Shown here in pieces: positions 1 to 64,000 of a DNA stretch of 64,000 nucleotides. The translations under genes and the position numbers were made by a program. Origin of the DNA: Escherichia coli (GTDB lineage Bacteria; Pseudomonadota; Gammaproteobacteria; Enterobacterales; Enterobacteriaceae); the NCBI RefSeq assembly GCF_003018255.1, contig NZ_CP027440.1, one strand, 5' to 3'. How positions within the stretch are numbered: the stretch's first letter is position 1; the number at the start of each line of letters is the position of its first letter. Under the pieces are notes generated by a model. The model saw nothing but the letters and a program-made list of their open reading frames with translations. It ran no database searches and had not been told where the DNA came from.

Positions 1-52
1 TATAGAAAATCAGATACAACAAAAATGGCAGGTAGATGATGTGAAGATAAAT

Positions 53-126
53 TGGAGCGGGCGAAGGGAATCGAACCCTCGTATAGAGCTTGGGAAGCTC
101 TCGTTCTACCATTGAACTACGCCCGC
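53..126 (-). tRNA. glyU: tRNA-Gly (anticodon CCC)
   Basis: Reverse complement reads GCGGGCGTAGTTCAATGGTAGAACGAGAGCTTCCCAAGCTCTATACGAGGGTTCGATTCCCTTCGCCCGCTCCA: acceptor stem pairs, T-arm GGTTCGATTCC, anticodon loop CTTCCCAAG, encoded CCA. Confidence 0.9.
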
Positions 127-204
127 TTCGAGATGCGTAAGGCATTATAAACCTTACGCTCTCCTTAGCAAGTGCCGCGCTGCTGACTGCTGATTAATTC
201 GCCA

Positions 205-981
205 TCAGCATTTTGGCTTGCTGCCCTGAGGCGGCAAGTAACGTAGCGGATCAATTGCCGTTGCACGGTAACGAATCTGGAAATGCAGGCGAACCGATGC
301 CGCATCAGTGCTCCCCATAGTGGCGATTTTTTGCCCAGCCTTCACGCTTTGCCCATTATTTACCAGCATCGTGTCATTATGGGCGTAAGCCGTAATGTAA
401 TCTTCACTGTGTTTAATCATGATGAGATTACCGTAGCCACGCAGCTGGTTGCCCACATACACCACCTTTCCTGCACCCGCGGCGTAAATAGGTGTACCCC
501 GTGGAGCTGAGATATCAATCCCTTTATTGCCGCCATCAGCTGTCGAATACGGCATGATAACTTTCCCTGTCGTTGGCCATAACCAACAACGTTGCCCTAC
601 TGGCGGCCAGGAAGATTTCGGTACTGCTGATGACGGTGTAACCGATGCGGTTTTGGTCGTTGATTTGGCGGTTGATTTACGTGTACTACTATTTTTCGCC
701 CCACCCAGTTTTAGTTTCTGACCAACTTCAATGGTGTAAGGGGGGGAAATGCCGTTCAGTCGCGCCAGCTCTTTTACGCTAGTTCCCGTGGTGCGCGAAA
801 TACGATATAGCGTATCCCCCCGTTTCACGGTGTAAACGGAGCCGGAATACGTTCCTGTATCGGATGATTTGCTACCCGAGCAGCCCGCCAAAAGCAGTCC
901 AATCGATAACAACATCACGATACCCAGAGATTTTTTATTCAGGCGTCCCGCACTCAAAATCTTTCCTCGCTTAAAAAACAA
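205..981 (-). CDS. ygeR: LysM-domain / M23-peptidase family lipoprotein
   Basis: ORF 258 aa; lipobox LLAGCSG, LysM-like segment YTVKRGDTLYRISRTTG, C-terminal M23-like region; exact start uncertain (K-12 protein recalled as slightly shorter). Confidence 0.8.
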   Translation of the reverse strand: MFFKRGKILSAGRLNKKSLGIVMLLSIGLLLAGCSGSKSSDTGTYSGSVYTVKRGDTLYRISRTTGTSVKELARLNGISPPYTIEVGQKLKLGGAKNSSTRKSTAKSTTKTASVTPSSAVPKSSWPPVGQRCWLWPTTGKVIMPYSTADGGNKGIDISAPRGTPIYAAGAGKVVYVGNQLRGYGNLIMIKHSEDYITAYAHNDTMLVNNGQSVKAGQKIATMGSTDAASVRLHFQIRYRATAIDPLRYLPPQGSKPKC

Positions 982-1411
982 GACGCCATATCATAGCAGC
1001 CAGCCTCTTGATACCCAATCTCTTGCTTCTGGAAAAACGCGGTAATAGAGAAAGAGGTTAATTTCATTTGGCAAAGGGAAGTATCATCAGCAAAATATTC
1101 ACTGTAGATGTATCGAATTTTCTGACTCATTTACCCTATTTCCCATCCTGATGCGTAATAATCCCAATTTATCACATTGATTTTATCGCCACTCATATTG
1201 ATACGTATCACTGCCCCTATTCAGGGTCCTGTTTCGTATCATATCTGTGTTTTTTTAACATCATCACACTTCCTTCCTCCCTTAACGCTTATCGTCGTTT
1301 CTGGCGTAAATCTTGCCTGCTTAGACTAAATCTTTGCCATAAGAACCAAATGTTCAAATCGAGGGGATTTCTATGGAAGCGCGGGAAGCAACCGCTACAG
1401 GTGAATCATGC

Positions 1412-3670
1412 ATGCGCGTAGATGCCATTGCTAAGGTCACCGGGCGGGCACGATATACTGACGATTATGTTATGGCGGGCATGTGTTACGCGAAATATGT
1501 ACGTAGCCCTATCGCACATGGTTATGCCATAAGTATTAATGATGAACAAGCCAGAAGTTTACCGGGCGTACTGGCGATTTTTACCTGGGAAGATGTGCCT
1601 GATATCCCATTCGCTACAGCTGGGCATGCCTGGACACTTGACGAAAACAAGCGCGATACCGCCGATCGCGCACTGCTAACTCGCCATGTTCGTCATCATG
1701 GTGACGCCGTTGCCATCGTCGTGGCCCGTGATGAACTCACGGCAGAAAAAGCGGCGCAATTGGTCAGCATTGAGTGGCAAGAATTACCCGTTATCACCAC
1801 GCCAGAAGCGGCGCTGGCAGATGACGCTGCACCAATCCATAACGGCGGCAATTTACTAAAACAAAGCTCGATGTCGACGGGTAATGTCCAACAAACAATC
1901 GATGCCGCCGATTACCAGGTGCAGGGGCACTATCAGACTCCCGTTATTCAACATTGTCATATGGAAAGCGTGACATCGCTGGCATGGATGGAGGATGACT
2001 CGCGAATTACCATCGTTTCCAGCACCCAGATCCCGCACATTGTTCGCCGTGTGGTTGGTCAGGCGCTGAATATTCCCTGGTCATGCGTACGAGTCATCAA
2101 ACCGTTTGTCGGTGGCGGTTTTGGTAATAAACAGGATGTACTGGAAGAGCCAATGGCGGCATTCCTGACCAGCAAGCTTGGCGGCATTCCGGTGAAAGTT
2201 TCCCTTAGCCGTGAAGAGTGTTTCCTCGCAACCCGTACCCGCCACGCTTTTACTATTGACGGGCAAATGGGCGTGAACCGCGACGGAACATTGAAAGGTT
2301 ATAGTCTGGATGTTCTGTCTAACACCGGCGCTTATGCATCTCACGGGCACTCCATCGCTTCTGCGGGCGGAAATAAAGTCGCTTACCTTTATCCTCGTTG
2401 TGCCTACGCTTACAGTTCAAAGACCTGCTATACCAACCTCCCCTCGGCTGGTGCGATGCGTGGTTATGGCGCGCCACAAGTCGTATTTGCCGTTGAGTCT
2501 ATGCTTGATGACGCCGCGACAGCGTTAGGTATTGATCCTGTTGAAATTCGTTTACGCAACGCCGCCCGCGAAGGAGATGCTAATCCGCTCACGGGCAAAC
2601 GTATTTACAGCGCAGGGTTGCCGGAGTGTCTTGAAAAAGGCCGGAAAATCTTTGAATGGGAAAAACGCCGTGCAGAGTGCCAGAACCAGCAAGGCAATTT
2701 ACGCCGCGGCGTTGGCGTCGCCTGTTTTAGCTACACCTCTAACACCTGGCCTGTCGGCGTAGAAATAGCAGGCGCGCGCCTGTTGATGAATCAGGATGGA
2801 ACCATCAACGTGCAAAGCGGCGCGACAGAAATCGGTCAGGGGGCCGACACCGTCTTCTCGCAAATGGTAGCAGAAACCGTGGGGGTTCCGGTCAGCGACG
2901 TTCGCGTTATTTCAACCCAAGATACCGACGTTACGCCGTTCGATCCCGGTGCATTTGCCTCACGCCAGAGCTATGTTGCCGCGCCTGCGCTGCGCAGTGC
3001 GGCACTGTTATTAAAGGAGAAAATCATCGCTCATGCCGCTGTCATGCTACATCAGTCAGCGATGAATCTTACCCTGATAAAAGGCCATATCGTGCTGGTT
3101 GAACGACCGGAAGAGCCATTAATGTCGTTAAAAGATTTGGCGATGGACGCCTTCTACCACCCTGAACGCGGCGGGCAGCTCTCTGCCGAAAGCTCCATCA
3201 AAACCACCACTAACCCACCAGCGTTTGGCTGTACCTTTGTTGATCTGACGGTCGATATTGCGCTGTGTAAAGTCACCATCAACCGCATCCTCAACGTTCA
3301 TGATTCGGGCCATATTCTTAATCCGCTACTGGCAGAAGGTCAGGTACACGGCGGAATGGGAATGGGCATTGGCTGGGCGCTATTTGAAGAGATGATCATT
3401 GATGCGAAAAGCGGCGTGGTCCGTAACCCCAATCTGCTGGATTACAAAATGCCGACCATGCCGGATCTGCCACAACTGGAAAGCGCGTTCGTCGAAATCA
3501 ATGAGCCGCAATCCGCATACGGACATAAGTCACTGGGTGAGCCACCAATAATTCCTGTTGCCGCTGCTATTCGTAACGCGGTGAAGATGGCTACCGGTGT
3601 TGCAATCAATACACTGCCGCTGACGCCAAAACGGTTATATGAAGAGTTCCATCTGGCAGGATTGATTTGA
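1412..3670 (+). CDS. xdhA: xanthine dehydrogenase, molybdenum-binding large subunit
   Basis: ORF in track 1373..3670; start trimmed to Met giving 752 aa (MRVDAIAKVTGRARY...), the length I recall for K-12 XdhA; aldehyde oxidase/xanthine dehydrogenase family. Confidence 0.9.
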   Translation: MRVDAIAKVTGRARYTDDYVMAGMCYAKYVRSPIAHGYAISINDEQARSLPGVLAIFTWEDVPDIPFATAGHAWTLDENKRDTADRALLTRHVRHHGDAVAIVVARDELTAEKAAQLVSIEWQELPVITTPEAALADDAAPIHNGGNLLKQSSMSTGNVQQTIDAADYQVQGHYQTPVIQHCHMESVTSLAWMEDDSRITIVSSTQIPHIVRRVVGQALNIPWSCVRVIKPFVGGGFGNKQDVLEEPMAAFLTSKLGGIPVKVSLSREECFLATRTRHAFTIDGQMGVNRDGTLKGYSLDVLSNTGAYASHGHSIASAGGNKVAYLYPRCAYAYSSKTCYTNLPSAGAMRGYGAPQVVFAVESMLDDAATALGIDPVEIRLRNAAREGDANPLTGKRIYSAGLPECLEKGRKIFEWEKRRAECQNQQGNLRRGVGVACFSYTSNTWPVGVEIAGARLLMNQDGTINVQSGATEIGQGADTVFSQMVAETVGVPVSDVRVISTQDTDVTPFDPGAFASRQSYVAAPALRSAALLLKEKIIAHAAVMLHQSAMNLTLIKGHIVLVERPEEPLMSLKDLAMDAFYHPERGGQLSAESSIKTTTNPPAFGCTFVDLTVDIALCKVTINRILNVHDSGHILNPLLAEGQVHGGMGMGIGWALFEEMIIDAKSGVVRNPNLLDYKMPTMPDLPQLESAFVEINEPQSAYGHKSLGEPPIIPVAAAIRNAVKMATGVAINTLPLTPKRLYEEFHLAGLI

Positions 3671-3680
3671 GGATAACATC

Positions 3681-4559
3681 ATGTTTGATTTTGCTTCTTA
3701 CCATCGCGCAGCAACCCTTGCCGATGCCATCAACCTGCTGGCTGACAACCCGCAGGCCAAACTGCTCGCCGGTGGCACTGACGTACTGATTCAGCTCCAC
3801 CATCACAATGACCGTTATCGCCATATTGTTGATATTCATAATCTGGCGGAGCTGCGGGGAATTACGCTGGCGGAAGATGGCTCACTACGTATCGGCTCTG
3901 CAACGACATTTACCCAGCTCATTGAAGATCCTGTAACTCAACGTCATCTCCCGGCGTTATGTGCTGCGGCCTCATCCATTGCCGGACCGCAGATCCGTAA
4001 CGTCGCTACCTACGGTGGAAATATTTGCAACGGTGCCACCAGCGCAGATTCTGCCACGCCAACGCTAATTTATGACGCGAAACTGGAGATCCACTCCCCG
4101 CGCGGTGTTCGTTTCGTCCCGATTAATGGCTTTCACACCGGGCCGGGCAAAGTGTCTCTTGAGCATGACGAAATCCTTGTCGCCTTTCATTTTCCGCCCC
4201 AGCCGAAAGAACACGCGGGCAGCGCGCATTTTAAATATGCCATGCGCGACGCAATGGATATTTCAACGATTGGCTGCGCCGCACATTGCCAACTGGATAA
4301 CGGCAATTTCAGCGAATTACGCCTGGCATTTGGTGTTGCCGCGCCAACGCCAATTCGCTGCCAACATGCCGAACAGACTGCACAAAATGCGCCATTAAAC
4401 CTGCAAACGCTGGAAGCCATCAGCGAATCAGTCCTGCAAGATGTCGCCCCGCGTTCGTCATGGCGGGCCAGTAAAGAGTTTCGTCTGCATCTCATCCAGA
4501 CGATGACCAAAAAAGTGATTAGCGAAGCCGTCGCCGCGGCGGGGGGAAAATTGCAATGA
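3681..4559 (+). CDS. xdhB: xanthine dehydrogenase, FAD-binding subunit
   Basis: 292 aa ORF directly downstream of xdhA; CO dehydrogenase flavoprotein-like; stop overlaps xdhC start (ATGA). Confidence 0.9.
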
Positions 4560-5035
4560 ATCACAGCGAAACAATTACCATCGAATGCACCATTAACGGG
4601 ATACCTTTTCAGCTTCACGCCGCACCAGGCACGCCGCTCTCGGAATTACTCCGCGAACAAGGACTGCTAAGTGTCAAACAAGGGTGCTGCGTGGGTGAAT
4701 GTGGTGCCTGTACGGTGCTGGTCGACGGCACAGCAATAGACAGTTGCTTATACCTTGCCGCCTGGGCTGAAGGAAAAGAGATCCGCACGCTGGAAGGTGA
4801 AGCGAAAGGCGGAAAACTTTCTCATGTTCAGCAGGCTTATGCGAAATCCGGCGCAGTGCAGTGCGGGTTTTGTACGCCGGGCCTGATTATGGCTACCACG
4901 GCAATGCTGGCGAAACCACGCGAGAAGCCATTAACCATTACGGAAATTCGTCGTGGACTGGCGGGAAATCTTTGTCGCTGCACGGGGTATCAGATGATTG
5001 TAAATACAGTTCTGGATTGCGAGAAAACGAAGTAA
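4556..5035 (+). CDS. xdhC: xanthine dehydrogenase, [2Fe-2S] iron-sulfur subunit
   Basis: 159 aa; 2Fe-2S cysteine motifs [11 protein letters not shown] and CGFCTPG. Confidence 0.9.
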
Positions 5036-5041
5036 AAGGAT

Positions 5042-5065
5042 ATCCGGCCTGAATTCAGGCCGGAT
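5042..5065. terminator. perfect hairpin between convergent xdhC and ygeV (likely bidirectional terminator)
   Basis: ATCCGGCCTGAATTCAGGCCGGAT is a perfect palindrome between the two convergent stops. Confidence 0.55.
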
Positions 5066-5074
5066 TCACTGAGG

Positions 5075-6853
5075 TTATGTGTTTAACAACTCATATTTCT
5101 TAATCTTGCGATAGAGCGTAGCAATGCCGATGCCCAGTTCATCAGCAACTTCCTTCTTGCTGTTATGACGTGAAAGCGCCTCGCGGATCATTTGCTTTTC
5201 CATCTCCTCCAGCGCCGTGCCGCCCGCATCATCGAGTGCCAGGTGCGCCTCACTGACCTCTGTTACATCACTTTGCTCCGTTGTGCCATTATTCAGCAGA
5301 TTTGGCGGCAATAGCGTGCTGTCGATAACTTCACCTGAAGGAACCACGTTAACCAGATATTCCATCAAATTGCTTAACTCGCGCAGGTTTCCGGGCCAAC
5401 GATGCTTACGCAATATTTCGACGACATCGGGAGCAATGCCCGGATAAACCGATCCCAGACGACGGGTATGCAGATGTAAAAAGTAATGCACCAGTAGTTC
5501 AATATCTTCCTGACGTTCACGCAGCGGTGGCAGAGTTATCGGGATAACATTAAGTCGGTAGAAGAGATCTTCGCGGAATTTACCTTCGGAAATGAACTGG
5601 GCCAAATTCTGGTTAGTTGCAGAAATGATGCGAATGTCGACTTGTATTGGGCTACTGGCACCAATCGGCAGAATTTCACGTGCCTCAATAGCGCGCAGTA
5701 ATTTAGCCTGCAACATTAATGGCATATCACCTATTTCATCGAGAAACAGCGTGCCCGTATTCGCCGCCTGAATCAACCCTGTTTTACCGTTGGCAGAAGC
5801 GCCAGTAAATGCGCCTTTAACATAACCGAACAGTTCGCTCTCCAGAAGCTGCTCCGGAATCGCGGCACAGTTGATAGCAATAAAAGGTTTATTCCGTCTT
5901 CCGCTCAACTTATGGATTGCACGGGCGACGACTTCTTTACCCGTGCCGCTTTCGCCAACCACCATAACGCTGGATGGGCTGGGTGCAATACGGCTAATGA
6001 GTCGTTTTAATTGCCGCATAACACGGCACTCGCCAACCAATTGTTCAATATGCGGTTCATCAGGTGCATTTGCTACAGAAAAACTGGTATGCGATTGGTG
6101 AAACGCCATTAAAAATAATTGTCGGCCCTGAATGTTATGCAATTGACCAATGATTAATTCACTTTTATCGTCCCACGAAACAATATGCTGCATATGTCCA
6201 TGGGTAAAATTACTCTCAAATGTTAATGGTCTGAAACGAACAGGTTTCCCAATAATATTATTTTGCACAACACCGAGTGTTTTTAAGGCAGTCTGATTAA
6301 CAAACTGAACCCGATTTTCGTCATCAACAACTAAAACGCCCTGATCCATATTATCGATCATGGTCGCGAATATTTTACTGATGTTATCTCCTGGCCCCTG
6401 ATCCTCCAGAAGTTTCGAAACAAAAATGGTGGATATATGGCGAACGTAATCAGAAAATTCGCGTAAATTATCACTGATATGTTCTTGTTGCTCGTGGGTA
6501 ACGGCAATCAAACTTATCACCCCAACACAACGATCCTGTAAAATGACAGGCGTACCCAGAAATGCTTTTTCGCGGCAATTTTCTTTACTATCGCAACCTT
6601 CACAAAGGGGATCGAAGCGAGACTGTGTCACAACTTTTTCAGTTTTCGTTTCCAGGACGTGGCGGAGCAGGCGTGAGTTGCCGCTCAACTGGCGACCAAG
6701 AAACTTCCCATACGCGCCCGTTCCGGCGACGCGACACAAGTTTTCATCAACGATCTCAACCTCAAGCTGCAAAACGCTGGCAAGCATTCTGGCAAAACGC
6801 TGAATTGTCGGTTGAATTTGCATCAATACTGACTGCGTAGTAGCAAGCTCCAT
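5075..6853 (-). CDS. ygeV: sigma-54-dependent transcriptional activator (bacterial enhancer-binding protein)
   Basis: 592 aa; Walker A GESGTGKE, sigma-54 contact motif GAFTGA, C-terminal HTH (IATLYRKIKKY), N-terminal sensory region. Confidence 0.9.
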   Translation of the reverse strand: MELATTQSVLMQIQPTIQRFARMLASVLQLEVEIVDENLCRVAGTGAYGKFLGRQLSGNSRLLRHVLETKTEKVVTQSRFDPLCEGCDSKENCREKAFLGTPVILQDRCVGVISLIAVTHEQQEHISDNLREFSDYVRHISTIFVSKLLEDQGPGDNISKIFATMIDNMDQGVLVVDDENRVQFVNQTALKTLGVVQNNIIGKPVRFRPLTFESNFTHGHMQHIVSWDDKSELIIGQLHNIQGRQLFLMAFHQSHTSFSVANAPDEPHIEQLVGECRVMRQLKRLISRIAPSPSSVMVVGESGTGKEVVARAIHKLSGRRNKPFIAINCAAIPEQLLESELFGYVKGAFTGASANGKTGLIQAANTGTLFLDEIGDMPLMLQAKLLRAIEAREILPIGASSPIQVDIRIISATNQNLAQFISEGKFREDLFYRLNVIPITLPPLRERQEDIELLVHYFLHLHTRRLGSVYPGIAPDVVEILRKHRWPGNLRELSNLMEYLVNVVPSGEVIDSTLLPPNLLNNGTTEQSDVTEVSEAHLALDDAGGTALEEMEKQMIREALSRHNSKKEVADELGIGIATLYRKIKKYELLNT

Positions 6854-7222
6854 AGCTTTACCTTCCAGACTTACTTAAAAGTCGATCATTGAAGACGTTG
6901 ATGGTTCATAGATCATGATGATATTAACTCAGGCGAAATTGGCTTTGATAAAAACATAAGATTTTTATCACTTTCTAATGAAATTATGGAAGAGATATCA
7001 CATTTCTATATCAATATGAGAATTACGGCGGTGAGTTTATCAAACTGAAGAGAGATCGCCTGTCCCTTTATCTTATTTCTGATACTTAGCAGCAAATAAA
7101 TAACGCGATAAAAAAAGCCAAACGTTTTCGTATTTTACAAACAACCAGAAGCTGGCATCAATTTGTGATCAACCCCACACATTATCCGTCAAATTAGTCT
7201 TTTGCAGCCCCGTGGATAATTC

Positions 7223-7238
7223 TGGCACACTTATTGTT
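7223..7238 (+). promoter_or_regulatory. candidate sigma-54 -24/-12 promoter upstream of ygeW
   Basis: TGGCACacttaTTGTT: exact -24 TGGCAC, correct spacing, -12 TTGT instead of TTGC; about 90 nt upstream of the ygeW ATG. Confidence 0.35.
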
Positions 7239-7328
7239 AGTCCCAGGTATAGCTGTGAAAACACCAATCACGTTGGCAAGTCACAGTGAAATAAACCACT
7301 TTGCCTGTCATTCCACTACCGGGACTTT

Positions 7329-8519
7329 ATGATGAAAACTGTTAATGAGCTGATTAAGGATATCAATTCGCTGACCTCTCACCTTCACGAGAAAGATTTT
7401 TTGTTAACGTGGGAACAGACGCCAGATGAACTGAAACAAGTACTGGACGTTGCCGCAGCATTAAAAGCACTGCGTGCTGAAAACATCTCAACCAAAGTCT
7501 TTAATAGTGGATTAGGTATTTCCGTATTCCGCGACAACTCCACCCGTACCCGCTTCTCTTATGCTTCCGCGCTTAACCTGCTCGGCCTTGCACAGCAAGA
7601 TCTCGACGAAGGCAAATCACAAATCGCTCACGGCGAAACCGTGCGTGAAACCGCCAATATGATCTCCTTCTGCGCCGACGCTATTGGTATTCGCGACGAT
7701 ATGTATCTGGGCGCAGGCAACGCCTATATGCGTGAAGTTGGCGCTGCACTTGATGACGGTTACAAGCAGGGTGTGCTGCCGCAACGTCCGGCTTTAGTGA
7801 ACCTGCAATGCGATATTGACCACCCGACTCAGTCAATGGCTGACCTGGCATGGTTACGTGAACACTTTGGTTCACTGGAAAACCTGAAAGGTAAAAAAAT
7901 CGCCATGACCTGGGCCTACTCCCCAAGCTATGGCAAACCGCTCTCTGTACCACAAGGCATCATCGGTCTGATGACTCGCTTCGGTATGGATGTCACCCTG
8001 GCCCATCCGGAAGGCTACGACCTGATCCCGGATGTCGTTGAAGTCGCTAAAAACAATGCTAAAGCCTCCGGCGGTAGCTTCCGTCAGGTCACCAGCATGG
8101 AAGAAGCCTTCAAAGACGCAGACATCGTTTATCCGAAGTCATGGGCACCTTACAAAGTGATGGAAGAGCGTACTGAATTGCTGCGTGCGAACGATCACGA
8201 AGGCTTAAAAGCACTGGAAAAACAGTGTCTGGCACAGAACGCGCAACACAAAGACTGGCATTGTACTGAAGAGATGATGGAACTGACCCGTGATGGCGAA
8301 GCCCTGTACATGCACTGCCTGCCAGCTGATATCAGCGGCGTATCCTGCAAAGAAGGTGAAGTGACTGAAGGCGTATTCGAAAAATACCGTATCGCTACCT
8401 ACAAAGAAGCCAGCTGGAAGCCTTATATCATCGCCGCGATGATCCTGTCCCGTAAATACGCCAAACCAGGTGCACTGCTCGAGCAACTGCTGAAAGAAGC
8501 GCAAGAACGCGTGAAATAA
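7329..8519 (+). CDS. ygeW: carbamoyltransferase (ornithine/aspartate transcarbamylase fold; recalled as oxamate carbamoyltransferase)
   Basis: 396 aa; carbamoyl-phosphate binding motif STRTR (NSTRTRFSYASA). Confidence 0.85.
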   Translation: MMKTVNELIKDINSLTSHLHEKDFLLTWEQTPDELKQVLDVAAALKALRAENISTKVFNSGLGISVFRDNSTRTRFSYASALNLLGLAQQDLDEGKSQIAHGETVRETANMISFCADAIGIRDDMYLGAGNAYMREVGAALDDGYKQGVLPQRPALVNLQCDIDHPTQSMADLAWLREHFGSLENLKGKKIAMTWAYSPSYGKPLSVPQGIIGLMTRFGMDVTLAHPEGYDLIPDVVEVAKNNAKASGGSFRQVTSMEEAFKDADIVYPKSWAPYKVMEERTELLRANDHEGLKALEKQCLAQNAQHKDWHCTEEMMELTRDGEALYMHCLPADISGVSCKEGEVTEGVFEKYRIATYKEASWKPYIIAAMILSRKYAKPGALLEQLLKEAQERVK

Positions 8520-8525
8520 CCCCTC

Positions 8526-8547
8526 GGGCCGATCAGCTGGTCGGCCC
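8526..8547 (+). terminator. hairpin downstream of ygeW (weak terminator or mRNA stabiliser)
   Basis: GGGCCGA-tcagctgg-TCGGCCC stem-loop right after the ygeW stop; weak T tract. Confidence 0.35.
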
Positions 8548-8576
8548 TCTATTTCCAGAGGCCAAAAGGATAGGAT

Positions 8577-9773
8577 ATGTCCGTTTTCTCATTGAAGATT
8601 GATATCGCCGATAACAAATTTTTCAACGGCGAAACATCACCGCTTTTTTCGCAAAGCCAGGCAAAACTGGCACGCCAGTTCCACCAGAAAATTGCTGGTT
8701 ATCACCCAACACCGCTTTGTGCGCTGGACGATCTCGCAAACCTGTTTGGTGTAAAGAAAATTCTCGTCAAAGACGAATCAAAACGATTCGGTCTGAACGC
8801 CTTCAAAATGCTTGGCGGTGCGTACGCCATCGCTCAATTATTGTGTGAAAAATATCATCTTGATATCGAAACGCTGTCATTTGAGCACCTGAAAAATGCC
8901 ATCGGCGAAAAAATGACTTTCGCGACTACCACCGACGGCAACCACGGGCGCGGTGTGGCATGGGCAGCACAGCAACTCGGACAGAATGCGGTGATTTACA
9001 TGCCGAAAGGTTCTGCTCAGGAACGCGTTGACGCCATTCTAAACCTCGGTGCCGAGTGCATCGTCACGGATATGAACTATGACGATACCGTTCGCCTGAC
9101 CATGCAACACGCGCAGCAGCACGGCTGGGAAGTGGTACAGGACACGGCATGGGAAGGTTACACCAAAATCCCAACCTGGATCATGCAAGGCTACGCAACA
9201 CTGGCGGATGAAGCCGTCGAGCAAATGCGTGAAATGGGCGTCACCCCGACACACGTTCTGCTGCAAGCCGGTGTCGGTGCAATGGCCGGTGGTGTGCTGG
9301 GTTATCTGGTCGACGTCTATAGCCCGCAAAATCTGCACAGCATTATTGTTGAACCTGACAAAGCTGACTGTATTTATCGCTCCGGCGTCAAAGGCGACAT
9401 CGTCAACGTTGGCGGTGATATGGCCACCATCATGGCGGGCCTGGCCTGCGGCGAACCTAACCCACTGGGCTGGGAAATCCTACGTAACTGCGCCACCCAA
9501 TTCATCTCCTGCCAGGACAGCGTTGCCGCATTAGGTATGCGCGTGCTGGGTAATCCGTATGGCAACGACCCGCGCATCATCTCCGGTGAATCCGGCGCTG
9601 TCGGTTTGGGCGTTCTCGCAGCGGTTCATTATCACCCGCAACGTCAAAGCCTGATGGAAAAACTGGCGCTGAACAAAGATGCCGTGGTGCTGGTTATCAG
9701 CACTGAAGGCGACACCGACGTGAAGCACTACCGCGAAGTTGTCTGGGAAGGCAAACACGCTGTAGCACCTTAA
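8577..9773 (+). CDS. ygeX: PLP-dependent 2,3-diaminopropionate ammonia-lyase
   Basis: 398 aa; fold-type II PLP enzyme lysine motif (NAFKMLGGAY). Confidence 0.85.
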   Translation: MSVFSLKIDIADNKFFNGETSPLFSQSQAKLARQFHQKIAGYHPTPLCALDDLANLFGVKKILVKDESKRFGLNAFKMLGGAYAIAQLLCEKYHLDIETLSFEHLKNAIGEKMTFATTTDGNHGRGVAWAAQQLGQNAVIYMPKGSAQERVDAILNLGAECIVTDMNYDDTVRLTMQHAQQHGWEVVQDTAWEGYTKIPTWIMQGYATLADEAVEQMREMGVTPTHVLLQAGVGAMAGGVLGYLVDVYSPQNLHSIIVEPDKADCIYRSGVKGDIVNVGGDMATIMAGLACGEPNPLGWEILRNCATQFISCQDSVAALGMRVLGNPYGNDPRIISGESGAVGLGVLAAVHYHPQRQSLMEKLALNKDAVVLVISTEGDTDVKHYREVVWEGKHAVAP

Positions 9774-9830
9774 TCACCCTATTGGAACTGCTCCCTGCAA
9801 AACGGGGAGTAAAAAATCTGGAGAAAAATA

Positions 9831-11042
9831 ATGGCTAAGAATATTCCATTCAAACTGATTCTTGAAAAAGCAAAAGATTACCAGGCAGACATGACTCGCT
9901 TCCTGCGCGATATGGTTGCTATTCCCAGTGAAAGCTGCGACGAGAAACGCGTAGTACATCGTATTAAAGAAGAGATGGAAAAAGTCGGCTTCGATAAAGT
10001 TGAAATCGACCCGATGGGCAACGTTCTCGGTTATATCGGCCACGGCCCGCGTCTGGTGGCAATGGACGCTCATATCGATACCGTCGGCATTGGCAACATC
10101 AAAAACTGGGACTTCGATCCGTACGAAGGCATGGAAACTGATGAGCTGATCGGTGGTCGCGGTACTTCCGACCAGGAAGGCGGCATGGCATCTATGGTTT
10201 ATGCCGGTAAAATCATTAAAGACCTCGGTCTGGAAGATGAATATACCCTGCTGGTTACCGGTACTGTGCAGGAAGAAGACTGCGACGGCCTGTGCTGGCA
10301 GTACATTATTGAACAATCCGGCATTCGCCCGGAATTTGTGGTCAGTACCGAACCAACCGACTGCCAGGTATACCGTGGTCAGCGCGGTCGTATGGAAATT
10401 CGTATTGATGTTCAGGGTGTGAGCTGCCACGGTTCTGCACCAGAACGCGGTGACAACGCCATTTTCAAAATGGGTCCGATTCTTGGCGAATTACAAGAAC
10501 TCTCCCAACGTCTGGGTTATGACGAATTCCTCGGCAAAGGCACCCTCACCGTTTCTGAAATCTTCTTCACATCCCCAAGCCGTTGCGCTGTAGCAGATAG
10601 CTGCGCCGTCTCTATTGACCGCCGTCTGACCTGGGGCGAAACCTGGGAAGGCGCGCTGGACGAAATCCGCGCCCTGCCTGCAGTACAGAAAGCTAACGCG
10701 GTTGTTTCTATGTACAACTACGACCGTCCGTCCTGGACTGGCCTGGTTTACCCAACCGAATGCTACTTCCCGACCTGGAAAGTGGAAGAAGATCACTTCA
10801 CCGTTAAAGCACTGGTGAATGCCTACGAAGGTCTGTTTGGCAAAGCGCCGGTTGTTGATAAGTGGACCTTCTCAACTAACGGCGTATCTATCATGGGCCG
10901 TCACGGCATTCCGGTGATCGGCTTTGGCCCGGGTAAAGAACCTGAAGCGCATGCACCTAACGAAAAAACCTGGAAATCTCACCTGGTGACCTGTGCCGCG
11001 ATGTACGCTGCAATCCCGTTAAGCTGGCTGGCAACCGAATAA
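9831..11042 (+). CDS. ygeY: M20-family metallopeptidase / amidohydrolase (ArgE/DapE-like)
   Basis: 403 aa; M20-type metal-ligand pattern. Confidence 0.8.
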
Positions 11043-11094
11043 TTACTCTTCACTTATTCCCCTCCGGTTCGCCGGAGGGTTTTTGGAGTTTGCT

Positions 11095-12480
11095 ATGCGC
11101 GTATTGATCAAAAACGGCACTGTCGTTAACGCAGATGGACAAGCCAAACAAGATTTGCTGATTGAGAGCGGGATTGTTCGCCAATTGGGCAGCAATATTT
11201 CGCCGCAGGTCCCGTATGAAGAAATTGATGCCACTGGCTGTTACGTTTTCCCTGGCGGCGTGGATGTCCATACGCATTTCAATATTGATGTCGGCATCGC
11301 GCGCAGTTGTGATGATTTTTTTACCGGTACCCGCGCAGCTGCGTGTGGCGGTACAACAACCATTATTGACCATATGGGATTTGGCCCGAATGGCTGCCGG
11401 TTACGCCATCAACTGGAAGTTTATCGCGGTTATGCCGCCCACAAAGCAGTCATCGACTACAGCTTTCACGGTGTCATTCAACATATCAATCACGCTATCC
11501 TCGACGAAATTCCGATGATGGTTGAGGAAGGACTGAGCAGTTTTAAACTCTATTTAACCTATCAATATAAACTCAACGATGATGAAGTGTTGCAGGCATT
11601 ACGCCGCTTGCATGAATCCGGCGCGCTGACCACCGTGCACCCGGAAAATGACGCAGCTATCGCCAGCAAGCGGGCGGAGTTTATCGCCGCAGGGTTAACC
11701 GCGCCGCGTTATCATGCCTTGAGTCGACCTCTGGAATGCGAAGCGGAAGCCATCGCCCGCATGATTAACCTGGCACAAATTGCCGGTAACGCCCCGCTCT
11801 ATATCGTGCACCTGTCTAACGGCTTAGGTCTGGATTATCTGCGTCTTGCCCGTGCGAATCACCAGCCAGTCTGGGTTGAAACCTGCCCACAATATCTCCT
11901 GTTGGACGAACGCAGTTACGATACAGAAGATGGCATGAAGTTCATTCTTAGCCCACCGCTGCGTAACGTACGCGAGCAGGACAAACTGTGGTGTGGCATC
12001 AGCGATGGTGCGATTGACGTGGTAGCGACCGATCACTGCACATTCTCGATGGCTCAACGCCTGCAAATTTCTAAAGGCGATTTCAGTCGCTGCCCAAATG
12101 GCTTACCCGGTGTGGAAAACCGCATGCAGTTACTGTTTTCCAGTGGCGTTATGACGGGACGTATAACACCGGAACGTTTTGTTGAATTAACCAGCGCGAT
12201 GCCCGCCAGGCTGTTTGGCCTGTGGCCGCAAAAAGGATTATTAGCGCCCGGTTCCGATGGCGACGTGGTGATTATCGACCCACGTCAGAGTCAACAAATT
12301 CAGCATCGCCATCTCCACGACAACGCCGACTACTCGCCATGGGAGGGTTTTACCTGTCAGGGCGCGATTGTCAGAACTTTATCCCGTGGTGAAACGATTT
12401 TCTGTGACGGCACCTTTACAGGCAAAGCCGGGCGAGGTCGTTTCCTGCGACGCAAACCGTTTGTCCCTCCCGTGCTCTAA
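11095..12480 (+). CDS. hyuA: cyclic amidohydrolase (D-hydantoinase/dihydropyrimidinase family)
   Basis: Track ORF 11083..12480; start trimmed to MRVLIKNG (461 aa); metal-binding HxH motif GGVDVHTHF. Confidence 0.85.
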   Translation: MRVLIKNGTVVNADGQAKQDLLIESGIVRQLGSNISPQVPYEEIDATGCYVFPGGVDVHTHFNIDVGIARSCDDFFTGTRAAACGGTTTIIDHMGFGPNGCRLRHQLEVYRGYAAHKAVIDYSFHGVIQHINHAILDEIPMMVEEGLSSFKLYLTYQYKLNDDEVLQALRRLHESGALTTVHPENDAAIASKRAEFIAAGLTAPRYHALSRPLECEAEAIARMINLAQIAGNAPLYIVHLSNGLGLDYLRLARANHQPVWVETCPQYLLLDERSYDTEDGMKFILSPPLRNVREQDKLWCGISDGAIDVVATDHCTFSMAQRLQISKGDFSRCPNGLPGVENRMQLLFSSGVMTGRITPERFVELTSAMPARLFGLWPQKGLLAPGSDGDVVIIDPRQSQQIQHRHLHDNADYSPWEGFTCQGAIVRTLSRGETIFCDGTFTGKAGRGRFLRRKPFVPPVL

Positions 12481-12527
12481 CCACTGCCAGGGATCTATAC
12501 ACAATCAAGAATGATGAGTGAGGAAAA

Positions 12528-13460
12528 ATGAGTAAGAAAATTGTTCTCGCCCTGGGCGGGAATGCGCTGGGCGATGACCTGGCCGGACAAATGAAAGCGG
12601 TAAAAATTACTTCTCAGGCAATTGTTGATTTAATTGCCCAGGGACATGAAGTTATCGTCACTCACGGTAACGGGCCACAGGTGGGCATGATTAACCAGGC
12701 CTTTGAAGCTGCCGCAAAAACTGAAGCGCACTCGCCAATGCTGCCGATGTCTGTCTGTGTTGCCTTAAGCCAGGGTTATATTGGTTACGATCTACAAAAC
12801 GCATTAAGAGAAGAACTGCTTTCTCGTGGCATTAATAAACCTGTAGCAACGCTGGTTACCCAGGTCGAAGTCGATGCTAACGACCCGGCATTCCTCAACC
12901 CGACCAAGCCGATCGGTTCGTTCTTTACCGAGCAGGAAGCAGAGCAACTGACAAAACAGGGTTACACTCTGAAAGAAGATGCTGGTCGCGGCTATCGCCG
13001 TGTTGTTGCCTCGCCGAAACCGGTTGATATTATTGAAAAAGAGACGGTAAAAGCGCTGGTAGAAGCAGGCCAGGTAGTGATCACCGTTGGCGGTGGTGGC
13101 ATTCCCGTTATTCGTGAAGGGAACCATCTGCGCGGTGCCAGTGCGGTTATCGATAAAGACTGGGCCAGCGCCCGTTTAGCAGAAATGATTGATGCCGATA
13201 TGCTGATCATTCTGACTGCGGTAGAAAAAGTGGCCATTAACTTCGGTAAAGAGAATGAACAGTGGCTCGATCGCCTGTCATTAAGTGATGCTGAACGCTT
13301 TATCGAAGAAGGTCATTTTGCGAAAGGTTCTATGCTGCCTAAAGTGGAAGCTGCCGCCTCGTTTGCTCGCTCTCGCGCAGGTCGTGAAGCACTGATTACC
13401 GTATTGAGCAAAGCGAAAGAAGGGATTGAAGGCAAAACCGGAACGGTGATTTGTCAGTAA
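12528..13460 (+). CDS. yqeA: carbamate kinase-like protein
   Basis: 310 aa; amino-acid kinase family N-terminus KIVLALGGNALG. Confidence 0.85.
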   Translation: MSKKIVLALGGNALGDDLAGQMKAVKITSQAIVDLIAQGHEVIVTHGNGPQVGMINQAFEAAAKTEAHSPMLPMSVCVALSQGYIGYDLQNALREELLSRGINKPVATLVTQVEVDANDPAFLNPTKPIGSFFTEQEAEQLTKQGYTLKEDAGRGYRRVVASPKPVDIIEKETVKALVEAGQVVITVGGGGIPVIREGNHLRGASAVIDKDWASARLAEMIDADMLIILTAVEKVAINFGKENEQWLDRLSLSDAERFIEEGHFAKGSMLPKVEAAASFARSRAGREALITVLSKAKEGIEGKTGTVICQ

Positions 13461-13466
13461 TTTAAA

Positions 13467-13497
13467 GGCCGGGTGGGTAATACCATCCGGCCATTTT
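13467..13497 (+). terminator. intrinsic terminator after yqeA
   Basis: GGCCGGGTGG-gtaata-CCATCCGGCC hairpin followed by ATTTTC. Confidence 0.5.
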
Positions 13498-13500
13498 CAT

Positions 13501-15126
13501 TTAAGCCACTTCCAGCACTTCTTTCGTCGCTTTAACGCCCTGATGCATCAACATCATTAACGCCTCAAGTACGCCGCCGCCAATCGCCCGGGCTTTATCA
13601 GAAACGCTGGTGAAATCAGCCGTTTCACCACGAGGATCGATATCACCAATTTTAAAACCACCGACCACTGCCAGTCCGTCGTTCAACAAGCCACGCACCA
13701 TCCCCGTCAACGGTGCTTTAATTTCATGCTCACCAATCCAGGCAATCACATCGCCCTCTTTCACCAGATCGCCTAATTTCACGTTGGATCGCATAATGCC
13801 TGCAGCAGGAGCACGGATCACCCGTCGGGTGGTATGCCCCATAATATTGCCAGGAACACCGGTATTCTCCTGCGCACAACCAGAGTAAATCACCTGACCG
13901 AGCCAGTGCCCGCGATTTGTTTCAATTACCGCATGACAATCCTTCCCTGCAGTAAAGCCCGGCCCAAGCGCGATTGTTACTGGTGCCATATCTGCCCGCG
14001 TCCCCAAATTCTGTTTCGCCAGAATAGCGTCCACCACGCAAAGCGGTTTCAGTTCATCAAGCAATGAACAGGCGGGATCTACTATCACAGGGATGAATCC
14101 GCATTCGGTAAGTTTCATCGCCTCCGCAGAGCTGGTTGCCAGGCGGGCGGTGACGCCTTCGACCGTCATTTCGCCATCGAACACGGCCTGGGCAAATGCC
14201 ACGGTACAACGAATCACTGTCGGTTTTTCCACTTCCAGCATGATCACTTTAAAACCCGCATGATACAGACGTAGCGCTACACCACTGGCGATATCCCCCG
14301 CACCACGAATCACCACCAGCTGGTGTCCGGAAGGATGAGAAGGCTTCATCATCAGCCCACCCGGCGCGTTATTTTTCACCTGTAATATTTCTGCCAGCAC
14401 GCTGATGGCGATCTCCTGCGGCGTTTCCGCACCTATGTTGTAACCAACGGGCGCATGTAAACGGGCAATATGTTCTTCAGCCACGCCTTTCTCACGCAAT
14501 TGGCGCAGGAAAAGCTGAACCTTGCGGCGACTTGCCAGCAACCCCAGCCATGCAATGGGTTGTTCAATGAGTTTGTCGAGGGCTTCACGATCCTGATTAT
14601 TCGTGGCAATCAGGACAAAATTATCAGGGCGAATATCCAGTGCTTCCACTGCCGCACCAAACGACTCAGCATGGAGAAGCGTGGTTGATGGTGGGAATAG
14701 TTCAGGATTGAGGCTTTCGCGATAAATATCGGCAACGGCGATATCAAATCCTAATAGCGCCGCACTCTGGGCTATCGCCCGGTTGACATGCCCCGCGCCA
14801 ATCAACACCAGACGTGGACGCATACCATGGACGCTGATAAATACTGACATTGCACCTCCACAATCTGACCCGACAGCATCCGCACCGTTACGAGCCATAC
14901 GTCCATGGAATAATCGCGGCTTACGTTCCTGCAATGCCTGAAGCGACTCTTCAATCACCTTCCGCTCAACCATTCCGCCACCAATTGTACCGACGATAGA
15001 GCCATCGGCGCGCACTAACATTTGTGCAGAATGGCGGGGGGTTGAGCCTCGGCTATCAACAATTTGCGCCATCGCAAACGGACAATTTTGCTCTTCGAGT
15101 TTTGCAGCCTCTGTGAAAATATTCAT
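13501..15126 (-). CDS. yqeB: XdhC/CoxI-family molybdenum-hydroxylase accessory protein
   Basis: 541 aa; Rossmann-like LVLIGAGHV; family recalled as selenium-dependent molybdenum hydroxylase system protein YqeB. Confidence 0.8.
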   Translation of the reverse strand: MNIFTEAAKLEEQNCPFAMAQIVDSRGSTPRHSAQMLVRADGSIVGTIGGGMVERKVIEESLQALQERKPRLFHGRMARNGADAVGSDCGGAMSVFISVHGMRPRLVLIGAGHVNRAIAQSAALLGFDIAVADIYRESLNPELFPPSTTLLHAESFGAAVEALDIRPDNFVLIATNNQDREALDKLIEQPIAWLGLLASRRKVQLFLRQLREKGVAEEHIARLHAPVGYNIGAETPQEIAISVLAEILQVKNNAPGGLMMKPSHPSGHQLVVIRGAGDIASGVALRLYHAGFKVIMLEVEKPTVIRCTVAFAQAVFDGEMTVEGVTARLATSSAEAMKLTECGFIPVIVDPACSLLDELKPLCVVDAILAKQNLGTRADMAPVTIALGPGFTAGKDCHAVIETNRGHWLGQVIYSGCAQENTGVPGNIMGHTTRRVIRAPAAGIMRSNVKLGDLVKEGDVIAWIGEHEIKAPLTGMVRGLLNDGLAVVGGFKIGDIDPRGETADFTSVSDKARAIGGGVLEALMMLMHQGVKATKEVLEVA

Positions 15127-15173
15127 ACCAACCTCAATGGATATCCTTTCAGTAACCCGGAATACCCGGGCCG

Positions 15174-15944
15174 CTAATTCACAAATCTGCGCGCGATTGC
15201 AGGATGTTCTTGTATATCGCCCAGCCAGATTGCCTCTACGTCGTGTTGTTGCAGCGGTTGAAGGAGCTCGCTTTGCGCAATCGCATTCTCACATTGAGAA
15301 AAACGGTTAATGAACCAGACTCGCCGACAACCTTGCGGTACGTTTTTAAACGCCCCCTGAGGGTGGCGAACCAGCGCAACGAGATCGCTCAGTTGCAAGG
15401 TTGCATCAGGTGTTAACCCGGTAATATCAGCAAACTGCGACCAGCGATGGACATTTTCTGTGCTCACTTTCGCACCCAAAATATGTCCTCCCATCACAGC
15501 AATCACGCAGCAACTGCTTTTAGGTATGCAAGGTTCGTGCTCATCAGGCGCTTTTAACGGCATTCCACGCGAGCCATCTGCCTCAATGAGAATTACGTCA
15601 CACTCTGATCGTTGTACCAGTGCATCAATCGCTTCTGGCGTAAATCCCTGCACTTTTCCCTGGTTCGCTTTCCAGCTGTGAAAACAAAATGAAATGGGGG
15701 ATATAAAAGACGCATGAGGAAGCATGGCGGGATCACGACAGAAAACCACGGGCCAGTGAGATGTTGGCATAAACATATGTGTCGTCGTAGTGATTAATAC
15801 ACGCCTGCCGCTCGCCTGGAACAGTTCTGCCAGCCAAAAAAGCAAGCTGGTTTTCCCCCCAGCACCAACAACAGAAATCACAGTGGGACGTTTCTGCGCG
15901 CCTAAATCAATGAATAATGCCGATGGGTCAATTATACTTTTCAC
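15174..15944 (-). CDS. yqeC: putative selenium-dependent molybdenum hydroxylase accessory protein (P-loop)
   Basis: 256 aa; P-loop-like VVGAGGKTSLLFWL. Confidence 0.75.
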   Translation of the reverse strand: MKSIIDPSALFIDLGAQKRPTVISVVGAGGKTSLLFWLAELFQASGRRVLITTTTHMFMPTSHWPVVFCRDPAMLPHASFISPISFCFHSWKANQGKVQGFTPEAIDALVQRSECDVILIEADGSRGMPLKAPDEHEPCIPKSSCCVIAVMGGHILGAKVSTENVHRWSQFADITGLTPDATLQLSDLVALVRHPQGAFKNVPQGCRRVWFINRFSQCENAIAQSELLQPLQQHDVEAIWLGDIQEHPAIARRFVN

Positions 15945-16047
15945 GCGTCTTTATGGACCTCTCTGGGATAAATTACCCTCAACTTAATCCATCAGGAAGT
16001 AACGCAATTATCAGGCGTTATTAGCTCCTGTAAATAATGGAATCACT

Positions 16048-16626
16048 ATGTCAGCCATCGACTGTATAATTACCGCCGCAGGATTATCATCAAGAATGGG
16101 GCAATGGAAAATGATGTTACCCTGGCAACAGGGAACAATTCTTGATACAAGTATCAAAAATGCGTTGCAGTTTTGTAGCCGAATTATTTTAGTCACCGGC
16201 TATCGTGGTAATGAACTGCACGAACGTTATGCGAACCAGAGCAATATCACTATTATCCACAACCCAGATTATGCGCAGGGTTTACTGACATCAGTAAAGG
16301 CCGCAGTACCCGCGGTGCAAACAGAACATTGTTTTCTCACCCACGGAGATATGCCAACCCTCACCATCGATATTTTTAGAAAAATCTGGTCGTTACGAAA
16401 TGATGGCGCAATACTGCCACTCCATAATGGCATCCCCGGCCATCCGATTTTAGTGTCAAAACCATGCCTGATGCAGGCAATCCAGCGACCCAATGTCACC
16501 AATATGCGTCAGGCACTCCTTATGGGAGAACATTATTCCGTCGAAATAGAAAATGCAGAAATAATTTTAGATATTGATACTCCTGACGACTTTATTACAG
16601 CGAAGAAAAGGTATACTGAAATTTAG
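16048..16626 (+). CDS. mocA: molybdenum cofactor cytidylyltransferase
   Basis: 192 aa; nucleotidyltransferase N-terminal motif ITAAGLSSRMG; divergent from yqeC. Confidence 0.85.
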   Translation: MSAIDCIITAAGLSSRMGQWKMMLPWQQGTILDTSIKNALQFCSRIILVTGYRGNELHERYANQSNITIIHNPDYAQGLLTSVKAAVPAVQTEHCFLTHGDMPTLTIDIFRKIWSLRNDGAILPLHNGIPGHPILVSKPCLMQAIQRPNVTNMRQALLMGEHYSVEIENAEIILDIDTPDDFITAKKRYTEI

Positions 16627-16677
16627 AAAACGTAGTTAAACGATTGCGTTCAAATATTTAATCCCTCCAGCACTCTT

Positions 16678-16692
16678 TATCATAATGATAAG
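16678..16692. promoter_or_regulatory. perfect 7-1-7 palindrome TTATCAT-A-ATGATAA upstream of ygfK
   Basis: Read directly from the sequence; further TGATAA/TTATCAC-type half-sites nearby (16723-16730 GTGATAAA). Confidence 0.3.
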
Positions 16693-16859
16693 GAATCACT
16701 GATTTTGAGAAAAGAGAAAAAGTGATAAATGGGCTGGCAATAATAATTTTCAGGAGTGATTTTAATTCTCATTTGGCACCTGTGAGTTCATTCACAAAAA
16801 GCCATTAAGTTTCGAGCCGCCTCACATTTTTTTATATTTCCCGCCAAACCTGGCAAGAG

Positions 16860-16875
16860 TGGTGCGATTGTTGCT
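16860..16875 (+). promoter_or_regulatory. candidate sigma-54 -24/-12 promoter upstream of ygfK
   Basis: TGGtgCGattgTTGCT: GG-N10-GC spacing with TTGC -12 element; about 75 nt upstream of the ygfK ATG. Confidence 0.35.
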
Positions 16876-16947
16876 CTATCCCCCTAAACCACCGGATTTC
16901 TCAACACCGGTCACTCAATGATATCTGTATAAGCTAAGGAGAGGGTT

Positions 16948-19900
16948 ATGGGGGATATTATGCGTCCCATTCCGTTTGAGGAACTTTTGACGCGCATATT
17001 TGATGAATACCAACAACAACGCTCAATCTTTGGTATTCCCGAGCAACAGTTTTACTCACCCGTAAAAGGTAAAACTGTTAGCGTCTTCGGTGAAACCTGT
17101 GCCACTCCCGTCGGCCCTGCCGCTGGCCCGCACACGCAGCTCGCGCAAAATATTGTCACTTCCTGGCTGACTGGCGGACGCTTCATCGAACTAAAAACCG
17201 TCCAAATTCTTGACCGCCTGGAGCTGGAAAAGCCCTGTATCGATGCCGAAGACGAGTGCTTTAACACCGAATGGTCTACCGAATTTACCCTGCTTAAAGC
17301 CTGGGATGAATACCTCAAAGCCTGGTTTGCCCTGCACCTTCTCGAAGCGATGTTCCAGCCTTCTGATTCCTGTAAATCGTTCATCTTTAATATGAGCGTC
17401 GGTTACAACCTCGAAGGTATTAAGCAACCGCCGATGCAGCAGTTCATCGACAATATGATGGACGCATCTGACCATCCGAAATTCGCTCAATACCGCGATG
17501 CACTTAATAAGCTACTCCAGGATGACGCATTTTTAGCCCGCCACGGCTTACAGGAAAAACGCGAAAGCTTGCAAGCCTTACCCGCTCGCATCCCCACCAG
17601 CATGGTACAAGGGGTTACCCTCTCCACCATGCACGGCTGTCCTCCGCATGAAATCGAAGCCATTTGCCGCTACATGCTGGAAGAAAAAGGGCTCAACACC
17701 TTTGTGAAACTCAACCCGACCTTACTGGGGTACGCGCGTGTTCGTGAGATCCTCGATGTCTGCGGTTTCGGTTACATCGGCTTAAAAGAAGAGTCATTTG
17801 ATCACGACCTCAAGCTGACGCAAGCACTGGAAATGCTGGAACGCCTGATGGCACTGGCAAAAGAAAAATCACTCGGCTTTGGCGTAAAACTGACTAACAC
17901 TCTCGGCACCATTAATAACAAAGGCGCACTGCCCGGTGAAGAGATGTATATGTCAGGCCGTGCGCTGTTCCCGCTCTCCATCAACGTTGCAGCAGTTCTC
18001 TCTCGCGCCTTTGACGGCAAACTGCCCATTTCTTATTCCGGTGGTGCCAGTCAGCTGACTATCCGCGATATTTTTGATACTGGTATTCGCCCTATTACTA
18101 TGGCAACCGACCTGCTGAAACCTGGCGGCTATCTGCGCTTAAGTGCCTGCATGCGCGAGCTGGAAGGCTCAGATGCCTGGGAGCTTAACCACGTTGACGT
18201 CGAACGACTGAACAGACTGGCAGCAGACGCGTTAACCATGGAATACACCCAGAAACACTGGAAGCCAGAAGAGCGTATTGAAGTGGCTGAAGACCTGCCG
18301 CTGACCGATTGCTACGTTGCCCCCTGTGTTACTGCCTGCGCTATCAAGCAAGATATTCCGGAATACATCCGTCTGCTTGGCGAACACCGCTATGCCGACG
18401 CGCTGGAACTCATCTATCAACGCAACGCCCTGCCCGCCATTACCGGTCATATTTGCGATCACCAGTGCCAATACAACTGTACCCGCCTGGATTACGACAG
18501 TGCGCTGAATATCCGCGAACTGAAAAAAGTCGCGCTGGAAAAAGGTTGGGATGAATATAAGCAACGCTGGCACAAACCAGCCGGTTCTGGTTCACGCCAT
18601 CCGGTTGCCGTGATTGGTGCAGGTCCGGCGGGTCTGGCAGCAGGTTACTTCCTTGCCAGAGCGGGCCATCCGGTTACGCTGTTTGAACGCGAAGCCAATG
18701 CGGGCGGCGTGGTGAAAAATATCATTCCTCAGTTCCGTATTCCTGCAGAGTTAATTCAGCACGATATCGATTTTGTTGCCGCTCACGGCGTAAAATTTGA
18801 GTATGGCTGCTCACCGGATCTGACCGTTGAACAGTTAAAAAATCAGGGCTTCCACTATGTTCTGATTGCCACCGGCACTGATAAAAATAGCGGTGTGAAA
18901 CTGGCGGGCGACAACCAAAATGTCTGGAAATCACTCCCCTTCCTGCGTGAATACAACAAGGGCACAGCGCTCAAGCTGGGCAAACATGTGGTCGTTGTCG
19001 GGGCGGGTAACACGGCAATGGACTGCGCTCGTGCGGCGTTACGCGTTCCAGGCGTAGAAAAAGCAACGGTCGTTTACCGTCGTTCACTGCAAGAGATGCC
19101 AGCATGGCGCGAAGAGTATGAAGAAGCGTTGCACGACGGCGTGGAGTTCCGTTTCCTGAATAATCCGGAACGTTTCGATGCTGATGGCACCTTAACCTTG
19201 CGCGTTATGTCGCTTGGCGAACCTGATGAGAAAGGTCGTCGCCGTCCGGTTGAAACCAACGAAACAGTAACACTGCATGTAGACAGCCTGATCACCGCCA
19301 TTGGTGAACAGCAGGATACTGAAGCCCTGAATGCGATGGGCGTGCCGCTGGACAAAAACGGCTGGCCAGACGTCGACCATAATGGCGAAACGCGTCTGAG
19401 TGACGTCTTTATGATCGGCGACGTACAGCGCGGACCATCCTCCATTGTCGCTGCTGTCGGAACCGCGCGTCGGGCGACCGATGCCATCCTGAGTCGGGAA
19501 AATATCCGTTCCCACCAGAACGATAAATACTGGAATAACGTCAATCCGGCGGAAATCTATCAACGTAAAGGCGATATCTCTGTCACTCTGGTGAACAGTG
19601 ACGATCGTGACGCGTTTGTCGCGCAGGAAGCCGCTCGCTGCCTTGAATGTAACTACGTTTGCAGCAAGTGTGTGGATGTCTGCCCGAACCGCGCCAACGT
19701 ATCCATTGCGGTCCCAGGCTTCCAGAACCGTTTCCAGACGCTGCATCTCGACGCCTACTGCAACGAATGCGGCAACTGCGCCCAATTCTGCCCGTGGAAC
19801 GGTAAACCGTACAAAGACAAAATCACCGTCTTCAGCCTGTCGCAAGACTTTGATAACAGCAGCAACCCAGGCTTCCTTGTGGAAGATTGCCGGGTACGCG

Positions 19901-20046
19901 TACGTCTGAATAACCAAAGCTGGGTGTTAAACATCGACAGCGAAGGTCAGTTCAACAACGTACCACCGGAGCTGAACGATATGTGCCGCATCATTAGCCA
20001 TGTCCACCAGCATCATCATTATCTGCTGGGCCGTGTGGAGGTGTAA
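16948..20046 (+). CDS. ygfK: large Fe-S flavoprotein oxidoreductase (glutamate synthase beta-like domain plus 4Fe-4S ferredoxin domains)
   Basis: 1032 aa; dinucleotide-binding [14 protein letters not shown]; Cys clusters CLECNYVCSKCVDVCP and CNECGNCAQFCP. Confidence 0.85.
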   Translation: MGDIMRPIPFEELLTRIFDEYQQQRSIFGIPEQQFYSPVKGKTVSVFGETCATPVGPAAGPHTQLAQNIVTSWLTGGRFIELKTVQILDRLELEKPCIDAEDECFNTEWSTEFTLLKAWDEYLKAWFALHLLEAMFQPSDSCKSFIFNMSVGYNLEGIKQPPMQQFIDNMMDASDHPKFAQYRDALNKLLQDDAFLARHGLQEKRESLQALPARIPTSMVQGVTLSTMHGCPPHEIEAICRYMLEEKGLNTFVKLNPTLLGYARVREILDVCGFGYIGLKEESFDHDLKLTQALEMLERLMALAKEKSLGFGVKLTNTLGTINNKGALPGEEMYMSGRALFPLSINVAAVLSRAFDGKLPISYSGGASQLTIRDIFDTGIRPITMATDLLKPGGYLRLSACMRELEGSDAWELNHVDVERLNRLAADALTMEYTQKHWKPEERIEVAEDLPLTDCYVAPCVTACAIKQDIPEYIRLLGEHRYADALELIYQRNALPAITGHICDHQCQYNCTRLDYDSALNIRELKKVALEKGWDEYKQRWHKPAGSGSRHPVAVIGAGPAGLAAGYFLARAGHPVTLFEREANAGGVVKNIIPQFRIPAELIQHDIDFVAAHGVKFEYGCSPDLTVEQLKNQGFHYVLIATGTDKNSGVKLAGDNQNVWKSLPFLREYNKGTALKLGKHVVVVGAGNTAMDCARAALRVPGVEKATVVYRRSLQEMPAWREEYEEALHDGVEFRFLNNPERFDADGTLTLRVMSLGEPDEKGRRRPVETNETVTLHVDSLITAIGEQQDTEALNAMGVPLDKNGWPDVDHNGETRLSDVFMIGDVQRGPSSIVAAVGTARRATDAILSRENIRSHQNDKYWNNVNPAEIYQRKGDISVTLVNSDDRDAFVAQEAARCLECNYVCSKCVDVCPNRANVSIAVPGFQNRFQTLHLDAYCNECGNCAQFCPWNGKPYKDKITVFSLSQDFDNSSNPGFLVEDCRVRVRLNNQSWVLNIDSEGQFNNVPPELNDMCRIISHVHQHHHYLLGRVEV

Positions 20047-20048
20047 TC

Positions 20049-21377
20049 ATGTTGATTCTGAAGAATGTCACCGCAGTGCAGTTACACCCAGCGAAAGTGC
20101 AGGAAGGCGTTGATATCGCCATCGAAAATGATGTGATTGTCGCTATCGGCGATGCCCTGACGCAACGCTACCCCGATGCCAGCTACAAAGAGATGCATGG
20201 TCGGATTGTGATGCCAGGAATTGTCTGCTCGCACAACCATTTTTACTCGGGGCTGTCCCGCGGAATTATGGCAAACATCGCCCCCTGCCCGGATTTCATC
20301 TCAACGCTGAAAAATCTCTGGTGGCGACTCGATCGCGCCCTTGATGAAGAGTCGCTCTATTACAGCGGACTGATTTGTTCCCTGGAAGCGATTAAGGGCG
20401 GATGTACATCGGTTATCGATCACCATGCCTCTCCGGCGTATATCGACGGGTCGCTCTCCACATTGCGCAACGCATTTTTAAAAGTTGGCCTGCGCGCGAT
20501 GACCTGTTTTGAAACTACTGACCGTAACAACGGTATCAAAGAGTTGCAGGAAGGTGTAGAAGAAAACATCCGCTTCGCCCGTCAGATTGATGATGCGAAG
20601 AAAGCGGCAACTGAACCGTATCTGGTAGAGGCTCATATTGGTGCTCACGCGCCGTTTACTGTGCCGGATGCCGGTCTGGAAATGCTGCGTGAGGCCGTGA
20701 AAGCCACAGGCCGTGGTTTACATATTCACGCTGCGGAAGACCTTTACGATGTTTCCCATAGTCATCACTGGTACGGCAAAGATCTGCTGGCACGATTAGC
20801 GCAATTCGATCTCATCGACAGCAAAACGCTGGTCGCTCATGGGCTTTATCTGTCTAAAGACGACATCGCGTTGCTCAATCAGCGTGATGCATTCCTGGTG
20901 CATAACGCCCGTTCAAACATGAACAACCATGTCGGCTACAACCATCATCTTTGCGACATCCGCAATCTGGCGTTGGGTACGGACGGTATTGGTTCAGATA
21001 TGTTTGAAGAGATGAAATTTGCCTTCTTTAAACATCGCGATGCGGGTGGTCCGCTGTGGCCTGACAGCTTTGCCAAAGCTCTGGCTAACGGCAACGAACT
21101 GATGAGCCGCAACTTTGGCGCGAAATTTGGCCTTCTGGAAGCCGGTTACAAAGCCGATTTAACCATTTGCGATTACAACTCGCCGACGCCGCTGCTGGCA
21201 GACAATATCGCCGGGCATATCGCTTTCGGTATGGGCTCAGGCAGCGTTCACAGCGTGATGGTCAATGGTGTGATGGTCTATGAAGACCGTCAGTTTAACT
21301 TCGATTGCGATTCCATTTATGCGCAAGCCAGAAAAGCCGCTGCCAGTATGTGGCGTCGGATGGATGCGCTGGCATAA
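20049..21377 (+). CDS. ssnA: amidohydrolase-superfamily aminohydrolase (chlorohydrolase-like)
   Basis: 442 aa; metal-binding HxH (CSHNHF); starts 3 nt after the ygfK stop. Confidence 0.85.
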   Translation: MLILKNVTAVQLHPAKVQEGVDIAIENDVIVAIGDALTQRYPDASYKEMHGRIVMPGIVCSHNHFYSGLSRGIMANIAPCPDFISTLKNLWWRLDRALDEESLYYSGLICSLEAIKGGCTSVIDHHASPAYIDGSLSTLRNAFLKVGLRAMTCFETTDRNNGIKELQEGVEENIRFARQIDDAKKAATEPYLVEAHIGAHAPFTVPDAGLEMLREAVKATGRGLHIHAAEDLYDVSHSHHWYGKDLLARLAQFDLIDSKTLVAHGLYLSKDDIALLNQRDAFLVHNARSNMNNHVGYNHHLCDIRNLALGTDGIGSDMFEEMKFAFFKHRDAGGPLWPDSFAKALANGNELMSRNFGAKFGLLEAGYKADLTICDYNSPTPLLADNIAGHIAFGMGSGSVHSVMVNGVMVYEDRQFNFDCDSIYAQARKAAASMWRRMDALA

Positions 21378-21427
21378 ATAACAGCTCCCCTCTTCTTTCA
21401 GAGAAGAGGGGAAATTAAGGAAAGACG

Positions 21428-22207
21428 ATGATTGAACAATTTTTCAGACCCGACTCTGTCGAACAGGCGCTGGAACTGAAGCGCCGCTACCAGGATGAAG
21501 CCGTCTGGTTCGCCGGGGGCAGCAAACTCAACGCTACACCAACCCGTACCGATAAAAAGATTGCCATTTCCTTACAGGATCTGGAACTGGACTGGGTTGA
21601 CTGGGATAACGGTGCACTGCGGATTGGCGCGATGTCTCGCTTGCAAACACTGCGTGATGCGCGATTTATTCCTGCAGCACTGCGTGAAGCTCTCGGTTTT
21701 GTTTACTCACGCCATGTTCGTAATCAGTCGACCATTGGTGGTGAAATTGCCGCCCGGCAAGAAGAGTCAGTGCTGCTTCCCGTCCTGCTGGCACTGGATG
21801 CTGAACTGGTTTTTGGCAACGGCGAAACTCTGTCAATTGAGGAGTACCTGGCCTGCCCATGCGATCGCCTGCTAACCGAAATCATCATTAAAGATCCGTA
21901 TCGCACCTGTGCGACTCGCAAAATTAGCCGTTCTCAGGCAGGTTTAACCGTCGTGACGGCAGCCGTTGCAATAACAGACCACGACGGTATGCGAATTGCG
22001 CTGGATGGCGTAGCCAGTAAAGCACTGCGTCTGCACGATGTTGAAAAACAAAACCTGGAAGGTGATGCCCTTGAACAGGCTGTCGCCAACGCCATTTTCC
22101 CGCAGGAAGATTTGCGGGGCAGCGTGGCCTATAAACGCTATATCACGGGAGTTCTGGTAGCCGACCTTTATGCCGACTGCCAACAGGCTGGGGAGGAAGC
22201 CGTATGA
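21428..22207 (+). CDS. ygfM: FAD-binding molybdopterin dehydrogenase subunit-like protein
   Basis: 259 aa; CO dehydrogenase flavoprotein-like; stop overlaps xdhD start. Confidence 0.8.
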   Translation: MIEQFFRPDSVEQALELKRRYQDEAVWFAGGSKLNATPTRTDKKIAISLQDLELDWVDWDNGALRIGAMSRLQTLRDARFIPAALREALGFVYSRHVRNQSTIGGEIAARQEESVLLPVLLALDAELVFGNGETLSIEEYLACPCDRLLTEIIIKDPYRTCATRKISRSQAGLTVVTAAVAITDHDGMRIALDGVASKALRLHDVEKQNLEGDALEQAVANAIFPQEDLRGSVAYKRYITGVLVADLYADCQQAGEEAV

Positions 22208-25074
22208 TCATCCACTTTACTTTAAATGGCACGCCCCAGGAGCTAACCGTTAATCCTGGTGAAAACGTGCAAAAGCTGTTGTTTAACATGGGAATGCACT
22301 CTGTACGCAACAGCGATGATGGCTTTGGGTTTGCCGGTTCTGACGCAATTATCTTTAACGGTAATATCGTTAACGCGTCCTTGCTTATCGCCGCACAGTT
22401 AGAGAAGGCAGATATTCGTACCGCAGAATCTCTGGGCAAATGGAATGAGTTAAGTCTGGTTCAACAGGCCATGGTTGATGTTGGCGTGGTGCAGTCTGGT
22501 TATAACGATCCAGCTGCGGCTCTGATTATCACCGATCTTCTCGATCGCATCGACGCACCTACCCGCGAAGAGATCGACGACGCGCTCTCAGGTCTGTTTA
22601 GCCGCGATGCTGGCTGGCAGCAATACTATCAGGTCATTGAACTGGCGGTTGCACGTAAAAATAATCCGCAGGCCACCATTGATATCGCTCCGACTTTCCG
22701 TGACGACCTTGAAGTCATTGGCAAGCATTATCCTAAAACTGATGCCGCGAAAATGGTGCAGGCGAAACCCTGCTATGTTGAAGATCGCGTAACGGCTGAC
22801 GCCTGCGTCATTAAAATGTTACGTAGCCCACACGCTCACGCACTGATTACTCATCTGGATGTCAGCAAAGCTGAAGCCTTACCGGGCGTCGTTCACGTTA
22901 TTACTCACCTGAATTGCCCGGATATTTACTATACCCCGGGTGGTCAGAGCGCACCGGAACCGTCACCGCTTGACCGCCGAATGTTCGGCAAGAAAATGCG
23001 TCACGTCGGCGATCGCGTTGCTGCGGTCGTCGCTGAAAGTGAAGACATTGCGCTCGAAGCACTGAAGCTCATCGACGTTGAATATGAAGTGCTTAAGCCG
23101 GTAATGTCGATTGACGAGGCAATGGCGGAAGATGCGCCTGTCGTGCACGATGAACCGGTGGTGTATGTTGCTGGTGCACCAGATACTCTGGAGGAAGATA
23201 ACTGTCATGCAGCCCAGCGCGGCGAGCATATGATCATCAACTTCCCGATCGGTTCTCGCCCACGCAAAAATATCGCTGCCAGTATTCATGGTCATATTGG
23301 TGATATGGACAAAGGCTTTGCCGATGCCGATGTGATCATTGAGCGAACCTATAACTCAACGCAGGCGCAGCAGTGCCCGACTGAAACACATATCTGCTTT
23401 ACCCGTATGGACGGCGATCGTCTGGTGATCCACGCCTCCACCCAGGTACCATGGCACTTACGCCGCCAGGTCGCGCGCCTCGTGGGCATGAAACAACATA
23501 AAGTTCATGTCATTAAAGAACGTGTAGGCGGCGGTTTTGGCTCTAAACAGGACATCCTGCTGGAAGAAGTGTGCGCCTGGGCAACTTGCGTGACCGGGCG
23601 TCCGGTACTTTTCCGCTACACCCGTGAAGAAGAGTTTATTGCTAACACCTCTCGTCACGTAGCGAAAGTCACCGTCAAACTGGGCGCGAAAAAAGATGGT
23701 CGCCTGACGGCAGTGAAGATGGATTTCCGCGCCAACACTGGTCCTTACGGTAACCACTCACTCACCGTACCGTGTAACGGACCGGCGCTGTCGCTGCCGT
23801 TATATCCATGCGATAACGTCGATTTCCAGGTCACCACCTACTACAGCAACATTTGCCCAAATGGTGCTTATCAGGGTTATGGCGCACCGAAAGGTAACTT
23901 CGCTATCACCATGGCGTTAGCGGAACTGGCGGAACAATTGCAGATCGACCAACTGGAAATTATTGAACGTAATCGTGTACACGAAGGGCAGGAGTTGAAA
24001 ATTCTCGGTGCGATTGGTGAAGGTAAAGCGCCGACATCCGTTCCTTCCGCCGCCAGCTGCGCACTGGAAGAGATCCTGCGTCAGGGTCGCGAGATGATCC
24101 AATGGTCTTCACCAAAACCGCAAAATGGTGACTGGCACATCGGTCGCGGCGTCGCCATTATCATGCAGAAATCAGGGATCCCAGATATCGATCAGGCTAA
24201 CTGCATGATCAAACTGGAATCAGACGGTACCTTTATCGTTCATTCTGGCGGTGCGGATATTGGTACTGGTTTGGATACTGTGGTGACGAAACTGGCAGCA
24301 GAAGTGCTGCACTGCCCCCCGCAGGACGTGCATGTTATCTCCGGTGATACCGATCATGCGTTGTTTGATAAAGGCGCATATGCCTCGTCCGGTACTTGCT
24401 TCTCGGGTAACGCTGCGCGTTTGGCAGCGGAAAATCTGCGGGAGAAAATCCTGTTCCACGGCGCGCAAATGTTGGGTGAGCCAGTGGCAGATGTTCAACT
24501 AGCAACGCCGGGCGTCGTTCGCGGCAAGAAAGGCGAAGTTAGTTTCGGAGAGATAGCCCATAAAGGCGAAACCGGCACCGGCTTTGGTTCACTGGTGGGA
24601 ACTGGCAGTTATATCACGCCTGATTTCGCCTTCCCGTATGGCGCAAACTTCGCTGAAGTTGCCGTCAACACGCGTACGGGTGAAATCCGCCTGGATAAAT
24701 TCTACGCCTTGCTGGACTGCGGTACACCGGTCAATCCAGAGTTAGCGCTGGGACAAATCTACGGTGCCACCCTGCGTGCTATCGGCCACAGTATGAGCGA
24801 AGAGATCATTTATGACGCCGAAGGTCACCCGTTAACGCGTGATTTACGCAGTTACGGCGCACCGAAAATTGGTGACATTCCGCGTGATTTCCGCGCTGTG
24901 CTGGTGCCGAGCGACGATAAAGTCGGCCCATTCGGGGCGAAATCGATCTCGGAAATCGGTGTAAATGGCGCCGCTCCGGCGATTGCTACCGCAATTCACG
25001 ATGCCTGCGGCATCTGGTTACGCGAATGGCATTTCACACCGGAGAAAATACTCACCGCGCTGGAAAAAATATAA
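22204..25074 (+). CDS. xdhD: molybdenum hydroxylase large subunit (xanthine dehydrogenase family) with N-terminal extension
   Basis: 956 aa; Mo-pterin hydroxylase family with a Cys-poor ferredoxin-like N-terminal region. Confidence 0.85.
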   Translation: MIIHFTLNGTPQELTVNPGENVQKLLFNMGMHSVRNSDDGFGFAGSDAIIFNGNIVNASLLIAAQLEKADIRTAESLGKWNELSLVQQAMVDVGVVQSGYNDPAAALIITDLLDRIDAPTREEIDDALSGLFSRDAGWQQYYQVIELAVARKNNPQATIDIAPTFRDDLEVIGKHYPKTDAAKMVQAKPCYVEDRVTADACVIKMLRSPHAHALITHLDVSKAEALPGVVHVITHLNCPDIYYTPGGQSAPEPSPLDRRMFGKKMRHVGDRVAAVVAESEDIALEALKLIDVEYEVLKPVMSIDEAMAEDAPVVHDEPVVYVAGAPDTLEEDNCHAAQRGEHMIINFPIGSRPRKNIAASIHGHIGDMDKGFADADVIIERTYNSTQAQQCPTETHICFTRMDGDRLVIHASTQVPWHLRRQVARLVGMKQHKVHVIKERVGGGFGSKQDILLEEVCAWATCVTGRPVLFRYTREEEFIANTSRHVAKVTVKLGAKKDGRLTAVKMDFRANTGPYGNHSLTVPCNGPALSLPLYPCDNVDFQVTTYYSNICPNGAYQGYGAPKGNFAITMALAELAEQLQIDQLEIIERNRVHEGQELKILGAIGEGKAPTSVPSAASCALEEILRQGREMIQWSSPKPQNGDWHIGRGVAIIMQKSGIPDIDQANCMIKLESDGTFIVHSGGADIGTGLDTVVTKLAAEVLHCPPQDVHVISGDTDHALFDKGAYASSGTCFSGNAARLAAENLREKILFHGAQMLGEPVADVQLATPGVVRGKKGEVSFGEIAHKGETGTGFGSLVGTGSYITPDFAFPYGANFAEVAVNTRTGEIRLDKFYALLDCGTPVNPELALGQIYGATLRAIGHSMSEEIIYDAEGHPLTRDLRSYGAPKIGDIPRDFRAVLVPSDDKVGPFGAKSISEIGVNGAAPAIATAIHDACGIWLREWHFTPEKILTALEKI

Positions 25075-25083
25075 GTAATAAAT

Positions 25084-25113
25084 GGCCGCTTCGGCGGCCT
25101 GTTTCTCTGTTTG
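25084..25113 (+). terminator. intrinsic terminator after xdhD
   Basis: GGCCGC-ttcg-GCGGCC hairpin followed by TGTTTCTCTGTTT. Confidence 0.6.
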
Positions 25114-25238
25114 AACGATGACTAAATAGTGACTGCGAAAATGAGATAAGCCGTTCTCAAGGCGTCCTGCGCCCCAAATTCGTGGGAATTTATTTTACTA
25201 ATTCAGATGATCAAATTTACTTTAAAAGGAGTGAAGGG

Positions 25239-26639
25239 ATGTCTGATATAAACCATGCAGGTTCTGACCTTATATTTGAACTGGAGGATCGCCCTCCCTT
25301 TCATCAGGCTCTCGTAGGTGCCATTACCCATCTGTTGGCAATTTTCGTTCCGATGGTAACCCCCGCGTTAATCGTGGGTGCGACCTTACAGCTTTCCGCT
25401 GAAACAACTGCCTATCTTGTTTCTATGGCGATGATCGCCTCTGGTATTGGTACCTGGTTACAAGTAAACCGCTACGGCATCGTCGGTTCTGGTCTTCTCT
25501 CAATTCAGTCAGTCAATTTTTCATTTGTTACGGTCATGATTGCGCTGGGCAGCAGCATGAAAAGCGACGGTTTTCACGAAGAGTTAATCATGTCGTCGCT
25601 CCTCGGCGTCTCCTTCGTTGGCGCATTTCTGGTTGTCGGCTCTTCTTTTATCCTGCCCTATTTACGTCGGGTTATTACGCCTACCGTCAGCGGTATTGTG
25701 GTACTGATGATCGGCTTAAGCCTGATTAAAGTCGGCATTATCGATTTTGGTGGAGGATTTGCAGCCAAAAGCAGCGGTACGTTCGGCAATTACGAACATC
25801 TCGGCGTTGGTTTATTGGTTTTAATTGTGGTGATCGGCTTTAACTGCTGTCGCAGTCCGTTGCTACGCATGGGAGGGATCGCCATTGGGCTATGTGTCGG
25901 CTATATCGCATCGTTATGCCTGGGCATGGTGGATTTCAGCAGTATGCGCAATTTGCCGTTAATCACCATCCCGCATCCGTTCAAATACGGCTTTAGTTTT
26001 AGCTTCCATCAGTTCCTGGTGGTTGGCACGATTTATCTGCTTAGCGTGCTGGAAGCAGTCGGCGATATCACCGCCACGGCAATGGTTTCCCGCCGCCCCA
26101 TTCAGGGGGAAGAGTATCAGTCCCGACTGAAAGGCGGCGTGCTGGCAGATGGTCTGGTTTCTGTTATCGCCTCCGCTGTCGGTTCATTACCATTAACCAC
26201 GTTTGCGCAAAATAATGGGGTTATTCAGATGACTGGCGTCGCTTCACGTTATGTCGGGCGAACCATCGCGGTAATGCTGGTTATCCTCGGCTTATTTCCG
26301 ATGATTGGCGGCTTCTTCACGACCATTCCCTCGGCAGTTCTGGGAGGCGCAATGACGTTGATGTTTTCCATGATTGCCATCGCTGGGATTCGCATCATCA
26401 TCACCAACGGATTAAAGCGCCGAGAAACACTTATTGTCGCCACGTCTTTAGGTTTAGGGCTTGGCGTCTCCTACGATCCCGAAATTTTTAAAATATTGCC
26501 AGCCTCTATTTATGTATTAGTTGAAAACCCTATTTGTGCTGGCGGGTTAACTGCGATTTTATTAAATATTATCCTCCCTGGTGGCTACCGACAGGAAAAC
26601 GTTCTGCCTGGTATTACCTCAGCGGAAGAGATGGATTAA
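25239..26639 (+). CDS. xanQ: xanthine permease (NCS2/NAT family)
   Basis: Track ORF 25182..26639; start trimmed to MSDINHAG (466 aa); multi-span hydrophobic transporter. Confidence 0.85.
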   Translation: MSDINHAGSDLIFELEDRPPFHQALVGAITHLLAIFVPMVTPALIVGATLQLSAETTAYLVSMAMIASGIGTWLQVNRYGIVGSGLLSIQSVNFSFVTVMIALGSSMKSDGFHEELIMSSLLGVSFVGAFLVVGSSFILPYLRRVITPTVSGIVVLMIGLSLIKVGIIDFGGGFAAKSSGTFGNYEHLGVGLLVLIVVIGFNCCRSPLLRMGGIAIGLCVGYIASLCLGMVDFSSMRNLPLITIPHPFKYGFSFSFHQFLVVGTIYLLSVLEAVGDITATAMVSRRPIQGEEYQSRLKGGVLADGLVSVIASAVGSLPLTTFAQNNGVIQMTGVASRYVGRTIAVMLVILGLFPMIGGFFTTIPSAVLGGAMTLMFSMIAIAGIRIIITNGLKRRETLIVATSLGLGLGVSYDPEIFKILPASIYVLVENPICAGGLTAILLNIILPGGYRQENVLPGITSAEEMD

Positions 26640-26653
26640 CAGTAAAGGAGTCA

Positions 26654-27973
26654 ATGATGTCAGGAGAACACACGTTAAAAGCGGTACGAGGCAGTTTTAT
26701 TGATGTCACCCGTACGGTCGATAACCCGGAAGAAATTGCCTCTGCGCTGCGGTTTATTGAGGATGGTTTATTACTCATTAAACAGGGAAAAGTGGAATGG
26801 TTTGGCGAATGGGAAGACGGAAAGCATCAAATTCCTGACACCATTCGCGTGCGCGACTATCGCGGCAAACTGATAGTACCGGGCTTTGTCGATACACATA
26901 TCCATTATCCGCAAAGTGAAATGGTGGGGGCCTATGGTGAACAATTGCTGGAGTGGTTGAATAAACACACCTTCCCTACTGAACGTCGTTATGAGGATTT
27001 AGAGTACGCCCGCGAGATGTCAGCGTTCTTCATCAAGCAGCTTTTACGTAACGGAACCACCACGGCGCTGGTGTTTGGCACTGTTCATCCACAATCCGTT
27101 GATGCGCTGTTTGAAGCCGCCAGTCATATCAATATGCGTATGATTGCCGGTAAGGTGATGATGGACCGAAACGCACCGGATTATCTGCTCGACACTGCCG
27201 AAAGCAGCTATCACCAAAGCAAAGAACTGATTGAACGCTGGCACAAAAATGGTCGTCTGTTGTATGCGATTACGCCACGCTTCGCCCCTACCTCATCTCC
27301 TGAACAGATGGCGATGGCGCAACGCCTGAAAGAAGAATATCCGGATACGTGGGTACATACCCATCTCTGTGAAAACAAAGATGAAATTGCCTGGGTCAAA
27401 TCGCTTTATCCTGACCATGATGGTTATCTGGATGTTTACCATCAGTACGGTCTGACCGGTAAAAACTGTGTCTTTGCTCACTGCGTCCATCTCGAAGAAA
27501 AAGAGTGGGATCGTCTCAGCGAAACCAAATCCAGCATTGCTTTCTGTCCGACCTCCAACCTTTACCTCGGCAGCGGCTTATTCAACTTGAAAAAAGCATG
27601 GCAGAAGAAAGTCAAAGTGGGCATGGGAACGGATATCGGTGCCGGAACAACTTTTAACATGCTGCAAACGCTGAACGAAGCCTACAAGGTATTGCAATTA
27701 CAAGGCTATCGCCTCTCGGCATATGAAGCGTTTTACCTAGCCACGCTCGGCGGAGCGAAATCTCTGGGCCTTGACGATTTGATTGGCAACTTTTTACCTG
27801 GCAAAGAGGCTGATTTCGTGGTGATGGAACCCACTGCCACTCCGCTACAGCAGCTGCGCTATGACAACTCTGTTTCTTTAGTCGACAAATTGTTCGTGAT
27901 GATGACGTTGGGCGATGACCGTTCGATCTACCGCACCTACGTTGATGGTCGTCTGGTGTACGAACGCAACTAA
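26654..27973 (+). CDS. guaD: guanine deaminase
   Basis: Track ORF 26534..27973 has a spurious 40-aa extension overlapping xanQ; true start MMSGEHTLK (439 aa) preceded by AGGAG; HxH motif FVDTHIHYP. Confidence 0.9.
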   Translation: MMSGEHTLKAVRGSFIDVTRTVDNPEEIASALRFIEDGLLLIKQGKVEWFGEWEDGKHQIPDTIRVRDYRGKLIVPGFVDTHIHYPQSEMVGAYGEQLLEWLNKHTFPTERRYEDLEYAREMSAFFIKQLLRNGTTTALVFGTVHPQSVDALFEAASHINMRMIAGKVMMDRNAPDYLLDTAESSYHQSKELIERWHKNGRLLYAITPRFAPTSSPEQMAMAQRLKEEYPDTWVHTHLCENKDEIAWVKSLYPDHDGYLDVYHQYGLTGKNCVFAHCVHLEEKEWDRLSETKSSIAFCPTSNLYLGSGLFNLKKAWQKKVKVGMGTDIGAGTTFNMLQTLNEAYKVLQLQGYRLSAYEAFYLATLGGAKSLGLDDLIGNFLPGKEADFVVMEPTATPLQQLRYDNSVSLVDKLFVMMTLGDDRSIYRTYVDGRLVYERN

Positions 27974-28008
27974 TAATAAAACTTTAACATCCTCGTGAGG
28001 ACATCATT

Positions 28009-29376
28009 ATGTCTGGAGACATCCTACAAACACCGGACGCACCAAAGCCACAGGGCGCGCTGGATAATTATTTTAAAATTACCGCTCGTGGCAGTACCAT
28101 TCGTCAGGAAGTACTGGCTGGCTTAACGACCTTTCTGGCCATGGTTTATTCCGTTATCGTCGTTCCGGGAATGCTGGGCAAAGCAGGTTTTCCTCCCGCA
28201 GCTGTGTTTGTTGCCACCTGTCTGGTCGCGGGCTTCGGCTCGTTGCTGATGGGGTTATGGGCCAATTTGCCAATGGCGATTGGTTGCGCTATTTCCTTGA
28301 CGGCGTTTACCGCATTCAGTCTGGTACTCGGGCAACAAATTAGCGTTCCTGTCGCACTGGGCGCAGTCTTTCTGATGGGCGTCATCTTCACCGCTATTTC
28401 CGTAACCGGTGTGCGTACCTGGATCTTACGTAATTTGCCGATGGGGATCGCTCACGGTACAGGTATCGGTATCGGCCTGTTTCTGCTGCTGATTGCTGCT
28501 AACGGTGTGGGAATGGTTATCAAAAACCCGATTGAAGGCTTGCCAGTGGCGCTCGGTGCGTTTACCTCCTTCCCGGTGATGATGAGCTTACTGGGGCTGG
28601 CGGTCATCTTCGGTCTGGAGAAGTGTCGCGTACCCGGCGGGATCTTGTTGGTGATTATTGCAATTTCGATCATCGGCTTAATCTTTGACCCAGCGGTGAA
28701 GTACCACGGTCTGGTGGCGATGCCAAGCCTGACTGGCGAAGATGGTAAGTCTCTGATTTTCAGCCTCGATATTATGGGCGCACTCCAGCCAACTGTACTT
28801 CCGAGTGTACTGGCATTGGTGATGACCGCAGTGTTCGACGCCACTGGCACCATCCGTGCCGTCGCCGGTCAGGCGAATTTGTTGGATAAAGACAACCAGA
28901 TCATCAACGGCGGCAAAGCCCTGACCAGTGACTCAGTAAGTTCAATATTCTCCGGCCTGGTGGGCGCAGCGCCCGCGGCGGTTTATATCGAATCAGCGGC
29001 AGGAACCGCCGCCGGGGGGAAAACCGGTTTAACCGCAGCCGTTGTTGGTGCGTTGTTCCTGATGATTCTGTTTTTATCACCGTTGTCGTTTCTGATCCCC
29101 GGTTATGCTACTGCCCCCGCTCTGATGTACGTGGGTTTGCTGATGTTAAGCAACGTCTCGAAGCTGGATTTCAACGATTTTATTGACGCAATGGCTGGCC
29201 TGGTGTGTGCCGTGTTCATCGTTCTGACTTGTAATATCGTTACCGGTATTATGCTGGGCTTTGTAACATTGGTGGTGGGTCGCGTCTTTGCGCGCGAATG
29301 GCAAAAGCTGAATATTGGTACGGTGATCATTACTGCCGCACTGGTCGCGTTTTACGCGGGTGGTTGGGCAATCTAA
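28009..29376 (+). CDS. ghxQ: guanine/hypoxanthine permease (NCS2, AzgA-like)
   Basis: 455 aa; polytopic membrane protein. Confidence 0.85.
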
Positions 29377-29382
29377 TAGATC

Positions 29383-29404
29383 CTCCGCGCCTTTCAGCGC
29401 GGAG
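29383..29404. terminator. hairpin between convergent ghxQ and ygfS (probable bidirectional terminator)
   Basis: CTCCGCGC-ctttca-GCGCGGAG, followed by ATTTCTTTC on the + strand. Confidence 0.5.
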
Positions 29405-29411
29405 ATTTCTT

Positions 29412-29903
29412 TCACAGAGGATTCTCACCGCTGGCAACAATACGCTGCTGGCGGACTCGCCTGAGTTCTCTTTCAGTAAGCAACTGCAGCGCCTGTGTTG
29501 GGCAAGATTCAACGCAGGCTGGCCCCTCTTCCCGCTGTTCACAGAGATCGCATTTCACGATTTGTTGCCGGGTATCCCCCGGCAACGACTGAATGGTGAT
29601 CATTCCAAACGGGCACGCACTGACGCAACTCTGACAGCCAATACAACGGGCAGAATTGGTCTGCACCACCTGCTCGCCCATCGTCAGCGCCCCCACGGGG
29701 CAAGCGCTAACACAAGGGGCGTTTTCACACTGATGGCACATCACCGGCGCACTGATGCTGTCCAGTCGCTGTACCTTCAGCCGGGGTAAAAAGACATCGG
29801 CATTCAACTCCTGTTCTGAAGGGTGAGCGACCACACAGGCTACTTCACAAGTACGGCAGCCAATACAGTCAGCCGGATTAACGATAATTAACGATTTCAT
29901 CAC
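29412..29903 (-). CDS. ygfS: 4Fe-4S ferredoxin-type electron-transfer protein
   Basis: 163 aa (possibly 162 from the second Met); multiple CxxCxxCxxxCP motifs. Confidence 0.85.
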
Positions 29904-31819
29904 GATGCCTTCGTATCAAACAGAGTTAACATATCGCGCGCCGCCTGCCTTCCTGCGGCCATTGCAGTGACAACCAGATCCGCGCCATGAACAGCATCAC
30001 CACCAGCAAAGACTTTTTTCAGATGCGTCTGGGTAGGTAAATACCCGACGTCACCGGTTTGAATCAGGCCCCATTTATCGAGTTTAATTCCGCTGCCCTG
30101 CAACCACGGCATGGCATGCGCCTGGAAACCAAAGGCCATAATGAGAACATCGGCGGGCAATTCAAACTCTGAACCCGCTACCGGACGAGGACGACGGCGA
30201 CCATCCGGCCCCGGCTCACCCATGGCGGTACGAATCAGGCCCACCGCAGTTAAACGCCCATCTTCGTCACAAGCGATATATTGCGGCTGAACATTGAACT
30301 GAAACTTGACACCTTCCTCGCGCGCATTGACCACCTCTTTGCGCGAGCCCGGCATACTGACTTCATCACGACGATACGCGCAGGTCACGCTGGCGGCATT
30401 GAGGCGGATGGAAGTCCGCAAACAATCCATGGTCGTATCGCCACCGCCCAATACCACGACTCGCTTACCTTCCACATCCGTCAGCGGATACTCTTCAGAC
30501 TCCGGCAACCCCATGAGCTGGCGGGTATGGGCAGTCAGGAACGGTAGAGCCTGAATGACACCGGGCGCATCTTCATGCGGCAGATCTGCTCGCATCATCC
30601 CGTAAGTCCCCACGCCGATGAAAACTGCATCATATTCAGAAGTTAAATCGCTAAAGGTAATATCGCGGCCAATTTCACAGTTAAGATGAAAGTCGATTCC
30701 CATTGCGGTGAATATCTCTCGCCGCTGGCTTAATACCGTTTTATCGAGTTTGAAAGGAGGTATGCCAAAAGTCAGCATACCGCCAATTTCTGGATGGCGA
30801 TCAAAGACATCAACCTGAACTCCTGCGCGCGCCAAAATATCAGCACACCCTAACCCTGCAGGCCCTGCGCCAATCACCGCCACTTTTTCGATACGGGGAA
30901 CAACTTTGCTGACATCGGGACGCCAGCCCATCGCCAGCGCGGTATCGGTAATGTAGCGTTCCAGATTCCCGATAGAGACTGCGCCAGAGTGATCTTTCAA
31001 AGTACATGCGCCTTCACAAAGACGGTCCTGTGGACATACCCTGCCGCAGATTTCTGGCAAGGAACTGGTCTGGTGGCAAAGTTCTGCCGCTTCAATAATC
31101 TTTCCTTCCTGCACCAGACGGATGTAATCCGGAATAGCGTTATGCAGCGGGCAATGCCAGTTGCAGTTAGCTTTTTCGGCGCAATAAACACAGCGGTCAC
31201 TCTCATAAGTCGCTTGTTGTGGATCCAGCCCGTAATAGATTTCGCCAAAGTGGGTTTTCCGTTCACTCGCTGAAATTTTATCTGCGCCTTTACGCGAGTT
31301 AACGGGGAGCAACGCTGCACTGCGAGATGGCTGAGCGTCTGATGACGCTTTTCCTGCTGCCGTTTTGCGCTGGCGGGCCACCTTTATCTGCTGCAACCCT
31401 TTATCGTCCATCAGCCGTAACGCCTGTGTTGGGCAGACTTCAATACAGGCTTGCGTGCCGGAACTGCGCTGGTTACAAAGGTCGCATTTCTGCGCAATCG
31501 TATCGACCATCTCAACGACGCCAAAGGGGCAAGCGATTGCGCATCTTTTACAACCAATACATTTTTGCTCGTCCAGTTGTACGCTATCGGGCTGGAAAGT
31601 CAGAGCATTAACCGGACAAGCCGTAACGCAAGGGGCATTGTTGCAGTGATGGCAGGCCACCGGATTCGCAGCCTGGCCTTTCCCTACAACGTGGATACGC
31701 GGTCGAAAGTCACTGTGACTCAGCGGCCAGTTTTCTTGATTATGTGCCATCGCACAGGCAATTTCACAAGCATGACAGCCTATACATTCCGCAGCTTCAG
31801 CAGCGATAAACTTATTCAT
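29900..31819 (-). CDS. ygfT: Fe-S flavoprotein oxidoreductase (N-terminal 4Fe-4S ferredoxin domain plus glutamate synthase beta-like FAD/NAD(P) domain)
   Basis: Track ORF to 31834; start trimmed to [15 protein letters not shown] (639 aa); [14 protein letters not shown] dinucleotide-binding motif. Confidence 0.8.
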
Positions 31820-32101
31820 TTGCATCCCTTTCATTTAATGAGTTATGTCTTCTCAAATTTCGCGATGCAATAAATGGGCATGTATTAGGTAGCATGGCCG
31901 ATTTAATTATAATTTTGCGACTGAGTTCAAATTATTGCCCCTCAATCTATGCAGCTTTCATTATTTCAACATTGCCGATCAAAAGAATGCTATCCAGATA
32001 AAAACGATTAAATGCGAGAGTGCGACATGCCAGAATGATTAATGAAATATCAATATGAGAAAATTACAGATAATTCCATTGTCAGGTTCTCTTCTCATTT
32101 T

Positions 32102-32116
32102 CGTGGTTTAACCACG
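32102..32116. promoter_or_regulatory. palindrome CGTGGTT-T-AACCACG in the ygfT-uacT divergent region
   Basis: 7-bp arms with 1-nt centre, read directly from the sequence; about 140 nt upstream of the uacT start. Confidence 0.3.
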
Positions 32117-32169
32117 ATTATGTGATTACCTCCGCAATTCCTGTCTCTAACTCCCCTTCCTCGCAAAAC

Positions 32170-32185
32170 TGGCACTCCACGAGCA
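32170..32185 (+). promoter_or_regulatory. weak candidate sigma-54 -24/-12 element upstream of uacT
   Basis: TGGCACtccacgaGCA: exact -24, correct GG-N10-GC spacing, -12 lacks the TT. Confidence 0.25.
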
Positions 32186-32253
32186 TGTATTTAGACAGTT
32201 TCATGAACGTAAACGGTTGCTTTTTACTCTGGCGGGCGAAAGGAGAAACACTG

Positions 32254-33702
32254 ATGAGCGCCATAGATTCCCAACTTCCCTCATCTTCTGGGCAAGACCG
32301 CCCAACTGATGAGGTTGACCGCATATTATCACCAGGAAAGCTGATCATACTCGGTCTGCAACACGTCCTTGTCATGTACGCAGGTGCAGTCGCTGTTCCT
32401 CTTATGATTGGCGACCGACTGGGCCTCTCAAAAGAAGCTATTGCGATGCTCATTAGCTCGGATCTCTTTTGCTGCGGGATCGTCACATTATTGCAATGTA
32501 TCGGTATCGGCCGCTTTATGGGGATCCGCCTGCCGGTGATTATGTCGGTGACCTTCGCCGCTGTAACACCAATGATAGCCATTGGGATGAACCCGGATAT
32601 CGGCCTGCTGGGGATATTTGGTGCCACTATCGCCGCGGGTTTTATCACCACATTATTAGCGCCACTTATCGGTCGCTTGATGCCTTTATTCCCGCCACTG
32701 GTTACCGGTGTGGTTATTACTTCTATCGGACTTAGCATCATTCAGGTGGGTATTGACTGGGCCGCAGGAGGTAAAGGGAATCCGCAATATGGTAATCCCG
32801 TTTATTTAGGTATCTCCTTTGCCGTCTTAATTTTTATCTTGCTCATTACTCGCTATGCGAAAGGATTTATGTCCAACGTCGCCGTATTACTGGGGATTGT
32901 ATTTGGCTTTTTACTTTCGTGGATGATGAATGAAGTCAATTTATCCGGGCTACATGATGCCTCGTGGTTTGCGATTGTCACCCCGATGTCGTTTGGTATG
33001 CCGATTTTTGATCCCGTTTCCATTCTGACCATGACTGCCGTGTTAATCATCGTGTTTATCGAGTCGATGGGGATGTTCCTGGCACTGGGTGAAATAGTTG
33101 GTCGTAAACTCTCTTCACACGATATTATTCGCGGGCTGCGTGTCGATGGCGTAGGGACAATGATAGGCGGAACGTTTAACAGCTTCCCCCATACGTCATT
33201 TTCACAAAACGTTGGCCTGGTTAGCGTGACGCGCGTTCATAGCCGCTGGGTGTGTATTTCTTCGGGAATTATATTAATCCTGTTTGGCATGGTGCCAAAA
33301 ATGGCGGTGCTGGTCGCCTCCATTCCGCAATTTGTGCTGGGCGGTGCTGGGCTGGTGATGTTCGGCATGGTACTGGCGACAGGGATTCGAATTCTGTCGC
33401 GCTGTAACTACACCACCAACCGTTACAACCTCTATATTGTGGCGATCAGTCTCGGCGTTGGCATGACGCCAACGCTCTCTCACGATTTCTTTTCTAAGTT
33501 ACCGGCCGTACTGCAACCGTTGCTGCATAGCGGCATTATGCTCGCAACCCTTAGCGCCGTTGTGCTGAACGTCTTCTTTAATGGCTATCAGCATCATGCT
33601 GATCTGGTGAAGGAATCCGTCTCTGATAAAGATTTAAAAGTCAGGACAGTACGTATGTGGCTTCTGATGCGCAAGCTGAAGAAAAATGAGCATGGAGAAT
33701 AA
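32254..33702 (+). CDS. uacT: uric acid (urate) transporter, NCS2/NAT family
   Basis: Track ORF 32122..33702; start trimmed to MSAIDSQLP (482 aa) preceded by AGGAGAAA. Confidence 0.85.
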   Translation: MSAIDSQLPSSSGQDRPTDEVDRILSPGKLIILGLQHVLVMYAGAVAVPLMIGDRLGLSKEAIAMLISSDLFCCGIVTLLQCIGIGRFMGIRLPVIMSVTFAAVTPMIAIGMNPDIGLLGIFGATIAAGFITTLLAPLIGRLMPLFPPLVTGVVITSIGLSIIQVGIDWAAGGKGNPQYGNPVYLGISFAVLIFILLITRYAKGFMSNVAVLLGIVFGFLLSWMMNEVNLSGLHDASWFAIVTPMSFGMPIFDPVSILTMTAVLIIVFIESMGMFLALGEIVGRKLSSHDIIRGLRVDGVGTMIGGTFNSFPHTSFSQNVGLVSVTRVHSRWVCISSGIILILFGMVPKMAVLVASIPQFVLGGAGLVMFGMVLATGIRILSRCNYTTNRYNLYIVAISLGVGMTPTLSHDFFSKLPAVLQPLLHSGIMLATLSAVVLNVFFNGYQHHADLVKESVSDKDLKVRTVRMWLLMRKLKKNEHGE

Positions 33703-33703
33703 T

Positions 33704-33829
33704 ATGAATCTTTTAATGCGCGCTATATTCAGTCTGCTGTTGATTTTTACTCTCTCTATTCCTGTCATTTCTGATTGTGTTGCAATGGCCATTGAAAGTC
33801 GCTTCAAATATATGATGCTGCTTTTTTAA
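33704..33829 (+). CDS. yqfG: small hydrophobic protein (41 aa)
   Basis: ATG 1 nt after the uacT stop; translation MNLLMRAIFSLLLIFTLSIPVISDCVAMAIESRFKYMMLLF; below the ORF-track size cutoff; identification from memory of a K-12 small protein at this position. Confidence 0.5.
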   Translation: MNLLMRAIFSLLLIFTLSIPVISDCVAMAIESRFKYMMLLF

Positions 33830-33951
33830 ATGGTTTTTACCTGTCGACATCCGCTCAAAACGGGCGGTTGTCGATAAACGCTCACTTGGTTAATCATTTC
33901 ACTCTTCTATTATCTATAATGATGAGTGATCAGAATTACATGTGAGATATT

Positions 33952-34500
33952 ATGCAAACGGAACACGTCATTTTATTGAATGCACAGGGAGTTCCCACGG
34001 GTACGCTGGAAAAGTATGCCGCACACACGGCAGACACCCTCTTACATCTCGCGTTTTCCAGTTGGCTGTTTAATGCCAAAGGGCAATTATTAGTTACCCG
34101 CCGCGCCCTTAGCAAAAAAGCGTGGCCTGGCGTGTGGACTAACTCGGTTTGTGGGCACCCACAACTGGGAGAAAGCAACGAAGACGCGGTGATCCGCCGT
34201 TGCCGTTATGAGCTTGGCGTGGAAATTACGCCTCCTGAATCTATCTATCCTGACTTCTACTATCGCGCCACCGATCCGAATGGCATTGTGGAAAATGAAG
34301 TGTGTCCGGTATTTGCCGCACGCACCACCAGTGCGTTACAGATCAACGATGATGAAGTGATGGATTATCAATGGTGTGATTTAGCAGATGTATTACACGG
34401 TATTGATGCCACGCCGTGGGCGTTCAGTCCGTGGATGGTGATGCAGGCAGCCAATAGTGAAGCAAGAAAATTGTTGTCTGCTTTCGCGCAGCACAATTAA
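33952..34500 (+). CDS. idi: isopentenyl-diphosphate delta-isomerase (type 1)
   Basis: 182 aa; Nudix-like IPP isomerase. Confidence 0.9.
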
Positions 34501-34524
34501 AAAACCCCGACATTTGCCGGGGTT
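34495..34524 (-). terminator. intrinsic terminator of lysS (hairpin shared with the idi 3' end)
   Basis: AACCCCG-acatttgc-CGGGGTT hairpin; minus strand reads hairpin then TTTTTAAT. Confidence 0.6.
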
Positions 34525-34542
34525 GTGAGCATAACGTAATGC

Positions 34543-36060
34543 TTATTTCACCGGACGCATCGCCGGGAACAGAATAACGTCGCGGATGGTATGACTGTTG
34601 GTGAACAGCATTACCATACGGTCGATACCAATTCCCAGACCTGCTGTCGGCGGTAAGCCGTGTTCCAGTGCGGTGACGTAATCTTCGTCGTAGAACATCG
34701 CTTCGTCGTCACCTGCATCTTTCGCGGCAACCTGATCCAGGAAGCGCTGCGCCTGATCTTCCGCGTCATTCAGCTCGCTAAAGCCGTTACCGATTTCACG
34801 CCCACCAATGAAGAACTCAAAGCGGTCTGTGATTTCCGGGTTAACGTCGTTACGACGCGCCAGAGGAGAAACTTCTGCCGGATATTCAGTAATGAAGGTC
34901 GGCTGGATCAGATGTGCTTCTGCCACTTCTTCGAAGATCTCGGTAACGATACGGCCCAGACCCCAGCTCTTCTCAACGTGGATGCCGATAGATTCAGCAA
35001 TCGCTTTCGCAGAGTCGAAGTTGTCCAGATCCGCCATGTCGGTTTCCGGGCGATATTTCTTGATCGCTTCACGCATGGTCAGTTTTTCGAACGGTTTACC
35101 GAAGTCCAGCGTTACGTCGCCGTAGGTCACTTCCGTCTTACCGAGAATATCCTGTGCCAGAGTACGGAACAGCGATTCGGTCAGCTCGATCAGATCTTTG
35201 TAATCTGCGTAAGCCATATAGAGTTCCATCATGGTGAACTCTGGGTTATGACGTACGGAAATACCTTCGTTACGGAAGTTACGGTTGATTTCGAATACAC
35301 GCTCGAAGCCACCGACCACCAGACGCTTGAGGTACAGTTCCGGCGCGATACGCAGGTACATGTCGAGATCCAGCGCATTATGGTGGGTGATGAACGGACG
35401 CGCAGCGGCACCGCCAGGGATCACCTGCATCATCGGCGTTTCAACTTCCATAAAGCCGCGGTTCACCATGAACTGGCGAATACCAGAGAGGATCTGCGAG
35501 CGCACTTTAAAGGTGTTGCGGGATTCATCGTTAGAGATGAGATCCAGATAACGCTGACGATAGCGCGCTTCCTGATCCTGCAAGCCGTGGAATTTATCCG
35601 GCAGCGGACGCAGTGCTTTGGTCAGCAGACGCAGCTCGGTACAGTGGATAGACAGTTCGCCGGTTTTGGTTTTGAACAGTTTACCTTTCGCGCCGAGGAT
35701 ATCGCCGAGGTCCCATTTTTTGAACTGCTCGTTGTAAACGCCTTCCGGCAGATCGTCACGGGCAACGTACAGCTGAATGCGGCCCCCCACGTCCTGCAGG
35801 GTAACGAAAGACGCTTTACCCATAATACGACGGGTCATCATGCGGCCGGCAACGGCGACTTCGATGTTCAGCGCTTCCAGTTCTTCGTTCTCTTTACCGT
35901 CGAATTCTGCGTGCAATTGGTCAGAGGTATGATCGCGACGGAAATCGTTCGGGAAGGCAATCCCCTGCTCGCGCAGGTTCGCCAGCTTCTCACGACGCGT
36001 TTTCAGTTCATTGTTAAGATCGACTACCGCGTCAGCGCCCTGTGCGTGTTGTTCAGACAT
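34543..36060 (-). CDS. lysS: lysyl-tRNA synthetase (class II)
   Basis: 505 aa; class II aaRS. Confidence 0.95.
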
Positions 36061-36069
36061 GTTGGTTCC

Positions 36070-37168
36070 TCATAACCCTGCTTTCAAACTTGCTTCGATA
36101 AATTGATCCAGGCTGCCGTCCAGCACGGCCTGCGTGTTACGGGTTTCTACCCCGGTACGCAGATCTTTAATGCGGGAGTCATCAAGGACATAAGAACGAA
36201 TCTGGCTGCCCCAGCCGATGTCGGATTTGTTATCTTCCATCGCCTGCTTCTCGGCATTTTTCTTCTGCATCTCCAGTTCATAAAGCTTCGCTTTCATCTG
36301 CTTCATGGCCTGGTCTTTGTTCTTGTGCTGGGAACGGTCGTTCTGGCACTGGGTCACGATCCCAGTTGGGATGTGAGTAATACGCACCGCAGATTCGGTA
36401 CGGTTAACGTGCTGACCGCCCGCGCCGGACGCGCGATAAACGTCAATGCGCAGATCCGCCGGGTTGATTTCGATATCAATATCATCATCAACTTCCGGGT
36501 AAACAAACGCAGAGCTGAACGACGTGTGGCGACGACCGCCGGAGTCAAACGGGCTCTTACGCACCAGGCGGTGAACGCCAGTTTCTGTACGCAGCCAGCC
36601 GTAAGCGTAATCGCCGGAGATTTTGATCGTCACGGATTTAATACCCGCCACTTCACCTTCCGACTCTTCGATGATTTCAGTTTTGAAACCACGCGATTCT
36701 GCCCAGCGCAGATACATACGCTCAAGCATGCTCGCCCAGTCCTGTGCTTCCGTACCGCCAGACCCCGCCTGAATATCGAGGTAGCAGTCGGCGCTGTCAT
36801 ATTCGCCAGAGAACATACGGCGGAACTCAAGCTGCGCCAGTTTTTCTTCCAGAGCGTCGAGTTCAGCAACGGCTTCGTTAAAGGTTTCTTCGTCGTCAGC
36901 TTCTACAGCCAGTTCCAGCAGACCAGAAACATCTTCCAGCCCCTGTTTCATTTGGTCGAGGGTATCGACAACGGCTTCGAGAGAGGAACGCTCTTTACCC
37001 AGCGCCTGTGCGCGTTCGGGTTCGTTCCAGACATCCGGCTGTTCCAGCTCGGCGTTTACTTCTTCCAGACGCTCTTTCTTGGCGTCATAGTCAAAGATAC
37101 CCCCTAAGAACGTCGGAGCGTTCCGTGAGGTCCTGAATGCGATTATTTACCGGATTAATTTCAAACAT
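36070..37168 (-). CDS. prfB: peptide chain release factor 2 (requires programmed +1 ribosomal frameshift)
   Basis: Frame 0 reads [25 protein letters not shown] then in-frame TGA at the CTT TGA C shift site; +1 frame continues DYDA... into the 293-aa track ORF; total 365 codons. Confidence 0.95.
37088..37106 (-). other. prfB +1 frameshift site with internal Shine-Dalgarno-like element
   Basis: Minus strand reads AGGGGGTATCTTTGAC: SD-like AGGGGG three nt upstream of the CTT-TGA-C slippery/stop context. Confidence 0.9.
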
Positions 37169-37258
37169 GGTCTGATTTCTTTTATTGAGCTAGTCAAAAT
37201 GCGGTGATAAGAGCGGGATTGTACCCAATCCACGCTCTTTTTTATAGAGAAGATGACG

Positions 37259-38992
37259 CTAAATTGGCCAGATATTGTCGATGATAATTTGCAGGCTGCG
37301 GTTGCCGCGAAACTCGTTGATATCGAGCTTGTAAGCCAGTTGCACTTCGCGCACGCCGTTATCCGGCCAGAGGGCGGTATCGACATTAAAAGCAATACCA
37401 TCCAGCAGCGGACCGCCGCCGACCGGCTCGACCATGACTTTCAAATGACGCTCGCCCACCAGCCGCTGTTGCAGCAGACGGAAATGACCGTCAAACAGCG
37501 GCTCCGGGAACATCTGCCCCCACGGGCCAGCATCGCGCAGCAGCTGCGCCACTTCCATAGTCATTTCGGCCGGGCTTAACGGACCGTCTGACACCACTTC
37601 GCCTTGCAATAGTGAAGGATCCAGCCACTCGGTAACCAGCTCGCCAAACCGTTGTTGAAAGAGTTCGAATTTATCCTCTTCCAGCGACAAACCCGCCGCC
37701 ATCGCATGGCCGCCAAACTTGAGCATCATGCCGGGGTAGAGTGTGTCTAATCGCTCCAGCGCATCACGCATATGCAGCCCCTGAATGGAGCGACCGGAAC
37801 CTTTCAGCGTACCGTCACCTGCTGGCGCAAACGCGATAACCGGACGGTGAAAACGCTCTTTGATGCGCGAAGCCAGAATACCGACAACGCCCTGATGCCA
37901 TTCGGGGTGGTACATTGCCAGCCCGCCGGGTAACGTGTCGCGGCTGCGCTCCAGTTTCTCGCACAGGGTCAGGGCTTCAATCTGCATTCCTTGTTCGATC
38001 TCTTTTCGCGTCTGGTTTAGCGCATCGAGTTCATTTGCCAGCACGCGCGCTTCGCCGATGTTGTCGCACAGCAACAGCGCCACACCGACGGACATATCGT
38101 CCAGTCGCCCGGCAGCATTGAGACGTGGCCCCAGCGCAAAACCTAAATCGCTGGCGGCGAGTTTTAGTGCATCACGGTTTGCCACTTCCAGCAGCGCTTT
38201 AATCCCTGGACGGCACTTTCCGGCACGGATGCGACTCATCCCCTGCCAGGTGAGGATGCGGTTATTGGCGTCCAGCGGCACGACGTCCGCCACTGTCCCC
38301 AACGCTACCAGATCCAGCAGTTCTGCCAGGTTAGGAATTGCGACGCCGCGCTCATCAAACCAGCCCTGATCGCGCAAAAAGGTGCGCAGCGCCAGCATCA
38401 GATAAAACGCCACACCCACGCCTGCCAGTGATTTCGACGGAAAATTACAGTCGCGCAAGTTAGGGTTAATGATCGCTTCCGCCGCGGGTAATGTTTCGCC
38501 CGGCAAATGGTGATCGGTAACAATAACCGGAATGCCCAACGAGCGAGCGTGTTCAACGCCCGAATGGGAGGAAATACCGTTATCCACCGTGACAATTAAC
38601 TGCGCGCCACGGGCATGGGCCTGATCGACCACTTCCGGGCTTAAGCCGTAACCGTCTTCGAAACGGTTTGGAACCAGGTAGTCGATATTGCTGCAACCAA
38701 GCGAGCGCATCGCCAGCACGCTTAGAGCCGTGCTGGTCGCACCGTCGGCGTCGAAATCACCGACCACAATAATCCGCGTTCCTTCGCGAAAAGCGTTGTA
38801 AAGGATCTCAACGGCCTTTTCGACGCCGCTCAGTTGCTGCCAGGGCAGCATGCCTTTAACACTGCGTTCCAGTTCCTGCGCGCTACGCACACCCCGGCTG
38901 GCATATAAACGGCGCAGCAAGGGAGGCAATTCAGCGGGCAAGTCGGCCGTTTCATCGACTTCTCGGCGACGAAGTTGTATCTGTTGTTTCAC
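37259..38992 (-). CDS. recJ: single-stranded-DNA-specific 5'-3' exonuclease RecJ
   Basis: 577 aa; DHH phosphoesterase motifs (DFDADGATS, VTDHHLPG). Confidence 0.95.
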   Translation of the reverse strand: MKQQIQLRRREVDETADLPAELPPLLRRLYASRGVRSAQELERSVKGMLPWQQLSGVEKAVEILYNAFREGTRIIVVGDFDADGATSTALSVLAMRSLGCSNIDYLVPNRFEDGYGLSPEVVDQAHARGAQLIVTVDNGISSHSGVEHARSLGIPVIVTDHHLPGETLPAAEAIINPNLRDCNFPSKSLAGVGVAFYLMLALRTFLRDQGWFDERGVAIPNLAELLDLVALGTVADVVPLDANNRILTWQGMSRIRAGKCRPGIKALLEVANRDALKLAASDLGFALGPRLNAAGRLDDMSVGVALLLCDNIGEARVLANELDALNQTRKEIEQGMQIEALTLCEKLERSRDTLPGGLAMYHPEWHQGVVGILASRIKERFHRPVIAFAPAGDGTLKGSGRSIQGLHMRDALERLDTLYPGMMLKFGGHAMAAGLSLEEDKFELFQQRFGELVTEWLDPSLLQGEVVSDGPLSPAEMTMEVAQLLRDAGPWGQMFPEPLFDGHFRLLQQRLVGERHLKVMVEPVGGGPLLDGIAFNVDTALWPDNGVREVQLAYKLDINEFRGNRSLQIIIDNIWPI

Positions 38993-38997
38993 GCGAA

Positions 38998-39708
38998 TTA
39001 TTTACCGCTGGTCATTTTTTGGTGTTCGTCGAGGAATTCTTTCATCTCTTTCGGCGGCTGGTAACCCGGAACAAGTGTGCCATTGCTCAGCACAATTGCC
39101 GGAGTGCCGCTAACGCCAAGCTGGACGCCAAGTGCGTAATGATCGGCAATATCCACGTCGCAGCTGGCTGGTGCGACGCTTTTACCTGCCATCACATCAT
39201 CAAACGCTTTGTTTTTATCTTTCGCACACCAGATAGCTTTCATTTCTTTCTCTGCATCGCTGTCCAGCCCCTGGCGCGGGAAAGCAAGATAACGCACGGT
39301 GATCCCCAGCGCGTTATAGTCTGCCATTTGCTCATGCAGTTTGTGGCAGTAACCACAGGTAATATCAGTAAACACGGTGATGACGTGTTTTTCCTGCGGC
39401 GCTTTATAAACGATCATCTCTTTTTCAAGCGCATTCAACTGCTTTAACAGCATCTTATTGGTGACATTGACCGGAGCCGTGCCACTAACGTCATACATTG
39501 GCCCCTGAATGATATGTTTACCATCATCGGTGATGTACAACACACCGCTGTTAGTCAGAACTGTCTTCATGCCAGCTACGGGCGCGGGCTGAATATCGCT
39601 GCTTTTGATGCCCATTTTGGCTAACGTTTGTTGAATTGCCGCGTCATCAGCCTGAACAAAGCCTGAAAACGCTGCCAACAAGGTAAATAACATAAAACCT
39701 TTCTTCAT
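38998..39708 (-). CDS. dsbC: periplasmic disulfide isomerase DsbC
   Basis: 236 aa; signal peptide; thioredoxin active site CGYC. Confidence 0.95.
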   Translation of the reverse strand: MKKGFMLFTLLAAFSGFVQADDAAIQQTLAKMGIKSSDIQPAPVAGMKTVLTNSGVLYITDDGKHIIQGPMYDVSGTAPVNVTNKMLLKQLNALEKEMIVYKAPQEKHVITVFTDITCGYCHKLHEQMADYNALGITVRYLAFPRQGLDSDAEKEMKAIWCAKDKNKAFDDVMAGKSVAPASCDVDIADHYALGVQLGVSGTPAIVLSNGTLVPGYQPPKEMKEFLDEHQKMTSGK

Positions 39709-39732
39709 AAATTTTCCTGTTCTTTTCAGACA

Positions 39733-40629
39733 TCACGCCCGCGGGTGATGCTGTTGATGAAGTTGCCGCAGACGCTCGGTAGCGACATGCGTATAAATTT
39801 GCGTGGTGGAGAGATCGCTGTGGCCCAGTAGCATCTGCACCACGCGTAAATCCGCACCATGATTTAATAAGTGAGTGGCAAAAGCGTGACGCAACACATG
39901 CGGTGACAGCTTTTCGCTGTCGATACCCGCCAGCACGGCATAATGTTTAATGCGGTGCCAGAAGGTCTGTCGCGTCATCTGCTGCGCACGCTGGCTGGGA
40001 AACAACACGTCAATTGACACACCATTCAACAGCCACGGACGCCCATGTTCCAGATAGGTTTCCAGCCAGTAAACCGCCTCTTCACCTAACGGCACCAGGC
40101 GCTCTTTGTTGCCTTTACCAATGACCCGCACTACGCCCTGACGCAGGCTGATATCACTCATTGTCAGCCCGACCAGTTCAGAGACACGCAGTCCGGTAGC
40201 ATACAACACTTCAAGCATGGCTTTATCGCGTAGCTCCAGTGGCTGATCAATTAATGGTGCCTGTAATAAACGTTCGACCTGCGCTTCGCTTAAATCTTTT
40301 GGCAAACGCTGGGGCAATTTCGGTGAAGCGAGATGCGCACTGGGATCATCTTCACGAAACTTTTCGCGATAAAGATACTGGAACAATCGGCGCACTGCAC
40401 TCAGCAAACGCGCTGAGCTGGTGGCTTTATACCCGCCCTCCAGCCGTTCTGCCAGTAATGCCTGCAAATCGTCACTTTGCGCCGTCGCCAGCGTCAACCC
40501 GCGGTGATGCAACCACTCCACCATCATTGACAGATCGCGACGGTAAGCGTTCAACGTATTTTCAGCCAGATTTTTTTCCAGCCACAGAGCATCAAGAAAC
40601 TGCTCGATGCGTGCCAGATCCTGTTTCAC
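39733..40629 (-). CDS. xerD: site-specific tyrosine recombinase XerD (chromosome dimer resolution)
   Basis: 298 aa; tyrosine recombinase catalytic region (RHAFATHLL, LGHSDLSTTQIYTHV). Confidence 0.95.
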   Translation of the reverse strand: MKQDLARIEQFLDALWLEKNLAENTLNAYRRDLSMMVEWLHHRGLTLATAQSDDLQALLAERLEGGYKATSSARLLSAVRRLFQYLYREKFREDDPSAHLASPKLPQRLPKDLSEAQVERLLQAPLIDQPLELRDKAMLEVLYATGLRVSELVGLTMSDISLRQGVVRVIGKGNKERLVPLGEEAVYWLETYLEHGRPWLLNGVSIDVLFPSQRAQQMTRQTFWHRIKHYAVLAGIDSEKLSPHVLRHAFATHLLNHGADLRVVQMLLGHSDLSTTQIYTHVATERLRQLHQQHHPRA

Positions 40630-40740
40630 TTGCGCCCCTTATGGTCACTCATTTGATCCATTATGCCTTATTGTGCCGTGACTAAAGCGATTCTGATACA
40701 CTAGCCGCAAAAGCCACAGCAGAATCGAGAAGCTTACGTT

Positions 40741-41262
40741 ATGAATATGGGTCTTTTTTACGGTTCCAGCACCTGTTACACCGAAATGGCGGCAGAAAAA
40801 ATCCGCGATATTATCGGCCCAGAACTGGTGACCTTACATAACCTCAAGGACGACTCCCCGAAATTAATGGAGCAGTACGATGTGCTCATTCTGGGTATCC
40901 CGACCTGGGATTTTGGCGAAATCCAGGAAGACTGGGAAGCCGTCTGGGATCAGCTCGACGACCTGAACCTCGAAGGTAAAATTGTTGCGCTGTATGGGCT
41001 TGGCGATCAACTGGGATACGGCGAGTGGTTCCTCGATGCGCTCGGTATGCTGCATGACAAGCTCTCGACCAAAGGCGTGAAGTTCGTCGGCTACTGGCCA
41101 ACGGAAGGATATGAGTTTACCAGCCCGAAACCGGTGATTGCTGACGGGCAACTGTTCGTGGGTCTGGCGCTGGACGAAACTAACCAATATGACCTTAGCG
41201 ACGAGCGTATTCAGAACTGGTGCGAGCAAATCCTCAACGAAATGGCAGAGCATTACGCCTGA
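40741..41262 (+). CDS. fldB: flavodoxin 2
   Basis: 173 aa; FMN-binding N-terminus [11 protein letters not shown]. Confidence 0.9.
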
Positions 41263-41301
41263 TGTCACTGACGGCTTAGCGCATATGCTTTGCCGTCATC
41301 T

Positions 41302-41968
<667 letters not shown>

Positions 41969-42198
41969 TCACGAAAATCCAGTACCTGGCTATTGTAACG
42001 TGTTTTTCGACTTCTTTTGCGGGAATATCAGTAAACACAATCGCGATCGCGAAATTAATTCACAACAATTCAAGGGCTTCATTTTTTTGGAAGTCGCCTC
42101 GCAGAAGGCACAGATCGCGTAGTGAAAGCACTTGCATTGCCTCATAGCTCTTTTACCATTAGTCATTAATACGCCGTTAAGCAACTCAGGACTCTATT

Positions 42199-43179
42199 AT
42201 GGCTTTTACACCTTTTCCTCCCCGTCAGCCTACGGCGTCTGCCCGTTTACCGCTGACGCTGATAACGCTTGATGACTGGGCGCTTGCCACCATTACTGGC
42301 GCGGACAGCGAAAAATATATGCAGGGTCAGGTGACAGCAGATGTCAGCCAGATGACAGAAAATCAGCATCTGCTCGCCGCCCATTGCGACGCCAAAGGTA
42401 AAATGTGGAGCAATTTACGTCTGTTCCGCGACGGCGATGGCTTTGCATGGATTGAACGGCGCAGTGTGCGTGAACCGCAGCTGACTGAACTGAAAAAATA
42501 TGCGGTGTTCTCTAAAGTGACCATCGCGCCGGACGATGAGCGTGTGCTGCTTGGTGTTGCCGGTTTTCAGGCGCGCGCCGCGCTGGCAAATATCTTTAGT
42601 GAACTGCCTTCGAAAGAAAAACAGGTAGTTAAAGAAGGCGCGACCACTTTGCTATGGTTTGAACACCCTGCAGAACGTTTCCTGATCGTAACCGATGAAG
42701 CCACTGCCAATATGCTGACCGATAAACTGCGCGGTGAAGCGGAACTGAACAATAGCCAACAGTGGCTGGCATTAAACATTGAAGCGGGTTTCCCGGTGAT
42801 TGATGCCGCCAACAGCGGGCAGTTTATCCCACAGGCGACCAACCTCCAGGCGCTGGGCGGCATTAGCTTTAAAAAAGGCTGCTATACCGGACAAGAGATG
42901 GTGGCGCGAGCAAAATTCCGTGGTGCCAACAAACGCGCGCTCTGGTTGCTGAAGGGTAGCGCCAGCCGACTGCCGGAAGCGGGTGAAGACTTAGAGCTGA
43001 AAATGGGCGAGAACTGGCGTCGTACCGGTACGGTGCTGGCTGCGGTCAAACTGGAAGATGGTCAGGTTGTGGTGCAGGTTGTCATGAATAACGATATGGA
43101 ACCGGACAGCATCTTCCGCGTGCGTGACGATGCGAATACATTGCGTATCGAGCCACTGCCATATTCGCTGGAAGAGTAA
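42199..43179 (+). CDS. ygfZ: folate-binding protein YgfZ (Fe-S cluster repair / tRNA modification associated)
   Basis: 326 aa; conserved KGCYTGQE motif. Confidence 0.9.
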
Positions 43180-43186
43180 ATCTCTG

Positions 43187-43243
43187 TATCGCATCAGGCA
43201 TTTATCGCCTGATGCGACACTGGTGTGTCTTTTCAGGCCTACA
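43187..43243. repeat. REP/BIME-type extragenic palindromic element
   Basis: GCCTGATGCGACactggtgtgtcTTTTCAGGCCTAC preceded by the inverted partial copy TCGCATCAGGC. Confidence 0.65.
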
Positions 43244-43255
43244 ACGACGCACCAA

Positions 43256-43918
<663 letters not shown>

Positions 43919-44078
43919 TTACTCCGGAAAAACGTACACGCACATGTATACCTCTCCAGCGTAACTGAGAATAGTTCCAGTGAACACCTGTTAGCTAAAA
44001 TAAATTCTGATTTGAGATTAATCTCCGAAAAATCATGAAATTAAATGCGAAATTTCAACTAACAGGCGTGAGTTCAAT

Positions 44079-44390
44079 TTAAAGGCATTTAAATTCAATC
44101 ACATAAAACTGTGTCTGGTCGGGATAGATGTCGGCAATGACCTTTTTCAGTTCAGTCAGGGTCATATTTTCCTGCTTTGCATGTTTTTCCGTCAGCGTAT
44201 CCAGCGTTACGGTTGAGGTTGCGGTGACTTCAATCGTGCAAAAATAACTGTCATCTTCAAACCGTCCGACACGAAGCACATCACCCGTTTTGAAGTGCGA
44301 TTCAGACTCGTCGCGGATGGTGATGGTTTTACGCCCAGCCAGAATGTCATCCTGGAAACGTTGAAAAAAAGTGATGTCGTTTGGCTGCAT
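44079..44390 (-). CDS. yqfB: ASCH-domain protein
   Basis: 103 aa. Confidence 0.85.
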
Positions 44391-44407
44391 GGTACTATTT
44401 CCTGTAA

Positions 44408-45868
<1,461 letters not shown>

Positions 45869-45877
45869 TTAGCCGAT

Positions 45878-45912
45878 GTGCCTGATGTGCTCCGCTCATC
45901 AGGCCTGGCACT
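45878..45912. repeat. REP-like palindromic element downstream of bglA
   Basis: TGCCTGATGtgctccgctCATCAGGCCTGGCA. Confidence 0.5.
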
Positions 45913-46032
45913 CTTTTAATATATTGAGCTCGCAATATTTTATATTACGCCTCAGTCGAAACACACAAAGCGCACTTTATTAACAAGCTAAAAGGCGCCG
46001 AAGCGCCTTTAGAAAATAGTCGAATCAGTGAA

Positions 46033-48906
46033 TTACTGGTATTCGCTAATCGGTACGCAGGAGCAGAACAGGTTACGGTCGCCGTAAACATCATCCAGAC
46101 GTTTCACTGTCGGCCAGTATTTGTCTGCCACGCCTGCCGGGAATACCGCAACTTCACGGCTGTACGGATGCGCCCACTCGGCGACCAGTTCGCTCTGAAT
46201 GTGCGGCGCGTTCACCAGCGGGTTATCTTCCAGCGGCCAGACACCGGCTTTCACCTGGTTAATTTCTGCGCGGATAGCCAGCATCGCGTCGATAAAGCGA
46301 TCCAGTTCCACTTTGCTTTCGGATTCGGTCGGTTCAACCATCAGCGTACCCGCCACCGGGAATGACATGGTCGGCGCGTGGAAACCGTAGTCGATCAGAC
46401 GCTTGGCAATATCCAGTTCGCTGATGCCGGTTTCTTCTTTCAGCGGACGAATATCAAGAATACATTCGTGCGCCACGCGACCGTCGCGACCGGTATACAG
46501 CACCGGGAAAGCATCCTGCAGGCGGCTGGCAATATAGTTGGCGTTAAGAATTGCCACCTGGCTTGCTTTTTTCAGCCCTTCTGCGCCCATCATGCGGATG
46601 TACATCCAGCTGATTGGCAGGATAGAGGCACTACCGAACGGTGCCGCAGAAACCGCGCCCTGACGGGTTAACATGCCTTCGATTTGCACCACGCTATGAC
46701 CCGGTACAAACGGTGCCAAATGCGCTTTCACACCGATCGGTCCCATACCTGGGCCGCCGCCACCGTGCGGAATGCAGAAAGTTTTATGCAGGTTAAGGTG
46801 CGAGACGTCCGCGCCAATAAAGCCCGGTGAGGTGATGCCGACCTGGGCGTTCATGTTCGCGCCATCAAGGTAAACCTGACCGCCGAACTGATGCACGACT
46901 TCACACACTTCACGGATCGTTTCTTCGTACACGCCGTGGGTGGAAGGATAAGTCACCATGATGCAGGAGAGATTATCGCCCGCCTGTTCCGCTTTCGCGC
47001 GCAGGTCAGTCAGATCGATGTTGCCATTTTTATCACATGCCACAACCACCACCTGCATTCCTGCCATATGTGCAGAAGCGGGGTTAGTTCCGTGCGCAGA
47101 AGCCGGGATCAGGCAGATATCGCGATGCCCTTCGTTGCGGCTTTCATGATAATGACGAATCGCCAGCAGGCCCGCATATTCGCCCTGTGCACCAGAGTTC
47201 GGCTGCATACAAACGGCGTCGTAACCGGTCAGTTTCACCAGCCAGTCAGCCAACTGCGCAATCATCTGCTGATAACCTTCTGCCTGTTCCGGCGGGCAGA
47301 ACGGGTGCAGTTCGGCAAATTCCGGCCAGGTGATGGGGATCATCTCGGCGGCGGCGTTCAGTTTCATGGTGCAGGAACCCAGCGGGATCATCGCCTGATT
47401 CAGCGCCAGATCTTTACGCTCCAGCGAGTGCATATAGCGCATCATTTCGGTTTCGCTGTGGTAGCGATTAAACACCGGATGGGTGAGGATTTCGTCGTCG
47501 CGCAACATTGCAGGCTGAATAGAGCGGCTATCGTGAGCCACGTCTTTGTCCAGCGTGTCGATGTCCAGTCCGTGGTTATCGCCCAGCAGTACGCTGAAAA
47601 GCTGCATCACGTTTTCACGCGTGGTGGTTTCATCAAGGGTGATCCCAACCGCGTTCAGAATATCGCTACGCAGGTTGATTTCAGCCGCTTCGGCACGCGC
47701 CAGTACGCCCGCTTTGTCGGCCACTTCCACACACAAAGTGTCGAAATAGTGCGCATGACGCAGTTTCAGACCTTTTTGTTGCAGGCCCGCCGCCAGGATA
47801 TCGGTCAGACGGTGGATGCGGTTAGCGATACGTTTCAGGCCCACCGGGCCGTGATAAACGGCATACAGGCTGGCGATGTTTGCCAGCAGTACCTGGGAAG
47901 TACAAATGTTGGAGTTCGCTTTCTCACGGCGAATATGTTGCTCGCGAGTCTGCATCGCCATGCGCAGAGCGGTATTGCCAGCTGCATCTTTCGATACACC
48001 GATAATACGGCCCGGCATTGAGCGTTTGTATTCATCTTTCGCCGCAAAGAATGCTGCGTGTGGGCCACCGTAGCCCATCGGCACACCGAAGCGTTGCGCC
48101 GAACCAAAGACAATATCCGCGCCCTGTTTACCAGGCGCAGTTAACAGCACCAGCGCCATAATATCGGCGGCGACACTGACCACAATTTTGCGTGATTTCA
48201 GTTCGCTGATGAGCGCAGTGTAGTCGTGGATTTCACCGGTTGTGCCAACCTGCTGTAACAGCACGCCGAAGACGTCCTGATGGTCGAGCACTTTTTGCGC
48301 GTCATCGACAATCACTTCAAAACCAAAGGTTTCGGCACGAGTACGTACCACATCCAACGTTTGCGGATGGACGTCAGAAGCAACAAAGAAGCGGTTGGCA
48401 TTTTTCAGTTTGCTGACGCGTTTAGCCATCGCCATTGCTTCGGCGGCAGCGGTGGCCTCGTCCAGAAGAGAAGCAGAGGCCATATCCAGTCCAGTCAAAT
48501 CCAGCGTTACCTGCTGGAAGTTGAGCAGTGCTTCAAGGCGGCCCTGGGAGACTTCAGGTTGATACGGAGTATACGCGGTATACCAGCCCGGATTTTCCAG
48601 CATGTTACGCAGAATAACCGGCGGTAGCTGCACGGCGGTGTAACCCATGCCGATGTAAGACGTGAAGCGTTTATTGCGACTGGCAATAGCCTTGAGTTCC
48701 GCCAGCGCGGCGTATTCGGTCGCCGGTGCGCCAACCTGCGGCGGGGTCGCAAGCTGAATATCTTTCGGCACAATCTGGCCGGTCAGCGCGTTTAACGATT
48801 GTGCGCCAACGGCATTCAGCATTTCTTGCTGTTGCGCGGCGTCCGGTCCGATATGGCGTTCAATAAAAGCGCCGCTGTTTTCAAGCTGGCTTAACGTCTG
48901 TGTCAT
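46033..48906 (-). CDS. gcvP: glycine dehydrogenase (decarboxylating), glycine cleavage P protein
   Basis: Track ORF extends to 48990; start trimmed to MTQTLSQLE (957 aa). Confidence 0.9.
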
Positions 48907-49024
48907 GAGCGATGGTTCCTGAAACGTGCAGTGAATTGTGAACCTCTCTCCTTGCGAAGAGAGTGAGGGTGAGGCGTAAAAGTTCCTCACCCTGATCCTC
49001 TCCCGCAGAAGAGGAATAAAGCCG

Positions 49025-49414
49025 TTACTCGTCTTCTAACAATGCTTCGTATGCGATCGCATCCAGCAGTGATTCCAGTTCGCTTTCATCGCTGGCTTTG
49101 ATTTTAAAGATCCAGCCACCTGCATACGGTTCGCTGTTCACCAGTTCCGGGGAATCGCTCAGTGCGTCGTTTACCGCCACGATTTCACCGCTTACTGGCG
49201 CATAAATGTCTGACGCCGCTTTTACTGACTCAGCAACCGCGCAGTCATCGCCCGCGCTAACCGTTGCGCCTACTTCCGGCAGGTCAACAAACACCATATC
49301 GCCTAACAGCTCCTGAGCGTGTTCGGTGATGCCAACGGTGTAAGTGCCGTCGGCTTCTTTACGCAGCCATTCGTGTTCTTTGCTGTATTTCAGTTCTGCT
49401 GGTACGTTGCTCAT
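49025..49414 (-). CDS. gcvH: glycine cleavage system H protein (lipoyl carrier)
   Basis: 129 aa from [10 protein letters not shown]; lipoyl-lysine region ESVKAASD. Confidence 0.95.
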
Positions 49415-49437
49415 CAATCAATCTCCAAAAAAGTAAA

Positions 49438-50532
49438 TCACGCGACGGCTTTGCCGTTACGCACAAAAACAGGTTTCGTCACTTTAACCGGCATTTCACG
49501 GTTGCGAATTTGCACAATCGCTGTTTCACCAATACCTTCCGGCACGCGCGCCAGCGCAATGCTGTAACCCAGCGTCGGGGAGAAAGTCCCGCTGGTGATA
49601 ATGCCTTCATGCTGGTTGCCCTGCGCATCAGTAAAACGTACCGGCAGTTCATTACGCAGCACGCCTTTTTCGGTCATCACCAGACCAACCAGTTTTTCTG
49701 TGCCATGCTCACGCTGCACTTCCAGGGCTTCACGACCGATGAAGTCACGATCTGCCGGTTCCCAGGCGATAGTCCAGCCCATATTGGCGGCTAAAGGAGA
49801 GATGGTTTCGTCCATCTCCTGACTATAAAGATTCATACCCGCTTCCAGACGCAGCGTGTCACGCGCGCCCAGGCCGCATGGCTTAACGCCCGCTTCCACC
49901 AGCGCGCGCCAGAAATCCGCCGCTTTTTCATTGGGCAGCGCAATTTCATAGCCCGCTTCACCGGTATAACCAGTGGTGGCAATAAACAGATCGCCCGCCT
50001 GCACGCCAAAGAACGGTTTCATCCCTTCCACCGCCTGACGCTGAGCGTCATTAAACAGTGTGGCAGCTTTTGCCTGCGCATTCGGCCCTTGCACGGCAAT
50101 CATGGAAAGGTCATCACGAACGGTAATTTCGATGCCGAAAGGTTCAGCGTGTTGGGTAATCCAGGAGAGGTCTTTTTCGCGGGTGGCGGAGTTTACAACG
50201 AGGCGGAAGAAATCTTCAGTAAAGTAGTAGACGATGAGGTCATCTATCACACCGCCAGAGGCATTCAACATCCCCGAGTAAAGGGCTTTGCCGCTTTTGG
50301 TGAGCTTCGCCACATCGTTCGCCAGCAGATAACGCAGAAACTCCCGGGTGCGGCTGCCGCGAAGATCGACGATGGTCATATGTGACACATCAAACATTCC
50401 GGCATCGGTACGTACCGCATGATGTTCGTCGATTTGCGAACCGTAATGCAGCGGCATCATCCAGCCGTGGAAATCTACCATGCGAGCGCCGCAAAGCGTG
50501 TGTTGTTCGTACAAAGGAGTCTGTTGTGCCAT
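49438..50532 (-). CDS. gcvT: aminomethyltransferase, glycine cleavage T protein
   Basis: 364 aa. Confidence 0.95.
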
Positions 50533-50870
50533 CTTGTCCTCATTGAATAAGCGGGGCTGACAACTTTTTCATGGTGAAATTATCACCACGAAACCCAGCA
50601 TCGGAGCCACTCCCGGTCCCCAACGCAATCGTTCTCTTTTGCCTGAACTTACCACCGAAACAGACTGTTAACCATAAGGTAAAATTGATCATCACATTAG
50701 CTTATGGTTAAAAAGCGCCAAAATCGCAACAGAATAAAAAACCAAAAAATGAACAAATCTCTATATAAAGATAAATAGATGAGAAAGTTAATTTGAATAA
50801 GACAACATTAAGAACTAAAAAAATGTCAAAAAACACTAAATAAAAAATTCGTAACATTAGAAAATATAAT
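50533..50870 (-). promoter_or_regulatory. gcvTHP promoter / upstream regulatory region (AT-rich)
   Basis: Strongly AT-rich tract with A-runs upstream of gcvT; known to carry GcvA, Lrp, PurR and CRP sites (individual sites not mapped here). Confidence 0.6.
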
Positions 50871-50902
50871 GCGAAATCGCAGGTGAAATTAGTTTATTTC
50901 AA

Positions 50903-50936
50903 ATGAGGAAAATCTCCCGGCGAAAAAACCGGGAGA
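50903..50936 (-). terminator. intrinsic terminator of the ubiH-ubiI transcript
   Basis: TCTCCCGG-cgaaaaaa-CCGGGAGA hairpin; minus strand follows with TTTTCCTCATTT. Confidence 0.6.
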
Positions 50937-50979
50937 TGAAAGTGTGATGGGTATCAAATAAACAGCAGAAGAGAAATTT

Positions 50980-52182
50980 TTAACGCAGCCATTCAGGCAA
51001 ATCGTTTAATCCCATTGCCTGGCGGATAAGTTGCGGCTTAACGCCTGGAAGCGTGTCGGCCAGTTTCAGACCAATATCACGCAGCAGTTTTTTCGCCGGA
51101 TTGGTACCGGAAAACAGATCGCGGAATCCCTGCATACCAGCCAGCATCAGCGCCGCACTGTGCTTACGGCTACGCTCATAGCGGCGTAGGTAAATGTACT
51201 GCCCGATGTCTTTCCCCTGACGATGCAACCGTTTCAGTTCAGCAATCAGCTCTGCAGCATCCATAAAGCCGAGATTTACCCCCTGCCCCGCGAGCGGGTG
51301 AATGGTATGCGCGGCGTCGCCCACCAGCGCCAGACGGTGCGCGGCAAACTGGCGCGCATAACGCCCCGTCAGTGGGAACACCTGACGTGCGCTCTCAACC
51401 TTGCATAAGCCCAGGCGATTATCAAAAGCGATATTTAACGCGCGATTAAATTCGTCTTCACTTGCCTGCTGCATCCGCTGCGCTTCCTCTGGCGACAGTG
51501 ACCAGACAATCGAGCAAAGATGCGGATCGCTAAGCGGTAAAAAGGCCAGAATGCCTTCGCCATGGAAAACCTGCCGCGCCACCGCATCATGCGGTTCTTC
51601 CGTGCGAATGGTCGCTACCAGCGCGTGATGCTGATAATCCCAGAAAGTCAGCGGAATATCGGCTTTGTTGCGCAACCAGGAATTAGCACCGTCCGCGCCA
51701 ATCACCAGACGCGCCGTTAACATGCTGCCATCTTTCAGCGTCAGGAAGGTTTCATTTTCTCCCCAGGCGACCTGCTGTAATTCTGCGGGGGCCAACAGAG
51801 TGATATCTGACGACTGCTGCGCTTTGTTCCACAGCGCGTAGTGAATCACTGAGTTTTCAACGATATGCCCAAGATGGCTATAGCCCATGCTTTGATCGTC
51901 AAACGAAATGTGACCAAAACTGTCTTTGTCCCACACTTCCATACCGTGATAACAACTGGCCCTACGAGAGAGAATGTCCTGCCAGACGCCAAGACGGGTG
52001 AGTAATTTTTCGCTGGCGGCATTGATAGCCGAAACGCGCAGTTGTGGTGGTGCATCCGCCGCCAGAGGTTCCGGTACGCGCTGCTCCAGTACGGCAACGC
52101 GTAAGCCGCTACCCTGCAAGCCGCAGGCAACCGCCAGCCCCACCATGCCGCCGCCAACAATGGCTACATCAACACTTTGCAT
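50980..52182 (-). CDS. ubiI: FAD-dependent monooxygenase (2-octaprenylphenol hydroxylase)
   Basis: 400 aa; VAIVGGGMVGLA FAD-binding fingerprint. Confidence 0.9.
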   Translation of the reverse strand: MQSVDVAIVGGGMVGLAVACGLQGSGLRVAVLEQRVPEPLAADAPPQLRVSAINAASEKLLTRLGVWQDILSRRASCYHGMEVWDKDSFGHISFDDQSMGYSHLGHIVENSVIHYALWNKAQQSSDITLLAPAELQQVAWGENETFLTLKDGSMLTARLVIGADGANSWLRNKADIPLTFWDYQHHALVATIRTEEPHDAVARQVFHGEGILAFLPLSDPHLCSIVWSLSPEEAQRMQQASEDEFNRALNIAFDNRLGLCKVESARQVFPLTGRYARQFAAHRLALVGDAAHTIHPLAGQGVNLGFMDAAELIAELKRLHRQGKDIGQYIYLRRYERSRKHSAALMLAGMQGFRDLFSGTNPAKKLLRDIGLKLADTLPGVKPQLIRQAMGLNDLPEWLR

Positions 52183-52204
52183 TGTTTATTCCTTAAAACC
52201 GCCT

Positions 52205-53383
52205 TCAACGCGCCACCCACCCGAGGGTGCGCTGCGCCAGCACATCGCGTGCTGGGGTGAATAATTCCATTGCCATCAGCCCGATGTTGCGCCCGACAAC
52301 CAGCGGCCCCCAACGGTTGGCAAAAAGATGTACAAGGCTGTCCGTGACGCCGATGGTTGCTTCGCGATCGCGCTGTCGACGCTGCTGATAACGGCACAAT
52401 ACGCCGTAATCACCCATGTCTTCTCCGCGCTCCTGCGCCTGAGTCAGGGTTTCCGCAAGGCTCATGACATCTCGCATACCGAGGTTGAACCCTTGCCCGG
52501 CAATCGGGTGCAGAGTTTGCGCCGCATTGCCCACCAGCACGGTACGATGGGTAATAGGTCTGGCGGCGCGGGTTAACGCCAGCGGATAAGCACTGCGTTT
52601 ACCAGCGTGGGTAATTTTCCCAAGTCGCCAACCAAAGGCCGACTGGAGTTCACGGCAAAACTTCTCGTCGCTCCAAGACAGTACCTCTTCGCGCCGTTCC
52701 AGTGGATGACACCAGACCAGCGAACAGCGTCCGTCAGACATCGGCAACATCGCCAGCGGGCCATATTGTGTAAAGCGTTCAAAAGCGCGCCCTTCATGCG
52801 CAACGGAAGTCGCAACGTTGGCAATCACAGCCAGTTGTTCGTAAGGCTCCTGCTGCCAGTCAACGCCGCACACGGTGGCTAACGCTGAATGGGTGCCATC
52901 AGCGGCTACCAGCACGCAGCCCGTCAGCGTCTCGCCACTCTCCAGCGTCACTTCAACGTGACTCTGAGTACGGGCAACGTTAGCCACGCGATCAGGACAA
53001 TGCAGCGTTACGCCAGGTGCTTTGCGCAGCAATGCAAACAGCCGTTGCCCGACATTATGCAATTCGACAACCTGCCCCAGCGCCGCCAGTTGGTAATCTT
53101 CTGCGGCGAGGGTGACGAATCCGGCATGACCACGATCGCTGACATGCACGGTAGTGATGGCGGTTGCGCAATCCGCCAGAGATTGCCAGACGCCGATGCG
53201 CGCCAGTTGCTGACAGGTACCCGCCGCCAGCGCTATCGCTCGTCCATCAAAGCCCGGATGAGCATGTGACTCTGGCGCAGTCGCTTCAATCAAATGTACC
53301 GGCAGCGCCCCGTGACTTAACCGGGAAATAGCCAGCGCCAGCGTCGCGCCCGCCATGCCGCCACCGACGATGATTACGCTCAT
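52205..53383 (-). CDS. ubiH: 2-octaprenyl-6-methoxyphenol hydroxylase (FAD-dependent)
   Basis: 392 aa; VIIVGGGMAGATLA. Confidence 0.9.
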   Translation of the reverse strand: MSVIIVGGGMAGATLALAISRLSHGALPVHLIEATAPESHAHPGFDGRAIALAAGTCQQLARIGVWQSLADCATAITTVHVSDRGHAGFVTLAAEDYQLAALGQVVELHNVGQRLFALLRKAPGVTLHCPDRVANVARTQSHVEVTLESGETLTGCVLVAADGTHSALATVCGVDWQQEPYEQLAVIANVATSVAHEGRAFERFTQYGPLAMLPMSDGRCSLVWCHPLERREEVLSWSDEKFCRELQSAFGWRLGKITHAGKRSAYPLALTRAARPITHRTVLVGNAAQTLHPIAGQGFNLGMRDVMSLAETLTQAQERGEDMGDYGVLCRYQQRRQRDREATIGVTDSLVHLFANRWGPLVVGRNIGLMAMELFTPARDVLAQRTLGWVAR

Positions 53384-54705
53384 TGCTTTCTCGCAGCAGC
53401 CATCAACGCTTCGATTTCTTCCGGCTTTTTCACCACGCTGGCGGTGAGGTTTTCGTTGCAGGTTTCGGTAATCACAATGTCGTCTTCAATACGAATGCCG
53501 ATACCGCGATATTGTTCTGGCACATCCGCATCCGGCGCGATATACAGACCAGGCTCTACGGTCAGTACCATCCCCGGTTCCAGAATGCGCGAGCGATCCT
53601 GACCATAAACGCCAACGTCATGGACATCCAGTCCTAACCAGTGGCTAAGGCCATGCATAAAGAAAGGACGATGGGCGTTCTGAGCGATCAGTTCATCAAC
53701 ATCACCCTTCAGGATGCCGAGTTTTACCAGGCCGCTAACCATGATACGCACCACTTCACCAGTGACTTCCTGCATGGAAGTTCCCGGACGATACAGGCGC
53801 AGGCTGGTTTCAAGAGACTCCAGCACAATGTCATAGATTTCACGCTGAGCCTGAGTGAATTTGCCGTTGACCGGGAAGGTGCGGGTAATGTCGCCAGCGT
53901 AACCTTTGTATTCACAACCCGCGTCAATCAACACCAGATCACCGTCACGCAGTTCACACTCGTTTTCGGTGTAGTGCAAAATGCAGCCGTTTTCACCGCT
54001 GCCAACAATGGTGTTATAGGAAGGGTAACGCGCACCGTGGCGGTTAAACTCGTGGTGAATTTCGCCTTCCAGATGGTACTCGAACATCCCCGGACGGCAT
54101 TTTTCCATCGCCCGGGTATGCGCCAGTGCGGTGATTTCACCCGCGCGGCGAAGTACGGCAATCTCTTCTGGTGATTTGAACAGGCGCATTTCATGAACAA
54201 CAGGACGCCAGTCGATCATCGTAGCCGGGGCAGTGAGATTCTGTCGCGAGCCTTTACGCAGCTTTTCCAGCGCGCTGTTCACGATTTCATCAGCATAGGT
54301 ATATTCGCCCTGAGCGTGATAAACCACATCCAGACCATTAAGCAGTTGATAAAGTTGCTGATTGATTTCGCTGAATGCCAGTGCGCGGTCAACGCCCAGT
54401 TTCTCTGGCGCGGCATCCTGGCCTAAGCGACGACCAAACCAGATCTCTGCCGTCAGGTCGCGAACGCGGTTAAACAAAACGCTGTGGTTATGAGTGTCGT
54501 CGCTTTTAATCAGCACCAGCACCGCTTCCGGTTCGTTAAAGCCGGTGAAGTACCAGAAGTCACTGTTCTGACGATAGGGGTATTCGCTGTCGGCGCTACG
54601 TGTTACTTCTGGTGCAGCAAAAATCAGCGCGGCGCTGCCGGGTTGCATTTGCTCCACCAGGGCCTGACGGCGACGCTGAAACTCTTGCCGGGATATCTCA
54701 CTCAT
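53380..54705 (-). CDS. pepP: Xaa-Pro aminopeptidase (M24)
   Basis: Track ORF extends to 54918 with a Lys/Arg-rich spurious extension; start trimmed to MSEISRQEF (441 aa). Confidence 0.9.
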   Translation of the reverse strand: MSEISRQEFQRRRQALVEQMQPGSAALIFAAPEVTRSADSEYPYRQNSDFWYFTGFNEPEAVLVLIKSDDTHNHSVLFNRVRDLTAEIWFGRRLGQDAAPEKLGVDRALAFSEINQQLYQLLNGLDVVYHAQGEYTYADEIVNSALEKLRKGSRQNLTAPATMIDWRPVVHEMRLFKSPEEIAVLRRAGEITALAHTRAMEKCRPGMFEYHLEGEIHHEFNRHGARYPSYNTIVGSGENGCILHYTENECELRDGDLVLIDAGCEYKGYAGDITRTFPVNGKFTQAQREIYDIVLESLETSLRLYRPGTSMQEVTGEVVRIMVSGLVKLGILKGDVDELIAQNAHRPFFMHGLSHWLGLDVHDVGVYGQDRSRILEPGMVLTVEPGLYIAPDADVPEQYRGIGIRIEDDIVITETCNENLTASVVKKPEEIEALMAAARKQ

Positions 54706-54730
54706 AACACTCTCCTTACGTTTTTTGTTT

Positions 54731-55309
54731 TTAGTGTAGAGTCGGTTTTTGTACTTCTGGCGCGGTCGGTTGCGGATGAGTAAAGGTGTCGTGGCATAAC
54801 AGCGCGGCAACACGAACGTATTCGATGATCTCTTCAAGCGACATTTCAAGCTCTTCCTGATCTTCGTCTTCGTCGTAGCCCAGCTGCGCGATGTTACGCA
54901 GATCGTCGATGGCTTCACCGGTTTCTCCGGTCACTTTGTCCAGCTTCGGTTGCGTAACGCCAAGACCAAGCAGGAAGTGATTGACCCAACCTGCCAGCGC
55001 ATCAGCCCGATCGAAAACGCTGACATCATCGCCATCAGGCAGATAAAGCTGAAAAAGGAAGCCGTCATCCTGCAGGGCATCGCTGGTGGCAGAGTGCATT
55101 TTACGCAGTGCCTGTGCCAGCTCATGACCGAAAGCCATGCCTTCGTTCGTCAGGTCGTGAAGTAGCGGCAGCCATGAGCTGTCATCGTTACCGCCACATA
55201 TCATCCCGCTGATTAAACCATGCATCTCAGCAGGGGTCAGACCCGTCCCTTGTTGGTTCAGATACTGGTTCATTTCGTTGTAACCAGGCATTTCGTTCTG
55301 TATAGACAT
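54731..55309 (-). CDS. ygfB: UPF0149-family protein YgfB
   Basis: 192 aa from [10 protein letters not shown]. Confidence 0.85.
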
Positions 55310-55410
55310 AAGCATTCGTCGTCAAAGGGAGGAATATTCATGATATGCTACCACTTTGGGCCCTGGTGGACCAGAAAAGGGCTTGTCTCTTCTCATCAGG
55401 GTAGCTATAG

Positions 55411-55806
<396 letters not shown>

Positions 55807-55847
55807 CACTTTTCGGTTTACTGTGGTAGAGTAACCGTGAAGACAAA

Positions 55848-56031
55848 ATTTCTCTGAGATGTTCGCAAGCGGGCCAGTCCCCTGAGCCGATATTTCATAC
55901 CACAAGAATGTGGCGCTCCGCGGTTGGTGAGCATGCTCGGTCCGTCCGAGAAGCCTTAAAACTGCGACGACACATTCACCTTGAACCAAGGGTTCAAGGG
56001 TTACAGCCTGCGGCGGCATCTCGGAGATTCC
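55848..56031 (+). ncRNA. ssrS: 6S RNA (RNA polymerase sigma-70 holoenzyme regulator)
   Basis: Matches my recollection of E. coli 6S RNA from ATTTCTCTGAGATGTTCGCAAGCGGGCCAG... to ...CATCTCGGAGATTCCCT; lies between zapA and fau; 3' end approximate to a few nt. Confidence 0.85.
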
Positions 56032-56105
56032 CTTCTTATCTGGCACCAGCCATGACGCAACTACCAGAACTCCCACTGACATTATCCCGACAAGAAATCC
56101 GCAAA

Positions 56106-56654
56106 ATGATTCGGCAACGTCGTCGTGCGTTAACGCCGGAACAACAGCAGGAAATGGGTCAACAAGCCGCTACCCGGATGATGACTTATCCCCCGGTGGT
56201 GATGGCACATACGGTCGCTGTATTCCTCTCTTTTGATGGCGAACTCGACACCCTGCCACTCATAGAACAACTCTGGCGCGCCGGTAAGCGCGTATATCTT
56301 CCAGTTTTGCATCCCTTCAGTGCCGGTAATTTGCTGTTCCTGAATTACCATCCGCAAAGCGAACTGGTGATGAACAGGTTGAAGATCCATGAGCCCAAAC
56401 TGGATGTGCGTGACGTGCTACCCCTTTCCCGATTAGACGTGTTGATCACACCGCTGGTCGCCTTTGATGAGTACGGTCAGCGCCTGGGAATGGGCGGTGG
56501 TTTTTATGATCGGACCTTACAAAACTGGCAGCACTATAAAATGCAACCGGTGGGTTATGCGCATGATTGTCAGTTGGTGGAAAAACTCCCCGTTGAAGAG
56601 TGGGATATCCCTCTTCCTGCGGTGGTTACACCGTCGAAAGTCTGGGAGTGGTGA
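56106..56654 (+). CDS. fau: 5-formyltetrahydrofolate cyclo-ligase
   Basis: Track ORF 55908..56654 runs through ssrS; start trimmed to MIRQRRRALTPEQ (182 aa). Confidence 0.85.
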   Translation: MIRQRRRALTPEQQQEMGQQAATRMMTYPPVVMAHTVAVFLSFDGELDTLPLIEQLWRAGKRVYLPVLHPFSAGNLLFLNYHPQSELVMNRLKIHEPKLDVRDVLPLSRLDVLITPLVAFDEYGQRLGMGGGFYDRTLQNWQHYKMQPVGYAHDCQLVEKLPVEEWDIPLPAVVTPSKVWEW

Positions 56655-56713
56655 GGGCGACACACCTGCATCGCCCTGATTGACATCGTTGATTCTTTAA
56701 CCTAATTTAGTGA

Positions 56714-56852
56714 GTAAGGGTAAGGGAGGATGACTCCTCCCCTGAGACTGACTGTTAATAAGCTGGGAAACTTATGAGTAACAGTACAATCAGTATGATG
56801 ACAAGTCGCATCATAACCCTTCTCCTTCAAGCCCTCGCTTCGGTGAGGGCTT
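56714..56852 (+). ncRNA. sibC: SibC antisense sRNA (type I antitoxin), approximate ends
   Basis: Fully overlaps ibsC on the opposite strand; candidate -35 TTGACA (56680-56685) and -10 TAATTT (56702-56707); 3' hairpin GCCCTC-gcttcggtg-AGGGCTTT at 56829-56852; length about 139 nt fits Sib RNAs. Confidence 0.55.
56754..56813 (-). CDS. ibsC: Ibs-family type I toxin, 19-aa hydrophobic peptide
   Basis: Minus-strand ORF ATGATGCGACTTGTCATCATACTGATTGTACTGTTACTCATAAGTTTCCCAGCTTATTAA = MMRLVIILIVLLLISFPAY; below the ORF-track size cutoff. Confidence 0.7.
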
Positions 56853-56995
56853 TACCGTTACAGCCCCATGCTGCCCTGCCATCGTAAATCCCCATTAAAT
56901 AAACACAACGCATTGATCTGACTTTGATTTATTTTCTGGAGCAGACTCGCAAAGTAGAATGCGCAATGCGGCAACGGTGTGGAGAAGGGATAAAA

Positions 56996-57029
56996 AAACG
57001 GGCAAGTCAGTGACCTGCCCGTTGATTTT
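56996..57029 (-). terminator. intrinsic terminator downstream of serA (T tracts on both sides)
   Basis: AACGGGCA-agtcagtgacc-TGCCCGTT hairpin flanked by AAAAAAA (minus-strand T run) and GATTTTCA. Confidence 0.55.
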
Positions 57030-57042
57030 CAGATAAGGGGAT

Positions 57043-58275
57043 TTAGTACAGCAGACGGGCGCGAATGGTACCCGGAATAGCTTTCATTGCCTGCAGCGCT
57101 TTTTCGGCAACGTCTTCGTCGGCTTCAATATCAATAACTACATAACCCATCTGGGCGGAAGTTTGCAGATATTGCGCGGCGATGTTGACGCCCTGCTCGG
57201 CAAAAATTTTGTTGAGCGCAGTCAGCACACCCGGACGGTTTTCGTGGATGTGCATCAGACGACGACCACCGTGCAGTGGCAGCGAGACTTCCGGGAAGTT
57301 CACCGCAGAGAGCGTTGAACCATTATCAGAATACTTGATCAATTTACCCGCAACTTCCAGACCGATATTCTCCTGCGCTTCCTGAGTCGAACCACCAATG
57401 TGTGGCGTCAGAAGGACATTGTCGAATTCACACAGCGGAGAGGTAAATGGATCGCTATTGGTCGCCGGTTCCGTCGGGAATACGTCGATTGCCGCCCCTG
57501 CCAGATGTTTGCTCGCCAGCGCGTCACACAGCGCTGGAATATCCACCACAGTACCGCGCGAAGCATTAATCAGCAGCGAGCCGGGCTTCATTAGCGAAAT
57601 CTCTTTCGCGCCCATCATATTTTTGGTGGACGGATTCTCTGGTACATGCAGACTCACCACATCGCTCATATTCAGCAGGTCAGAAAGATGCTGTACCTGA
57701 GTGGCGTTGCCCAGCGGCAGTTTGTTTTCAATATCATAAAAGTAAACATACATTCCCAGCGATTCAGCCAGAATGCCCAATTGCGTACCAATATGACCGT
57801 AGCCGATGATACCCAGCTTTTTGCCGCGCGCTTCAAAAGAACCCGCCGCCAGTTTGTTCCACACGCCACGATGCGCTTTAGCATTGGCTTCCGGCACGCC
57901 GCGCAATAGCAGCAGCAGTTCGCCAATCACCAGCTCCGCAACAGAGCGCGTATTTGAGAACGGTGCGTTAAATACCGGGATCCCGCGTTTTGCCGCCGCA
58001 TCCAGATCAACCTGGTTTGTTCCGATACAGAAACAGCCAATAGCGACCAGTTTTTCTGCGGCGTTGATCACGTCTTCAGTCAGATGGGTACGGGATCGCA
58101 GGCCGATGAAGTGGGCATCGCGGATGGATTCTTTTAATTGTTCATCATCCAGCGCGCCTTTGTGAAATTCGATGTTGGTGTAACCCGCTGCACGAAGGCT
58201 TTCCAGCGCCTTTTGGTGCACGCCTTCTACCAGCAGAAACTTAATCTTGTCTTTCTCCAGCGATACCTTTGCCAT
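57043..58275 (-). CDS. serA: D-3-phosphoglycerate dehydrogenase
   Basis: 410 aa; NAD-binding GIIGYGHIGTQLG; C-terminal ACT-like regulatory region. Confidence 0.95.
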   Translation of the reverse strand: MAKVSLEKDKIKFLLVEGVHQKALESLRAAGYTNIEFHKGALDDEQLKESIRDAHFIGLRSRTHLTEDVINAAEKLVAIGCFCIGTNQVDLDAAAKRGIPVFNAPFSNTRSVAELVIGELLLLLRGVPEANAKAHRGVWNKLAAGSFEARGKKLGIIGYGHIGTQLGILAESLGMYVYFYDIENKLPLGNATQVQHLSDLLNMSDVVSLHVPENPSTKNMMGAKEISLMKPGSLLINASRGTVVDIPALCDALASKHLAGAAIDVFPTEPATNSDPFTSPLCEFDNVLLTPHIGGSTQEAQENIGLEVAGKLIKYSDNGSTLSAVNFPEVSLPLHGGRRLMHIHENRPGVLTALNKIFAEQGVNIAAQYLQTSAQMGYVVIDIEADEDVAEKALQAMKAIPGTIRARLLY

Positions 58276-58530
58276 TTACCCAATCCTGTCTTTTGAAATG
58301 TTGTGTGCGGATTTGCATCCGCCTTTCAACATATCAAAAAATAATATTGCGGCAATATGAACGTTTGCGTCACGATATTGAGGAAATATCACGCAAAGGT
58401 ATTTCTTGGATGAATATGCTGGTTTAGAGGGTTTATTTAGAGCAATCGACAATAGCCAGGTAAAAACGTGACACATGTCACCAAATTTAATGAAGAGAAT
58501 TTTTTTAACGGGGGAGGTTCCCCCGTCAGA

Positions 58531-59190
58531 TCATTTCACAATGGTTTTGACACCGTCAGGTGTGCCAATCAGCGCAACGTCCGCGCCACGGTTAGCAAAC
58601 AAGCCAACAGTCACCACGCCAGGAATCGCATTTATGGCGTTTTCCATCGCTATCGGGTCAAGGATTTCCATGCCGTGGACGTCGAGGATCACGTTGCCGT
58701 TATCGGTCACCACGCCCTGACGGTATTCCGGACGACCGCCCAGTTTCACCAGCTGGCGCGCCACTGCACTACGTGCCATCGGGATAACTTCTACTGGCAG
58801 CGGGAATTTGCCCAGAATATCAACCTGCTTGGAGGCGTCGGCAATACAGATAAATTTTTCCGCAACCGAAGCAATGATTTTTTCACGGGTCAGCGCCGCG
58901 CCGCCGCCTTTGATCATTTGCATGTGGCCGTTGATTTCATCTGCGCCATCAACGTAGATGCCAAGGCTGTCGACTTCGTTGAGATCAAAAACGTGAATGC
59001 CGAGGCTTTTCAGTTTTTCAGTGGAAGCATCTGAACTGGAAACGGCCCCTTCAATCTGGCCTTTCATCGTGCCGAGCGCGTCAATAAAGTGTGCGGCGGT
59101 GGAACCTGTACCTACACCAACAATGGTGCCGGGCTGAACATACTGAAGTGCCGCCCATCCTACTGCTTTTTTCAATTCATCCTGCGTCAT
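58531..59190 (-). CDS. rpiA: ribose-5-phosphate isomerase A
   Basis: Track ORF to 59262; start trimmed to [18 protein letters not shown] (219 aa). Confidence 0.9.
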
Positions 59191-59571
59191 GATCGTTTCG
59201 CCTGTGGTATGAAATTTCACACGCATTATATACAAAAAAAGCGATTCAGACCCCGTTGGCAAGCCGGGTGGTTAACTCATCCATAAAATATCGCGCAATG
59301 GCGGGCATCCCCTTTCGCCCCGCAAATAAAGCATACAACGGTCTGGGTATGCCGCTCCACGATGCGAACAGAGGCAATAACGCCACGCCATTCAACACAA
59401 CCAGGGCGCGAACTCGCTGAGCGAAATGCATTAGCGCAAATCCCTGATCTTTTAAGCTGCGCGTTAACCACTGATACAAATGTTACCCGCCAACGACTTC
59501 GGTATATGCAACCTGACACAAAATTGTGTCATAGTGCAGGAAAAAGCATTTACCAGGAGCAGACAACAGCA

Positions 59572-60465
59572 ATGAAACGCCCGGACTACAGAACATTACA
59601 GGCACTGGATGCGGTGATACGTGAACGAGGATTTGAGCGCGCGGCACAAAAGCTGTGCATTACACAATCAGCCGTCTCACAGCGCATTAAGCAACTGGAA
59701 AATATGTTCGGGCAGCCGCTGTTGGTGCGTACCGTACCACCGCGCCCGACAGAACAAGGGCAAAAACTGCTGGCACTGCTACGCCAGGTGGAGTTACTGG
59801 AAGAAGAGTGGCTGGGCGATGAACAAACCGGTTCAACTCCGCTGCTGCTTTCACTGGCGGTCAACGCTGACAGTCTGGCGACGTGGTTGCTTCCGGCGCT
59901 GGCTCCTGTGTTAGCTGATTCGCCTATCCGCCTCAACTTGCAGGTAGAAGATGAAACCCGCACTCAGGAACGTCTGCGCCGCGGCGAAGTGGTCGGCGCG
60001 GTGAGTATTCAACATCAGGCGCTGCCGAGTTGCCTTGTCGATAAGCTCGGTGCGCTCGACTATCTGTTCGTCAGCTCAAAACCGTTTGCCGAAAAATATT
60101 TCCCTAACGGCGTAACGCGTTCGGCATTATTGAAAGCACCTGTGGTCGCTTTTGACCATCTTGACGATATGCACCAGGCCTTTTTGCAGCAAAACTTCGA
60201 TCTGCCTCCTGGCAGCGTACCCTGCCATATCGTTAATTCTTCGGAAGCGTTCGTGCAACTTGCTCGTCAGGGCACCACCTGCTGTATGATCCCGCACCTG
60301 CAAATCGAGAAAGAGCTGGCCAGCGGTGAACTGATTGACTTAACGCCAGGGCTATTTCAACGACGGATGCTCTACTGGCACCGCTTTGCTCCTGAAAGCC
60401 GCATGATGCGTAAAGTCACTGATGCGTTGCTCGATTATGGTCACAAAGTCCTTCGTCAGGATTAA
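59572..60465 (+). CDS. argP: LysR-type transcriptional regulator ArgP (IciA)
   Basis: Track ORF 59362..60465; start trimmed to [15 protein letters not shown] (297 aa); N-terminal HTH. Confidence 0.9.
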
Positions 60466-60478
60466 TCCATCAAATAAT

Positions 60479-60500
60479 GCCTGATAGCACATATCAGGCG
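60479..60500. repeat. hairpin / REP-like palindrome downstream of argP
   Basis: GCCTGATAGCACATATCAGGCG. Confidence 0.4.
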
Positions 60501-60668
60501 TTATCCTCACTTCTTTTTGTATTCCTTGAATCACATCACAAAATAGACAAATCTCAGGCGGCAAAAAACGACGTCTGAATGCATTTTTTTTGCTGGCGAC
60601 AAACCCACGTAAAAAGCTCACCGTAAGCGCAAATACCCTCATTTTGATTGCGTTTTACGGAGCAAATA

Positions 60669-62813
60669 ATGTCTAAGGTGCAGGAGTGGCAACAGCTTGC
60701 CAACAAGGAATTGAGCCGTCGGGAGAAAACTGTCGACTCGCTGGTTCAGCAAACCGCGGAAGGGATCGCCATCAAGCCGCTGTATACCGAAGCCGATCTC
60801 GATAATCTGGAGGTGACAGGTACCCTTCCTGGTTTGCCTCCCTACGTTCGTGGCCCGCGTGCCACTATGTATACCGCCCAACCGTGGACCATCCGTCAGT
60901 ATGCTGGTTTTTCAACAGCAAAAGAGTCCAACGCTTTTTATCGCCGTAACCTGGCCGCCGGGCAAAAAGGTCTTTCCGTTGCGTTTGACCTTGCCACCCA
61001 CCGAGGCTACGACTCCGATAACCCACGCGTGGCGGGCGACGTCGGCAAAGCGGGCGTTGCTATCGACACCGTGGAAGATATGAAAGTCCTGTTCGACCAG
61101 ATCCCGCTGGATAAAATGTCGGTTTCGATGACCATGAATGGCGCAGTACTACCAGTACTGGCGTTTTATATTGTCGCCGCAGAAGAGCAAGGTGTTACAC
61201 CCGATAAACTGACCGGCACCATTCAAAACGATATCCTCAAAGAGTATCTTTGCCGCAACACCTATATTTACCCGCCAAAACCGTCAATGCGTATTATCGC
61301 AGACATCATCGCCTGGTGTTCCGGCAACATGCCGCGATTTAATACCATCAGTATCAGCGGTTACCACATGGGTGAAGCGGGTGCCAACTGCGTGCAGCAG
61401 GTAGCATTTACGCTCGCCGATGGGATTGAGTACATCAAAGCAGCAATCTCCGCCGGGCTGAAAATTGATGACTTCGCTCCTCGTCTGTCGTTCTTCTTCG
61501 GCATTGGCATGGATCTGTTTATGAACGTCGCCATGTTGCGTGCGGCACGTTATTTATGGAGCGAAGCGGTCAGTGGATTTGGCGCACAGGATCCGAAATC
61601 ACTGGCGCTGCGTACCCACTGCCAGACCTCAGGCTGGAGCCTGACTGAACAGGATCCGTATAACAACGTTATCCGCACCACCATTGAAGCACTGGCTGCA
61701 ACGCTGGGCGGTACTCAGTCACTGCATACCAACGCCTTTGATGAAGCGCTTGGTTTGCCTACCGATTTCTCAGCACGCATTGCCCGCAATACCCAGATCA
61801 TCATTCAGGAAGAATCAGAACTCTGCCGCACCGTCGATCCACTGGCCGGATCCTATTACATTGAGTCGCTGACCGATCAAATCGTCAAACAAGCCAGAGC
61901 TATTATCCAACAGATCGACGAAGCCGGTGGCATGGCGAAAGCGATCGAAGCAGGTCTGCCAAAACGAATGATCGAAGAGGCCTCAGCGCGCGAACAGTCG
62001 CTGATCGACCAGGGCAAGCGTGTCATCGTTGGTGTCAACAAGTACAAACTGGATCACGAAGACGAAACCGATGTACTTGAGATCGACAACGTGATGGTGC
62101 GTAACGAGCAAATTGCTTCGCTGGAACGCATTCGCGCCACCCGTGATGATGCCGCCGTAACCGCCGCGTTGAACGCCCTGACTCACGCCGCACAGCATAA
62201 CGAAAACCTGCTGGCTGCCGCTGTTAATGCTGCTCGCGTTCGCGCCACCCTGGGTGAAATTTCCGATGCGCTGGAAGCCGCTTTCGACCGTTATCTGGTG
62301 CCAAGCCAGTGTGTTACCGGCGTGATTGCGCAAAGCTATCATCAGTCTGAGAAATCGGCCGCCGAGTTCGATGCCATTGTTGCGCAAACGGAGCAGTTCC
62401 TTGCCGACAATGGTCGTCGCCCGCGCATTCTGATCGCCAAAATGGGCCAGGATGGGCACGATCGCGGCGCGAAAGTGATCGCCAGCGCCTATTCCGATCT
62501 CGGTTTCGACGTAGATTTAAGCCCGATGTTCTCTACACCTGAAGAGATCGCCCGCCTGGCCGTAGAAAACGACGTTCACGTAGTGGGCGCATCCTCACTG
62601 GCTGCCGGTCATAAAACGCTGATCCCGGAACTGGTCGAAGCGCTGAAAAAATGGGGACGCAAAGATATCTGCGTGGTCGCGGGTGGCGTCATTCCGCCGC
62701 AGGATTACGCCTTCCTGCAAGAGCGCGGCGTGGCGGCGATTTATGGTCCAGGTACACCTATGCTCGACAGCGTGCGCGACGTACTGAATCTGATAAGCCA
62801 GCATCATGATTAA
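60669..62813 (+). CDS. scpA: cobalamin-dependent methylmalonyl-CoA mutase
   Basis: Track ORF 60648..62813; start trimmed to [10 protein letters not shown] (714 aa); B12-binding DxHxxG motif ([10 protein letters not shown]). Confidence 0.9.
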
Positions 62814-63801
62814 TGAAGCCAAGCTAGCAGAAAGTATTCGCCGCTTACGTCAGGGTGAGCGTGCCACGCTCGCCCAGGCCATGACGTTGGTGGAAAGCCG
62901 TCACCCGCGTCATCAGGCGCTAAGTACACAGCTGCTTGACGCCATTATGCCGTTCTGTGGTAACGCCCTGCGACTGGGCGTTACCGGCACACCCGGCGCG
63001 GGGAAAAGTACCTTTCTTGAAGCCTTTGGCATGTTGTTGATTCGTGAGGGATTAAAGGTTGCGGTTATTGCGGTCGATCCCAGCAGCCCGGTCACTGGCG
63101 GTAGCATTCTCGGGGATAAAACCCGCATGAATGACCTTGCGCGTGCCGAGGCGGCGTTTATTCGCCCGGTACCCTCCTCCGGCCATCTGGGCGGTGCCAG
63201 TCAGCGAGCGCGGGAATTAATGCTGTTATGCGAAGCGGCGGGTTATGACGTAGTGATTGTCGAAACGGTTGGCGTCGGGCAGTCAGAAACGGAAGTCGCC
63301 CGCATGGTGGACTGTTTTATCTCGTTGCAAATTGCCGGTGGCGGCGATGACCTGCAGGGCATTAAAAAGGGGCTGATGGAAGTGGCAGATCTGATCGTTA
63401 TCAACAAAGACGATGGCGATAACCATACCAATGTCGCCATTGCCCGGCATATGTACGAGAGTGCCCTGCATATTCTGCGACGTAAATACGACGAATGGCA
63501 GCCACGGGTTCTGACTTGTAGCGCACTGGAAAAACGTGGAATCGATGAGATCTGGCACGCCATCATCGACTTCAAAACCGCGCTAACTGCCAGTGGTCGT
63601 TTGCAACAAGTGCGGCAACAACAATCGGTGGAATGGCTGCGTAAACAAACCGAAGAAGAAGTACTGAATCACCTGTTCGCGAATGAAGATTTCGATCGCT
63701 ATTACCACCAGACGCTTTTAGCGGTCAAAAACAATACGCTCTCACCGCGCACCGGCCTGCGGCAGCTCAGTGAATTTATCCAGACGCAATATTTTGATTA
63801 A
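62806..63801 (+). CDS. argK: G3E-family P-loop GTPase (methylmalonyl-CoA mutase chaperone MeaB/ArgK)
   Basis: 331 aa; Walker [10 protein letters not shown]; overlaps the scpA stop by 8 nt. Confidence 0.9.
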
Positions 63802-63811
63802 AGGAATTTTT

Positions 63812-64000
63812 ATGTCTTATCAGTATGTGAACGTTGCCACTATCAACAAAGTGGCGGTCATTGAGTTTAACTATGGCCGAAAACTTAATGCCTTAAGTAA
63901 AGTCTTTATTGATGATCTTATGCAGGCGTTAAGCGATCTCAACCGGCCGGAAATTCGCTGTATCATTTTGCGCGCGCCGAGTGGATCCAAAGTCTTCTCC
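63812..64000 (+). CDS. scpB: methylmalonyl-CoA decarboxylase (crotonase fold), 5' partial at window edge
   Basis: ATG at 63812 after AAGGAA; MSYQYVNVATINKVAVIEFNYGRKLNAL...; runs off the window. Confidence 0.8.
   Translation, partial: MSYQYVNVATINKVAVIEFNYGRKLNALSKVFIDDLMQALSDLNRPEIRCIILRAPSGSKVFS

What the first reader, a model, noticed from the sequence alone, without database searches (positions are those of the whole stretch)
56680..56855. Type I toxin-antitoxin pair ibsC/sibC hidden in the fau-serA intergenic region
The minus strand encodes the 19-aa hydrophobic peptide MMRLVIILIVLLLISFPAY. The plus strand has a near-consensus sigma-70 promoter (TTGACA-N16-TAATTT) and a 3' hairpin, consistent with a ~140-nt antisense RNA fully covering the toxin ORF. 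Neither gene is captured by the six-frame track.
Basis: partly seen in the sequence, partly recalled or inferred. Interest (0 to 1): 0.55.

Follow-up and report, generated by a model that had tools for sequence, protein, structure and literature searches.

The report
Known E. coli sibC/ibsC toxin-antitoxin

Summary
The window is E. coli. Between fau (ends 56654) and serA (57043-58275, minus strand), Rfam's SIB_RNA model scores 136.5 bits against a threshold of 56 (E 5e-28) at 56680-56830 on the plus strand. The minus strand at 56755-56814 encodes MMRLVIILIVLLLISFPAY behind an AAGGAG ribosome-binding site. RefSeq annotates the identical DNA as "type I toxin-antitoxin system toxin IbsC". In K-12 MG1655 the syntenic site carries sibC (b4446) and ibsC (b4665). 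Transferring the K-12 ends puts SibC at 56716-56856 (141 nt), which covers the whole ORF.

- The promoter spacer is 17 nt, not 16.
- The -10 hexamer TAATTT matches only 3 of 6 consensus positions, so only the -35 is consensus.
- The terminator has a weak U-tract.

The one point of mild interest is allelic. Against K-12, the peptide has S17P through a whole-codon swap (AGC to CCA). This lies in the loop of SibC's target-recognition domain TRD1. The 61 nt around the codon (56735-56795) are identical in 939 of 5,422 complete E. coli genomes. About a third of genomes carry two tandem copies at this site. Novelty: already known. Interest: low.

The parts
56680..56685 (+). sibC promoter -35 hexamer, TTGACA (6 of 6 consensus)
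   Evidence: Read directly from the sequence. Invariant TTGAC in all five K-12 Sib paralogues. Corresponds to Rfam SIB_RNA model positions 1-6.
56703..56708 (+). sibC promoter -10 hexamer, TAATTT (3 of 6 consensus), 17-nt spacer, 7 nt before +1
   Evidence: Aligns with TAATTT, TACTTT and TAAAGT of the paralogues. Not called by the generic promoter scan. Its function is inferred from its position relative to the K-12 5' end.
56716..56856 (+). SibC antitoxin small RNA, 141 nt (5' AAGGGUAAGGG ... CUUUACC 3')
   Evidence: Ends transferred from K-12 sibC b4446 through a gap-free alignment. The ends agree with the cloning and probe oligonucleotides of Han et al. 2010. Rfam SIB_RNA 136.5 bits. MFE -55.3 kcal/mol, z -4.9. 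In the family consensus fold, 10 of 42 pairs show compensatory changes.
56724..56741 (+). SibC 5' hairpin GGGAGGA-UGAC-UCCUCCC. Its complement forms the 3' hairpin of the ibsC mRNA. The loop differs from K-12 (UGAC versus UUGC).
   Evidence: Folds, alignment to K-12, coordinates.
56761..56783 (+). TRD1 (SibC +46 to +68), the target-recognition domain that pairs inside the ibsC ORF. It contains the allelic triplet UGG at 56764-56766 (K-12 has GCU).
   Evidence: Domain limits from Han et al. 2010, mapped onto the window. Predicted to lie in a hairpin loop. This is the most variable segment among paralogues and alleles.
56814..56830 (+). TRD2 (SibC +99 to +115), which pairs with the ibsC ribosome-binding site and start codon
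   Evidence: Domain limits from Han et al. 2010. Mapped. Identical to K-12 SibC, 17/17. It overlaps the SD at 56822-56827 and the ATG at 56812-56814.
56829..56852 (+). SibC terminator hairpin: 10-bp stem, UUCG loop, followed by UACC (weak U-tract)
   Evidence: Four stem pairs covary among the paralogues. Not called by the generic terminator scan.
56755..56814 (-). ibsC ORF: 19 codons plus stop, MMRLVIILIVLLLISFPAY (S17P relative to K-12)
   Evidence: Translation. RefSeq ibsC, WP_071525914.1, on identical DNA. K-12 IbsC is MMRLVIILIVLLLISFSAY. 15 of 19 residues are hydrophobic, GRAVY 2.40.
56822..56827 (-). ibsC Shine-Dalgarno sequence AAGGAG, 7 nt upstream of the ATG
   Evidence: An AAGGA/AAGGG block is conserved upstream of all ibs paralogues.
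56716..56874 (-). ibsC mRNA, about 159 nt. Ends are inferred, not measured here.
   Evidence: Han et al. 2010 mapped the ibsC 5' end by primer extension, used a 159-nt RNA, and reported an 18-nt 5' overhang beyond SibC. Mapped onto the window. MFE -63.1 kcal/mol, z -5.0.
56881..56886 (-). Putative ibsC promoter -10 hexamer, TACGAT (4 of 6), 6 nt upstream of the inferred +1
   Evidence: It aligns with GATGAT, GACGAT and AACAAT in the same columns upstream of every ibs paralogue. Inferred: the figure in Han et al. that marks the promoter elements could not be read.
56903..56908 (-). Putative ibsC promoter -35 hexamer, TTGTGT (3 of 6), 16-nt spacer
   Evidence: Weak, not conserved among paralogues, and not called by the generic scan. 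Low confidence.

Best explanation
This is the chromosomal type I toxin-antitoxin pair sibC/ibsC of E. coli, in a natural allelic form. The mechanism below is established in K-12 and inferred here from near-identity.

The minus strand makes a roughly 159-nt ibsC mRNA. Its strong AAGGAG ribosome-binding site drives synthesis of a 19-residue, almost entirely hydrophobic peptide. When overproduced, that peptide inserts in the inner membrane, collapses membrane potential and stops growth.

The plus strand makes the 141-nt SibC RNA, transcribed from a promoter with a consensus -35 hexamer. SibC is perfectly complementary to the mRNA over all 141 nt. Pairing starts at two independent sites. TRD1 is a hairpin loop that contacts a loop inside the ORF around codons 12-19. 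TRD2 is a single-stranded stretch that covers the ribosome-binding site and start codon. The pairing then spreads, blocks translation and gives an RNase III substrate, so the toxin is not made.

The window's allele changes the TRD1 loop triplet (UGG in place of the GCU of K-12). Because the two genes share the same DNA, this also changes codon 17 on the other strand (Ser to Pro), so perfect complementarity is kept automatically.
For: Shown here:
- Full-length Rfam SIB_RNA match, 136.5 bits, E 5e-28.
- Exact 19-codon ORF with an AAGGAG SD.
- Synteny zapA-ssrS-fau-[sibC/ibsC]-serA-rpiA, as in K-12.
- RefSeq annotates ibsC on 100%-identical DNA.
- The SibC transcript is 136/141 identical to K-12 sibC (b4446), and TRD2 is identical.
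- The promoter differs from K-12 by one spacer base.
- Both RNAs are predicted to fold far better than shuffles, z about -5.
- The fold is shared by 10 Sib sequences, with compensatory changes in 10 of 42 pairs.
- The P17 C-terminus SFPAY is the natural C-terminus of K-12 IbsB, and IbsE has SFPTY.
- The 61 nt around codon 17 (56735-56795) are identical in 939 of 5,422 genomes.

From the literature (K-12):
- TRD1 and TRD2 limits, cognate-only repression, RNase III cleavage of the duplex, and primer-extension mapping of the ibsC 5' end (PMC2943612).
- Membrane depolarisation within minutes of IbsC induction, psp operon induction, an alpha-helical peptide, and toxicity that needs residues 6-19 (PMC8309996).
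- SibC detected by northern blot, with sigma-S RNA polymerase bound at its promoter (PMC4447067).
- SibC transcripts are NAD-capped in a way that depends on a +1 A (PMC12956327). The window keeps A at +1.
Against: No expression or toxicity data exist for this strain or this allele, so transcription, repression and toxicity of the P17 form are all inferred. Generic scans call neither the SibC promoter nor its terminator. The -10 hexamer is poor (3 of 6) and the U-tract is short. The review states that C-terminal residues matter for toxicity, and I could not obtain the mutagenesis paper (Mok et al. 2010) to see whether Pro at position 17 was tested in IbsC. The physiological role of chromosomal Ibs/Sib loci is still unsettled in the literature.
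Confidence: 0.95

Rival explanations
1. The locus is a decayed or neutralised copy. SibC is still made, but the S17P substitution, or weak ibsC promoter elements, has made the peptide non-toxic or unexpressed, so the pair no longer works as a toxin-antitoxin system.
For: Pro replaces Ser in the C-terminal segment (residues 6-19) that the review says is needed for toxicity. Han et al. report that ibsA expression did not affect survival of cells lacking sibA/ibsA, so not every family member behaves as an active toxin. The putative ibsC -35 hexamer is poor.
Against: The ORF, start codon, SD and length are intact. SFPAY is the native C-terminus of K-12 IbsB, and SFPTY that of IbsE, which K-12 annotation calls 'toxic peptide IbsE'. 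The 61 nt around codon 17 (56735-56795) are identical in 939 of 5,422 genomes, and no frameshifts were seen in the alleles sampled. Hydrophobicity is unchanged, GRAVY 2.40 versus 2.44. The region upstream of ibsC is identical to K-12.
Confidence: 0.04
2. The plus-strand RNA mainly acts in trans. It may repress other ibs paralogues or unrelated mRNAs, or serve as an NAD-capped stationary-phase RNA with another role. Control of ibsC would then be secondary.
For: The window's TRD1 is closer to K-12 SibD's TRD1 (21/23) than to K-12 SibC's (20/23). Han et al. retargeted SibC to ibsD by changing the same loop triplet, and a single change at +51 was tolerated. SibC is NAD-capped and ppGpp-responsive, and sigma-S RNA polymerase binds its promoter.
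Against: Full 141-nt complementarity to ibsC guarantees the cis target. Repression was cognate-specific in K-12 except for ibsA. In one genome with the identical sibC allele, the paralogue between yqiK and hldE differs from the window's TRD1 at about four positions, so the pairs stay distinct there. I know of no documented trans target.
Confidence: 0.01

Closest known systems
sibC (b4446) / ibsC (b4665) of E. coli K-12 MG1655
   Same: Same genomic position between fau and serA, and same orientation. The intergenic region aligns without gaps at about 97% identity, and the SibC transcript is 136/141 identical. TRD2, SD, start codon, terminator and promoter hexamers are identical. The peptide is the same length, with 18 of 19 residues identical.
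   Different: Codon 17 is CCA (Pro) instead of AGC (Ser). This equals SibC +49 to +51, UGG instead of GCU, in the TRD1 loop. The 5' hairpin loop is UGAC instead of UUGC. One base differs in the promoter spacer.
Fau-proximal Ibs/Sib copy of two-copy strains (for example E. coli O111 RM9322 and O157:H7 PV15-279)
   Same: Same TRD1 loop triplet and the same ...SFPAY C-terminus as the O111 fau-proximal copy (MMRLAIILIVLLLISFPAY). Both have full-length Rfam SIB_RNA matches.
   Different: Those strains carry a second sib/ibs unit about 392 nt further on (peptide ...SFGAY). The window has a single unit. The window's 5' hairpin loop matches the other copy of O111, so the alleles are mosaics.
SibA, SibB, SibD and SibE with IbsA, IbsB, IbsD and IbsE (K-12 paralogues, Rfam RF00113)
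   Same: Same architecture: TTGAC -35, an RNA of about 136-145 nt, a fully internal antisense ORF of 18-19 codons starting MM(K/R), a C-terminal SF-x-(A/T)-Y, and the same consensus fold.
   Different: 60-78% identical to the window's SibC over the aligned transcript columns. TRD1 and TRD2 differ, which gives cognate specificity. They sit at other loci, yegL-mdtA and yqiK-hldE.
Other type I toxin-antitoxin systems with small hydrophobic toxins (hok/Sok, tisB/IstR-1, shoB/OhsC, ldr/Rdl, zor/Orz)
   Same: A small membrane-active peptide whose mRNA is repressed by an antisense RNA (review PMC8309996).
   Different: In Ibs/Sib the antitoxin overlaps the entire toxin ORF. It does not pair only with a 5' or 3' untranslated region and is not encoded in trans. 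The peptide is shorter (19 aa) and lacks the C-terminal positive charges. There is no sequence similarity to those systems.

Membership tests
Sib antitoxin RNA (Rfam RF00113, SIB_RNA) | Scores above the curated gathering threshold of the family covariance model over its full length | tested here: met
   136.5 bits against a gathering score of 56, E 5.4e-28, model positions 1-147 of 147, not truncated. The score lies in the same range as the K-12 and other E. coli copies, 133.7-149.5 bits.
Sib antitoxin RNA (Rfam RF00113, SIB_RNA) | Shared secondary structure: closing stem P1, 5' hairpin, TRD1 hairpin, ATGATGA hairpin and terminator | tested here: met
   The MFE fold of the window RNA has the same helices as the consensus fold of 10 Sib sequences. 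In that consensus, 10 of 42 pairs show compensatory changes, and the window sequence keeps every pair.
Sib antitoxin RNA (Rfam RF00113, SIB_RNA) | Expressed as an abundant RNA of about 140 nt | not testable with these tools
   Shown for K-12 by northern blots (PMC2943612; PMC4447067; PMC12956327). Here there is only a promoter and terminator that match K-12 apart from one spacer base.
Ibs type I toxin | ORF of 18-19 codons, wholly inside and antisense to a Sib gene, encoding MM(K/R)-hydrophobic core-SF-x-(A/T)-Y | tested here: met
   MMRLVIILIVLLLISFPAY at 56755-56814 on the minus strand, inside SibC at 56716-56856. Matches the pattern of IbsA-E. RefSeq names the identical ORF IbsC. Pfam and NCBIfam HMM scans could not be run, because the peptide is below those tools' minimum length.
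Ibs type I toxin | Translatable: ribosome-binding site and start codon | tested here: met
   AAGGAG lies 7 nt upstream of the ATG and is conserved in the paralogues.
Ibs type I toxin | Overproduction is toxic and depolarises the membrane | not testable with these tools
   Shown for K-12 IbsC, the S17 form (review PMC8309996). The P17 allele was not tested. Its hydrophobicity is essentially unchanged.
sibC/ibsC orthologue specifically (rather than another paralogue) | Located between fau (ygfA) and serA, and closest in sequence to K-12 sibC, including TRD2 | tested here: met
   Synteny. Identity across the 145 aligned columns is 136 to K-12 SibC, 113 to SibD, 106 to SibE, 88 to SibA and 87 to SibB. 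TRD2 is 17/17 identical to K-12 SibC.
sibC/ibsC orthologue specifically (rather than another paralogue) | TRD1 identical to the K-12 SibC TRD1 that defines cognate specificity | tested here: not met
   20/23 identical to K-12 SibC, and 21/23 to K-12 SibD. The three differences are the loop triplet +49 to +51. Because the target changes with it, cis pairing is unaffected. This is allelic variation, not grounds to exclude orthology.

The most novel reading that the evidence does not exclude
The whole-codon swap at SibC +49 to +51 (IbsC codon 17) may be one state of a naturally hypervariable specificity barcode. Seven different codons were seen at this one position among the 12 alleles and paralogues examined, while the rest of the ibsC-locus ORF is almost invariant. 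That pattern could reflect selection on RNA-RNA discrimination between co-resident Sib/Ibs pairs and not on the peptide. This particular allele differs by one base at the loop triplet (two bases across TRD1) from the K-12 SibD TRD1. It might therefore cross-repress ibsD-type mRNAs, or be cross-repressed by SibD-type RNAs, in some strain backgrounds. Han et al. already noted that TRD1 and TRD2 lie in variable regions. What would be new is strain-level rewiring.
Probability: 0.15. Interest if true: 0.35.

Novelty: already known. Interest (0 to 1): 0.08.

Why it matters
It matters little as a discovery. The locus was described in 2008-2010, has an Rfam family, and is annotated in RefSeq and in K-12. 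Confirming it has three uses. It shows that the first-stage reader can pick out a 19-codon gene and its antisense RNA from raw sequence. It supplies exact coordinates for annotation pipelines that skip very short ORFs and small RNAs. It also records natural variation at this locus: a TRD1/codon-17 allele, and one versus two tandem copies. That variation could be used to study how duplicated antisense pairs stay orthogonal.

Tried and rejected
1. The generic sigma-70 and terminator scans over 56600-57100 called neither the SibC promoter nor its terminator. They found only the serA terminator at 56997-57023 on the minus strand. I rejected this as evidence against the locus, because the scan's thresholds exclude a 3-of-6 -10 hexamer and a 3-T tail, while family alignment and the K-12 ends support both elements.

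2. Fozo et al. 2008 (PMC2597788) and Mok et al. 2010 (PMC3009890) are not held in the library. The primary toxicity data and any test of residue 17 are therefore cited only through Han et al. 2010 and a 2021 review.

3. I looked for the other Sib loci of the source strain. Rfam finds only one Sib copy in the 64-kb window. As a proxy I used a genome that shares the identical 388-nt intergenic region (DETEC-S792). The first 49-kb fetch missed the locus. The second found a single Ibs copy between yqiK and hldE. A 24.5-kb comparison then showed that no complete E. coli genome exceeds 99.1% identity to the window, so this proxy is not the same strain.

4. I considered alternative ORFs overlapping the site: 42 aa at 56702-56830 on the minus strand and 37 aa at 56774-56887 on the plus strand. 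Neither has annotation or family support. I rejected both.

5. HMM scans of the peptide against Pfam and NCBIfam were not possible, because 19 aa is below the tools' minimum length.

Full report
**What is in the sequence**

The window from 56655 to 57042 is the intergenic region between two genes. The first is a plus-strand ORF ending at 56654 (5-formyltetrahydrofolate cyclo-ligase, fau). The second is the minus-strand serA ORF at 57043-58275. Just upstream lie zapA (55477-55806) and the 6S RNA gene ssrS (55848-56031; Rfam 139.8 bits).

At 19 codons it is below the 20-aa floor of the ORF lister and is absent from that list. It is preceded by AAGGAG (56827-56822) with a 7-nt spacer. Fifteen of the 19 residues are hydrophobic, and GRAVY is 2.40.

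On the plus strand, TTGACA is at 56680-56685 and TAATTT at 56703-56708. A 10-bp hairpin with a UUCG loop lies at 56829-56852.

**Is it more than chance?**

Yes. A scan of the whole window against Rfam gave three hits above gathering thresholds. One of them is RF00113 SIB_RNA at 56680-56830 on the plus strand: 136.5 bits against a gathering score of 56, E 5.4e-28, covering model positions 1-147 of 147.

The Rfam model starts at the -35 hexamer and stops before the terminator. The hit coordinates are therefore not the ends of the transcript.

The 388-nt intergenic region is found in 5,425 of 5,426 complete E. coli genomes. Four of them are 100% identical. RefSeq labels the feature under the match 'ibsC: type I toxin-antitoxin system toxin IbsC' (WP_071525914.1 in strain DETEC-S792).

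**Transfer of experimentally defined ends**

K-12 MG1655 has the same gene order: pepP-ygfB-zapA-ssrS-fau-sibC/ibsC-serA-rpiA. It annotates sibC (b4446, 141 nt) and ibsC (b4665).

The two intergenic regions align without gaps, with 11 differences in 388 columns. This places SibC at window 56716-56856 and ibsC at 56755-56814. The 5' end AAGGGTAAGGG and the 3' end ...CTTTACC agree with the cloning primer AatIIC-F and the probe NPSC+141 of Han et al. 2010.

The +1 A lies 7 nt after TAATTT. The -35 is a perfect consensus, but TAATTT matches TATAAT at only 3 of 6 positions. That is why the generic promoter scan reports nothing here. The terminator stem is followed by only TTT, so the generic terminator scan misses it too. 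'Near-consensus promoter' is therefore only half right.

**Structure**

The 141-nt RNA folds to -55.3 kcal/mol (shuffles average -35.5, z -4.9). It forms a closing stem, a GGGAGGA/UCCUCCC hairpin, a long hairpin whose loop holds +46 to +53, the AUGAUGA hairpin, a single-stranded stretch and the terminator. The complementary 159-nt ibsC mRNA folds to -63.1 kcal/mol, z -5.0.

I aligned ten Sib sequences: the window, the five K-12 paralogues, and four copies from other E. coli strains. They share this consensus fold. Ten of the 42 pairs show compensatory double changes, including four in the terminator stem, and the window sequence keeps all pairs.

**How it works**

The mechanism is established in K-12 and inferred here from near-identity.

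Han et al. 2010 (PMC2943612) showed the following:
- SibC represses only its cognate ibsC.
- It uses two independent target-recognition domains. TRD1 (+46 to +68) is in the P5 loop and pairs inside the ORF. TRD2 (+99 to +115) is single-stranded and pairs with the translation-initiation region.
- The initial contacts spread into flanking sequence.
- RNase III cleaves the duplex.
- The ibsC 5' end, mapped by primer extension, gives a 159-nt mRNA with an 18-nt 5' overhang beyond SibC.

Mapped onto the window, these features fall as follows:
- TRD1 is 56761-56783.
- TRD2 is 56814-56830, covering the SD and the ATG.
- The inferred ibsC +1 is the G at 56874.

Six nucleotides upstream of that +1 is TACGAT (56886-56881). 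It aligns in the same columns with GATGAT, GACGAT and AACAAT upstream of ibsA, ibsB, ibsD and ibsE. A matching -35 (TTGTGT, 56908-56903) is weak and is not conserved.

A 2021 review (PMC8309996) summarises the toxin side:
- IbsC overproduction depolarises the membrane within minutes and reduces viability within 30 minutes.
- It induces the psp operon.
- The peptide is alpha-helical.
- Residues 6-19 are needed for toxicity.

Two further K-12 papers add regulation. Sigma-S RNA polymerase binds at the sibC promoter, and SibC is seen on northern blots (PMC4447067). SibC, SibD and SibE are largely NAD-capped in stationary phase; this depends on a +1 A and is enhanced by ppGpp and DksA (PMC12956327). 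The window keeps the +1 A, and its promoter differs from K-12 by one spacer base.

**How this copy differs from K-12**

Within the transcript there are five base differences.
- Two are in the loop of the 5' hairpin at 56732-56733 (UGAC versus UUGC).
- Three are consecutive, at 56764-56766. This is SibC +49 to +51, UGG versus GCU.

On the other strand, the triplet is the whole of codon 17, CCA (Pro) instead of AGC (Ser). It lies in the TRD1 loop.

Because toxin and antitoxin are read from the same base pairs, complementarity is preserved.

The triplet is a hot spot of variation. K-12 paralogues have CAG (IbsA), CCC (IbsB), GCA (IbsD) and CCG (IbsE). Other alleles at the ibsC locus have GGA, or TTG-CCA at codons 16-17.

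The window's TRD1 is 20/23 identical to K-12 SibC and 21/23 identical to K-12 SibD. Han et al. retargeted SibC to ibsD with a construct (SibC1d) that changed just this loop triplet. They also found that a single U51G change was tolerated. Cross-talk with a SibD-type partner is therefore conceivable, but it is untested.

In DETEC-S792, a genome with the identical sibC intergenic allele, the only paralogue between yqiK and hldE has a different TRD1 (AAGCCTGGAAACTTACTAG; peptide ...SFQAY). The pairs remain distinct there.

The allele is common. The 61 nt around the codon (56735-56795) are identical in 939 of 5,422 genomes. The C-terminus SFPAY is also that of K-12 IbsB. I therefore see no reason to think the peptide is inactive, although I could not obtain the mutagenesis paper to check this.

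**Copy number**

The 388-nt query gave 7,311 places in 5,425 genomes, with at most two per genome. In O111 RM9322 and O157:H7 PV15-279, the second place is a tandem second sib/ibs unit about 392 nt further on. Both units are full-length Rfam matches. The window, like K-12, has one unit, and Rfam finds no other Sib copy anywhere in the 64 kb.

**Comparison and verdict**

Every defining feature that can be tested in silico is met, both for the Sib RNA family and for the Ibs toxin family. Synteny, overall identity and TRD2 identify this copy as the sibC/ibsC orthologue. The only feature not met is identity of TRD1 to the K-12 allele, and that is allelic variation.

Expression and toxicity cannot be tested with these tools.

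The finding is correct and precisely located, but it is a textbook locus. Novelty is 'already known' and interest is low. The residual curiosity is the hypervariable TRD1 triplet at codon 17 and what it means for orthogonality between co-resident copies.

Noticed in passing
window 56655-57042; loci L005 546-1114 and L006 546-1115: About a third of complete E. coli genomes carry two tandem sib/ibs units between fau and serA (7,311 places in 5,425 genomes). The period is about 392 nt, with peptides ...SFPAY or ...SLPAY in one unit and ...SFGAY in the other. The window and K-12 have one unit. The alleles look mosaic: the window's 5' hairpin loop matches one O111 copy and its TRD1 matches the other. 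That suggests recombination between copies.
   Followed up: partly
window 56764-56766 (SibC +49 to +51; IbsC codon 17): This single codon is hypervariable among Ibs alleles and paralogues: AGC, CCA, GGA, CAG, GCA, CCC and CCG. The differences often involve all three bases, while the rest of the ibsC-locus ORF is nearly invariant. The codon coincides with the TRD1 loop that sets antitoxin specificity.
   Followed up: partly
window 39500-64000: The best match among 5,426 complete E. coli genomes is only 99.1% identical over 24.5 kb, and only two genomes reach 99%. The source strain is therefore not in that collection. It may be a sparsely sampled lineage or a Shigella, which that collection does not include.
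   Followed up: no
window 55848-56031 (+): This is the 6S RNA gene ssrS (Rfam RF00013, 139.8 bits). It sits directly between zapA and fau, as in K-12. The mechanical ORF list extends the fau reading frame back to 55908, across ssrS. RefSeq starts fau later, at 56052 in window coordinates on strain DETEC-S792 and at 56106 in K-12.
   Followed up: partly
window 53-126 (-): A tRNA-Gly(CCC) gene lies at the left edge of the window (ARAGORN; Rfam tRNA 71.6 bits).
   Followed up: no
window 56997-57023 (-): A strong intrinsic terminator lies just after the serA stop codon: a 12-bp stem with 7 GC pairs, followed by TTTTTAT. It is the only terminator the generic scan calls in this intergenic region.
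   Followed up: no
window 56680-56830 versus 56716-56856: The Rfam SIB_RNA model spans the promoter (-36) to +115 of the RNA and omits the terminator. Annotating the small RNA from Rfam hit coordinates would therefore misplace both ends, by about 36 nt at the 5' end and 26 nt at the 3' end.
   Followed up: yes

Follow-up and report, generated by a model that had tools for sequence, protein, structure and literature searches.

Gene content of the locus

The window, a stretch of 64,000 nucleotides, belongs to the E. coli chromosome and is collinear with K-12 from glyU to scpB (K-12 positions 2,998,947-3,064,181). At its right-hand end the following genes and junctions lie at their usual chromosomal place, downstream of argP:

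60669-62813, + strand: scpA (sbm), AdoCbl-dependent methylmalonyl-CoA mutase by family, Pfam and structure matches; 714 aa, complete ORF
62806-62813, + strand: scpA/argK overlap ATGATTAA, 8 nt, with the argK start codon inside the scpA 3' end
62806-63801, + strand: argK (ygfD/meaB), MeaB-type G3E GTPase, mutase partner; 331 aa, complete ORF
63802-63811, + strand: argK-scpB spacer AGGAATTTTT, 10 nt, carrying a Shine-Dalgarno-like AGGA
63812-64000, + strand: 5' part of scpB (ygfG), biotin-independent methylmalonyl-CoA decarboxylase of the crotonase fold; codons 1-63 of 261

The scpA frame opens with the ATG at 60669, runs through 714 codons without interruption and closes with the stop codon at 62811-62813, the argK frame is likewise uninterrupted through its 331 codons, and scpB, starting with the ATG at 63812, stays open up to the window end, which it reaches after 24% of its length. 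The remaining 198 scpB codons (76%) and scpC fall beyond that point. RefSeq places the genes at these same coordinates in a genome with 100% identity to the window over 60400-64000. The first-pass annotation had called the operon intact and its genes tightly overlapped. The former holds for the full ORFs of scpA and argK but goes too far for scpB, only partly in the window, and for scpC, outside it; the latter is right for scpA and argK but not for argK and scpB, which are 10 nt apart with no overlap. The 8-nt overlap suggests translational coupling of the mutase and GTPase genes. Antisense ORFs within scpA and argK (61983-62459, 63243-63575, and others) were treated as spurious.

Start codon and upstream region

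Two features were located 5' of scpA:

60479-60499, strand unassigned: 8-bp perfect inverted repeat GCCTGATAGCACATATCAGGC, 14 nt past the argP stop, in the argP-scpA spacer
60659-60662, + strand: GGAG, Shine-Dalgarno-like, 6 nt 5' of the scpA ATG

An in-frame TTG at 60648 was considered as the scpA start and rejected, because the spacing of the GGAG element and the gene calls in both RefSeq (strain 200164) and K-12 favour the ATG at 60669. The argP-scpA spacer is 203 nt long and differs from that of K-12 at 2 of the 203 positions. The inverted repeat may form a putative argP terminator hairpin. It was also picked up by the consensus scan, on the minus strand only.

A sigma-70 promoter scan of 60300-64000 gave no plus-strand site 5' of scpA, and the sole sigma-70-like match in that interval is on the minus strand, within scpB. 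The absence of a plus-strand match is consistent with a weak scpA promoter, short of proof. Rfam gave no cobalamin riboswitch or other RNA element at the gathering threshold (whole window) or at E<=1 (60300-64000), the sole match in the latter interval, to PYLIS_3, being sub-threshold (20 bits vs 38, E=0.42) and taken as chance. As for srsR/ygfI, the neighbouring LysR gene, as a candidate regulator, the SrsR paper (PMC9181523) makes no mention of scp, sbm, methylmalonyl or propionate.

Identity of the three gene products

ScpA matches the equivalog model NF006944 with 1251.4 bits (cutoff 876), its residues 4-713 covering positions 6-718 of the 721 in the profile. By Pfam it consists of an N-terminal substrate-binding barrel domain (PF01642, residues 28-539, 781.6 bits) followed by a C-terminal B12-binding domain (PF02310, residues 586-701, 73 bits). 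Structures of human methylmalonyl-CoA mutase (MCM) match it with 928 bits and the P. shermanii enzyme (1REQ_A) with 901 bits. A regular-expression search placed the cobalamin-binding motif in the C-terminal domain:

62451-62468, + strand: DxHxxG motif, D595-G-H597-D-R-G600 (DGHDRG)

The histidine of this motif is the lower cobalt ligand of cobalamin. The motif had been reported from the first reading of the sequence, and its residues 595-600 do align with the identical six-residue stretch in human MCM. The pattern occurs again at residue 635 (DVHVVG), where it was regarded as due to chance. Three further segments, TIRQYAGF (residue 74), RNTY (196) and SGYH (230), are likewise conserved in the aligned human MCM, and we take the Tyr of the first, the Arg of the second and the Tyr-His of the third, from the P. 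shermanii literature, to form a substrate pocket and active site of the MCM type, unlike that of isobutyryl-CoA mutase. The K-12 ScpA protein, which is 99.3% identical to the one encoded here, is reported, in work cited by PMC5512728, to carry out the AdoCbl-dependent interconversion of succinyl-CoA and methylmalonyl-CoA. By homology, the scpA product is a methylmalonyl-CoA mutase, with its activity inferred from this K-12 orthologue.

ArgK scores above the cutoffs of both MeaB equivalog models, NF006958 (494.3 bits, cutoff 329) and TIGR00750 (453.1 bits, cutoff 240.75), and residues 22-294 match the Pfam MeaB family (PF03308, 419.9 bits). Motif searches identified two nucleotide-binding elements:

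62986-63009, + strand: Walker A, GTPGAGKS, residues 61-68
63403-63414, + strand: NKDD, the GTP-specific NKxD motif, residues 200-203

The protein is near-identical to PDB 2P67 (E. coli YgfD), and it is here that a different function has to be considered. The titles of 2P67, 3NXS and 6CUM read "LAO/AO transport system kinase/ATPase", PMC5512728 uses the description "membrane-bound ATP kinase" for argK, and the historical gene name agrees, all of which would place ArgK in the lysine/arginine/ornithine (LAO) transport system as its kinase rather than make it a mutase chaperone. We consider this extremely unlikely given the MeaB family assignments above, the scores of 304 and 303 bits to the M. 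extorquens MeaB structures (8DPB and 2QM7) and of 264 bits to human MMAA, and the fact that MMAA has been solved in complex with the mutase in a structure (8GJU) matched by both ScpA and ArgK. In addition, the NKxD motif is specific for GTP, and the argK start codon lies within the last 8 nt of the mutase gene. On this homology ArgK is a G3E GTPase and the predicted mutase chaperone.

The ScpB fragment matches profile positions 1-63 of 261 of NF008506 with 81.6 bits, below the cutoff of 257 only because it is truncated by the window end, and 62 of its 63 residues are identical to PDB 1EF8_A (E. coli MMCD). Family models and solved structures thus agree, for all three genes, with the mutase, G3E GTPase and decarboxylase originally named. 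The active-site residues of ScpB are presumably His66 and Tyr140, as described in the 1EF8 structure paper; His66 lies 3 codons past the window end, and both residues are present in ScpB of strain 200164.

Strains 200164 and E04 are each 100% identical to the window over 60400-64000 and are both annotated with scpA, meaB and scpB under the match. In strain 200164, the sole one examined downstream, scpB and scpC are full length and all four genes are intact, with ScpB at 486.8 bits (cutoff 257), ScpC at 754.5 bits (cutoff 658.7) and no internal stops in these full-length proxies. The best complete-genome matches are 100% over 3.6 kb, 99.5% over 9.6 kb and 99.1% over 25 kb, and since the best 25-kb match is only 99.1% the intactness of the downstream part rests on proxy genomes. 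From these near-identical genomes, it is very likely that the present strain has an intact scpB and scpC, and a downstream lesion in the source genome is possible.

Variation and selection across E. coli

In K-12 the scpA-argK-scpB-scpC genes (sbm-ygfD-ygfG-ygfH, b2917-b2920) occupy the same position after argP in the same order, and the junctions match those described here, with scpA and argK overlapping by 8 nt and argK and scpB 10 nt apart. The two loci show allelic differences only, at about 2% of nucleotides and mainly synonymous, leaving ScpA identical at 709 of 714 residues, ArgK at 327 of 331 and the ScpB fragment at 62 of 63 (5, 4 and 1 residue differences). The present allele is rare: 2 of 5425 complete genomes carry it with 100% identity and 114 with at least 99%. 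The dN/dS values relative to K-12 are 0.053 for scpA and 0.049 for argK, and 0.035 for scpB and 0.031 for scpC. Because the values lie between 0.03 and 0.05, we conclude from this comparison that scpA and argK in the present strain are under purifying selection, maintained and not decaying, and the same pattern indicates that purifying selection acts on the genes in strains that have the operon.

The full operon is found in about 79% of 5,426 complete E. coli genomes, full-length DNA matches being obtained in 4280 of 5426 with a scpA-argK query and in 4304 of 5426 with a scpB-scpC query. A common deletion, in which most of scpA through scpC is gone and what is left of scpA is joined to the scpC end, is present in 1114 of the 5426 (~21%), including Nissle 1917, NC101 and O127:H6. 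It appears, from the shared junction, to be a single ancestral event confined to one strain set, not many independent decays. Sporadic independent lesions were also seen; for example, strain ET5 has an IS1 insertion and the scpA annotation of S1-ISR-02-A is split. A search for literature on a phylogroup-linked deletion gave nothing beyond a comment on one strain, ATCC 25922, which lacks the operon (PMC12750587).

The loss of the operon from some 21% of genomes means that it is dispensable, and together with the sporadic lesions, the silence in laboratory culture and the lack of de novo B12 synthesis in E. coli (PMC3850637) it could be read to mean that the operon is an evolutionary relic, strictly cryptic, no longer useful and heading to decay. 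This we think improbable. Drift without constraint would give dN/dS of about 1, whereas each of the four genes falls at 0.03-0.05 and has a full-length reading frame, the 203-nt spacer upstream has just the 2 differences from K-12, and the loss appears as one ancestral junction in a limited set of strains and not to many independent decays.

Proposed pathway and its physiological role

We conclude, with a probability of roughly 95%, that the locus is the well-characterised "sleeping beauty mutase" operon, represented by its first two genes and a quarter of its third; none of the evidence speaks against this identification. The mechanism has been established for the K-12 orthologues and is carried over here by 99% identity. 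In this scheme, ScpA with adenosylcobalamin would convert succinyl-CoA to methylmalonyl-CoA, while the ArgK/MeaB G3E GTPase, by analogy with MeaB and MMAA, would bind the mutase, gate cofactor loading and guard against inactivation. ScpB would then decarboxylate methylmalonyl-CoA to propionyl-CoA without biotin, and ScpC, encoded outside the window, would move CoA from propionyl-CoA to succinate, releasing propionate and regenerating succinyl-CoA. Little flux would be expected in laboratory culture unless the operon is overexpressed and cobalamin is supplied, because E. coli has no de novo route to B12 and the operon's own promoter is probably weak. This is in line with published work, in which the genes are hardly expressed, the operon is silent in laboratory culture, the wild type makes no propionate and at least 0.2 uM cyanocobalamin is needed (PMC3850637). 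The operon had been described at first as cryptic or poorly expressed, and the literature says the same, silent or poorly expressed and in need of added B12 (PMC3850637, PMC5512728).

The three genes had further been said to make up the succinate-to-propionate pathway. The assignment to that pathway is right, but the set is incomplete, given that the CoA transferase ScpC is needed and an epimerase may be missing (PMC5512728). The same source calls the native operon an incomplete pathway, in which the mutase yields (R)-methylmalonyl-CoA and the decarboxylase is said to use the (S) form, and states that propionate from glucose required an added heterologous methylmalonyl-CoA epimerase. It is conceivable, if rather doubtful, that the main role of the operon is not a natural succinate-to-propionate fermentation but the processing of the propionyl-CoA and methylmalonyl-CoA that arise when amino acids or odd-chain substrates are broken down, or the reverse flow from propionate to succinyl-CoA; the textbook cycle would in that case lack an epimerase. 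Neither K-12 nor strain 200164 has an epimerase gene adjoining the operon; the sbm operon gave propionate in rich medium only, through the breakdown of amino acids, and the operon permitted isoleucine degradation (PMC5512728); and its metabolic context has been said to remain "ambiguous", maybe involving succinate and propionate assimilation (PMC3850637). On the other hand, coupling of ScpA to ScpB in vitro converted succinyl-CoA to propionyl-CoA (Haller et al. 2000, as relayed by PMC5512728), and in several engineering studies the overexpressed operon gave propionate or 1-propanol without an added epimerase (PMC3850637). The sequence itself gives nothing to tell the two directions apart.

Retaining the sleeping beauty mutase assignment, we tentatively put forward, as a speculation with the odds against it, that under natural conditions the operon is not in fact "sleeping". 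It might be kept by selection in non-B2 E. coli and convert succinate or amino-acid-derived methylmalonyl-CoA to propionate in the gut, where corrinoids and succinate from the microbiota are present. If so, the ancestral deletion in B2-type strains (Nissle 1917, NC101 and O127:H6 among the 1114 genomes) would mark a real metabolic difference between lineages.

Significance and comparison with known systems

The genes, structures, pathway and laboratory silence have been known since 2000, such that the locus carries little weight as a discovery, and the operon is in routine metabolic-engineering use for propionate, 1-propanol and odd-chain polymers. The useful outcome is a set of corrections, namely that scpB is cut by the window, that only one junction overlaps, and that the cycle requires ScpC and perhaps an epimerase as well. 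It should also be noted that E. coli is truly polymorphic for the "intact" state, the same operon deletion being carried by about one fifth of its complete genomes.

The human mitochondrial pair of MMUT and MMAA follows the same two-protein logic of a mutase and its G3E chaperone: ScpA aligns with MMUT over residues 6-707 (928 bits), including the same DxHxxG segment, and ArgK with MMAA at 264 bits. Mammals differ in that they carry flux from propionyl-CoA towards succinyl-CoA, employ a separate carboxylase and epimerase, and have no decarboxylase or CoA-transferase partner. The P. shermanii mutase (1REQ) of the Wood-Werkman cycle shares the chemistry, the domain architecture and the succinate-to-propionate logic (901 bits to the alpha chain), but it has two subunits, alpha and beta, whereas the present locus has a single mutase gene. 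Propionibacteria moreover use an epimerase and a biotin-dependent transcarboxylase, in contrast to the biotin-independent, crotonase-fold ScpB of E. coli (PMC5512728). Finally, in IcmF, the fused isobutyryl-CoA mutase/GTPase (NF045497), homologous mutase and G3E GTPase modules are joined in one protein; ScpA (348.7 bits) and ArgK (107.6 bits) score far under its 1500-bit cutoff and are encoded at the present locus by two separate, overlapping genes.

Gene layout of the scp operon

A six-frame listing of open reading frames over 57000-64000 returned a 721-codon frame at 60648-62813 (+) in which scpA lies. The TTG at 60648 was rejected as the scpA start in favor of the ATG at 60669, which is preceded by a GGAG and is the start annotated in K-12 and in the RefSeq annotation of a genome that is 100% identical over the region.

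Features of the scp region
60659-60662: GGAG, 6 nt before the scpA ATG at 60669
60669-62813 (+): scpA, 714 aa, begins MSKVQEWQQ, stop at 62811-62813
62806-63801 (+): argK, 331 codons, stop TAA at 63799-63801
63812 (ATG) to the window's last base (+): 5' part of scpB, 63 codons in a stop-free frame

The scpA stop lies inside ATGATTAA, so that argK starts 8 nt ahead of the end of scpA, whereas argK and scpB do not overlap and are parted by a 10-nt spacer, AGGAATTTTT. The first-pass annotation had called all three genes tightly overlapped, which holds for the first junction but not for the second.

Identities of the encoded proteins

The genes had been read as a B12-dependent mutase, its G3E GTPase chaperone and a decarboxylase, and family models and structure matches bear this out. 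ScpA matches the NCBIfam methylmalonyl-CoA mutase (MCM) equivalog NF006944 end to end (1251 bits, cutoff 876), has the Pfam architecture MM_CoA_mutase (28-539) and B12-binding (586-701), and aligns with human mitochondrial MCM structures at 928 bits and with the P. shermanii alpha chain at 901 bits. The DxHxxG motif reported for the mutase is present as DGHDRG (residues 595-600, nt 62451-62468), and the aligned hexapeptide of human MCM is identical; a second pattern match at residue 635 is incidental. RNTY and two further MCM motifs, TIRQYAGF and SGYH, are likewise conserved, and we take these three to carry the active-site Tyr, Tyr-His, and Arg of MCM.

ArgK matches the MeaB equivalog NF006958 (494 bits, cutoff 329) and Pfam MeaB, is near-identical to the E. 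coli structure 2P67, and aligns with M. extorquens MeaB at 303-304 bits and with human MMAA at 264 bits. It carries the motifs GTPGAGKS and NKDD. Its former name, “LAO transport kinase”, is a historical misnomer, and the first-pass annotation as a G3E GTPase chaperone describes it better. The 63-residue ScpB fragment corresponds to positions 1-63 of NF008506, a methylmalonyl-CoA decarboxylase model of 261 positions, scoring under the cutoff solely because it is short, and is identical to PDB 1EF8 at 62 of 63 residues.

Integrity of the operon and its loss in E. coli

The operon had been described as intact: scpA and argK are indeed complete, but only 24% of scpB lies in the window and scpC is wholly beyond it. 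The 3.6 kb at 60400-64000 match two E. coli strains, 200164 and E04, at 100% identity, and in strain 200164 the downstream annotation gives scpB (261 aa), scpC (492 aa) and then a convergent srsR. ScpB and ScpC of that strain are free of internal stops, have 1 and 2 differences from K-12, respectively, and pass their family cutoffs. Extension by this proxy finds both genes uninterrupted in strain 200164; since the two strains match the window at 99.5% across the 9.6 kb overlap and at 99.1% across 25 kb, it carries over to the source genome as a matter of probability. Full-length scpB-scpC DNA is found in 4304 of 5426 complete genomes and full-length scpA-argK in 4280, hence the two halves almost always travel together. 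On these comparisons, the whole operon is likely intact in the source genome.

The segment at 60400-64000 is a rare allele, at least 99% identical in only 114 of 5425 genomes. Its 100% match to strains 200164 and E04, set against 99.5-99.1% over the 9.6-25 kb upstream (39001-60399), suggests a recombination mosaic.

Intactness is a meaningful state, given the deletion alleles in E. coli. Query coverage is about one third or less in 1145 of 5425 genomes. At the locus of strain AZ 187 (L003 4269-5324, equivalent to window 60669 onward), a 5' remnant of scpA with two small deletions of its own abuts the final 153 bp of scpC; ~4.26 kb are lost, and the adjacent srsR has an internal stop. Of 5426 complete genomes, 1114 carry nearly all of a 161-bp probe spanning this junction. 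Among them are Nissle 1917, NC101, and O127:H6, these three presumably of phylogroup B2, and the shared junction looks like one ancestral deletion. The operon is also absent from ATCC 25922 (PMC12750587). Strain ET5 has a sporadic independent lesion, an IS1A insertion under the scp match, in an otherwise full-length allele; strain S1-ISR-02-A, also otherwise full-length, has a shorter match and a separate “cobalamin-dependent protein” annotation, which suggests a frameshifted scpA.

Expression signals and selection

No sigma-70-like promoter was found on the + strand upstream of scpA and no cobalamin riboswitch by Rfam search, in keeping with weak native expression (PMC3850637). The scp genes are hardly expressed, possibly from a weak promoter, and no propionate is formed by the wild type; since E. 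coli does not synthesize B12, the overexpressed pathway is active only with cyanocobalamin at 0.2 uM or more (PMC3850637). Just 3' of the argP stop, a perfect inverted repeat with an 8-bp stem (60479-60499) was flagged by the scan on the minus strand; the + strand T-run begins only ~14 nt beyond it, a distance that does not fit a canonical intrinsic terminator.

By Nei-Gojobori comparison with K-12, with scpB and scpC taken from the strain 200164 proxies, dN/dS is 0.053 for scpA, 0.049 for argK, 0.035 for scpB, and 0.031 for scpC (synonymous to non-synonymous changes 29:5, 24:4, 8:1, and 19:2), and the 203-nt spacer upstream of scpA has 2 differences. Judged by these substitutions, the scp genes are being maintained. 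The label “cryptic” applies to them solely for their poor expression in the laboratory.

Proposed pathway

The mechanism, which we infer for this allele, is taken from published work on the K-12 orthologues (PMC3850637; PMC5512728, which cites Haller et al. 2000 as background). ScpA would interconvert succinyl-CoA and methylmalonyl-CoA with adenosylcobalamin as cofactor, the mutase being bound by ArgK/MeaB; ScpB would decarboxylate methylmalonyl-CoA to propionyl-CoA; and ScpC would transfer CoA from propionyl-CoA onto succinate, closing a cycle that would convert succinate to propionate and CO2. A caveat attaches to the first-pass wording that these genes make up the succinate-to-propionate pathway: PMC5512728 concludes that the native operon is an incomplete pathway. 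There the mutase product is the (R) enantiomer whereas the decarboxylase is thought to act on the (S) form, and an epimerase had to be added before propionate was obtained from glucose. The first-pass observation is essentially correct apart from two details, the single overlapping junction and the truncation of scpB by the window. Nothing in the scp locus is new, and its interpretation is the textbook one and correct on gene identity.

Chromosomal context and comparison with K-12

The window is E. coli chromosomal DNA, collinear with K-12 MG1655 2,998,947-3,064,181 at 96.5-98.2% identity. The gene order is glyU, the xdh/yge/ygf purine-catabolism cluster, lysS-prfB-recJ, gcvTHP, ubiHI, ssrS, sibC, serA, rpiA, argP, and scpA-argK-scpB'. 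Rfam at gathering threshold found no RNA in the whole window beyond three.

RNA genes matched at the Rfam gathering threshold
53-126 (-): tRNA-Gly(CCC), glyU
55848-56031 (+): 6S RNA, ssrS
56680-56830 (+): SibC antitoxin RNA, opposite the ibsC toxin ORF

Between bglA and gcvP, ygfF (b2902, a putative oxidoreductase, ~1 kb with flanks in K-12) is absent; only ~121 bp (45869-45989) containing a REP-like palindrome (gcctgatg...catcaggc) stand in its place, bglA stopping at 45868 and gcvP having its 3' end near 46033. A yqfE LysR-fragment pseudogene remnant (59246-59479, -), between rpiA and argP, is ~45 bp shorter than in K-12, with an indel near 59371, and is annotated by RefSeq in other strains as “hypothetical protein” or “LysR substrate-binding domain-containing protein”. 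Also missing are ~150 bp of the K-12 yqeA-yqeB intergenic sequence (~13466-13493) and ~90 bp of that between ygfZ and trhA (~43207-43235), probably variable REP-type elements.

At the scp operon, the geometry and position of the scpA-argK-scpB junctions are identical to those of K-12, and relative to K-12 the proteins of the window carry five substitutions in ScpA (N3K, H27Q, V537A, S565A, and E665K), four in ArgK (T6K, Y50F, T54A, and R301H), and one in the ScpB fragment (V9A).
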